Positions 1 through 40,112 of a stretch of DNA of 40,112 nucleotides are shown here, piece after piece. Position numbers and translations under genes: made by a program. The stretch is from a virus, in UHGV virus genome UHGV-1322810; one strand, written 5' to 3'. Each line of letters begins with the position of its first letter. Position 1 is the first letter of the stretch. The notes beneath the pieces were generated by a model. That model did not search any database and was not told where the DNA came from. It saw only the letters and a list, made by a program, of their open reading frames with translations.

Positions 1-589
1 GACAAAATTCACCGCTACCTACGACAACGTCTGGTGGTGCTGTCCTGAGCATGGCTTCGAGTACAGCCAGTTGCTGTTAGCGAAGAAGAAACTGGCATCC
101 GACCGCAAGCGTAAGCAGGAGGCGCAGCAAGAACGTCGTGAGCTGAAGGTAAGAAAGGCTGCATTCAAGACTAAGGCCCAATGGGATAAAGAGGCGCAAT
201 CCGCTTTCAATCGGTATATCAGGATCCGCGATGAAGGAAAGGAATGCGTAAGCTGCGGCAGTCCTCTCATGGGAAAAAGCAACTACCTGACAGGGAGCGC
301 CATCGACGCCAGTCACTACCGTTCCCGCGGCGCTGCTTCACATCTCAAATTCAACGTGTTCAATGTTCATTCGGCGTGCACCCGGTGTAACCGGCAATTA
401 AGCGGAAATGCTGTCGAGTACCGCATTCGCCTGATTGAACGCATTGGTCTGGAACGTGTCGAGCGACTTGAATCCGACAATTATCCGCGCCGGTTCGATA
501 TCGCATACCTGCAGCGCATCAAATCCATATTCATGCGCAAAGCTCGGCAACTTGAGAAGCGCCGAAATCGTCAACAGGAGGCAGCATGA
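1..589 (+). CDS. ninG: NinG/Rap-like protein, 3' portion. The ORF continues in frame from 40063..40112 across the window junction.
   Basis: Frame-2 translation from position 2 (TKFTATYDNVWWCCPEHGFEYSQ...) resembles the lambda NinG N-terminal region (..FANQWWCSPECG..) and the rest aligns through SRIG..ESN. The last 50 nt of the window (MPSILRKQSRRSCKICK) join position 1 in the same frame. Confidence 0.8.
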   Translation, partial: TKFTATYDNVWWCCPEHGFEYSQLLLAKKKLASDRKRKQEAQQERRELKVRKAAFKTKAQWDKEAQSAFNRYIRIRDEGKECVSCGSPLMGKSNYLTGSAIDASHYRSRGAASHLKFNVFNVHSACTRCNRQLSGNAVEYRIRLIERIGLERVERLESDNYPRRFDIAYLQRIKSIFMRKARQLEKRRNRQQEAA

Positions 590-774
590 TTTTCATTTTT
601 AGCATGTACATACCAGACACATGTAAATGTCAATCATGGCTGTTATGGGACAGGCGAGAAACGTGGCGTGTATGCAAGGCGTATTACAGAGATTTTCAGC
701 TGGCCTATGAAGGATTGAGGTTTCATGAGCATATCGATGCATTACTCAAAGAGCACATAAGGGAGGCTGCATGA
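586..774 (+). CDS. Hypothetical small nin-region protein (62 aa). Its start overlaps the ninG stop (ATGA).
   Basis: ORF track; translational coupling; no recognisable similarity. Confidence 0.4.
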   Translation: MIFIFSMYIPDTCKCQSWLLWDRRETWRVCKAYYRDFQLAYEGLRFHEHIDALLKEHIREAA

Positions 775-917
775 CATTCGAATCCTACTTTGCTGATCAC
801 CTTCGTCTGCGCTGGACTCGGTTACGAATCTATCGTCACCCAGGTTCATTTGCTACGGACTACCGAATTTTACGCAATTACATCAGCCGCTATAAACCAT
901 CAGGAGCAGAAGCATGA
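771..917 (+). CDS. Hypothetical 48-aa ORF, ATGA-coupled to both the upstream ORF and Q.
   Basis: Manual translation MTFESYFADHLRLRWTRLRIYRH...; its stop overlaps the Q start at 914 (gcATGAatc). Below the ORF-track size cutoff. Confidence 0.3.
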   Translation: MTFESYFADHLRLRWTRLRIYRHPGSFATDYRILRNYISRYKPSGAEA

Positions 918-1678
918 ATCTCGAAAACACAGTGAAATACCACTTCGCGAAGTCAACGATGATTAGCGATGCTCCACGTGCAACCGCATCTGACTCATTA
1001 ACTGGTACTGACATCATGGCGGCGATCGGAATGACACAGAGCCGGGCTGCTCTCGGGTTCAGTGCATTCCTCGGGAAGATGGATATCAGCGATTACGATC
1101 GCGAGCGAGCGATTGATCTGCTGACCAAATATGCAATTGAGCACTGCGATAAGGTTGCCGCCTTACGCAAGCTTGAGAGTGATGTTAAGCCAAAGGTAAT
1201 GCAAGTTCTCGCAACTTTCGCCTTTGCTGATTACTCCCGGAGCGCCGCCAGTACCAGAACGTGCGACTGCTGCAACGGAAATAAGTTTGTCGAAGCTGAA
1301 GTAATGACGATGAAGCATATCGGACAGCCACATCTTAGCGAAAAAAGAGAGACAGTTAAGGTGCTTTGCCACAAATGCAAAGGTAATGGAGTTCTGACCA
1401 ACGCCTGCCAGTGCAATGGCAAAGGAACGGTATTAGACAAAGAGAAAACTATTCTACAGCGTGGCGTTCCTGCATATAAAACCTGTTCACGCTGCAATGG
1501 GCGTGGTTATGCCAGATTACTACCGGATAGCGTGCGTAAATACATCTGCGCAACGGTGATTGATATACCTGAAACCACATGGCGCAGGTCTTACAAGGAT
1601 TTCTTTGAAAGCCTGGTAGGAGAGTGCATCAAGCAGGAAGAGTACGCAAACCAGATGTTGAACAAAGTCACACGATAG
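914..1678 (+). CDS. Q: Late-gene antitermination protein Q (phage 82 / PF06530-like family).
   Basis: Sits between ninG and the lysis genes. N-terminal SDAPRATASDSLTGTDIMAAIGMTQS and CxxC...CxxC zinc motifs match my recollection of 82-family Q proteins. Followed by a promoter-like region and a strong terminator. Confidence 0.75.
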   Translation: MNLENTVKYHFAKSTMISDAPRATASDSLTGTDIMAAIGMTQSRAALGFSAFLGKMDISDYDRERAIDLLTKYAIEHCDKVAALRKLESDVKPKVMQVLATFAFADYSRSAASTRTCDCCNGNKFVEAEVMTMKHIGQPHLSEKRETVKVLCHKCKGNGVLTNACQCNGKGTVLDKEKTILQRGVPAYKTCSRCNGRGYARLLPDSVRKYICATVIDIPETTWRRSYKDFFESLVGECIKQEEYANQMLNKVTR

Positions 1679-1857
1679 AGAGTATTTTCTATGAAATAGG
1701 ATTTACCTAGAAAATTACACTTTACAAAGTGGCGATTTTTGTTTAATCTCGATTCTAACGATGGGTTACTGACTTCGTTGAGCGATAAAAGTTGACGCCG
1801 GAGCCGTGCAGAACTGCAAAGAGCATGGGATATAAACGAGTAATCGCACCATTCGAA

Positions 1858-1886
1858 GCCCTGAGTTAATAGCTCGGGGCTTTTTT
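1858..1886 (+). terminator. tR'-like intrinsic terminator downstream of Q and the putative PR'.
   Basis: GCCCUGAG-uuaauag-CUCGGGGC stem followed by UUUUUU. Confidence 0.8.
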
Positions 1887-2143
1887 GTATCTGCACAACA
1901 GGTAATTGCATTGGGGTGACCGGTTAATCCCGTTACGCTAACCGAAACAGGCGCAGTGCAATTATCGTTGTGGTGAATGCGCAGGCTGATGCGCTAACTT
2001 ATCAGCTAGATGGTGAGGTAAAGGCTCACCATGGCGAGGACGGGTAGTTCATTTACATGCCGGAAAGATACAGCACCGGTCACCACACACTAAATACCTA
2101 CCAGGACCATAAGAGCGAAAGCTCAACGCACCACCCTCATCTT

Positions 2144-2167
2144 GCCAGCATCGCCGCTGGCTTTTTT
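2144..2167 (+). terminator. Second intrinsic terminator in the Q-to-lysis non-coding region.
   Basis: GCCAGC-aucgcc-GCUGGC stem followed by UUUUUU. Confidence 0.7.
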
Positions 2168-2244
2168 AAAGCGCATTACCACCAAGAACCAGACCCAACC
2201 AACTCATTGCTGAATATCTGTGGCTACGGTGATTAGTGCGCTTC

Positions 2245-2275
2245 AAAAAAAAGAAAACCCGCTCAATGGCGGGCT
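2245..2275 (-). terminator. Minus-strand intrinsic terminator, convergent with the + terminators.
   Basis: Minus-strand RNA CCCGCCAUUGAGCGGG followed by UUUUCUUUUUUUU. Confidence 0.65.
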
Positions 2276-2443
2276 TCGTGAAAATGGGCGGCAAGAGACT
2301 GCGCTAACAGCCTCCTGCCTGATTTGCTCATGCCTTTAGTCACGAACAAACCACGTTACTGAGAACGTATCCTGGATTTGTTCAATCGACCATCATCCCT
2401 ATTCCTAATTTGAACAGATCCTCCTGAAGTTCTGGAGGTTGGA

Positions 2444-2680
2444 ATGAAAAATATGGCAGACAAAGTAACAACTGCCGCTGCTTACACCACATCTGGGGCA
2501 ACATTTCTGGCGGGTAGTATGTCATTAAATGAATGGCTGGCTCTCGGCGGTTTCGTTCTGGCAGTCTTTACTTTCGCCATTAATCTCCATTACCAACGGA
2601 AACGAGATCGCCGAGAAGAAAATGCTCTACGGATGCAGTACGGAGACCGGCGCAATGAGTCAAATAATCCCCCTGCTTAA
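2444..2680 (+). CDS. Class II holin, S21-like (pinholin-like topology).
   Basis: 78 aa with a weakly hydrophobic Gly/Ala/Thr-rich TMD1, a hydrophobic TMD2 and a charged C-terminus. First gene of the lysis cassette; resembles phage 21 S. Confidence 0.7.
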   Translation: MKNMADKVTTAAAYTTSGATFLAGSMSLNEWLALGGFVLAVFTFAINLHYQRKRDRREENALRMQYGDRRNESNNPPA

Positions 2681-3122
2681 CTTTGAAGAGGGTTATCGTG
2701 AGAAACCTTATATTGATACAGAAGGCTATCCGACAGTGGCTTGCGGTATCAAGATTGGCCCTAAGGGCGCTTCGTTAAGCAATTACACTTTCACCGTTCC
2801 GCGAGATGTCGGTGACGTATGGCTTGAGACATTCGTCAAAACCACCATCAGCAAGATGAACGCTAACCCCTCCATTGTTGCGGCAATGAAATCCTGTAAC
2901 CCGGCACAACGCGACATCCTGATAAGCATGGCTTACCAGATGGGCGTTAATGGCCTGGCAGGATTTAAGAATACGTTGGCAATGATCGCCGCAGGAAACT
3001 ATGCAGGCGCAGCTAACGGAATGCTATCAAGTCTGTGGGCTAAGCAAACACCTAATCGAGCTAAACGTCATGCTGAGGTTATGCGCACCGGCGAGATGAC
3101 GGCATATGCGGGGCTGCTATGA
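2655..3122 (+). CDS. Endolysin, T4-lysozyme-like (GH24).
   Basis: MSQIIPLLNFEEGYREKPYIDTEGYPTVACGIKIG aligns with the T4 E ...[23 protein letters not shown] catalytic region. Start chosen at the internal ATG 2655 (GGAG upstream) rather than the track start 2529, which would overlap the holin by 150 nt. Confidence 0.8.
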   Translation: MSQIIPLLNFEEGYREKPYIDTEGYPTVACGIKIGPKGASLSNYTFTVPRDVGDVWLETFVKTTISKMNANPSIVAAMKSCNPAQRDILISMAYQMGVNGLAGFKNTLAMIAAGNYAGAANGMLSSLWAKQTPNRAKRHAEVMRTGEMTAYAGLL

Positions 3123-3349
3123 AACTTCGACTCGTTGATGACTGGAGGCACTGGTGGAGATGGAATTCTACAAAGGTGATTCTGGCGCTGGGTGCTCTGC
3201 CGACTATCTGGTTTGAACTTCCTCAGGAATGGAAAGCTGAAATCCCCTCAAGCTGGATGCGTGTCGGTGCGATTGTCCTGATGGTTGTGGGCATTCTGTC
3301 GAGGATGACACTTCAGAAGCCACCAAAGGATAAAGGTGACGGCAAATGA
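3119..3349 (+). CDS. Small 2-TM membrane protein inside the lysis cassette (possible second holin or antiholin).
   Basis: 76 aa with two hydrophobic segments and a KPPKDKGDGK tail. ATGA-coupled to the endolysin stop, and to Rz at its own stop. Confidence 0.45.
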   Translation: MKLRLVDDWRHWWRWNSTKVILALGALPTIWFELPQEWKAEIPSSWMRVGAIVLMVVGILSRMTLQKPPKDKGDGK

Positions 3350-3633
3350 CTGAGATTCTATCGTCAGGCTGGCAATTAATCTTTGGTATCGGTGGTGTTA
3401 TTGTTGCTGTATTCGCAGCATGGTTAACTGGCCAGAGCAAAGGCGCAACAGAGGCTAAGGCTAAGAAAGATGTCGAATCAGCTAATCAGACTGCAAAACA
3501 GTCTCAAGCCGCCAGTGACAAGCAAGCCTCAATCATTAGGGTTGCCAAAGATGCAGATCAAAATAATCAGTCTCTTTCTGATGGCGCTGCTCGTAACCGC
3601 ATGCGGAAATCAAAGTACCACTTCGACGATTAA
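3346..3633 (+). CDS. Rz-like inner-membrane spanin subunit.
   Basis: N-terminal TM (WQLIFGIGGVIVAVFAAWL) followed by a charged, coiled periplasmic domain. Position after the endolysin. Confidence 0.7.
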   Translation: MTEILSSGWQLIFGIGGVIVAVFAAWLTGQSKGATEAKAKKDVESANQTAKQSQAASDKQASIIRVAKDADQNNQSLSDGAARNRMRKSKYHFDD

Positions 3634-3784
3634 ATACATCAACGTTGACTCATCCTGCACAGCATTCGGACCTATTATCACACACGGTAAAGACCCTGAC
3701 GTGATGGATGCCAGGACAGTGAAGGAAATCAACGCCCACAACGATAAGTGGGATTCACTATGCGAAAACGAGAGCGTGAAATAA
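3551..3784 (+). CDS. Rz1-like outer-membrane lipoprotein spanin (overlapped architecture, +1 frame within and beyond Rz).
   Basis: MQIKIISLFLMALLVTAC lipobox signal peptide. Starts inside Rz and extends past its stop. Confidence 0.7.
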   Translation: MQIKIISLFLMALLVTACGNQSTTSTIKYINVDSSCTAFGPIITHGKDPDVMDARTVKEINAHNDKWDSLCENESVK

Positions 3785-3960
3785 CGCTGCTCTACGGAAT
3801 ATCACTCATACGCGATGACGTTCTCAATCATCCTGAGATAACGCCAACCCTGGCTGACAGAATCATCACCTTCATACACCACTTCTTCTACATCGCATCT
3901 GCGCTTGTTATAGCGGCGTCAGGATTCGCATTCTTCATCTGGTCATCGACATTTCTGTGA
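3761..3960 (+). CDS. Hypothetical small protein with a C-terminal TM segment.
   Basis: ORF track (3748..3960), internal ATG chosen; no similarity recognised. Confidence 0.3.
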
Positions 3961-3990
3961 GTCGATGCAACACAACAACCGGAGCCAACA

Positions 3991-4233
3991 ATGGCAGAGC
4001 TAAATACCATGACCGACGAACAGAAATTCAAGTTAGAAATTTACAAGCTGGTCATGAGCCAGAATGCGGCCGCTGAAGAAGCTTTCTCCTTTATCGGTAC
4101 TGACCAATTGAAACTGGAGTTGTTCAAAATCCACTTTCAGGCAGGTGGCGCTAATTCCGATGTCACTACTCGAACGATTGAGGCTGTGCGCAAATCGAAA
4201 GAAGCGCTGGACCTGTTCACTACTGGAGCATGA
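3991..4233 (+). CDS. Hypothetical protein (80 aa).
   Basis: ORF with RBS; lies between the lysis and terminase genes. Confidence 0.45.
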   Translation: MAELNTMTDEQKFKLEIYKLVMSQNAAAEEAFSFIGTDQLKLELFKIHFQAGGANSDVTTRTIEAVRKSKEALDLFTTGA

Positions 4234-4628
4234 CCATGGCAAAGACGAAGTGGCCTAAACTTCCCCGGTTCTTCGTGCCATTGTTCCATAGCGCCAACGT
4301 ATATCTATGTCGGTCAAAAGAAGAGTGGGATCAGGCTTGCATCCATCTTGGCGTTGATAGCGGTGGCAATGAAATGCTGGCCGGAGCAACGCAGTCCTAT
4401 TGCAATACAGAAACTGGCGAGAATCTTTACCTGCTTGGCGTATTCAATGGTGAGGCGGCAACACTGGTTCATGAATGCGCACACGTTGCATTCTATGTAT
4501 GCCGTGATGTTGGCGTGACAACCTACCCAGGCGACGCTAACGAAACTTACTGCTACATGCTCGACCGCATGTTCAGCCACTTCCTGCCATCTATTCAGGA
4601 GCAACAAAATGCCGCTAAAGAAGGGTAA
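4230..4628 (+). CDS. Hypothetical protein with an HExxH motif (putative small zincin-like metallopeptidase).
   Basis: LVHECAHVAF motif at about residue 80; ATGA-coupled to the upstream ORF. Confidence 0.4.
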   Translation: MTMAKTKWPKLPRFFVPLFHSANVYLCRSKEEWDQACIHLGVDSGGNEMLAGATQSYCNTETGENLYLLGVFNGEAATLVHECAHVAFYVCRDVGVTTYPGDANETYCYMLDRMFSHFLPSIQEQQNAAKEG

Positions 4629-4743
4629 ATCCAAAAAGGTTATCGGTGAAAACATCGCAACCGAAATCAAGTCAGGAAAGAAACCTGACCAGGCTATTGC
4701 CATTGCTATGAGCAAGGCCGGCAAGAAAAAGAAAGGAAAGTGA
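4609..4743 (+). CDS. Possible 44-aa lysine-rich micro-ORF.
   Basis: Manual translation MPLKKGKSKKVIGENIATEIKSGKKPDQAIAIAMSKAGKKKKGK. Ends 3 nt before the small-terminase start. Confidence 0.25.
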   Translation: MPLKKGKSKKVIGENIATEIKSGKKPDQAIAIAMSKAGKKKKGK

Positions 4744-4745
4744 TT

Positions 4746-5390
4746 ATGCAGAAACCGGACTGGGAAAGGATTGAGGTTGATTACCGGGCCGGTGTTCTTT
4801 CTGTAAGGGAAATTGCATCTAGCCAGGGAATATCTCATACCGCCATAAACAAGCGGGCAAAGGCCGAAGGGTGGGAACGCGATCTAAACGCAAAGATTAA
4901 TGCCAAAGCTGATGCCTTGGTTTCCAAGCGAGAGGTTTCCACGAAGGTTTCCACCGGAAACTCAATTTCAGAAAAGCAGATTGTCGAAGCTAATGCGGAG
5001 GTTATCGCTAATGTTCGCATGGAGCATCGAGGAGACATAAGAAAGGCCAGGGCTCTTACAAATGCGCTGTTGAATGAGCTTGATGCTGAATGCTCTGATG
5101 TTCCGGCTCTTGAGCAACTTGGTGAGCTGCTGAGGAGAGAAGATGATAAGGGAATGGATAAGCTAAATGATCTCTACCACAAGATCATTAGTTTGCCTGG
5201 CAGGGTGAAAGCTATGAAGGATTTAGCAGATAGCCTGAAAAACCTTATCGCACTTGAACGGCAAGCTTACGGCCTGGATAACCCAGATGCAGGTAAAAAC
5301 ACCCCACTCAAAGATAAAACCGACGACGAGCTAACGCGGCGCATTCAGGAGCTAATGAATGGAAAATCTGACGCGGGAGCAAAAGCTTGA
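4746..5390 (+). CDS. Terminase small subunit.
   Basis: N-terminal HTH-like region (SVREIASSQGISHTAINKRAKAEGW). Immediately upstream of, and overlapping, the large terminase. Confidence 0.65.
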   Translation: MQKPDWERIEVDYRAGVLSVREIASSQGISHTAINKRAKAEGWERDLNAKINAKADALVSKREVSTKVSTGNSISEKQIVEANAEVIANVRMEHRGDIRKARALTNALLNELDAECSDVPALEQLGELLRREDDKGMDKLNDLYHKIISLPGRVKAMKDLADSLKNLIALERQAYGLDNPDAGKNTPLKDKTDDELTRRIQELMNGKSDAGAKA

Positions 5391-6804
5391 GTTGGTTCAG
5401 CTTCTAGAAGAGCAAAAACGACGCCAGCACGTTTATAGGTATCGCGATTACTACTCGACTCGTTATGACTGGCAAAAGAAATTTATTTCCCACACCGCGA
5501 ATTTTTCACAGGTTGCGCTGATTGCCGCTAACCGAGTTGGTAAAACTGACACTGCAACATTCATTGATGCCATTCATGCTATTGGAGATTACCCAGATGA
5601 CTGGGCAGGTCATAGATTTACGCACGCTCCACTGATCTGGTGCCTTGGTTATTCTGGTGAAAAATGCCGTGACTTACTTCAAACACCTCTAATTGGACGT
5701 AAGACCGATAAGGGATGGGAAGGTGGATTAATACCAGGTGAGCTTATCACTGGCACTGAAATCATGCAGGGAACTGCTAATGCCATGCGCTCTGTGTATG
5801 TGAAGCATAAATCAGGTGGCGTCTCCAAGATACAGTTTTGGTCTTATTCGCAAGGGCAGCATGCCTTAATGGGTGACGCAGTCGACTGGTTCCACATCGA
5901 CGAAGAGCCAAAAGATCCGACTATTTATCCCCAGGTGCTGACGCGAACCGCAACCGGTGATTCCGGTAATGGTGGTCGCGGCATTCTGACATTTACGCCA
6001 GAGAACGGGCGTACAGAGTTGGTTATCCAGTTCATGGATTCTCCTTCATCTGCTCAGCACTGCATGAACGTTGGTTGGGATGACGCGCCGCACCTGAGCG
6101 ACAGAGTCAAAGAGGAATTGCTCGCGTCATTCCCACCGCACCAGAGAGATATGCGCACCAAGGGCATACCAATGCTGGGGCATGGCAGGATTTATGATGC
6201 CAGCGAAGACCTGATCACCTGCGACCCGTTCCCAATCCCCGACCACTGGTTTGTTATCGACGGCATGGACTTCGGCTGGGATCACCCTCAGGCGCACGTC
6301 CAGTTAGCCTGGGATAGAGACGAAGATAAGTTCTACCTGACTCGTGCATACAAGGCAAAGCAGACATCGCCAGCCGAGGCTTGGTTTGCTACCAAGATGT
6401 GGGCCAATGGCATACCTACAGCGTGGCCGCACGATGGTCTGCAAACAGAGAAAGGTTCCGGACTACAGCAGAAATCGTATTACGAAGAGGCTGGCTTCGA
6501 CATGCTTCCTGACCGCGCTACGTGGGAAGATGGCAGTAACTCAGTAGAAGCTGGCTTGTTCGAGCTGTACGACCTAATGCGTTCCGGACGACTGAAAGTA
6601 TTTCGTGGGCTGCGTGACTGGTTCGAGGAATACAACTTTTACCACCGTGACGAGAAAGGCCGCATCGTGAAGATCCGCGATGACCTTATGGACGCCACCC
6701 GCTACGCATACATGATGCGCCGGTTCTCCATCCGTTACGGTGATGTAGGCAGGCCAAAAGAGAATGATTACTCAAATATTAATATTCCTTGTGGAGTTGG
6801 ATGA
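5359..6804 (+). CDS. Terminase large subunit.
   Basis: Walker A AANRVGKT, with the nuclease domain downstream. Position upstream of the portal. Confidence 0.85.
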   Translation: MENLTREQKLELVQLLEEQKRRQHVYRYRDYYSTRYDWQKKFISHTANFSQVALIAANRVGKTDTATFIDAIHAIGDYPDDWAGHRFTHAPLIWCLGYSGEKCRDLLQTPLIGRKTDKGWEGGLIPGELITGTEIMQGTANAMRSVYVKHKSGGVSKIQFWSYSQGQHALMGDAVDWFHIDEEPKDPTIYPQVLTRTATGDSGNGGRGILTFTPENGRTELVIQFMDSPSSAQHCMNVGWDDAPHLSDRVKEELLASFPPHQRDMRTKGIPMLGHGRIYDASEDLITCDPFPIPDHWFVIDGMDFGWDHPQAHVQLAWDRDEDKFYLTRAYKAKQTSPAEAWFATKMWANGIPTAWPHDGLQTEKGSGLQQKSYYEEAGFDMLPDRATWEDGSNSVEAGLFELYDLMRSGRLKVFRGLRDWFEEYNFYHRDEKGRIVKIRDDLMDATRYAYMMRRFSIRYGDVGRPKENDYSNINIPCGVG

Positions 6805-9008
6805 TGGCAGACGATAAAAAGATGGATGACTGGCATCGTAAGGCGCTATGCAACTTCGATAACGCCTACACCGCAACACAAGATATGCGCGAGCAGATCA
6901 TCGAGGCTCAACGATTCGTCAGGGTTTCAGGTGCTCAATGGGAAGGAAGCACAAACGCTGGTTACTCCTTCGATGAAGGACGCTTTGAGCATTACCCGCG
7001 ATTCGAACTAAACAAGATTGCCCGTGAATGTGATCGCATCATTGGCGAATATCGCCAGAACCGCATCAGCGTTCGATTCCGTCCTAAAGATGGTCAGGCA
7101 TCTGAGTCGCTGGCAGAGAAGATGAACGGCAAGTTCCGCGCCGACTATCAGGAAACATCAGGCGGAGAGGCTTGCGATAACGCATTCGATGATGCGGTAA
7201 CCGGTGGCTTCGGGTGCTGGCGCATGTGCGCTGACTACGAAGATGAGATGGACCCGAGCAACGAACAGCGGCGCATTAGCCTTCTGCCAGTCTATGACCC
7301 GGCTACATGCGTTTTCTTCGACCAGGACAGCAAGCAATACGACCGCAGCGATGCAACATGGGCAATGGAGATGTTTTCCATGACGCCTAAAGCGTTCGAA
7401 GCTGAATATCCTGATTCAATTGCTGCCAGCCTGAGTAAAGATGATTCAGGAACACAATACGACTGGTCTACACCTGACGCTATCTACGTAGGTCGTTACT
7501 ACGAAGTGCGCACAGAAAAGGTGAAGATTAGCGCATGGCGCAACCCGATCACCAATGCCACCGCCATTTATGACGAAGACCAGATAAAGGATATTGAGGA
7601 CGAGCTAAAAGAAGGTTCGTTCGAAATGATTGGCGAGCGTGAAGTTAAGAAACGCCGCGTGTACTGCGGTTTGCTATCTGGTGCTGAATGGCTGGAAGAA
7701 CCCAAGCGCATCCCTGGTGAACACATCCCGCTTATCCCTGTGTATGGGCGTCGAGCATTCGTTGATAACCAGGAGCGTATCGAGGGGCATGCCGCCAAAG
7801 CGATGGATGCTCAGCGGCTTGAGAACCTTATGGTTTCCATGATTGCTGACAACGCCACTCAGGCTGGCGGTGATGGGATACCGATCATTGATGTTGATTT
7901 TGTTCCTGGCCCTCTCATGGATTTTTGGGCTCAAAGGAATAAAAAAAGACCAGCTGCATTACCAATGACCAGCAGGAAAGATAAAAACGGCGCCGTTATC
8001 TCTGAAGCCAATGTCGCAGGATGGACACCGCCAACTCAAATGCCACCGGCGCTGGCCGGACTCCTGCAATACACCGGCACAGCTATCCAGCAGATCACCG
8101 GCGCATCCCAGCTTGAGAATATGCCAAGCAATGTAGCCACAGAAACAGTTGATAGCATCTTTAACCGGATGGATACGCAGTCCTATATCTACATGGACAA
8201 CATGGCGAAATCCATGCGCCGAGCTGGCGTAGTCTGGCTATCCATGGCGCGAGAGGTGTATGGCAGCGATACGCCGATGCGCATTGTGAACGAGGACGGA
8301 ACCGATGATGTTGCGCTAATGAATGGCGCGGTTATCGACCGTCAAACTGGTGAGGAGGTGGCGCTCAATGACCTGTCGCAAGGAAACTATGAGGTTACGG
8401 TTGATGTAGGGCAATCATTTGCAACTCGACGTGATGCAACGGTTAAATCGCTTCTCAGCATGTTGGCGTTGATTCCGCCGGGTACTCCTAAGCACGACCT
8501 TGTTTCATCCATGATCCTCGACAACATGGATGGTGAAGGCATCGACGACCTGAAAGAGTACAACCGCAATCAGTTGCTTCTTTCCGGTGTTATCAAGCCA
8601 CGCACACCAGAAGAGAAGCAGATGGTTGCTCAGGCGCAGCAAGCACAACAGAACCAGCCAGATCCAGCCATGGTTCAGGCTCAAGGTGTCCTCATGCAGG
8701 GTCAGGCAGAACTTCAGAAGGCACAGAACGAGCAGACTGCAATCCAGGTTAAAGCATTCCAGGCTCAGACTGAAGCGCAGGTAGCCGCGGCTAACGTCGT
8801 GAAGATCCTCGCATCAGCCGACAGCCAGCAGAAGTCCGATATCCGTGAAGCACTGAAATTACTTGGACAGTTCCAGCAACAGAGCGGAGACAATGCCCGC
8901 GCAGATGCAGAACTTGTCCTCAAAGGTCAGGCTCAGGGGCATTCGCAGCGCATGGATGTGACTAGCGTCCTTCAGAGCGCAGCACAGCAGCAAACACCAC
9001 AGCAGTAA
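6801..9008 (+). CDS. gp1: Portal protein (P22 gp1-like).
   Basis: Matches the P22 portal: EHIPLIPVYG, and the C-terminal Gln-rich barrel DPAMVQAQGVLMQGQAELQKAQNEQ. Confidence 0.9.
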   Translation: MMADDKKMDDWHRKALCNFDNAYTATQDMREQIIEAQRFVRVSGAQWEGSTNAGYSFDEGRFEHYPRFELNKIARECDRIIGEYRQNRISVRFRPKDGQASESLAEKMNGKFRADYQETSGGEACDNAFDDAVTGGFGCWRMCADYEDEMDPSNEQRRISLLPVYDPATCVFFDQDSKQYDRSDATWAMEMFSMTPKAFEAEYPDSIAASLSKDDSGTQYDWSTPDAIYVGRYYEVRTEKVKISAWRNPITNATAIYDEDQIKDIEDELKEGSFEMIGEREVKKRRVYCGLLSGAEWLEEPKRIPGEHIPLIPVYGRRAFVDNQERIEGHAAKAMDAQRLENLMVSMIADNATQAGGDGIPIIDVDFVPGPLMDFWAQRNKKRPAALPMTSRKDKNGAVISEANVAGWTPPTQMPPALAGLLQYTGTAIQQITGASQLENMPSNVATETVDSIFNRMDTQSYIYMDNMAKSMRRAGVVWLSMAREVYGSDTPMRIVNEDGTDDVALMNGAVIDRQTGEEVALNDLSQGNYEVTVDVGQSFATRRDATVKSLLSMLALIPPGTPKHDLVSSMILDNMDGEGIDDLKEYNRNQLLLSGVIKPRTPEEKQMVAQAQQAQQNQPDPAMVQAQGVLMQGQAELQKAQNEQTAIQVKAFQAQTEAQVAAANVVKILASADSQQKSDIREALKLLGQFQQQSGDNARADAELVLKGQAQGHSQRMDVTSVLQSAAQQQTPQQ

Positions 9009-9095
9009 TCAAACCTATCTCGCCATGGTCGTCATTATGAGGCCGGGCATCCTATTGCCTCCGATGGGCATAACATCGAGTAAACAGGGGTATTT

Positions 9096-9983
9096 ATGTA
9101 CGGAATGGCAGAAGAAAACACACCTGAAGTTGAAGTCGACAACGACACGCCTGAGCAAATTCCAGATGATGTCGAAACTGAAAACGACACTGACAACGTC
9201 GAAGCTGATGACCATGAGAATGGTGAAGTTGAGACTGAAGAAGGTGACGATTCAGAGCAAGAATTCTATTTCGGTGATGAAAAGCTGGACTCGCCGACCA
9301 GCGAAGACGCGAAAGATCCGGCACTGGTTAAGCATCTGCGCAGTACGATTAAAGAAAAGGATCGTGAGCTTAAAGAGCTTCGCCTACTCTCTACTCAACC
9401 CGCACAGCAACAGCCAATTATCTCTCAGCCACCCGTCATGCCAAAGCTTACAGACCCTGGCATTGACTACGACGAGGGCCTGCTTCAGGAAAAGCTTGAG
9501 CAATGGGCTAAAGAGAATGACCAGTACAAAGAGCAGCAGCGTGTCATTAAGCAGCAGCAGGAACAATTCAATGAGCAACATCGGCAAAAAGTAGCCAATT
9601 ACCAGCAGCGAGCAAAGGCGCTGAAGGTAAAAGGTTTCGCTGAAGCTGAGCAAATTGTTATTGATGAAGTTCCTAAAGTTATTCAGGACGCAATTCTTCA
9701 CGAGTCTGAAAAGCCAGAAATGGTAGTGCTTGCTCTTGGTCGTAATGCCGAACTTCGCAAACAACTGGCAGAGGCTACCAACCCCGTAGCTCTTGGTCGA
9801 CTTCTCGAGCGTATCGAGTCAAAAGCCAAAACGATGCCTAAAGCAAAAACAAATGCCGCAACAACGCCAGAAGTAAAAGGCAGCAACGGCGCGGTGATCA
9901 ACAACCTCGACAAACTGAAAGCCAAGGCACTGGAAACCGGTGACTGGACGCCGTATTTCGCCGCCAAAAAGGCAAAAAAATAA
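9096..9983 (+). CDS. gp8: Scaffolding protein (gp8-like).
   Basis: Acidic N-terminus and a helical Gln/Glu-rich body. Lies between portal and coat. C-terminal KLKAKALETGD resembles the P22 gp8 end. Confidence 0.75.
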   Translation: MYGMAEENTPEVEVDNDTPEQIPDDVETENDTDNVEADDHENGEVETEEGDDSEQEFYFGDEKLDSPTSEDAKDPALVKHLRSTIKEKDRELKELRLLSTQPAQQQPIISQPPVMPKLTDPGIDYDEGLLQEKLEQWAKENDQYKEQQRVIKQQQEQFNEQHRQKVANYQQRAKALKVKGFAEAEQIVIDEVPKVIQDAILHESEKPEMVVLALGRNAELRKQLAEATNPVALGRLLERIESKAKTMPKAKTNAATTPEVKGSNGAVINNLDKLKAKALETGDWTPYFAAKKAKK

Positions 9984-10001
9984 CCTATCGGAGCATTAAG
10001 C

Positions 10002-11255
10002 ATGGCTAACCAATTAGCAAAAGACCTAGAGATTATGTTTGAGCAGTACGTGGAAGGTTTCGAAGCCTCCTGCGTAGTGTCTCGCAACGCCAAGAAATTC
10101 CGCCCTGGCGATACTGCAATGCAACGTGCAGGAGATGTTCTTTACCGTCCGCAGCATTACCACATGAACGTTGAAGAAGGTCTCGACCTGACCGGTAAAA
10201 CACCAACCGCATTAGTTCAGCGTCTGGTTCCTTCTGTGTTCAAAGAGCCTAAAAACATTCTGTACACTCTGGATGCTCGTGAAATGCGTGATCCGGAGCA
10301 CAAGACTGAAGCAGGACGTGCGGCTGGTCAGCGACTGGCGGCGCAGATTGATTCTGATCTGATCGCAATGGTAACTCAGCGTGCAACAAACGTTGTGGCG
10401 ATGGCAAACTCAACCACCGGGACTCAGGGTCGTGATCTGTGGAACAGCGCAGCTGGCATTGATGCAATCATGACTGCTATCGGCGTTCCACAGGGTATTA
10501 ACCGCCGCTCATTCTGGAACCCCTTCAACTACAAAGATCTGGCAGGTGAGTTAGGCCATCGCGCATACACTCAAGGCGTATCTCTGACGGCATACGAAAA
10601 AGCCCAGATTCCGCCAGTTGCATCATTCGACAGCTACAAGACTGACATCTCTGGCCGTGTACCTAATGGCACTGCAACAGCGCTTACTCTGGCTGCCGCT
10701 CCTGCTCATAAGGTTCAGGCAAAAGATGCCAACGACATGCCGGTGGATAACCGTCAGGGCACTATCCAACTCTCTGCTGCCGGTCTTCAGGTTGGCGATG
10801 CGTTCACTATCGCAGGTGTTCACTCCGTACACCAGATCACCAAAGACACAACTGACCAGCTTCAGGTATTCCGTGTTCTGGCGGTGAGTGGGACTACTGC
10901 GACAATTTCTCCTCAGATTTTGCCGCCGGATAACGCCGACGTTCCGAGCCGCCCGTATGCCAACGTTGATGCAAATGCAGCTAACGGCGCGGCACTGACA
11001 CTGCTCAACCAGAACGCTGCCCCGGCTAACCTGTTCTGGGCTGATGGTTCTGTAGAGCTGATGTTCGGCAAGCTGGCATTCCCTACCGGTCAGGGTCCGC
11101 AGGTAATGACTGCAACAACCGAGCAGGGCGCTACGCTGATCATGTCCTACGCATTCGACCACATCAAAGGCTCAACCACCTGTCGTTTCACGACTCTGTA
11201 CGGTTGCTCTGTACTGGTTCCGGAGTACACAGGCATCGTTATCGCCGGTCAGTAA
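10002..11255 (+). CDS. gp5: Major coat protein (P22 gp5-like).
   Basis: 417 aa; NLFWADGSVELMF vs P22 NVFWADDAIRIVS. Position in the module and the strong downstream terminator support the call. Confidence 0.85.
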   Translation: MANQLAKDLEIMFEQYVEGFEASCVVSRNAKKFRPGDTAMQRAGDVLYRPQHYHMNVEEGLDLTGKTPTALVQRLVPSVFKEPKNILYTLDAREMRDPEHKTEAGRAAGQRLAAQIDSDLIAMVTQRATNVVAMANSTTGTQGRDLWNSAAGIDAIMTAIGVPQGINRRSFWNPFNYKDLAGELGHRAYTQGVSLTAYEKAQIPPVASFDSYKTDISGRVPNGTATALTLAAAPAHKVQAKDANDMPVDNRQGTIQLSAAGLQVGDAFTIAGVHSVHQITKDTTDQLQVFRVLAVSGTTATISPQILPPDNADVPSRPYANVDANAANGAALTLLNQNAAPANLFWADGSVELMFGKLAFPTGQGPQVMTATTEQGATLIMSYAFDHIKGSTTCRFTTLYGCSVLVPEYTGIVIAGQ

Positions 11256-11266
11256 CCAGCGACATG

Positions 11267-11286
11267 AATTAATCAGGGGCTTCGGC
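11267..11286 (+). terminator. Intrinsic terminator after the coat gene.
   Basis: GGGGC-uucg-GCCCC stem followed by UUUUUU. Confidence 0.85.
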
Positions 11287-11308
11287 CCCTTTTTTAATGG
11301 GTATAAAC

Positions 11309-11497
11309 ATGTCAAAAACCATGCTTTACAAGCAGGGATCGATGATCACCTGCGGGCCGCACTCTCTTGATTACATCATTGTTGATGACAATGAAGTCAG
11401 TGAGCATCTTAAACTCGGATGGGTAAAGTCTCCTGATGAGACTGTCGCCAAGACGAAAAAGAACAAGGCGGCTCAAAATGGCGAAGACAAAGGGTGA
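11309..11497 (+). CDS. Hypothetical small protein.
   Basis: ORF track (11297..11497), internal ATG; no similarity recognised. Confidence 0.3.
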   Translation: MSKTMLYKQGSMITCGPHSLDYIIVDDNEVSEHLKLGWVKSPDETVAKTKKNKAAQNGEDKG

Positions 11498-11939
11498 TTT
11501 AGTCCTCAAAGCGCTGAGAAAGGCCGGTCTTTATTCTAACTCCACATTGACAGATGCTGACCCGCAAGCAGTAGAAGATGCGATAAACGATCTGGAAGAC
11601 ATGATGGCAGCATGGAAGGTAAAAGGTATTGAGCTTGGTTACCTGTTCGCCGATTCTGCAAACGATGTGATGCCATTGCCTGATGACGATTCAGGTATTC
11701 CATCCTGGGCGTATGACGGAGTGTCTCTAAAGCTCGCTGTTCAAGTCTGCATGGATAACGTCATTCAGCCATCCGACACACTTCTCTCAGCAGCAGACAG
11801 CGCATATCAAGCAATTTGCATTGCATTAACTACCATTCCTCCGCTTGAACGTCGAAATGATATGCCTCGCGGATCCGGTAACAAATCAACATTCACATGG
11901 AATCGCTTTTACATCGAACAAGACGATCCGAGTACATGA
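11478..11939 (+). CDS. gp4: Head-completion / tail accessory factor gp4.
   Basis: MAKTKGDLVLKALRKAGLYSNSTLTDADPQAVEDAINDLEDMMAAW matches the P22 gp4 N-terminus; start taken at the internal ATG. Confidence 0.85.
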   Translation: MAKTKGDLVLKALRKAGLYSNSTLTDADPQAVEDAINDLEDMMAAWKVKGIELGYLFADSANDVMPLPDDDSGIPSWAYDGVSLKLAVQVCMDNVIQPSDTLLSAADSAYQAICIALTTIPPLERRNDMPRGSGNKSTFTWNRFYIEQDDPST

Positions 11940-11948
11940 GGTGAGTAA

Positions 11949-13367
11949 ATGCCGATTCAGCAATTACCTTTAATGAAAGGAGTCGGCAAAGACTTCCGCA
12001 ACGCCGACTACATCGACTATTTGCCCGTCAACATGCTGGCTACGCCTAAAGAGGTGCTCAACTCATCTGGTTATCTGCGCTCATTCCCAGGCGTAACGAA
12101 GTTATCAGACGTTGCCGGTACATCTCGCGGGTCTGAGTACAACACCTCTCAGAATGCCGTATATCGCGTTATGGGAGGCAAGCTGTATCGTTCTGATTCG
12201 GCGGTGGGTGATGTTGCTGGTACATCTCGCGTTTCGCTAGCCCACGGTCGCACGTCTCAGGCTGTTTGTGTTAACGGAAACGTCGTCGAGTACCGGTACG
12301 ACGGCACAGTGAAGACGATCGCCAACTGGCCTGTAAGCAGTGGCTATACGCAATACGAACTCGGATCTGCGCGTGATGTAACCCGTCTGCGTGGTCGTTA
12401 TGCCTGGGCTAAGGATAACTCAGACTCATGGTTTATCACCGACCTTGAAGATGAATCGCATCCTGACCGGTACAGTGCTGAGTATCGGGCAGAATCACAA
12501 CCTGACGGCATCATCGGAATCGGCACATGGCGGGACTTCATCGTCTGCTTTGGCTCATCAACCATTGAATATTTCACGCTGACAGGCACATCAACAGTCG
12601 GCGCGGCGCTCTACGTTGCCAACCCGGCTTACATGGTTCCAAAAGGTATCGCCGGCACGTTCTGCAAATGCGTGTTCATGGATGCTTATGCCATTGTCAG
12701 CAATCCGGCAACTGGCGCGCCGTCGGTGTATATCATCGACTCAGGCCGCGCTACTCCGATCGCCACGGCAAGCATCGAAAAGATTCTTCGCGAATACACC
12801 GCTGACGAGCTGTCGACATCCGTAATGGAATCTCTGCGATTCGACTCTCACGAATTGCTGATGATTCACTTACCGCGCCACGTGCTGGTATATGACGGCA
12901 CAGCATCACAGAATGGGCCTCAGTGGTGCATCCTGAAAACAGGGCTGTATGACGACGTGTACCGTGCTATCGACTTCATGTACGAAGGAAACACGATCAC
13001 TTGCGGCGACAAGCTGGAATCAGTGAAGGGCGCTCTTCAGTTCGACATATCTTCACAATATGAAAAGCAGCAGGAGCACCTGTTATTCACGCCGCTATTC
13101 AAAGCTGATAATGCTAGGGTATTCGACTTCGAAGTCGAATCATCAACCGGCGTTGCTCAATACGCTGACCGGTTATTCCTTTCAGCCACCACTGACGGAA
13201 TCAACTATGGCCGTGAGCAGATGATTGAGCAAAACGCACCATTCGTTTACGACAAGCGAGTCATCTGGAAGCGTGTCGGGCGCATCCGTAAAAACGTCGG
13301 ATTCAAAATCAGGGTTATCACCAAGTCACCTGTCACATTATCAGGCGCACAGATAAGGATTGAGTGA
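11949..13367 (+). CDS. gp10: Tail accessory factor gp10.
   Basis: 472 aa; near-identical stretches to P22 gp10 (MPIQQLPLMKG..., ...ITKSPVTLSG.QIR.E). Confidence 0.92.
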   Translation: MPIQQLPLMKGVGKDFRNADYIDYLPVNMLATPKEVLNSSGYLRSFPGVTKLSDVAGTSRGSEYNTSQNAVYRVMGGKLYRSDSAVGDVAGTSRVSLAHGRTSQAVCVNGNVVEYRYDGTVKTIANWPVSSGYTQYELGSARDVTRLRGRYAWAKDNSDSWFITDLEDESHPDRYSAEYRAESQPDGIIGIGTWRDFIVCFGSSTIEYFTLTGTSTVGAALYVANPAYMVPKGIAGTFCKCVFMDAYAIVSNPATGAPSVYIIDSGRATPIATASIEKILREYTADELSTSVMESLRFDSHELLMIHLPRHVLVYDGTASQNGPQWCILKTGLYDDVYRAIDFMYEGNTITCGDKLESVKGALQFDISSQYEKQQEHLLFTPLFKADNARVFDFEVESSTGVAQYADRLFLSATTDGINYGREQMIEQNAPFVYDKRVIWKRVGRIRKNVGFKIRVITKSPVTLSGAQIRIE

Positions 13368-14233
13368 TGGCTGATCCGTCCCTAAAGGAACCTGTTAAGG
13401 TTACGGCAATTGGCATAAACGCATCATCTCTTCCTGTTGGGGTTAGCCTGGCTTACGAAACGTACATTTTGTCTCAGGCTTCTGACTTTACCAAAGTAGC
13501 AGATAAAGCCAATGGTGCTGGGCAAGGTGCTTACGACGCGCAGGTTAAGAACGATGAGCAGGACGTAACTCTTGCTGATCACGAGGGAAGAATTACAGCA
13601 AACACCCAGGCTATTCAGTTACTCGATGTTCGACTGACGACGGCTGAAGGTAAGATTGATGTACTGCGGAATGATGTCGATTACCTTCTTGATAAGGTTA
13701 TCGACATTGACTCAGAGTTGGCTGATCACGAGACGAGAATCACTGCCAATGAGGCAGAGTTAGCGGACCACGAAACGCGCATTGATGCTCTGGAATATGC
13801 CACCACACGGAAGAAATCAGAGGTTCTCTACACAGGGATATCGCAGGTAATTCCGACGACGGCGACAAACCTGATCACAATGCTCAAGGCGCTGACTCCT
13901 TCATCCGGTACATTGCTGCCGTTCTTCAACACAACCACAGACAAGCTGACCGTTTACAACGAGAACAAGACGCTGAATTTCAAGTTGTCGATGATCGGTA
14001 GTTACCCGGGCGGCACGACAAACCGGTCAATGCAGCTAACTTTCTCTGGCGCAGTTCCAGACACGCTGGTAGCCAGCCGTAATGCTGCCACGGCAACGGA
14101 CAACATTCTCTTAGCAACGTTCTTCAGTGTTGATCAGGGCGGTTTCCTTGCCACCAATGGCAGCACCATAACCATTCAGGCAAACGGCGCGGCATTCACT
14201 GCCACAACCATCAAAATTATCGCGGAGCAATGA
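13367..14233 (+). CDS. gp26: Tail needle gp26-like, with an extended, divergent C-terminal domain.
   Basis: N-terminus MADPSLKEPV...GQGAYDAQVKNDEQDV matches P22 gp26; the C-terminal ~120 aa are unrelated and beta-rich. Confidence 0.8.
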   Translation: MADPSLKEPVKVTAIGINASSLPVGVSLAYETYILSQASDFTKVADKANGAGQGAYDAQVKNDEQDVTLADHEGRITANTQAIQLLDVRLTTAEGKIDVLRNDVDYLLDKVIDIDSELADHETRITANEAELADHETRIDALEYATTRKKSEVLYTGISQVIPTTATNLITMLKALTPSSGTLLPFFNTTTDKLTVYNENKTLNFKLSMIGSYPGGTTNRSMQLTFSGAVPDTLVASRNAATATDNILLATFFSVDQGGFLATNGSTITIQANGAAFTATTIKIIAEQ

Positions 14234-14694
14234 TGATTACATTCAAGCCAACGCGAGATGCCGATTTGGTTGAGGCTGTCGGCAATCATCCAGACATCAT
14301 CGCCGGTAGTAATAACGGTGACGGATACGACTACAAGCCTGACACGAAATACTTCGAGGTTCACGTGCATGGTGAGTTCGGCGGCATCGTCTATTACCAC
14401 GAAACGCAGCCGTTAACCTTCGACTGTCACGCGATGTATCTCCCATGCGCCAGAGGATTCAGCAAAGACATCGGCCTGGCATTCTGGCGACACATCATTG
14501 CCACAACAAATTTCGCCTGCGTTATTTCCTATGCGGCGCGTAAGTTCCGGCACGGTCAGATTTACTGCGCGATGATCGGACTCAACCGAGTGGGAACCAT
14601 CAAGAAGTATTTCAAAGGCGTAGATGATGTGACCTTTTACAGCGCCACCCGCGAAGAACTAATCGACTTCCTCCAGAAACACTCCAGGAGCTAA
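14230..14694 (+). CDS. gp14: gp14-like head assembly/ejection-associated protein.
   Basis: Position and size in the P22 order 26-14-7-20-16; ATGA coupling. Confidence 0.55.
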   Translation: MMITFKPTRDADLVEAVGNHPDIIAGSNNGDGYDYKPDTKYFEVHVHGEFGGIVYYHETQPLTFDCHAMYLPCARGFSKDIGLAFWRHIIATTNFACVISYAARKFRHGQIYCAMIGLNRVGTIKKYFKGVDDVTFYSATREELIDFLQKHSRS

Positions 14695-14696
14695 CC

Positions 14697-15386
14697 ATGA
14701 GCAATATTTTTGCGCTGGGCAGGAAACTGCGCGGTGAGGAACCTCTTTGGCCTGAAAAAGGTGGAAAGGGTGGTTCATCCAGTAGCGGACAGAAGGAAGC
14801 GGCGCAGGCAACAAAATACGCAGCTGACCTTCAGAATGATCAATTCAACCGTGTAATGGAGCAACTCGCGCCATACGCGGCGGCAGGCTTGCCAGCTCTC
14901 CAGCAAATCCAGCAATTATCCACACTGGAAGGGCAGGGCAATGCTCTCAACCAGTATTACAACTCTGATCAGTATAAGCAGTTAGCTGGACAGGCCCGTT
15001 ATCAGTCACTGAATGCAGCAGAAGCCACTGGCGGACTCGGATCTACCGCAACGTCAAACCAGCTGGCATCTATCGCGCCAACGCTTGGGCAGAACTGGCT
15101 TTCCGGGCAGATGCAGAATTACGGCAACCTGTTAAACGTTGGTCAGTCTGCAGCAGCTGGCCAGGCATCTGCCGGTCAGAACTACGCCAACAACGCCGGA
15201 AACCTCGCACAGCAGATGGCAGCTATCCGCTCTCAGGGTTCTGGTCAATCCACTCTTGGTAGCGCCATTAGCGGCGGTACGAGTGGTGCGCTTGCCGGTG
15301 CTGGTATTGCAAGCCTGTTAGGTACATCAACGCCATGGGGCGCTGGTATAGGTGCTGGTATCGGATTGCTTGGCTCACTCTTCTAA
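14697..15386 (+). CDS. gp7: Ejection protein gp7.
   Basis: 229 aa; LGRKLRGEEP..PEKGGKGGSSSSGQKEAAQATKYAADLQN matches P22 gp7. Confidence 0.85.
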   Translation: MSNIFALGRKLRGEEPLWPEKGGKGGSSSSGQKEAAQATKYAADLQNDQFNRVMEQLAPYAAAGLPALQQIQQLSTLEGQGNALNQYYNSDQYKQLAGQARYQSLNAAEATGGLGSTATSNQLASIAPTLGQNWLSGQMQNYGNLLNVGQSAAAGQASAGQNYANNAGNLAQQMAAIRSQGSGQSTLGSAISGGTSGALAGAGIASLLGTSTPWGAGIGAGIGLLGSLF

Positions 15387-15395
15387 GGAGTTATC

Positions 15396-16652
15396 GTGGC
15401 TACATTTCAATTCGCAGGCTTGCCATCAATGCAGGTGGCAAACCAAAACGCGCCCGGGCAGCCATCACTATCAAGTTACGACTTTAGCCAGCGTCCAAAT
15501 GTAGGCGTTCAACTCGCTCATGGTATTGGTGCGGTAGGTCAGGCCATCAGTCAGGGTGAGGCGGCTAAGCGCTTATCAGAATTTCAACAGGCATTCGGTC
15601 AGGCTTATGCAGCAGGTGATCGCGATGCCTTGCGTCAGCTTGCGGCCACGAATCCAGACCAGATTGAAACAATCAGGCAGGGAATGGGGTTTGTTGATGC
15701 TGATCGAAATCAGGCGATGGGAGACATGTCGGCACGACTGAATATCGCCGCTGCACAAGGGCCAGATGCGGTAATGAGAGAGCTTGCAACTCACCAGAAT
15801 ACGCTACAGCAAATTGGTGTGTCTCCTGAGCAGGCATGGCAGACATATCAGCAAAGCCCTGAAGGATTCTCTCAGTTAACAGACCTGATAGGGATGCATG
15901 CGGTAGGTCCTGAAAAGTATTTCGATATTCAGGATAAAGTAGCAGGTCGCGACATTGACCGCGGCAAACTTGCTGAAACTATACGTAGCAATCAGGCTGG
16001 AGAAGCTCTTCAGCAGCGTGGGCAAGATATCACCGTTCGCGGGCAAAACATCAGTGCTCAGAACGCGGCGCTATCGCGTGAAATTCAGCGAGCAGAATTA
16101 CAGGATAAGGTTCTCGATCGTCAAATTGCCAGAGAGACTAACCAGATAAAGCTGGATGAACTCAAGCAGAAGCAGGCTGATGTTCGTCAGAAGGCTGAAA
16201 TAGCAAAAGCCGACAGACAAGCGGCGGCACAGGGAGCGGTTGATACGTTCAGTACGGCGCTCGACTCTCTTGGTGAAATTGAGAAAAGCCCGGGTTTGTC
16301 GAAGGCGGTAGGTGTCCGTTCTGCTTTCCCAACAGTACCAGGATCTGATGCAGCAAACTTCGAGGCCCGTCTTGATACCTTCAAGGCACAGACATTCTTG
16401 CCTATGGTAGCAAGCTTGAAAGGTATGGGCGCCTTGTCTGACGCTGAAGGTAAAAAATTATCTGATGCGGTTGGCGCTCTGAGTCCCAAGATGAGCGAAG
16501 ACGCGTTTAGATCGTCAATAGGTAAAATTCGTACTCAGTTAGAAAGTAAGCTGGGGACTGTGAAGAAGCAGTTTGATTACCAGGAGCCGGTAGCACCGGC
16601 AGCGCAACAACCACAACAGCAAAATGGCTACCAGTCTCTATGGGGTGATTAA
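15396..16652 (+). CDS. gp20: Ejection protein gp20-like.
   Basis: Position after gp7; GTG start with AAGGAG RBS. Confidence 0.6.
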   Translation: MATFQFAGLPSMQVANQNAPGQPSLSSYDFSQRPNVGVQLAHGIGAVGQAISQGEAAKRLSEFQQAFGQAYAAGDRDALRQLAATNPDQIETIRQGMGFVDADRNQAMGDMSARLNIAAAQGPDAVMRELATHQNTLQQIGVSPEQAWQTYQQSPEGFSQLTDLIGMHAVGPEKYFDIQDKVAGRDIDRGKLAETIRSNQAGEALQQRGQDITVRGQNISAQNAALSREIQRAELQDKVLDRQIARETNQIKLDELKQKQADVRQKAEIAKADRQAAAQGAVDTFSTALDSLGEIEKSPGLSKAVGVRSAFPTVPGSDAANFEARLDTFKAQTFLPMVASLKGMGALSDAEGKKLSDAVGALSPKMSEDAFRSSIGKIRTQLESKLGTVKKQFDYQEPVAPAAQQPQQQNGYQSLWGD

Positions 16653-18649
16653 TGGCTAAGGCATGGAAAGACGTTATTGCCTCTCAACAGTACCAGGCAT
16701 TAGCACCAGAGCAGAAAGCGCAGGCGCAGGAGCAATACTTCAATGAAGTAGTTGCCCCGCAAGCCGGAAGCGATGCAGAGCAGGCTAAACAGGCTTTCTA
16801 TGCTGCTTATCCACCTCCCGCGGCTCAACAACCAGCACAACAGCAACAGGAATCCCCTCAGCAACAGCAACAAGGTGGCTTCATGTCCGATCTTGGAAAT
16901 GCTGCTGCAGAGACTGGACGTGGATTGCTTCAGGCTGGCGTTAATCTGGCAAATATTCCTGCATCAATGGCTGATGCTGTCGCCAGCGCCGGGGCATGGG
17001 CCGGTCAGAAGCTTGGCATTGGTGATGGAACTTATCAGCCAGCACCACGCGTCACGACTCAAGGACTTGAGCAGGACTTTGGATTGCAACAAGGTGCACT
17101 TACTCCACAGACGACGGAAGGTAAAATCTTCTCTGAAGCGCTGCCATATTTGACTCCGGTTGGTGCAGAGAGAATTGCAGCGCAAGCACCATCCATTGCC
17201 GGTCGTGTTGCTCAGGGCGCATCACGCTTACTGGCAGAAAACGCCGTTGGTTCGATGGCTGCAAACAGTGAGCGTGATAATCCAGAAGCTCTTGCAACAG
17301 ACTTAGGGACAGGCGTTGCATTGGGTGGGGCGATTAATCAGTTAGGCCGTGCAGCCGGTGCTGCTTATCGTGGAATTAGAGGTACGATCGCACCAGAAGC
17401 GCAGCAGGCTATTCAGTTCGCTAACGCTGCTGATGTTCCTCTGCATACCACTGACGTTTTGCAACCAAATTCCCGTGTCGGGCGTATGGCGCAAACCACC
17501 GCTGAAAATATCCCATTTGCTGGGACAAGTTCAATGCGAGCAGGGCAGCAGGAAGCCCGCAGCCAGTTGGTAGATGAATTTGCATCGCGATTTGGTGAAT
17601 ACGATCCGTCGATTGTGGTTGGTAGTCTGAAAGCTAAAACATCTGGAATTCGCAGAGCTGCTGGAAATCGTCTTGAACAGGTACAAAACGCCATGGCAGG
17701 AGTTAACATCCAGCCAAGTCGTGCTATTCAGAAAATTGATAATGAAATCGCTGATTTGCAGAAGCTTGGAGGTGCAGCCGATAACGAAACCATCTCAAAG
17801 CTTAAAGTATACAGGGATGAGCTATCTCGAAATGCCGGGGCAAGCGGACCAATGGCGATGGATCTGCAGCAGCTAAGTGCATTGCGCAGCCAATTCAGAC
17901 AGGACGTAAAGGGCGAGCGTCAGGCGCTAATTAACAGATCAGAGGCCGCAGTTAATCGGGTCTACAACGCAATGACAGGTGATATCGACAGTGCCATCGG
18001 ACAGAATCTTGGAAATGACACCCTGCGTCGTTATAAGCAAGCTAACGCCATATACGCTGACGAAGCCAACAAGCTCCAGAATACTCGCCTCAAGAACGTG
18101 ATCATGAAAGGAGACCTAACTCCTGAAGTGGTCAACAACATGCTTTTCAGCAAGAACAAATCAGAGGTTCAGAATCTGTATCGGTCAGTCGGTCAGGTGG
18201 GCCGCGCACAAATGCGTAACGGTATCATCGGAAAGGCTATGGAGAAATCAGGCGGTTCTCCTGACCAATTCCTGCGCCAGGTTAATCTGATGTCTAACCA
18301 GACAGGAATCGCTTTTAAAGGACGTGATGCTGCGTATCTGAAAGGGATGAAGAACTATCTTGAGTCAACCAAGAGGGCAGGACAGGCTGGGGTAACAACG
18401 CCAACAGGTCAGCAGACAATCCCATTCATCTTAGGGATTGGGTCAGCAACAAACCCGGCGCTCGTTGGGGTCGGTGGTGGTTATGGATTACTGGCGAGAT
18501 TGTATGAGAGTGAACCAGCACGAAATGCAATGCTTCGACTGGCTAACACGCCACGTGGTTCTACAGCATTTGAGAAAGCGTTAGCTGATGTTGAGCGGGC
18601 TGTTAACTCTGTTGCTCAAGGCGCTAAATCTGACGCATTAAGCGAATAA
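16652..18649 (+). CDS. gp16: Ejection protein gp16-like.
   Basis: 665 aa; position at the end of the ejection-protein block. Confidence 0.6.
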   Translation: MAKAWKDVIASQQYQALAPEQKAQAQEQYFNEVVAPQAGSDAEQAKQAFYAAYPPPAAQQPAQQQQESPQQQQQGGFMSDLGNAAAETGRGLLQAGVNLANIPASMADAVASAGAWAGQKLGIGDGTYQPAPRVTTQGLEQDFGLQQGALTPQTTEGKIFSEALPYLTPVGAERIAAQAPSIAGRVAQGASRLLAENAVGSMAANSERDNPEALATDLGTGVALGGAINQLGRAAGAAYRGIRGTIAPEAQQAIQFANAADVPLHTTDVLQPNSRVGRMAQTTAENIPFAGTSSMRAGQQEARSQLVDEFASRFGEYDPSIVVGSLKAKTSGIRRAAGNRLEQVQNAMAGVNIQPSRAIQKIDNEIADLQKLGGAADNETISKLKVYRDELSRNAGASGPMAMDLQQLSALRSQFRQDVKGERQALINRSEAAVNRVYNAMTGDIDSAIGQNLGNDTLRRYKQANAIYADEANKLQNTRLKNVIMKGDLTPEVVNNMLFSKNKSEVQNLYRSVGQVGRAQMRNGIIGKAMEKSGGSPDQFLRQVNLMSNQTGIAFKGRDAAYLKGMKNYLESTKRAGQAGVTTPTGQQTIPFILGIGSATNPALVGVGGGYGLLARLYESEPARNAMLRLANTPRGSTAFEKALADVERAVNSVAQGAKSDALSE

Positions 18650-18786
18650 CAACCTACCGACGACAATTCCGCATAGTAGCAACGCAAAGTTCAATAAGTC
18701 TCTGTTCATAAATCCTCGCATAACCATTAGAGATCATTCTTTGATCTATATATTATCTGAATCCCTTACTTAATTGGGTGATGATA

Positions 18787-19080
18787 ATGAAAAAAGGTGT
18801 GATGGTTGGCTGTTTTTGTGTATTTATCGCTGGGTGCGCTACAGCAACAAAAACGTATGCTCCAGATGGAAGAGAGGCATATACCATAGAATGCTCTGGA
18901 GTTGGTGGTTCATGGGCTATGTGTCAGGCCAAAGCCGGTGATCTTTGTGGTTCAAAAGGCTATGACCTGATTAGCACAGGTAGTGATCAGGGTGCTATTG
19001 CAAACATTGATGGAAGCACTGGCAACGCGTTTGCAGCAAACACCATATCAAGAAGCATGTATATTGCGTGCAAGAAATGA
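18787..19080 (+). CDS. Small secreted lipoprotein moron (about 97 aa).
   Basis: MKKGVMVGCFCVFIAGC lipobox. Own AT-rich upstream region and own terminator; occupies the P22 sieA position. Confidence 0.6.
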   Translation: MKKGVMVGCFCVFIAGCATATKTYAPDGREAYTIECSGVGGSWAMCQAKAGDLCGSKGYDLISTGSDQGAIANIDGSTGNAFAANTISRSMYIACKK

Positions 19081-19083
19081 GTA

Positions 19084-19110
19084 AAGCCCGGTTAGCCGGG
19101 CTATTTTTTT
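19084..19110. terminator. Hairpin terminator shared by the lipoprotein gene (+) and mnt (-).
   Basis: AGCCCGG-uua-CCGGGCU followed by AUUUUUUU on the + strand; the mnt stop codon lies in the stem. Confidence 0.7.
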
Positions 19111-19355
19111 CGATAGTGTTCGCTAAGTCGCTCGAAAACCAATTTCTGTATCTCTCTTGAGACTGAATCAGCCTCGCGTTCCGCATCATCACGATAGCCG
19201 CTAACCGGTGATGGTCTGGACAATGACTCCTCCATCGTTGCCACAATCTCTGCATTGATGGATCTGTTGTTCATCTTCGCGCGCTGCTTAATCTTCGCGT
19301 GTAATTCGTGCGTAAGCCTCAAGTGGAACTGCGCCTCATCGTATTTGCTATACAT
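19101..19355 (-). CDS. mnt: Mnt repressor (ribbon-helix-helix).
   Basis: 84 aa; ...SLSRPSPVSGYRDDAEREAD... vs P22 Mnt ..SKPSPVTGYRNDAERLAD... Confidence 0.85.
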   Translation of the reverse strand: MYSKYDEAQFHLRLTHELHAKIKQRAKMNNRSINAEIVATMEESLSRPSPVSGYRDDAEREADSVSREIQKLVFERLSEHYRKK

Positions 19356-19489
19356 CCTTGATGCCTCACCAGTGGGTGGAATGGCATCGTAAAACCTACT
19401 GGATAAATCAACAATCGTACCATTTTGGTATGTAACTATATCTTACCGCAGCTCGACTGTGGGGATTACTTGCGCCTGGAGCACAGTAA

Positions 19490-21373
19490 ATGTCAGATAT
19501 CACTGCAAACGTGGTTGTTTCTAACCCTCGTCCTATCTTCACTGATTCACGTACATTCCGGGCAGTAGCTAATGGTCGTATTTATATTGGTCAGATTGAT
19601 ACCGATCCAGTTAATCCTGCCAATCAGATCCCCGTATACATTGAAAATGAGGACGGCTCTCACGTCCAGATTGCTCAGCCGCTAATCATCAACGCAGCTG
19701 GTAAAATTGTATACAACGGGCAACTGGTGAAAATTGTCACCGTTCAGGGCCATAGTATGGCCATCTATGATGCCTATGGTTCTCAGGTTGACTATATCGC
19801 CAACGTTTTGAAGTATGACCCTGATCAATTGCGATTGGAGCTTTCTGGCTCAGATGGATATTCTCTAATTGGAGTTGGTCAATCAACTCTAAAACAGGCA
19901 CTTTATTACGGATTCCCAGATATGTATGGTGCTGCTGGTGATGGGTCAACTGACGACTCAACAGCTCTGCAAACATGTTTCGACAATCACTCTGTAACCA
20001 TCCTTCTAGATAAAACATATGCTTCATCTGGTGAATTAACATTAACACCAGGTAAAAGTGTAAAAGGTGAAGGTAAGGATAAGTCAATAATTAAGAAAAT
20101 AGGTTCAAGTTCTAAATATTTTCTTAAAGTTTGTGGCAGTAACGGAATTGGCTATAGTGGTTTCTGCGAAGACTTTCAGGTAGATTCTGACGGTAAAGCA
20201 GAACATACGATTTATTTTGGTGGGGATGATACAGCCACCGTTTCAAAGGGGAGGATTTCTGGCTTAAAGCCGAGAAATGGAAAAGAATCTAACGTATTAC
20301 TTGATGCTGTTCAGAATTCAACATTTATTGATATTGACTGCGCTAACGCACCTGACTTTTCAGGAAAGCGAGGTTTTTATTTAGTGAATGGAGCAGGGAA
20401 TAACATCATTATTAACTGCGAAATGTCAGGAGGAGAGCTAGGAAGTTTTGTTACAGGTCAAGATAGTTCACTTCCATGCTGGGGGCTGAATGCTTTCTCA
20501 AGGATTAATGCAAACAATACGATAAGCAGGTGTATATTAGAGAGCATTTCAAATTCTGACGTTCTTCTATTGCGTCAAAGGGCAATTCTTCTAGAGTATG
20601 CAAATTCAAATACATTCATTGCGTGTGACTCTGTTTCTGGTGAGCATAGCGATACAAATACTCACATCAAAGATACATGTTCATACAACACGTTCATAGC
20701 AACTAGCTTCGGTTCTAATCCAGGAACAACTATTGCAGCAATAAAAAATGAGGGTTTCAATACTAGACTAATTGGAGGTAACATTGATGGTTTCTCTGGA
20801 AGTCATCACATCGTCACAACTCAAGCTATAACAGCGAGAGATTGCTACGCTCAAAATGGTTTATTGGCAAAAATATTAAACTCAGCTGGTAATACAAATT
20901 CAAATATAAAGGGAACTATCCGTTATAGCCAGACATCAGGAGATATATTGCCTGAATTTATTAACCCAAATGAGTTAATAGGTGATGATGATGGTAGATA
21001 TTGGTCAACCAGAGGCACTTCATTTAGTGAGTCAATTCAATTAAAAACAGGGTATCAAAGAAAATACTCAGGGATATGTAGTATAAGTGGAGCAATTGCT
21101 TCATTTGGTATTCAGATTGAACCTGAAGGAATAAGCGACGTTACTATTGTTTTTAGGTCATCTGATTTTTCAAGCTCAGCAATGTGCAAACTGCAGTTAT
21201 GTTTTATCAAGAATCAGCTTCATACGGCTAATTCAGTTAATAACGCTTCATACAGTTCCAGTGATATATCATTATTTGCTGCTGCATTAGATGCATCAGG
21301 TTTTCTGACGGTTTCTGTGACAATTAATGGAATATCTGAACTAGCCTATTCAGCTACTGTATACGGTGATTAG
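19490..21373 (+). CDS. gp9: Tailspike: P22 gp9-like head-binding domain fused to a different beta-helix (pectate-lyase-like) receptor-binding domain.
   Basis: The first ~110 aa are nearly identical to the P22 tailspike N-terminus; the remainder has a [16 protein letters not shown] pectate-lyase-3-like motif and AT-rich codon usage. Confidence 0.85.
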
Positions 21374-21790
21374 ATTTATGATGATGTATTATATTAACTA
21401 TTGAGGATGGCGACTTTACTCTATTACATAATAAATAAAAAATATCTAGCGCATAATATCACGAGATAGATGCAAGCGCTGAGACAAAAACGGGACACAC
21501 AAAGCTTTGCATCGGTTTGCAAGGCTTTGCATGTTTTTCGAAGATGGGACGTGTGATGGGGCATGGATGGGGCATAAAACATCACTCGCTCTAAGGTGAA
21601 CTTAGACGACTGATGTTTTTGACGACTCTAACCTTCTGTTATTTGGTGCGCTCTTGGACGATCTTTGTCGATTATGAAAAATACATGGTCATATGATGTC
21701 CATGCAAGTTTAGGTTACATAACCTAATGATATTTATTGTTAATATCCATCCGATCCTACTGCATGGGGCATGGATGGGGCAAACTCACT
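21374..21790. other. attP region: AT-rich, with tandem ATGGGGCA repeats, GCTTTGCAT repeats and an 8-bp-arm palindrome.
   Basis: Non-coding stretch between the tailspike and int; repeats listed in the findings. Confidence 0.55.
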
Positions 21791-23035
21791 CAATTTCTGG
21801 TTGAGCATGAGTACCTGGTCATTGTTGTTTTCTGCCATCCAGGATCCGTACACCCGGTAAACCATTTGCGCGTCGGTGTGGCCCATTTGCTTCGCGATGA
21901 AGTTAGGGTTGGCACCGGCTGCCAACGACCAGCATGCATACGTGTGTCTTGACTGGTATGCTCTGCGATAGCGAATACCTGCACGTCGCATTGCTGCCTC
22001 CCACGATTGGTTGATCGACCCCACAGCGTAATGATGCCCTGCACGGCCATTACGCGATACGATTTGCGGGTTGAACACGAATGTGCATGGATGCACATCT
22101 GTACGACCGTATTCACGAAGCTTAACCTCAACTTGATACTGCTTGCCCAGCCTGGTCATTTCAGCCTGATTCTTCAACACATCGATGGCTGGCTGAATAA
22201 GGTTTATTATTCGATCCGTTCCGGCCTCAGTTTTAGGAAGAGTGAACTCCTTCGTTAAAGTGTGGTTGCGACGGATTATCATCGTCCCCGCTTTCAGGTC
22301 GATATCTTCCCATGCCAGCGATACCAGCTCTCCATGCCTCACCCCTGTGTACACGGCCAGAGACCACATGTTTTTCAATTGCTGATGAGTACATGCATTA
22401 ATCAGCCTGACAAACTCCTCTCGTGTGAGCGGATCTGGTTCAGTACGAGACCGTTTGAGCATGGAAATGCCGTTAAACGGATTCGCCTTAACATAACCAC
22501 TGTCCGCAGCGAAGTTAAACATGCCTGACATGGTTCTCATGTAGTTGTTGACAGTCCTGACGGATCTTCCTTTCACTGGTGTCTTTTGTCCTGTCTTCAA
22601 TACGTGATAGCCGGTTAACAACTCCTTCCTGATAAAAAGCAGGTCTTCCTGTGTCACCGCAGATACCAGCTTGTCCCCACCAATTCTTGGTATCATGTTG
22701 CGCGCTATAGATGAATAGCGTGACATCGCGTTGGTGCTGATCTCCATCCGCTTCAACTCAAGCCACTTGTTCGCCAACTCGATCACAGTGATTTCCTTAT
22801 TCTCTACTCCGAATTTTTTCAGGTTCGGCGAGTCAGGAAACTGAGCAGCATAATTGAAGTTACCAGTCTTTATCGCAAAGCAAACTGACGCGCGCAATTC
22901 GCCTGCAACCTTCCTGTTTTTTGATGTATCTGGCACGCCTAGGCTTTCTCGCACCCGGGTGCCTTTATAGATGAACCATATGCGGAGCGTACCGCCATGG
23001 TTCTCCACGCCTGTTTGGTATGCTGACTTAGCCAT
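21740..23035 (-). CDS. int: Tyrosine integrase.
   Basis: 431 aa; R..HxxR..Y-type C-terminal catalytic region (HTYACW). Adjacent xis and att-like repeats. Confidence 0.85.
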   Translation of the reverse strand: MAKSAYQTGVENHGGTLRIWFIYKGTRVRESLGVPDTSKNRKVAGELRASVCFAIKTGNFNYAAQFPDSPNLKKFGVENKEITVIELANKWLELKRMEISTNAMSRYSSIARNMIPRIGGDKLVSAVTQEDLLFIRKELLTGYHVLKTGQKTPVKGRSVRTVNNYMRTMSGMFNFAADSGYVKANPFNGISMLKRSRTEPDPLTREEFVRLINACTHQQLKNMWSLAVYTGVRHGELVSLAWEDIDLKAGTMIIRRNHTLTKEFTLPKTEAGTDRIINLIQPAIDVLKNQAEMTRLGKQYQVEVKLREYGRTDVHPCTFVFNPQIVSRNGRAGHHYAVGSINQSWEAAMRRAGIRYRRAYQSRHTYACWSLAAGANPNFIAKQMGHTDAQMVYRVYGSWMAENNNDQVLMLNQKLSEFAPSMPHAVGSDGY

Positions 23036-23080
23036 TATTCCCTCCTGACGTCCAAGAGCCAGCTAAGCATAAACGGATCT

Positions 23081-23326
23081 TCATTGGCGCGCACCCGGCT
23101 GTTTCTTTGACATGCTCTCAACCCATTGGTCGACAGCCTTTCTGTTGTACATGCATTCGCTGTTTTTCTTAGGTACGCCGTCAGGGGAAACATGCAGATA
23201 TTCCCGTCCGACCATCCAGCAATTTTTTCTGGCCCGCTCGATAGTGCCCGGGCGAAGGCCGGTAATCTCGACGAGCTTTTCTTCGGTTACCCAGTCGTTA
23301 GGGACGATCAATATAGATGCTGTCAT
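23081..23326 (-). CDS. xis: Excisionase-like protein.
   Basis: 81 aa directly upstream of int with a winged-helix-like LVEITGLRPGTIERARKN. Confidence 0.65.
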   Translation of the reverse strand: MTASILIVPNDWVTEEKLVEITGLRPGTIERARKNCWMVGREYLHVSPDGVPKKNSECMYNRKAVDQWVESMSKKQPGARQ

Positions 23327-23347
23327 GGCGTTATCCTTATTTCTTAA

Positions 23348-23440
23348 TTAAGAAACAACTACATACAGAGATACAGAGCATGCGATGAAGGCAATAATTA
23401 GCGCGGCAACAAATAGCTTTGCCGATGTGGTGTATTTCAT
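23348..23440 (-). CDS. Possible 30-aa hydrophobic peptide.
   Basis: MKYTTSAKLFVAALIIAFIACSVSLYVVVS with GGAG 7 nt upstream. Below the ORF-track cutoff. Confidence 0.3.
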   Translation of the reverse strand: MKYTTSAKLFVAALIIAFIACSVSLYVVVS

Positions 23441-23546
23441 GTTTTCTCCAGGCAAAAAGAATGCCCTCACACTGGAGGGCAAATGGGGGATAACGTGGCA
23501 GTGCATTCGCACCCAATAGCCAGCTCATAACTGGCTATCAGTTGAG

Positions 23547-23756
23547 TCAGTCTTCAAGTTGGATGTAGCCTTCTTCCGGGTAATCTGTACAGCACGCGCG
23601 CAGTCCTTCATATTCAACCTGGCCGTCATCATCATGAATCACGCCGTTGTCGATGCTGATCTCTGTTTCACCATCAACCTGAGCTTCTTCTGGTGAGCTA
23701 CACATCAGCCCGGCGAAAGATGCCAGTTCGTAAATCTGTTTAATCGTTAAGTCCAT
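23547..23756 (-). CDS. Small, highly acidic hypothetical protein.
   Basis: 69 aa, rich in D/E. Confidence 0.45.
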   Translation of the reverse strand: MDLTIKQIYELASFAGLMCSSPEEAQVDGETEISIDNGVIHDDDGQVEYEGLRACCTDYPEEGYIQLED

Positions 23757-23765
23757 AATCTCTCC

Positions 23766-24005
23766 TCATGCCGCCCGCATAGCGCGGAGGCGTTTTAAGT
23801 GTTCTGCTGTTTCGATTTCTTCGGCGATCCGCTCGGCCTGTGCTTTGGTAAGCGGTTCGAATTCTTGGTTGAAACGGCCCATGCTGGCGATGCAGGTGCG
23901 ACCGTTGCGGATGTAGTGGATTACTTCGTGTGTAGATCGGAGGATTTTGCAGGGTGCACCGTGAATATCGGCGTACCAGGTATTAGGCTGGATTATCCTG
24001 AACAT
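23766..24005 (-). CDS. Hypothetical protein.
   Basis: ORF in the coupled early-left array. Confidence 0.45.
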   Translation of the reverse strand: MFRIIQPNTWYADIHGAPCKILRSTHEVIHYIRNGRTCIASMGRFNQEFEPLTKAQAERIAEEIETAEHLKRLRAMRAA

Positions 24006-24291
24006 TGGATGACTCCTGCATCATGAGGAAGACAATCATTGCGGCGCGAAGGGGATTTTCATGATACTGAGGGTACATCCCACCATGGCGAGATGAGACC
24101 CAAAGTCCATTCGACTGCTTTTTGATGCCGATGCTATTATCTACGATAATCGGCCATGCATCGGCGGGGTTGTTGCATGGATTCCAGACACCAGAATGCA
24201 GGTCGTGAATGAAGCCTTTTGCCGTATAACCCATCAATCTGGCAATATCGCAGTTAATCTCAAAGTCACTCATCTTGCTGTAATCCATCAC
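23983..24291 (-). CDS. Conserved phage hypothetical protein.
   Basis: ORF in the early-left array. Confidence 0.45.
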   Translation of the reverse strand: MMDYSKMSDFEINCDIARLMGYTAKGFIHDLHSGVWNPCNNPADAWPIIVDNSIGIKKQSNGLWVSSRHGGMYPQYHENPLRAAMIVFLMMQESSNVQDNPA

Positions 24292-24509
24292 ATCCTCCCA
24301 ATCTTCTTACGCAATTCCATATCGCTCTGGCATCCGACGCGCATCGTGCATCCCGGATACGCTTTCCGGCGCTCGTTACTGAGGCGATAACCGCATTCCT
24401 CACAGTGCGTTGCTGATACTGCTGAGTGGTTGAGTCTGTGAGCCTGAATAGCATGGTCGCGCATCATCTCTTCGAGAGCACTGGCCTGATCGATGATTTC
24501 TGATGTCAT
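24288..24509 (-). CDS. DksA/TraR-family C4 zinc-finger protein.
   Basis: HCEECG...PGCTMRVGC cysteine pairs; 73 aa. Confidence 0.55.
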   Translation of the reverse strand: MTSEIIDQASALEEMMRDHAIQAHRLNHSAVSATHCEECGYRLSNERRKAYPGCTMRVGCQSDMELRKKIGRM

Positions 24510-24778
24510 AGTCCAACAGCCTTACCCAGCCTCTCGCTGAGTTGATAGATGTGGTCGCGTAATTCAGTCAGTGTCTGAGATTCAGATTCCAGAATCTCTT
24601 TGTGCATTAACTCGCGTACCAGATGCTCAAACTTGCTGTAGTAACCAAGGCGAGAAAGCACTTCCTGACCGGCGTTTTTACCTTCCTTGGAAATCTTCTT
24701 TTCGTTAAGAATCAGGTCATGCGCAGACCCGGTGACGACGTACTTATCGCCAAGTTCAATTCGTAATTTTTCACTCAT
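24506..24778 (-). CDS. Hypothetical protein.
   Basis: ORF, coupled. Confidence 0.45.
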   Translation of the reverse strand: MSEKLRIELGDKYVVTGSAHDLILNEKKISKEGKNAGQEVLSRLGYYSKFEHLVRELMHKEILESESQTLTELRDHIYQLSERLGKAVGL

Positions 24779-24837
24779 AATCAGTGCTCCATGAACTGTC
24801 GGTTAATTCGGTTGAAGGTGAACGCGAGAAAATAAAA

Positions 24838-24866
24838 AGGCCGACATAGCGACCTTGTGATTCGTT
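24838..24866 (-). terminator. Weak intrinsic terminator within the early-left operon.
   Basis: Minus-strand RNA GGUCG-cuaugu-CGGCC followed by UUUUUAUUUU. Confidence 0.4.
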
Positions 24867-24875
24867 TGGTTAGCG

Positions 24876-25094
24876 TCATGGTTCGACTCCGTACCGGCCT
24901 TGCATTCGACCGATGCTGCTAACGAATGCCACCAGGCTGATACCAAGCGGCGCAATTTTCTGGTGATGCTTCTTGAGGATCGGCGGCACGACTGCATTCC
25001 ATTTCGGCTTAGGCATGCATTTCAGTGCCTGCTGAATCTCTGCCACGCATTTACGACCCTGTGTGCGGATAGCGTTATCCTGTTCTGGTGTCAT
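24876..25094 (-). CDS. Hypothetical protein.
   Basis: Start overlaps the Dam stop (ATGA). Confidence 0.4.
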   Translation of the reverse strand: MTPEQDNAIRTQGRKCVAEIQQALKCMPKPKWNAVVPPILKKHHQKIAPLGISLVAFVSSIGRMQGRYGVEP

Positions 25095-25642
25095 GCTGAC
25101 TCCCGGCGAGCGAGAAGTTTCGCTCCGAAAGACATCAATTCGTCACGTTCCACAGTTGCGAAGTGGCAGTGTGTACGCGGGTACGGATGCCAGATAATGA
25201 GCATCGACCCTTTGTTGTTGCCGCTTACAGGCTTACCGGTGACCGGGTTGATAAATGCCAGTCGCCCGGCGGTGATGAATCGCACCTCGCTGGCAGACTG
25301 AATAGCTTCCCGGAACCAGCCAACCGATGTGTCAGCTGGAACCAGCATGACGGTGCCAATCTGGTTCTTGCTCTCCGCTGCGGCTTTCTTCACGAATGGC
25401 GTGATGTCGCTGTATGGGGGATTCATCCAGGCGTAGCCGGGAATGGTGAGGTAATCAGTCCACGGAGTTTCCAGCGTGTTCTGCTCGGCGGTGATGAACT
25501 TTCTGCACAGCGTATTGTGCGGCGCGGCGGCCGCGTCCAGTTGAAAGCAGAACTCAGCATCCAGCGAGGCGAACAGTGCAGGCGGTGTGCGCCATAAATC
25601 ACGCTGATCTGCTGGAGTGTTGCTGCCGGTGTAATCGGTCAT
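25091..25642 (-). CDS. Phage-type DNA N6-adenine methyltransferase (Dam, PF05869-like).
   Basis: NPPYS (DPPY-type) motif; 183 aa; GGAGGA RBS. Confidence 0.7.
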   Translation of the reverse strand: MTDYTGSNTPADQRDLWRTPPALFASLDAEFCFQLDAAAAPHNTLCRKFITAEQNTLETPWTDYLTIPGYAWMNPPYSDITPFVKKAAAESKNQIGTVMLVPADTSVGWFREAIQSASEVRFITAGRLAFINPVTGKPVSGNNKGSMLIIWHPYPRTHCHFATVERDELMSFGAKLLARRESA

Positions 25643-26097
25643 GAATCCTCCCGTTCAGGATTTCTCACATCCCACCCGTTGCGCTCAATATTCACAGCCA
25701 TCCGCTTATCTCCGACCTCTTCGATACTCCTACCGGTAATCTCTGCTACTTCTGAGTTGGTGTAGCGCATGAGTATTGCTAACTCTTCCGTTGACCATTC
25801 ACGCATAGTTACTCCTCCGCAGCGGGCCAGCGCGTCACGCTTGCTTCTGACTGAGTAAATGGAGCGACCGGTTGCCGTGGCTATCTCTTCCTCTGAGAAC
25901 CGACCAAAGAGATGAAGCTCGGCTGGCGTCCATGATCTGCCACTCATCTTGCTGATAAGTGGTGCGCCGATACGTGATGCCTGGCGAGTGATTGCCGATT
26001 CGGAACGCTCAAGCTTTTCTGCGATAACCTGAATCGGCATTGTTCTGCCAACTTCATGCAGAAACAGGTTTTCCCACGGTTGCCAAAGTTCGCTCAT
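25639..26097 (-). CDS. Hypothetical protein with three tandem ~45-aa W..EEL../TGRS repeats (HTH/Myb-like).
   Basis: Repeats by eye: WENLFLHEVGRT..., WTPAELHLFGRF..ATGRSIYSV, WSTEELAILMRY..ITGRSIEEV. Confidence 0.45.
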   Translation of the reverse strand: MSELWQPWENLFLHEVGRTMPIQVIAEKLERSESAITRQASRIGAPLISKMSGRSWTPAELHLFGRFSEEEIATATGRSIYSVRSKRDALARCGGVTMREWSTEELAILMRYTNSEVAEITGRSIEEVGDKRMAVNIERNGWDVRNPEREDS

Positions 26098-26108
26098 TGA
26101 AGCACCTG

Positions 26109-26591
26109 TTATTTGATGATTAGTGATGGCTTGCCGACTTTGAGTTGAGCGCCGGGAATTGATTGTCCCGCTTTGAGTTGGTGTTTAATCGCCAACTTAT
26201 CTGCCTTGATGACGGTTTCGTATTCGACAAACTCTGGAGGAAGAGCGCTTGAGTCGACAATTTCCACTGATTCAGAAGGAGAGCGAATGGTTACCTGGTG
26301 AATGCCCGCTCTGATTTTCTTCTTTCCTGCTGTGGTTAATGCAGTTGCTATGTAAGCCTGAATGTTTTCAACTTTATTCAGAGTTACTGCTGCGCGTTCG
26401 TTGAGTGATTTTGCCTCTTCCTTGAGGCGTTCTGCGTATCCGGTTTCGTTTTTGCAGATAGCCAGCAACTGCTCAATTTTATCTGTAAGCTCGCCTTCCA
26501 TGCCTTCAAGCGTGTCGGCGATCGCATCCGCTTCGAAGTCTGAATCCATCAGCTTGGCGTAGTCGTTGGCGATTTCGTAAAGCTTACTCAC
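26109..26591 (-). CDS. Sipho_Gp157-family protein (recombination-module accessory).
   Basis: 160 aa; typical position directly upstream of the recT/erf-type annealase; GTG start with GGAGG RBS. Confidence 0.55.
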   Translation of the reverse strand: MSKLYEIANDYAKLMDSDFEADAIADTLEGMEGELTDKIEQLLAICKNETGYAERLKEEAKSLNERAAVTLNKVENIQAYIATALTTAGKKKIRAGIHQVTIRSPSESVEIVDSSALPPEFVEYETVIKADKLAIKHQLKAGQSIPGAQLKVGKPSLIIK

Positions 26592-27480
26592 TTGTCACCT
26601 CCAGCTTTGCCTTGCACTCCGCATAGATGGCCTGTACGTTCTGCTGCAACTTCATTCCTACGGTGCGCTTATAGGCATCAGCAAAGATTCGTTTCAGGTC
26701 GTCCATGTTTTCAGCTTGCGCCATTTCGTCACAAAGCGTCTGAACGTGATCGATAACTTCCTGTTGCTTCCGGCGCTCATCCTCGCGAATGTCTTCCTCT
26801 GACTTATGCGCCATAACCGGCTCCTGGAAAACACCCTCATCTTCATTGATGACGTGGATCGCGTTATCAAGACGCTCTGCGCGGGGCCAGTACTTGCTGG
26901 CTCGCTTAACGATGGTCTTACGCGCCATCTCTTCCCAGAAGTTTTTCCATGGTCCGTTCTTGGCCTTGCTGGTTGCTTCCGTAGCTTTGATTTCTGCCAG
27001 ACTCATTTCTTCTGTCAGGTAATCGCCATCAGCTGTTTTAACTGTGCAGTATCCACCGACAACTTCACCGCGATCGCCGAATGCGTTGTATTTGTGGGTT
27101 GGGGCAGTATCGAGTCCGTTCGATTCGTAGGTGTCATTTGAATACACCAGTTTGCACTGACCCCACTTAATGGAGCCGGTAGACTGCGCAAGATGCAGAA
27201 GGCCCATGTAGCTGATATCAAGGCACACCATGCCGTCGCGCGGCACCAGATAAGCCAGCTTGCTAGCCGGGTTAAGAGTGATTCCGATCGCCGCAACGTT
27301 GATAATGGCGTTCTGTGCGCTGGTAGGGTTTGATAGAGCCGTCTTGGCTAAATAGTCGTTGCGCTGGAAATACTGAATTGCGAACTGGCTTTCCTTGGCC
27401 CATGTGACTGACTGATCAGTAACCGCGCCAACAAAGAGCGGCTCCTGTTGTTTAACGAACTCAACAATGCTGATGCTCAT
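26584..27480 (-). CDS. recT: RecT-family single-strand annealing protein.
   Basis: 298 aa; AYLVPRDG, ISYMGL and the C-terminal acidic tail are typical of RecT/Red-beta. Confidence 0.8.
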   Translation of the reverse strand: MSISIVEFVKQQEPLFVGAVTDQSVTWAKESQFAIQYFQRNDYLAKTALSNPTSAQNAIINVAAIGITLNPASKLAYLVPRDGMVCLDISYMGLLHLAQSTGSIKWGQCKLVYSNDTYESNGLDTAPTHKYNAFGDRGEVVGGYCTVKTADGDYLTEEMSLAEIKATEATSKAKNGPWKNFWEEMARKTIVKRASKYWPRAERLDNAIHVINEDEGVFQEPVMAHKSEEDIREDERRKQQEVIDHVQTLCDEMAQAENMDDLKRIFADAYKRTVGMKLQQNVQAIYAECKAKLEVTSE

Positions 27481-27485
27481 TGTTA

Positions 27486-27779
27486 CTATCCCTCATTAAT
27501 ATCTGTTTGGTGGCGAGCAATTGTCTCTGCCATGTAGCGAATAAATTCAGCGGCCTTTTCCTGAAACTCGACGTCATCATCGAACGCTTTTGAAATTGCT
27601 TTCTTGCTGGCACCGCGCCGTTGCAACTCGTCAACGCACAACGATTCCAGCTTGCTCTGTGGCAATCCTTTTTCGAGGTCATCAGCCAGTTCAGATTCAC
27701 GTTCTTCTCTGGCGATCTGCTGATAATGGCGCGTCCAGTTCTGCGCCTCGATACGGTCTTGAACGAGATATGCAGCCAT
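27486..27779 (-). CDS. Hypothetical protein.
   Basis: ORF. Confidence 0.4.
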
Positions 27780-27857
27780 AATTGGCTCCTGAAATTTGGT
27801 TGTGCGCTGCCCGTCTGCGATAGCCGGACGAGTAGGTGGAGTGGGTTTGGGTGTGGA

Positions 27858-28118
27858 TTACTTGCCGAGAGCTTTGCTGATTGCTTGCTCTGTCTGATGC
27901 AGCAGCTCTTCGGTTGGATTCAGTGATTTTTCTTTGCTTTCGTATCCGGCTGCATAAAGTTGATTTCTTAACCGAATACAAACTTCAAGTAATTCAGGAG
28001 CAGCAGAGGCTAACGTTAGCTCATCATTTGTAGCCTGAATTCGTTGAAAGATGGTGATGCTATTGGTTACATCAACGATGTAATCTTCATCAGTATCCCA
28101 ATGTTTTACATCTTTCAT
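27858..28118 (-). CDS. Hypothetical protein (start at internal Met MKDVKHW...).
   Basis: AGGAAG RBS 6 nt upstream of the internal ATG. Confidence 0.4.
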   Translation of the reverse strand: MKDVKHWDTDEDYIVDVTNSITIFQRIQATNDELTLASAAPELLEVCIRLRNQLYAAGYESKEKSLNPTEELLHQTEQAISKALGK

Positions 28119-28120
28119 AT

Positions 28121-28255
28121 TCACTTCCTGTACCATGGAAAACCAATTGCTGCCTTCATGTCGTTGTAGGCCGACATCCACATAGAGCCATCACCCAAGT
28201 AACGAGCGATTACCGCTTTGCTCTGCGCTGCTCTGAGCATGTTGTGATTAATCAT
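28121..28255 (-). CDS. 44-aa micro-ORF (MINHNMLRAAQSKAVIARYLGDGS...).
   Basis: ATGA-coupled to the upstream ORF. Confidence 0.25.
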   Translation of the reverse strand: MINHNMLRAAQSKAVIARYLGDGSMWMSAYNDMKAAIGFPWYRK

Positions 28256-28410
28256 GATTTACCCTCCACCTGCTGCAATAACCCGGCAATGTGCATCTGC
28301 CAGCGGTTCATGGTGATTTTCTCGCGAGGTTTATCGACTGATGAGAGTTGCCACTCGTTGTCGTTGAGTTTTGATGCGTGGTACTGCTTGCCGTTGTGGG
28401 TGACTGTCAT
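28252..28410 (-). CDS. 52-aa micro-ORF (MTVTHNGKQYHASKLNDNEWQLS...).
   Basis: GGGAGG RBS; ATGA-coupled on both sides. Confidence 0.3.
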   Translation of the reverse strand: MTVTHNGKQYHASKLNDNEWQLSSVDKPREKITMNRWQMHIAGLLQQVEGKS

Positions 28411-28637
28411 GATGCCTCCCGGGCGTGGAGCATTGCGTCGGCAATGGAATAAGCATCTCCGGCTAATTCTTTGTACTGCGGTGAATTAGGGCCGCCACCA
28501 AATGAATGCCCATCCCATCTGCGCACAATTGCTGCCATAGCCTTAGCTGCGAAGTAGTCACGAAGCGTCATGCCAGGTGATGACCATATCTTTTCATAAT
28601 TGCTTTCTTCAGTTGGGAATGCTGTTTCTTGCTGCAT
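28407..28637 (-). CDS. Hypothetical protein (76 aa).
   Basis: ORF; coupled. Confidence 0.4.
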   Translation of the reverse strand: MQQETAFPTEESNYEKIWSSPGMTLRDYFAAKAMAAIVRRWDGHSFGGGPNSPQYKELAGDAYSIADAMLHAREAS

Positions 28638-28639
28638 GA

Positions 28640-28825
28640 TTAATCCTTTTTCCTGATAGATTTAATGATTTTTATCGCTGACATAATTCGAGATCTTGCA
28701 ATTTTGTTACTGCGTGAAGGCCAGTAGATTGCTATGGCTTTCTTCATGGAATTGATTGCTGCCGCGTTATTATGGAAGTGATGGGAAAGGACTAATTCGT
28801 TGTCGTACTCGGCAAGCAATTTCAT
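28640..28825 (-). CDS. Hypothetical basic protein (start at MKLLAEYDNELV...).
   Basis: GGAG 7 nt upstream of the internal ATG. The track ORF 28640..28960 would start on TTG directly at the terminator. Confidence 0.35.
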   Translation of the reverse strand: MKLLAEYDNELVLSHHFHNNAAAINSMKKAIAIYWPSRSNKIARSRIMSAIKIIKSIRKKD

Positions 28826-28961
28826 AATCATCTCCGCGCTTAAGCCGCGCCGCTGAGCTAAAGACCTCTGCATGCAAATTCGTAATGCAGAATGTTGGTA
28901 AGCGGTGGATAGCCGCCGTGATAACAGAGCACCCTCGTGAAGGCGCTGTGGTATCAGCAAT

Positions 28962-28990
28962 AAAAAACCCGCCGGAGCGGGTCTATTTCT
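28962..28990 (-). terminator. Strong intrinsic terminator in the early-left operon (tL1-like).
   Basis: Minus-strand RNA CCCGCUCCGGCGGG followed by UUUUUUAUU. Confidence 0.75.
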
Positions 28991-29189
28991 GATGAGAAAG
29001 AGAGTTCATAACGGACTTCGCTTCATTCCATTTTTCAACAGCAGCTTCATGCTGCTTAATTAATGAAGCCACTGAATCGCATAGGCCATTTTTAATCCAG
29101 TGACGATGCATGTTGCAGAGGCGATCATTAAGTCTTACAACCTCGTCCTGCGCAGCAACCACAATTCTTCGTGCTTCTTGGTATGTCAT
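28983..29189 (-). CDS. Hypothetical protein (68 aa).
   Basis: ORF. Confidence 0.4.
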   Translation of the reverse strand: MTYQEARRIVVAAQDEVVRLNDRLCNMHRHWIKNGLCDSVASLIKQHEAAVEKWNEAKSVMNSLSHQK

Positions 29190-29344
29190 TGCCTCACCTC
29201 ATAAGTTAATTAACGCGCCGTAACCTGCTGAACTTGAATTAGTGCCGGGATGTTTATCCACGCCCGGCGCGTGGTTTCCTCCACTTTCCACAGTCAAAGG
29301 AATGCCGTAGACTGGTGTTTCCACAGTCAAAACAAGGAAATACT

Positions 29345-29527
29345 ATGTCTAGTAACAATGTAGATGTAACGCTGTACCCGGTTGACGCCGCCTATCAGGT
29401 CGCTCTTGAGCTTGTTAAGGCAGGCGCATTCAACAACACAAGTGATCGTGGCGCAGCATTCATCAATACTTTTGATAAGCTGAAAGAAAGGTTTGAGAAA
29501 GTTCAGGAAGAAGCTAGCAAGAAGTAA
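29345..29527 (+). CDS. Hypothetical 60-aa protein encoded opposite to the early-left operon.
   Basis: AAGGAAA RBS 7 nt before the ATG; two 14-bp direct repeats immediately upstream; helical soluble-looking product. Preferred over the antisense ORF 29327..29548. Confidence 0.4.
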   Translation: MSSNNVDVTLYPVDAAYQVALELVKAGAFNNTSDRGAAFINTFDKLKERFEKVQEEASKK

Positions 29528-29813
29528 GTTTTGCAAAGCCAGTGACAATGTTGCTGGCTAACATCTCAAATTGTTTTTTCTGTATCGCGCATCCAGCCTC
29601 ATCTGCTGGGCATTCAATGTCGCTAAGTGCCGTTACATAAGCATGAATAGCTGCAGACCTGACGTCTTCTGGAAGGTGATCAAATGCATTACATCTTGCC
29701 TTTGCCAAATCCATAACACTCGCTTGCCTAAGATCTTCAATTTTTCCATCAAGCACTGAAATCAACTCTTTGGTTGATGCCTCTAATGAAGCTTCTAATT
29801 TGCTTAAATCCAT
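29514..29813 (-). CDS. Acidic hypothetical protein, first gene downstream of N.
   Basis: 99 aa. Confidence 0.45.
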   Translation of the reverse strand: MDLSKLEASLEASTKELISVLDGKIEDLRQASVMDLAKARCNAFDHLPEDVRSAAIHAYVTALSDIECPADEAGCAIQKKQFEMLASNIVTGFAKLTSC

Positions 29814-29815
29814 AT

Positions 29816-30064
29816 TTACCTCGCTGTAATTTGTTTAGTGTCCCGATAGCCAGCGGCGTATATCGCCACATCCGGCAAACATGCAGATCCGCCTGTATTG
29901 CTGTCACGCAGACTACCGAGCGAAGTGGCGCGGTATACTCGTGACATATCATGCTTAACTCCCTGTAATGCGCTCTGAGCAGCCTCAGCTCGTCGTTTAG
30001 CCATCAGCTCACCACGTTTCAGATAACGCCGTGTAACGCTGTTGCTTGCGATAAATTTGGTCAT
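29816..30064 (-). CDS. 24: N-like transcription antiterminator (P22 gp24-like).
   Basis: N-terminal Arg-rich motif (TRRYLKRGELMAKRRAEAAQ). C-terminus ..LPDVAIYAAGYRDTKQITAR vs P22 gp24 ..LPGVALYAAGHRKSKQITAR. Confidence 0.8.
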   Translation of the reverse strand: MTKFIASNSVTRRYLKRGELMAKRRAEAAQSALQGVKHDMSRVYRATSLGSLRDSNTGGSACLPDVAIYAAGYRDTKQITAR

Positions 30065-30168
30065 ATGTCCTCCAGTGGTTGCTTTAGGGTGTGACGCTCA
30101 GGTGCTTATCTTCTGAGTTGCTGTCGATGCAGCTGCATTTCGTCACACTCCAAAGCAACTTCCTTTGG

Positions 30169-30214
30169 CCTCCCACAAGGGCGGGAGAAGTAACCCCATC
30201 AATGTTAAAGAGCT
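30169..30214 (-). promoter_or_regulatory. nutL (boxA AGCTCTTTAA plus boxB hairpin).
   Basis: Minus-strand cagCTCTTTAAcattg...tctcccGCCCTTGTgggagg, sharing CTCTTTAACATTG and the CTCC(C)GCCCTTGTGG(G)AG hairpin with nutR. Confidence 0.6.
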
Positions 30215-30252
30215 GAGACTCAATTCCTTGTCTCGGTGGTGCGTCCTGCTGA

Positions 30253-30347
30253 TGGGATAAGAATACGGTAGGTATTTTATTATGTAAATACCCTGGGTAT
30301 TTATTTTTGATGGAAAAACGATAAGTGTATGAATATTTGCGGTATTT
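30253..30347 (-). promoter_or_regulatory. OL operators and PL promoter.
   Basis: Perfect palindrome AAATACCctgGGTATTT (30286-30302) plus two degenerate copies (30261-77, 30331-47). PL -35 TTTACA / 17 bp / -10 TATTCT on the minus strand overlaps them. Confidence 0.6.
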
Positions 30348-30445
30348 ATTTTTGGTGGTTTGTTGTTATGGAATATAAATCGTACTTTATGAGGTGGTGG
30401 ATGGTAGTTTCTAGCCCGGCGCTCCCGGGCTATTGTGTGAGGTGA

Positions 30446-30811
30446 TTAATCAGCAAAGGTTAAAATGAATATCCCTTTCAGTATGTCTGCAATAACCGAA
30501 ATTGCCATCGCCACACCGAAGATCCCCCACGCAAAGGAGATATCGCTTCCTCCTGAATATGTATACCCATACTCTGTCACTGGAACGAAAGTAGCGCCCT
30601 TGTAAAGCATATAGTAGCTGAATAGGTTTAGACCTAAAACGATGATCATCTGGACAGACATGATCACAAGAATGATGAATCTTGCAGGCCTATGCTTCCA
30701 TGCTTGCGATATTTTTTCCGATAATGATGCTGTCAAAGCCTTGTAGATCACGCCGTACAATATTGAAATACAAAGCATTCCAACAAAGCTTCCTATAGCG
30801 TAGCCAACCAT
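30446..30811 (-). CDS. Multi-pass membrane protein co-transcribed downstream of cI (RexB/Sie-like position; candidate exclusion protein).
   Basis: 121 aa with 3-4 hydrophobic helices and an AAGGAA RBS. Sits 20 nt after the cI stop; a hairpin follows at 30412-30433. Confidence 0.6.
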   Translation of the reverse strand: MVGYAIGSFVGMLCISILYGVIYKALTASLSEKISQAWKHRPARFIILVIMSVQMIIVLGLNLFSYYMLYKGATFVPVTEYGYTYSGGSDISFAWGIFGVAMAISVIADILKGIFILTFAD

Positions 30812-30830
30812 ATAAATTCCTTATCGATGA

Positions 30831-31547
30831 TTAAACAAGCTTTAATTTTGTCTCGATGGCTACACCTATGATTTTGCAGTTACCATTTACCGGAACGAGA
30901 GGCCATGCAGGATTCAATCCTTTCAGATACCTCTGTCCACCATCGATTATTAGTTTCTTGAATGTAGCTTCGTTGGAGTCGGAAAGCTTAGCTATTACCA
31001 AGCTTCCATTAACCGGCTCTCTTCCTGTATCAAAAAGTACAAATGTTCCCTCGGGCACGCTCAATCCAACAGGAGCTGTCATTGAGTCACCCTCCACCTT
31101 AAGCCAGAACGCTTCTCCTTGAATATGCGCATCGGATTCAAGCCAGATGTCTATATCTTTTAATGTGTATGGCTCACAAGCCTCACTCCACGATCCAGCT
31201 TGCACGCTACTCAAAACAGGGTATCTCTTGCCAGGATTGTATTCACCAACATATTTAACATTGGTCTCTCCGTTTAAGCTTTCAGCTTGCTCAGCCACCT
31301 TCGCTGCAATCGAGCGGCTGAAGTCAGAAATTGAAATCTGAAGCAATTTGGCAAACCCAGACGCCACTTCGACATTTAGTGCATTTCTTCCGTTTAGGTA
31401 GTGTCCAACAGCACCCTGAGTAATACCTAACTCATCAGCTATCGTATACTGAGTAACGCCTAACTCTTTCTTTTTCGACTCATACAAAGCCTTCAGACGT
31501 CTCGCATCCTCTAGCTGTTCTGTCGTCAGGGATTTTTTTGTCTCCAT
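30831..31547 (-). CDS. cI: CI repressor (lambda cI-like, HTH plus S24 LexA-like autocleavage domain).
   Basis: [33 protein letters not shown] vs lambda cI [34 protein letters not shown]. Start at 31547 (leaderless, as in lambda); the track ORF extends spuriously to 31694. Confidence 0.9.
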   Translation of the reverse strand: [238 protein letters not shown]

Positions 31548-31554
31548 AACCGGC

Positions 31555-31626
31555 ATTGTAATACCAGTGCTATTCATATTAAAAATACCTGCCATATTGA
31601 TTGTTATAAATACCTGTAGTATTCTT
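31555..31626. promoter_or_regulatory. OR1-OR3 operators with divergent PRM and PR.
   Basis: Three AAATACC-n3-(G)GTATT(T)-like 17-mers at 31559-75, 31583-99 and 31608-24. PR -35 TTGATT / 17 / -10 TATTCT. PRM -10 TACAAT ends 7 nt before the cI ATG. Confidence 0.6.
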
Positions 31627-31655
31627 ATTTCCAAGGTAACAAACGGAGAGTGCCC

Positions 31656-31850
31656 ATGAATCGAATGACACTTGCCGATTACGCAAAGATTCACGGTCAG
31701 GCAAAGGCCGCAAATGACTTTGGCGTAATTCAGTGTGCGATCAGCAAAGCCATCCGTGCGGGACGTAACATCATCGTTACGGTCAACGCGGACGGTAGCG
31801 TTATCGGAGAGGAAGTAAGACCTTTCCCAAGCAACAAAAAATCAGACTAA
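31656..31850 (+). CDS. cro: Cro (lambda Cro-like).
   Basis: [59 protein letters not shown] vs lambda Cro [65 protein letters not shown] RBS. Confidence 0.9.
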
Positions 31851-31860
31851 TTACCACCGC

Positions 31861-31904
31861 TCTTTAACATTGCTGCTCATCCTCTCCGCCCTTGTGGAGA
31901 TAAC
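31861..31904 (+). promoter_or_regulatory. nutR (boxA CGCTCTTTAA plus boxB hairpin).
   Basis: CGCTCTTTAAcattg...CTCCGCCCTTGTGGAG, followed by the CGCATCacagGATGCG hairpin (tR1-like) at 31913-31928. Confidence 0.6.
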
Positions 31905-31958
31905 AACTACGCATCACAGGATGCGCATTAACTATTTCAACACCTAGGAATTTAACAA

Positions 31959-32258
31959 ATGGAAAACTCAATTAACCGCAACAAGGTCAATGCCCGTCGC
32001 ATTGAATCCTGGTTGCTTAACCGTATCGCCATGAAAGGTGGAAACAACGTAGCTAAAGAGATCGGCGTCGATAAGGCACAGATAACCCGCTGGAAAGAAA
32101 CGTGGCTGCCGAAGATGGCAATGCTGCTGGCAGTTCTGGAATGGGGTGTCGTTGATGACGATATGGCGCGGTTGGCAAGAGAAGTAGCTGCGGTGCTCAC
32201 AAAGAAAAATCGCCCGGGTGCAACCGAGCGATCTGACCAAATCACGATGGATTTTTAA
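31959..32258 (+). CDS. cII: CII transcriptional activator.
   Basis: RIESWLLNRIAMKGGNNVAKEIGVDKAQITRWKETWLPKMAMLLAVLEWGVVDDDMARLAR matches lambda CII almost residue for residue. Confidence 0.9.
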   Translation: MENSINRNKVNARRIESWLLNRIAMKGGNNVAKEIGVDKAQITRWKETWLPKMAMLLAVLEWGVVDDDMARLAREVAAVLTKKNRPGATERSDQITMDF

Positions 32259-32279
32259 CAACTATTTGCGGAGTTAATT

Positions 32280-32924
32280 ATGGCAAATAACGAGCCTGAA
32301 TTCCAGGTTCTTTCAGAAATGAAAGTTCCTGATGAGTATCAAGAGAGCGGTTTTATTTATATCCTGGCAAACGAGAGTATGCCCGGAATCTACAAGATGG
32401 GGATGACCACAAACCCCCCTGAGCAGAGGGCTAAAGAGATATCTGCTTCTACAGGTGTACCAACACCATTCACTGTAGTTGCTGCCTTTCATTCTAAAAA
32501 CCCAGCCAAAGACGAAAAGATGGTTCATGAGGCATGGGCAAAGGAAAGAATCAGTCTTAACCGTGAATTCTTTAAATTCTCTGATGATGAGCTTGAAGAC
32601 ACCATCAGCGAATTGAGCAGTGTTGTAGGCCCAGAAAGAAATGGCGATGTATGTGAACTGGCGATTTATGACGCCTTTATTTCGTTCTTTAGAGAGCCAG
32701 AAATCGAACTGACAGAGGAGTTAATCGACGTCGGCTTAGGTGGAATAAAGGGGCATATTCCTGCGGTGAAAAATTTCCTTTTGCAGGCTGGAATAACGTA
32801 TTCCAAGCGCCTAATTAGCCAATACAACTGCTCAATCGTTATCAACCCAGATGGTTCAGTGGTCCTCGTTAAATCAGTAGATGCAGAACAATACGATCCG
32901 AGGTTCCCATATGAACACAGCTGA
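32280..32924 (+). CDS. T5orf172/MUG113 (GIY-YIG-like) domain protein with an unknown C-terminal domain; inserted between cII and O.
   Basis: GFIYILANESMPGIYKMGMTT ... NREFF motifs typical of T5orf172. 214 aa; GGAG RBS. Confidence 0.6.
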   Translation: MANNEPEFQVLSEMKVPDEYQESGFIYILANESMPGIYKMGMTTNPPEQRAKEISASTGVPTPFTVVAAFHSKNPAKDEKMVHEAWAKERISLNREFFKFSDDELEDTISELSSVVGPERNGDVCELAIYDAFISFFREPEIELTEELIDVGLGGIKGHIPAVKNFLLQAGITYSKRLISQYNCSIVINPDGSVVLVKSVDAEQYDPRFPYEHS

Positions 32925-33912
32925 AATCCTCAATTTTCCCGGCATAGCTACGGGCCAACTAAAGAGCAACAGGATGGAAAACCAGAAGACTGGATACATC
33001 CCCTTGTACCGGAGTATCAGGAAGAAAGCATGGGCTAAAGACGTGTTCCTGCGCACCCTGTGGGAAAACCTTTTAATGGAAGCCCAAAGAAAGCCATACA
33101 TCGCTAATTTCAAAGGGAAAGCATGGCAACTTCAACCCGGTCAACTGGTGACTACAGCGGCCGATTTAGGCCTTCAATTGTGTGATAGAAAAGGGAAGCC
33201 AACAAGCCGGGACGCAGTAGAGCGGATGCTGTCTGTTTTTGTGCGAGAGGGAATGATTTCCATCGATGGAGAGAAGCAAAAAGGGCGTGTGATAACCATC
33301 ACAAATTACAGTGAATACGCTCAAAAAATAGACGATTTACCCGCACATGAAGCCGCACATTCATCCGCACATGGTGAAGCCAGTAATGGCGCGGCTTTGA
33401 AGGTTGTACCCGCACATGAAGCCGCACATTCATCCGCACAACATGAACAAGAAGGTAATAACAATAATAAAAATAATAAAACCTCTACGTCCGAGAATTC
33501 TGACGAATCCTCTGACGGTCACGGAAAGAAACTCCCTGTCTTGAAACCTGATGCTGCAATTCAAAGCGGTGCCAAGTGGGGAACCTCGGAAGACCTTCGC
33601 TGTGCAGAATGGCTCTTCGCTGTCGTGCAGAGCATCTCTTCGTCTGCCAAAAAGCCGAACTATGCCGGATGGGCCAATGACATTCGCCTGATGCGAGAGC
33701 GTGACCAGAGAACTCACAAGGAGATCGCCACGCTGTTCAAGTGGGCGTGCGAGGACAAATTCTGGAAGGGAAATGTTCTTTGCCCTTCAACGCTGCGTGA
33801 AAAGTGGACGCAACTGGATATCAAGCGCGGTAAGCAATCGTCAGGACAATCCACTGAAAAGCCAAGAATCGACCTGAACAACACTGACTGGATCTACGGG
33901 GTGCAGCTATGA
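32911..33912 (+). CDS. O: Replication initiator O-like protein containing the origin iterons.
   Basis: Position between cII and P. Internal tandem repeats (PAHEAAHSSAH x2) encoded by the iteron DNA. Start at ATG 32911 with GAGG upstream. Confidence 0.7.
   Translation: MNTAEILNFPGIATGQLKSNRMENQKTGYIPLYRSIRKKAWAKDVFLRTLWENLLMEAQRKPYIANFKGKAWQLQPGQLVTTAADLGLQLCDRKGKPTSRDAVERMLSVFVREGMISIDGEKQKGRVITITNYSEYAQKIDDLPAHEAAHSSAHGEASNGAALKVVPAHEAAHSSAQHEQEGNNNNKNNKTSTSENSDESSDGHGKKLPVLKPDAAIQSGAKWGTSEDLRCAEWLFAVVQSISSSAKKPNYAGWANDIRLMRERDQRTHKEIATLFKWACEDKFWKGNVLCPSTLREKWTQLDIKRGKQSSGQSTEKPRIDLNNTDWIYGVQL
33340..33490 (+). repeat. ori: two 32-bp direct repeats, each carrying three CCGCACAT iterons, followed by an AT-rich stretch.
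   Basis: ACCCGCACATGAAGCCGCACATTCATCCGCACA at 33340 and again at 33406, then gtaataacaataataaaaataataaaa. Confidence 0.7.
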
Positions 33913-34637
33913 AAAGTCTTTCCGAGCAGATGCAAAATTTTGACCGCGAGCAGATGCGCCGCGTAGCTCACAACCTTCCTGAGCAGTACGAAGACAAGTC
34001 TCAGGTGGAGCAAGTGGCACATGTTATCAACGGTGTTTTCACTCAGCTACTCGCAGCGTTTCCTGCCAGCCTCGCCAATCGTGACCAGCACGAGATGAAC
34101 GAGATACGTCGCCAATGGGTGATGGCGTTCCGGGAGAATGGAATTACCACGATGGATCAAGTTAACTCCGGCATGCGTGTTGCCCGTCGTCAGGAACGTC
34201 CGTTTCTGCCGTCGCCAGGTCAATTCGTTGCCTGGTGCAAAGCTGAAGAGGCTGCTGCTGTCGGCCTTCCTGATGCTAACGAACTGGTAGACCTGATTTA
34301 CCAATATTGCCGAGGTCGTGGACTGTACCCGGATGCAGAATCATACCCATGGCCCGGGATGATTGGCGGTAAACACACAACTCAATCGTCGGCAAGTTAC
34401 TGGATGGTGACGACTCTGTACGCGAACATGCGAGCAAATTCATTGAGCGATTCAGAATTGCGGCGCAAGGCTGCCGATGAGCTTGCTCACATGGCGATGA
34501 AAATTAACCGTGGAGAGGCTATTCCCGAGCCTGTTAAACAACTACCTGTACTCGGTGGCAAGCCACTCAGCCAGGCGCAGGGGCTGGCTAAAATCGCAGA
34601 GATTCGCGCCAAGTTTGGATTGGGAGGGAAGCACTGA
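33909..34637 (+). CDS. P: Replication protein P (DnaB helicase loader).
   Basis: QMQNFDREQMRRVAHNLPEQYEDKSQVEQVAHVINGVFTQLLAAFPASLANRDQ... closely matches lambda P. Confidence 0.92.
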   Translation: MKSLSEQMQNFDREQMRRVAHNLPEQYEDKSQVEQVAHVINGVFTQLLAAFPASLANRDQHEMNEIRRQWVMAFRENGITTMDQVNSGMRVARRQERPFLPSPGQFVAWCKAEEAAAVGLPDANELVDLIYQYCRGRGLYPDAESYPWPGMIGGKHTTQSSASYWMVTTLYANMRANSLSDSELRRKAADELAHMAMKINRGEAIPEPVKQLPVLGGKPLSQAQGLAKIAEIRAKFGLGGKH

Positions 34638-35044
34638 TGGACAGCTTAAAGCAACGCATTCTCGACTACGTATCAGCCAACCAGCCCGCCAAGGTTGATC
34701 TGATTTACAAGGAGCTTGGTATCTGCCGTAACCGGTATTACGAAGAGTCAAAGCAACTCAGGTTCATGGGCAAGTTGCGCAGCGTACCGGGTATTGGCGT
34801 ATTCACCGGCGAAGATGCCTATCAGCACTGGCTGAAGAGTGGTGGCTACGAAGAAATCAGACGACGCGCTGTCGATGCAAACCTGAGTAGCCAGGAAGCG
34901 AAGGGGATGAAAAAGCCGCGTAACAGCGACGACCCGAAGATGTTCGCACCATACGACCCGGCAAAGAATAGAGTCGTGGCTGAGTTCATGCAGAGCGATG
35001 CGAGAAAGAGACTGATGATGGTTTACGGGAGGTTAGGAGCATGA
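34637..35044 (+). CDS. Ren-like protein.
   Basis: Position after P; C-terminus ARKRLMMVYGRLGA vs lambda Ren ..AMKRVLAVYGVKR. Confidence 0.45.
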   Translation: MDSLKQRILDYVSANQPAKVDLIYKELGICRNRYYEESKQLRFMGKLRSVPGIGVFTGEDAYQHWLKSGGYEEIRRRAVDANLSSQEAKGMKKPRNSDDPKMFAPYDPAKNRVVAEFMQSDARKRLMMVYGRLGA

Positions 35045-35340
35045 AAGAGACACGCAACACCAGAGAAATTATCGAATCTGAGTACCCGGAATTCCCTGAA
35101 ACCATCCTCCACGCCGAACCATGCCGCGCATGTGCTCGCGTAGACGGTCGTAGCATCAAGCAGTCGCTCAAGGCCTTTGCTCTGGCACGCATCGAAAAGG
35201 TAGAGAGCAAGCCACTTAAAGGCGCACTGGAGCAGATGGCATCCAGCATGTTTCCAGAGACAGAGATAGCCCGCATAAGAGCATGTGTAGGTCGCATGGA
35301 GTCGGCACTGGTTAAGACATTCGGAGTGAAGCGAGCATGA
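35041..35340 (+). CDS. Hypothetical nin-region protein.
   Basis: ORF, coupled. Confidence 0.45.
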   Translation: MKETRNTREIIESEYPEFPETILHAEPCRACARVDGRSIKQSLKAFALARIEKVESKPLKGALEQMASSMFPETEIARIRACVGRMESALVKTFGVKRA

Positions 35341-35555
35341 CCTGCATTCGAATACCTAACGGAATTATCTGCACGTATCCAACTTACCGTTTGCGCCTTG
35401 AAGACGGAACCTGCGTTTTCATGTCATGGCATGACTACTGCGGGCCAGAGTTTTATCGAGACAAAAACGAACGTCGCTGGATTGATGAATGGTGGGAAAA
35501 CCCACTCATTGTAAAGGCGCTCGATTGGTTTACCGGCAGAGGAAATCGCGCATGA
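35337..35555 (+). CDS. Hypothetical nin-region protein.
   Basis: ORF, coupled. Confidence 0.4.
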   Translation: MTCIRIPNGIICTYPTYRLRLEDGTCVFMSWHDYCGPEFYRDKNERRWIDEWWENPLIVKALDWFTGRGNRA

Positions 35556-35628
35556 CTGAAGCCTACATAGCAGAGCTATCTGCAAGCGTGGCCGTGATAG
35601 TCGGTCTTTTTTATGGCTGGAGGAAATT

Positions 35629-35805
35629 GTGAAGGATAACAGAAACTGGAAATGCTTCTTCGGCATGCACCAGTGGCAACTAAAAGAGAAGCGAGAGCAG
35701 CATTACTACGAATATTCCTCCAGCACAAGGCCATACCAAATTAGGTTTGTCTTGCGAATGCAATGTGCTCATTGCGGAAAGTTCGAATCACAAATAATCG
35801 ATTAA
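35629..35805 (+). CDS. Possible 58-aa Cys-containing ORF (GTG start), preceded by a 26-aa hydrophobic micro-ORF at 35552..35632.
   Basis: Manual translation VKDNRNWKCFFGMHQW...CAHCGKFESQIID; ends at the terminator. Confidence 0.25.
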   Translation: MKDNRNWKCFFGMHQWQLKEKREQHYYEYSSSTRPYQIRFVLRMQCAHCGKFESQIID

Positions 35806-35806
35806 C

Positions 35807-35830
35807 AGGCCTGCTTAGCGGGCCTTTTTT
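35807..35830 (+). terminator. Intrinsic terminator inside the nin region.
   Basis: AGGCC-ugcuuagcg-GGCCU followed by UUUUU. Confidence 0.65.
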
Positions 35831-35844
35831 ATGAGGGTAGGATT

Positions 35845-36264
35845 ATGAAACCGACATACGAAGAATTAGAGCAGCAACTCGAAGAATCTCGTCGCGAGTT
35901 CCGTGCAGCAGACGCGACTATTCACAATCTTGAACTGAAACTCACAGACATGGCAGTACAGCTCGCTAACGCCGAGAGCAAGTGCAGGGAGCTGGCTGCG
36001 GATAATGGTGCACTGAAGAAATTCTGCAAAGACGCAGCATTCGATGCTGATTACGAAGCTGAGCTTGGTATGGATCGAGGTGGGTTTACCGATGCTCTCA
36101 ACGACATCAAAACCCCAGCCACCGACTCTTTCCTGGCTGAAGTGCAGGCGCAGGGGGTTGAGATGTTCGCAGACAGCCTGAAGGTTGTCGGTGGTCATGA
36201 GCATCCATATTCAGTGGTGGCCAACGAGTTCGCCGCCCAACTTCGAAAAGGCGGTGCAGCATGA
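35845..36264 (+). CDS. Hypothetical protein with an N-terminal coiled coil.
   Basis: ORF with GAGGGTAGG RBS. Confidence 0.5.
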   Translation: MKPTYEELEQQLEESRREFRAADATIHNLELKLTDMAVQLANAESKCRELAADNGALKKFCKDAAFDADYEAELGMDRGGFTDALNDIKTPATDSFLAEVQAQGVEMFADSLKVVGGHEHPYSVVANEFAAQLRKGGAA

Positions 36265-36425
36265 TCGATTACCTCAAACCAGGCGAAGTCCGCTGTTGGA
36301 AATGCGGAGAGTGGATATTCAGCAACGAACTGGATAGCGCTGACGGCTTTTGCCCTAATTGCTCCGCAGAAATCTGCACCGATGAAGCTCCATATACCAA
36401 TGATGAAGGGGAGGCAGCCCAATGA
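36261..36425 (+). CDS. 54-aa zinc-ribbon protein (CxxC...CxxC).
   Basis: MIDYLKPGEVRCWKCGEW...CPNCSAEIC; ATGA-coupled on both sides. Confidence 0.35.
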   Translation: MIDYLKPGEVRCWKCGEWIFSNELDSADGFCPNCSAEICTDEAPYTNDEGEAAQ

Positions 36426-37267
36426 CAGCATTCAACAAACAGGCGCCAATCAAACATCCCGCAATTCGTTATCACGGTGGTAAGTTCCGCCTGGCACCAT
36501 GGATTATCGATCAGATGCCAGAGCATGTTTGCTATGTAGAGCCATTCGGCGGCGCAGCAGGAGTGCTACTGCAAAAGCCACGCAGCTATGCAGAGGTTTA
36601 TAACGATCTTGATGGTGAGGTGGTAAACCTGTTCCGCGTCCTGCGTGACCCGGAACTGAACCAACACCTGCAGGATACCTGCGCATTGACGCCATATTCC
36701 CGCGATGAATTTTGCGCTGCGAGAGAGGCCACATCCGATCCGGTAGAACGTGCCCGCCGAATGGTTGTGCGTGCTTGTATGGGTTTTGGTTCTGCTGCTG
36801 GTATCGGAGGTCAGTCAGGATTCCGTAGTGACAGCAAGCGCAAATACGCTACTGCCTCGCACCTGTGGGAACGTTATCCGGCAAATTTGGCTGCGATATG
36901 TCAGCGCCTGCAGGGTGTCATTATCGAGAATAAAGACGCACTGGCGGTGATGCGAGCCCATGACGCAGAGACAACGCTCCATTATATCGACCCGCCATAT
37001 GTGCCGGAAACGCGAGTACAGGGTAATCGCTATTACAACCACGAAATGACCGTTGAAGGCCATGAACAATTGCTCGCTGTGGCCAGAACGATGACAGGCA
37101 TGGTGATGATAAGTGGGTATGACACTGAGGTTTATAACGATATGCTAACTGGCTGGAGTAAGACAGAAAAAACATCACGAATCAGCGCATGGCGAGGTAC
37201 GAAAGTACGCACCGAATGCCTCTGGATTAACCCGGTAGCGCAGCGCAAACAGGAGTATGCAGCATGA
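36422..37267 (+). CDS. DNA N6-adenine methyltransferase, D12 class (Dam-like).
   Basis: EPFGGAAGV SAM-binding motif and the IDPPY catalytic motif. Confidence 0.8.
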   Translation: MTAFNKQAPIKHPAIRYHGGKFRLAPWIIDQMPEHVCYVEPFGGAAGVLLQKPRSYAEVYNDLDGEVVNLFRVLRDPELNQHLQDTCALTPYSRDEFCAAREATSDPVERARRMVVRACMGFGSAAGIGGQSGFRSDSKRKYATASHLWERYPANLAAICQRLQGVIIENKDALAVMRAHDAETTLHYIDPPYVPETRVQGNRYYNHEMTVEGHEQLLAVARTMTGMVMISGYDTEVYNDMLTGWSKTEKTSRISAWRGTKVRTECLWINPVAQRKQEYAA

Positions 37268-38004
37268 CAACTAACAACCACCCGGCGCACGGTCCTGTAT
37301 CACTCGATCGCCTGCACCAGATACGCGAAATACTCAGCAAAGCAGCGGAACAAAGCGACGGCGGTAATCTCGGCTACGCAATGGCTGATGCAGTGAAGGT
37401 GATTGATGGGGCTATAGCGTCGTTTTGTGCTGAGCCTGTTGGCGAGGTTGTCCTCGGCGAATATGACGATTGCGGTAGTTATCCTGATGCAAGAGTAGTG
37501 TGCATAGCCGCTGATGGTCAGGCGGATTGGGAAAACTTCAAGGACGGAACTCGGTTATACGCCGTCAATCCTGCGCAGGTATCAATAGACGAGCGCGCGG
37601 CATTCAACGCCTGGAATAACGACGAAAATCTTCCCATTGCGGGAGTTGGTGCCAAAAATGCTGCGTGGCTAGCTTGGCAGGCTCGCGCCACTATGCTTCA
37701 GTCGTTCGGTAATTCCGAACAACTTGACGAAGTTGGCTCATGGAATAACCACATGAACACGCCTACTGCTCAGGTGGGCAACTCTCCGGTAACTCCTGAT
37801 AGTTGGATTCCGGTAAGCGAGAGGATGCCGGATGAAACCCAGCCGGTAATCGTTGTGTCTGATGGTGGTGTGGTCCAGCGCACTGTATATCAATTCTGCG
37901 AGGGCGTATGGATTGATTGGTATGAGCAGTACGACGAGGTAGATCCTGATGCATTCACTCACTGGATGCCACTGCCAGCAGCACCGCAGCAGGAGGTGAA
38001 GTGA
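37264..38004 (+). CDS. Protein with a C-terminal DUF551 domain.
   Basis: C-terminus WIPVSERMPDE...PVIVVSDGG...THWMPLP, typical of DUF551. Confidence 0.6.
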   Translation: MTTNNHPAHGPVSLDRLHQIREILSKAAEQSDGGNLGYAMADAVKVIDGAIASFCAEPVGEVVLGEYDDCGSYPDARVVCIAADGQADWENFKDGTRLYAVNPAQVSIDERAAFNAWNNDENLPIAGVGAKNAAWLAWQARATMLQSFGNSEQLDEVGSWNNHMNTPTAQVGNSPVTPDSWIPVSERMPDETQPVIVVSDGGVVQRTVYQFCEGVWIDWYEQYDEVDPDAFTHWMPLPAAPQQEVK

Positions 38005-38285
38005 TGGCTAACCTTCAACTGGCAGTTAATGGTGAATACTTCGACCAGATGAAGTCAGGCGAGAAGAAATTCGAGTACCGGTTGCTGAATGACTACTGGC
38101 GAAAGCGCCTGGTTAACCGAGAATATGATCGCCTGATTATCACTCGAGGATATCCTCGCGCTGATGATTCCGACCGTCGAATTGATGTTCCATACCAAGG
38201 GTATAAGGTGCAGTCCATCATTCACAAGCACTTCGGTCCAGATCCGGTCAATGTTTTCGCTATCAAGGTGAATATTGAAGCCTAA
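38001..38285 (+). CDS. ASCH-domain protein.
   Basis: GxKxxExR motif (SGEKKFEYR) near the N-terminus; ~94 aa. Confidence 0.5.
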   Translation: MMANLQLAVNGEYFDQMKSGEKKFEYRLLNDYWRKRLVNREYDRLIITRGYPRADDSDRRIDVPYQGYKVQSIIHKHFGPDPVNVFAIKVNIEA

Positions 38286-38344
38286 ACATGAAGCCCTATC
38301 ATCGTGATGTATAATCCCTCTCAACGTATCGAGAGGGATTCATC

Positions 38345-38602
38345 ATGTCAGGTCATAACATCGCAGCGAAATCGAAAGAAGAGCAGGACAATGTTAACGT
38401 TGACCTGGCTGCATCCGGCGTCGTCTACAAAGAGCGTCTGAACATGCCAGTTATCGCTGAGCAGGTAGCTCGTGAGCAGCCAGGGCACTTGCAAGAATAT
38501 TTCATGGAGCGCGTTCGCTACTATCGTGAGCAAAGCCTGACTTTGCCGAAAGCATCCGATCCGCGCTATCTGGATATGGCTGCGCAGAACGAGAAAAAGT
38601 AA
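38345..38602 (+). CDS. Hypothetical protein.
   Basis: Preceded by TGTATAAT (-10-like) and the CCCTCTC...GAGAGGG hairpin. Confidence 0.45.
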   Translation: MSGHNIAAKSKEEQDNVNVDLAASGVVYKERLNMPVIAEQVAREQPGHLQEYFMERVRYYREQSLTLPKASDPRYLDMAAQNEKK

Positions 38603-38608
38603 TCCACA

Positions 38609-38651
38609 TTGACACCCATAAATTACGATTATACTGTATATGTGTACAGTA
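38609..38651 (+). promoter_or_regulatory. SOS promoter: -35 TTGACA, 17-bp spacer, LexA box TACTGTATATGTGTACAGTA overlapping the -10.
   Basis: CTGT-N8-ACAG with 18/20 matches to the LexA consensus TACTGTATATATATACAGTA. GAGGTG RBS then ATG at 38672. Confidence 0.75.
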
Positions 38652-38671
38652 TTTTATTGTGAGGTGTTTAT

Positions 38672-38998
38672 ATGGGCTTCCCATCTCCCGCTAACGACTA
38701 CGTTGAATCATGCCTGACGGTTGATCGCTTATGTCACATGGATGCCAACTGTATCGTCATTGATACATCATCCGGCTACGCAGTGATTAACCGCGCTCTC
38801 AGGGTTAAGCAGGGAGCGCCAATCCTCATCAATCACTGTGGACGCATTCAGTTCGCAAAGCTGATTGGTGAGGCACTGATAACATCAGAAGGTGAGGCGC
38901 TGGAAGGAGAATCTCTGGATGATGTTGATGTGATAGGCGTGGTTACGTTCCTCATCAACTCAGCTCTTCAGGAAGCCTCTGACTCATCACCGATTTAA
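38672..38998 (+). CDS. UmuD'-like protein (pre-processed, HumD-like; S24-family fold without the N-terminal arm).
   Basis: Starts MGFPSPANDYVE, matching the E. coli UmuD segment just after its Cys24-Gly25 cleavage site (CGFPSPAADYVEQ). C-terminus DVDVIGVVTFLINS resembles UmuD LDVFGVVIHVVKAM. Confidence 0.65.
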   Translation: MGFPSPANDYVESCLTVDRLCHMDANCIVIDTSSGYAVINRALRVKQGAPILINHCGRIQFAKLIGEALITSEGEALEGESLDDVDVIGVVTFLINSALQEASDSSPI

Positions 38999-39041
38999 AT
39001 CTCGCGCAACGTCAAGCAACATTACCCACCCTCAAAATTAG

Positions 39042-39050
39042 TGTTATAAT
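39042..39050 (+). promoter_or_regulatory. Extended -10 promoter-like element (TGtTATAAT) upstream of a structured ~115-nt region before ninB.
   Basis: Sequence motif only. Confidence 0.3.
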
Positions 39051-39203
39051 TAGGTCGCAGTCGGATTGAGCACCCGGCTGTGACCTCTGCATCTGATTGG
39101 GAAATTAGATGCGAAACACAAAGAGTACGACCTACCTTATGCCGTCAGCGTTATCTAATGCTGAGGGTTTTCTGCATTCTGCGTTACCTCTCGGAGGTGG
39201 CGT

Positions 39204-39659
39204 ATGAATATCCCAGAGCAGGGTATCAAGCTGCATGCTGGCAACTTCGCCGCCATCGGTCAGCACCTGCAACCATATCTCAATGACGGCCAATGCTATC
39301 GCCTCCAGTTAAAGCCATGGAGAGAGAAGCGTAGCCTTAGTCAAAATGCGTTAAGCCACATGTGGTACACGGAAATCAGCGAATACCTGATTAAATCCGG
39401 CCGCACTGACGCTACCCCTGAATGGGTTAAGCGCAACCTAAAAAAGACATACCTCGGCTGCGAGGAAGTCACCTACACCGATTTTATCACCGGCACCAAA
39501 GAAACCACCTGGGAACCTCGTCACACGTCTCAACTCGATACCGGAGAGATGCACATCTTCCTGTGCAAAGTCGAAGCGTGGTGCGCCCAGTTTGGTCTGG
39601 CGCTGACTATCCCAAGTAACTGTGAATTCCAACAATTGCGCGACAAGCAGGAGGCGTAA
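39204..39659 (+). CDS. ninB: NinB (Orf-family recombination mediator).
   Basis: SLSQNALSHMWYTEIS vs lambda NinB SLDQNRKLWACLGDVS; size matches; GGAGGTGG RBS. Confidence 0.7.
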   Translation: MNIPEQGIKLHAGNFAAIGQHLQPYLNDGQCYRLQLKPWREKRSLSQNALSHMWYTEISEYLIKSGRTDATPEWVKRNLKKTYLGCEEVTYTDFITGTKETTWEPRHTSQLDTGEMHIFLCKVEAWCAQFGLALTIPSNCEFQQLRDKQEA

Positions 39660-40078
39660 TGGCTAAGTCAGAAAAGTGCTTGTTCTGCGGCAAGCCCGCA
39701 ACCCTGTTATGCGACGGCATTATCGGCTGGGACGCTGATGAAGATGAAAATCACCACCTATGCAACGCTCGCGGAATATTTACCTGTGACGCTCCAATGT
39801 GTTCTGAGTGTGGAACGTGGCATGGCAATATTTTCTTCTCAGGAAAGTCGCATGGTATGGAAACCCGTGATTACTGTCCGTTGTGTCAGGCGCTGCATGT
39901 GAATGGCGATGTCATTCGTGAAGACAAAAACCGGAAATACAAAGTCATTCTCGAGCCAGTCCTGCAGGAAGAACAGGCTGACATCATCCGTAAGGCCCAC
40001 TGGAATAGCCGCCTGAATGCACATCGACACGAGGTTCATATCATTCAGGGAGGTGGACAACAATGCCTTCCATTCTGA
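39659..40078 (+). CDS. Cys-rich (multiple CxxC) hypothetical nin-region protein.
   Basis: ORF, coupled to the ninB stop. Confidence 0.45.
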   Translation: MAKSEKCLFCGKPATLLCDGIIGWDADEDENHHLCNARGIFTCDAPMCSECGTWHGNIFFSGKSHGMETRDYCPLCQALHVNGDVIREDKNRKYKVILEPVLQEEQADIIRKAHWNSRLNAHRHEVHIIQGGGQQCLPF

Positions 40079-40112
40079 GAAAGCAATCCCGCCGCAGTTG
40101 CAAAATCTGCAA
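40063..40112 (+). CDS. ninG: 5' end of ninG (continues in frame at position 1).
   Basis: MPSILRKQSRRSCKICK..., then codon aa|g spanning the junction, then TKFTATYDNVWWCCPEHG; matches the lambda NinG N-terminus RRRCKNDECREW..FANQWWCSPECG. Confidence 0.7.
   Translation, partial: MPSILRKQSRRSCKIC

Follow-up and report, generated by a model that had tools for sequence, protein, structure and literature searches.

The main SOS mutator polymerase is armed by UmuD′, and a phage gene whose product seems to start just where UmuD′ starts raises the question of how such a gene is controlled, what its protein has kept of the cellular counterpart and what it might do when a prophage is induced. We address this question for a locus in a stretch of viral DNA of 40,112 nucleotides (UHGV virus genome UHGV-1322810), referred to below, at its full length, as the window. 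The window belongs to a P22-like temperate phage, with the P22 coat, portal, injectosome and tailspike head-binding domain, and it also encodes lambda-type O and P replication genes, RecT and an integrase. Its CI repressor combines an HTH_3 domain with a Peptidase_S24 domain that carries an Ala-Gly site, GDSM and KKL. The interval from the replication genes to ninB contains a D12 adenine methylase gene, the gene of a DUF551 protein, a 94-aa ORF and the gene of an 85-aa Hot homolog; the element under study begins 7 bp 3′ of the hot stop codon. Its parts, with positions on the window, are as follows.

38345-38602, plus strand: hot-like gene encoding a DNA polymerase III theta homolog of 85 aa (Pfam PF06440, DNA_pol3_theta, E 5.5e-33)
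38609-38614, plus strand: -35 hexamer TTGACA, read from the sequence
38632-38637, plus strand: putative -10 hexamer TACTGT, separated from the -35 by a 17-nt spacer and identical with the left arm of the LexA box
38632-38651: predicted LexA (SOS) box TACTGTATATGTGTACAGTA, a 20-bp palindrome overlapping the -10
38661-38665, plus strand: Shine-Dalgarno GAGGT, 6 nt 5′ of the ATG, read from the sequence
38672-38998, plus strand: CDS of the shortened HumD/UmuD′-like protein of 108 aa, with the ATG at 38672 and the stop ending at 38998
38675-38710, plus strand: codons of the UmuD′-type N-terminal arm GFPSPANDYVES, residues 2-13
38972-38995, plus strand: codons of the acidic C-terminal tail EASDSSPI, residues 101-108, which ends in Pro plus a hydrophobic residue
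39145-39174, plus strand: first intrinsic-terminator-like hairpin with U-run 3′ of the gene, from a terminator scan

A promoter overlapped by a LexA box

The sequence-only reading of this DNA had described a near-consensus SOS box overlapping the -10 of a TTGACA promoter, and this arrangement is indeed found. The bare CTGT-N8-ACAG core is not rare by chance, with 0.67 occurrences expected per window. The complete 20-mer has two mismatches to the consensus, both in the variable centre, and the site is the sole match to the LexA 20-mer consensus with three or fewer mismatches in the 40 kb; none of 100 shuffled windows yielded a match of this quality. To see the site in a wider setting we assembled 88 homologous loci, drawn from IMG/VR plus one genome per species, and counted a box as conserved if at least 14 of its 20 positions match the consensus. 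By this measure a box lies upstream of the gene in 85 of the 88 loci. The CTGT and ACAG arms are fixed among relatives and the spacer drifts, a TTGAC(A/T) or TTGAT(C) -35 stands at a constant distance from the box, and the box is retained even where the upstream gene or the genomic context is unrelated.

The layout recalls that of known SOS promoters. The E. coli umuDC promoter, read directly, is TTGATC-N17-TACTGT and so has the same geometry as the window promoter, while the promoters of relatives with a two-gene arrangement (see below) have the upstream string TTGATAGCC...TTGATCTG...ACTACTGTATATAAAAACAGTA in common with umuDC. The window leader also aligns with the humD leaders of P1, RCS47 and N15, in which the Shine-Dalgarno TGAGGT is conserved, and the window box falls on the LexA binding site annotated upstream of humD in the P1 record. 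A generic promoter scanner made no call at this promoter, because TACTGT matches the -10 consensus at only three of six positions. The uniqueness of the box within the window, the umuDC geometry and the alignment with the P1 humD site all favour the control by LexA that had been proposed, and we regard it as supported as far as sequence can show.

Downstream, the stem of the terminator-like hairpin is preserved by compensatory changes among relatives, and the hairpin is probably the 3′ end of the predicted LexA-controlled transcript; one relative (L011) has a terminator of its own immediately 3′ of the stop codon of the gene. An Rfam scan of positions 38200-39400 returned nothing relevant. The best explanation of the locus is a self-contained SOS "moron", predicted to consist of one ORF between a LexA-repressed promoter and its terminator.

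A shortened member of the HumD lineage

The 108-aa product begins MGFPSPANDYVE. Curated models of individual families do not claim it: a Pfam search gave no hit, even at an E value of 10, and the gathering threshold of PF00717 is not reached, a model on which the window's own CI scores 82.7 bits. On the NCBIfam HumD equivalog NF051876 the protein obtains 35.6 bits against a cut-off of 120 bits, with the match confined to residues 1-33. The full-length relationship comes from other comparisons. PHROG 3469, a "UmuD-like protein" family of about 106 aa, matches with an E value of 2.3e-43 (residues 1-102 against positions 1-102 of 106 in the profile). A profile of 26 relatives, searched against PDB sequences, finds UmuD at E 4.6e-8, residues 2-97 aligning with UmuD 25-137, and the same profile aligns end to end with P1 HumD (hhalign 98.7%, E 1.8e-16). 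The kinship with UmuD and P1 HumD suggested earlier is therefore upheld by the profile matches, while the curated Peptidase_S24 and HumD thresholds are missed. An AlphaFold2 model of the protein (pLDDT 79.7, core 85-91) has an S24 fold, predicted to be beta-barrel-like, and a Foldseek search with this model returned UmuD′, LexA and CI C-terminal domains as all of its top matches.

Both the profile search and a MAFFT alignment with UmuD and four HumD-type proteins place the start of the ORF at UmuD Gly25, and the earlier claim that the product starts exactly at the equivalent of the UmuD Cys24-Gly25 cleavage site is borne out. The protein opens at Gly (M-GFPSPA); it has no Ala/Cys-Gly site with an N-terminal segment, and nothing lies upstream to cleave. 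In starting at the Gly25 equivalent with a GFPSPAxDYxE arm it resembles the HumD-type proteins, as it does in the predicted LexA box of its promoter, which is indicated by the motif and its conservation. The arm is by far the best preserved part, 10 of its 12 residues being identical to E. coli UmuD 25-36 as against 13 of 85 (15%) in the body, and its G, F, P, S, P, D, Y and E do not vary among UmuD, HumD and the shortened family.

The body has been cut down at the site of catalysis. In the profile and MAFFT alignments a 12-residue deletion takes out the whole Ser60 loop of the shortened family, and a second deletion of six residues follows it, so that the body is 18 residues shorter. UmuD Lys97 aligns with Ala62, a position at which every family member sampled has Ala or Gly. 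The protein thus lacks both the Ser nucleophile and the Lys general base of Peptidase S24, and from these alignments the catalytic dyad is absent. The sequence-only reading was correct that the dyad region is altered and the body reduced; its pairing of SGDSM with SSGYAV is slightly out of register, the loop being deleted, and the loss amounts to 18 residues and not to about 10. Further key residues have gone as well. The HumD-type proteins of P1, RCS47, N15 and HK140 retain Y52 and the cleft residues S/T60, E93 and K97 that they have in common with UmuD′, along with a hydrophobic residue at 54 and a mostly aromatic one at 94, Arg being residue 95; the shortened family has lost Y52, the hydrophobic 54, S/T60, E93, the aromatic 94 and K97 altogether, and in the window protein E93 is replaced by Arg. 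The position equivalent to UmuD N41, which is critical for the dimer, varies in the family.

At the other end the protein agrees with HumD again. An acidic C-terminal tail of the form ...D/E-x-x-P-(V/I)-(I/L/M) is common to P1 HumD, N15 gp26 and HK140 gp28, and UmuD has no such tail; the window protein ends in EASDSSPI where HumD has EFDDCPVI, the terminal proline and hydrophobic residue being present in both. The tail is disordered in the AlphaFold2 model (pLDDT below 50); it may resemble the SSB tail (DDDIPF), a likeness on which no argument here depends. The protein as a whole is strongly acidic (pI 4.3) and contains a conserved DGEALEGExLDD patch.

The 108-aa protein is 50-59% identical to the copies in phages of Klebsiella, Enterobacter and E. 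coli. When the 1-kb region was compared with cultured phages by megablast, no match was found, the best protein identity being 57%, and on this evidence of identity the gene has no close relative among cultured phages. The shortened family itself is small: 378 representatives at an E value of 1e-3 or below were found among 1.84 billion proteins, nearly all of 104-110 aa, and the members sampled come from Citrobacter, Kluyvera, Klebsiella, Enterobacter, Escherichia, Pantoea and Erwinia. Against six orthologs dN/dS is 0.04-0.13, and the gene is therefore under strong purifying selection. A functionless, decaying remnant of a captured umuD or humD is what the loss of the catalytic residues and of 18 body residues might bring to mind, and a clear HumD-type pseudogene, with a LexA box, does exist between gtrA and int in the P22-like phage BTP1. 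We find such a reading scarcely credible here, however, given these dN/dS values, an ORF that stays intact at a fixed 104-110 aa with invariant motifs across genera, and the conservation of promoter, box and Shine-Dalgarno sequence. Literature searches found no study of the shortened family, nor of the 79-aa partner gene described below. We conclude that, as judged from alignment and substitution rates, the gene derives from the known HumD lineage, encodes a shortened and catalytically dead product and is maintained by purifying selection. The kind, a phage HumD, is already known; the shortened variant is little studied.

Solo and two-gene forms

Two architectures occur among the 88 loci. In 29, the window included, the gene stands alone, with the box about 40 nt before the ATG. 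In the other form, seen in 59, the LexA-box promoter is followed by a gene for a partner protein of 79 aa, which is translationally coupled to the UmuD′-like gene, its stop overlapping the next ATG. The partner corresponds to PHROG 3893, has no Pfam family and is basic (pI 9.5); its AlphaFold2 model (pLDDT 90) shows a winged helix of generic type, to which only weak structural matches were obtained. HK140 couples this partner to a full-length HumD-type protein. A search of the window by tblastn and by HMM on its six frames did not find the partner. The two-gene modules mostly lie at the end of the prophage, 3′ of the tail fibres and adjoining attP or host genes, and the window copy lies solo between the replication genes and ninB, together with hot. 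PADLOC gave no hit for the 108-aa protein, the 79-aa partner or Hot, and there is therefore no link to known defence systems.

A hot gene is found upstream in 6 of the 88 loci, all of them solo and the closest relatives of the window among them, and a divergent dinI adjoins the module in 8, an association seen in mEp390 and HK140; at these frequencies we rejected either gene as the defining context of the family. The window hot is about 71% identical in nucleotides to that of P1. The order in RCS47 is hot, 123 bp, humD, and that in P1 is hot, lxr, LexA site, humD; from gene order and similarity, hot and the 108-aa gene are a hot-humD-type cassette, arranged as in RCS47. SEN34, which has hot in an equivalent place, was examined as a further case and set aside, since its downstream gene is an unrelated lipoprotein-like ORF that has no LexA box.

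P1 HumD had been named as the precedent, and it proves closer than was then realized, the control region and C-terminal tail being homologous and the hot-humD order shared. The companion statement, that no such gene was known from a P22-like lambdoid phage, was only partly right in view of mEp390, HK140 and N15, of the BTP1 pseudogene and of a solo copy in the Uetakevirus Kp4865-1. The absence of a UmuC partner is confirmed for the window: a Y-family polymerase is absent, all large ORFs carrying other Pfam assignments.

A possible adaptor for host UmuC

We propose that the gene, repressed by LexA, encodes an adaptor of the HumD type whose arm engages host UmuC, a reading that we put forward as possible while stopping short of calling it probable. 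In an undamaged lysogen host LexA would occupy the box that doubles as the -10 and the gene would be off. After DNA damage, RecA* formation and LexA self-cleavage would lead to early transcription, before or alongside the cleavage of the phage's own S24-type CI. The initiator Met would then be removed from the product, as can be expected because residue 2 is Gly (the specificity of methionine aminopeptidase being established), and the exposed GFPSPA N-terminus would be that of RecA*-cleaved UmuD. Since the protein cannot cut, its action must lie in binding, and since the arm is the only part nearly identical to host UmuD′, a contact with host UmuC (Pol V) is the one proposed. Such a contact would supply or tune a translesion-synthesis accessory function that need not wait for UmuD processing, at the time when a damaged prophage starts replicating, and could be useful to a prophage copying a damaged genome. 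The constancy of the arm across phages with widely differing repressors also suggests a conserved host target. Binding of LexA to the box, loss of the Met, the choice of UmuC as partner and the sign of the effect are all inferences.

Reportedly, P1 HumD complements UmuD′, a finding attributed to McLenigan et al. in 1999. The P1 record likewise carries a note that HumD has been reported to complement UmuD′. The structural part of the proposal draws on an AlphaFold model of Pol V, in which one UmuD′ arm inserts beside the UmuC active site (PMC11791011); among PDB sequences we found no experimental Pol V structure. Work cited in the same paper has an armless UmuD′ that dimerises but gives no support for mutagenesis, and a change of the first arm residue that alters mutagenesis. 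The model also docks the UmuC C-terminus on UmuD′ S36/T71/K73/E69, that is UmuD S60/T95/K97/E93 (PMC11791011). All four of these positions are lost in the shortened family, the contacts being those of a computational model, and a normal complex of the UmuD′2C type is therefore doubtful. As two thirds of the relatives are coupled to the basic winged-helix partner, a different or an additional complex is indicated.

Whether the protein activates or damps Pol V is a separate matter, and sequence alone is compatible with both. A damper would compete with host UmuD/UmuD′, or form heterodimers with them, and so reduce SOS mutagenesis during phage replication; with Hot, a stabiliser of the proofreading subunit, it would make up a fidelity cassette. 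Here the UmuC-inserting arm, and perhaps the dimer surface, would be what was kept and the UmuC-tail cleft what was given up. The pattern of loss fits, the arm being retained where the modelled UmuC-tail contacts and the RecA* contacts have all disappeared, and the gene does adjoin a theta homolog. In addition, UmuD cleavage is intermolecular (PMC9926225), so that UmuD could not be processed within a pair whose other subunit is dead. A decoy of this sort is a serious rival, but we consider it rather unlikely: heterodimerisation is purely hypothetical, with the variable N41 position speaking against it, and HumD, which gives the precedent for function, is pro-mutagenic. UV-damaged phage genomes, moreover, gain from Pol V, as Weigle reactivation illustrates, and this too tells against a damper.

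The interaction with RecA* was considered in its own right. UmuD and UmuD′ bind Pol III subunits, and a modulator of RecA* and the SOS response comparable to DinI or PsiB could bind the filament groove or the replisome (epsilon, alpha, beta) and adjust coprotease activity or polymerase switching. The strong acidity of the protein with its DGEALEGExLDD patch would suit such a role, as would the position beside hot and the divergent dinI next to the module in mEp390, HK140 and 8 of the 88 loci, but hot and dinI are minority contexts. The cryo-EM contacts of UmuD with RecA* are Y52, residue 54 (V54), F94, D91 and E93 (PMC9926225). Mapped onto the shortened family these contacts are not conserved, E93 even being exchanged for Arg in the window, and the beta-clamp motif of UmuD (residues 14-18) falls in the part that is missing. 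A RecA* or replisome modulator is very unlikely, and a competitive inhibitor bound in the RecA* groove was dropped as a leading idea on the grounds of contact loss.

Could the target instead be a phage repressor? A dead S24 domain might, by itself or together with the 79-aa partner, bind the repressor and trigger or coordinate induction, possibly also of other prophages in trans. Gifsy offers a parallel in its LexA-controlled dinI-antirepressor-irsA operon, which lies in the nin region like the window gene (PMC3121763). A notable case is phiES15, a phage isolated by UV induction: its 134-aa repressor is a homolog of the non-cleavable GtgR of Gifsy-2 (E 6e-12), and its sole LexA box lies upstream of the genes of the partner and the mini-HumD (gp52). 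In Kp4865-1, similarly, the sole LexA box belongs to the solo copy, and no S24 repressor was detected. The window CI, however, is a standard HTH plus Peptidase_S24 protein with its Ser and Lys motifs and would need no antirepressor. We scored S24 repressors with a sensitive custom S24 HMM in 12 whole genomes carrying the module, and 10 have one, as does mEp390; a correlation with non-cleavable repressors was therefore rejected, only two of the 12 being without an S24 repressor. Neither the 108-aa family nor the partner family resembles GftA (hhalign probability 0.2-0.3%), the invariance of the arm across phages with different repressors is better explained by a host target, and in phiES15 it could be the partner protein, missing from the window, that is the antirepressor. 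For the gene in general we hold the antirepressor reading to be quite unlikely. Action on the S24-type CI, which had been floated before as the lesser option, is not favoured for the window, where CI is self-cleaving by its sequence, and it is phiES15 that keeps a version of the idea alive. An induction-switch role in some relatives, perhaps exerted through the partner protein, is retained as a minority rival that fits the window poorly.

A broader formulation covers the shortened family as a whole, which would then not activate Pol V but might be an SOS-timed decoy, made of a dead S24 scaffold with nothing but the UmuC-inserting arm of UmuD′ retained, that shuts down or redirects error-prone synthesis or, with the winged-helix partner, a "pre-cleaved LexA-like" induction module in phages such as phiES15; we regard this as somewhat doubtful. 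The main interest of the locus is a UmuD′ arm isolated on a stripped scaffold. The family would be a natural minimisation, in which the arm was kept almost unchanged and the protease site, the RecA* contacts and the modelled UmuC-tail cleft were discarded, and the protein could reveal what the UmuD′ arm alone does to UmuC. This bears on whether temperate phages, when induced, push host mutagenesis up or down, with relevance for stress-induced mutation and the evolution of antibiotic resistance in lysogens of Klebsiella, Enterobacter, Citrobacter and E. coli. The two-gene form may turn out to be a new class of phage regulator wired to LexA, and if the induction-module reading is true, the module would be the actual SOS induction switch in phiES15, with its GtgR-type repressor and single LexA box. 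Should the protein simply be equivalent to HumD, the result would be a useful annotation and little more.

Comparison with known systems

The nearest known system is HumD of P1 (also present in P7, RCS47 and D6). Like the window protein it starts with M-GFPSPA and has an acidic ...DDxPVI-type tail; the LexA box lies about 20 nt before the ribosome binding site in a homologous leader, the homology of the proteins runs end to end, and humD is downstream of hot with no cognate phage umuC. The two differ in length (129 aa in HumD versus 108 aa) and in key residues, as HumD keeps Y52, S60, E93, the aromatic 94 and K97, which the window protein has lost by its 12-aa and 6-aa deletions together with substitutions. 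HumD function has been tested experimentally, whereas the window protein is known from sequence. LexA boxes accompany the other known members too, namely the HumD-like proteins of N15 (gp26), HK140 (gp28) and HK639 and the shortened "UmuD-like" proteins mEp390 gp26 and phiES15 gp52. Most relatives are placed at the prophage end by the tail fibres or attP, after the 79-aa gene, in contrast to the solo window copy with hot. E. coli UmuD′, the Pol V subunit, is made by cleavage, possesses the dyad and the RecA* contacts and is followed by umuC; the window protein is produced directly, is devoid of these and has an extra C-terminal tail on a body that is 15% identical.

Other SOS-controlled phage genes share the wiring. 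The Gifsy dinI-gfoA/gftA-irsA operon, tum of phage 186 and antC of N15 encode small proteins from a LexA-box promoter outside the immunity region, as the window gene is predicted to do. The Gifsy-2 antirepressor operon is located in the nin region, as the window gene is, and an association with DinI is also seen in some window relatives. In these LexA-controlled antirepressor systems the cognate repressor depends on the antirepressor, whereas the window CI is self-cleaving by its motifs, and the sequence of GftA is unrelated. The C-terminal domain of phage 186 CI, finally, is likewise an inactive S24-like domain, but one that is joined to a DNA-binding domain and assembles the repressor into oligomers, while the domain encoded in the window stands alone and carries a UmuD′ arm.

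A two-gene module and its promoter

In 59 of the 88 homologous loci, a 79-aa basic winged-helix protein is encoded upstream of the UmuD′-like gene and translationally coupled to it. This partner belongs to PHROG 3893, a family without an assigned function, and the codons of its conserved C-terminal NMGR (AUGGGGAGG) supply the Shine-Dalgarno of the UmuD′-like gene. With a winged helix in the partner and an S24 domain beginning at the cleavage site, the arrangement resembles a LexA split in two. Three examples of the partner gene are as follows.

3762-4001, partner gene in homologous locus L014
20749-20982, partner gene in mEp390 (L091)
39158-39397, partner gene in Cronobacter phage phiES15 (L100)

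Approximately 100 nt ahead of the partner gene, many of the two-gene module promoters, including those of L021, L026, L031, L047, L050, L058 and other loci, carry a string, ATTGATAGGC...TTGATCTG...ACTACTGTATATAAAAACAGTA, that also occurs in the umuDC promoter of the E. coli chromosome. Because this string is shared with umuDC, the comparison of promoter sequences implies that the two-gene module would derive from a captured umuDC head.

Divergent and remnant UmuD′/HumD-like sequences

The metagenomic protein P0120 (141 aa) is a chimera: its N-terminal segment is of the UmuD type and keeps the cleavage site intact (...LFSDSMQC/GFTSPA, slash at the site), and a short-family body follows. It represents either a recombinant of host umuD with the phage gene at a shared motif or an assembly artefact. 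In two loci from Pseudescherichia and Escherichia sp. (L016 and L018), the short UmuD′-like gene lies downstream of a different ORF, of 62 aa, and of a primase-like gene of 803 aa, in surroundings that resemble a P4-type satellite; here the LexA box is not adjacent, being located some 300 nt upstream. A remnant was found in the P22-like phage BTP1 between gtrA and int, where a stop breaks the frame after 28 codons. Some of this stretch also carries an annotation on the other strand, for a hypothetical protein.

about 1935-2370, BTP1 (L098), LexA box TACTGTATTAATATACAGTA followed by a HumD-type reading frame

Other features of the window

Between the stop codon of the UmuD′-like gene and ninB (39204), the window contains a candidate structured RNA region.

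39045-39174, +, candidate structured RNA region
39045-39050, +, perfect TATAAT upstream of the hairpins
39054-39084, +, hairpin 1
39089-39112, +, hairpin 2
39145-39164, +, hairpin 3, followed by a U-run

The TATAAT/hairpin layout is kept in relatives L002, L005, L012 and L010, with stem sequences that differ. When the window was aligned to five relatives, a set from which L010 was left out, both sides proved to have changed in 10 of the 28 predicted pairs. An Rfam search of positions 38200-39400 gave no relevant match for the hairpin region. We put this region forward as a candidate sRNA of approximately 118 nt or, alternatively, a structured tR2-like terminator region.

Elsewhere in the window, replication gene O is separated from the cII-like gene by what is probably a moron or homing-type insertion.

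32280-32924, +, gene for a 214-aa T5orf172/MUG113-domain (GIY-YIG-like) protein

A possible induction switch in phiES15

The phiES15 genome (40 kb) encodes a homolog of the non-cleavable Gifsy-2 repressor GtgR and has a single LexA box, found before gp51 (the 79-aa partner) and gp52 (the UmuD′-like protein).

6862-7266, phiES15, repressor gene, homolog of non-cleavable GtgR, 134 aa
39118-39137, phiES15, LexA box upstream of gp51/gp52

In this UV-inducible phage, gp51 and gp52 may together form the switch for SOS induction.
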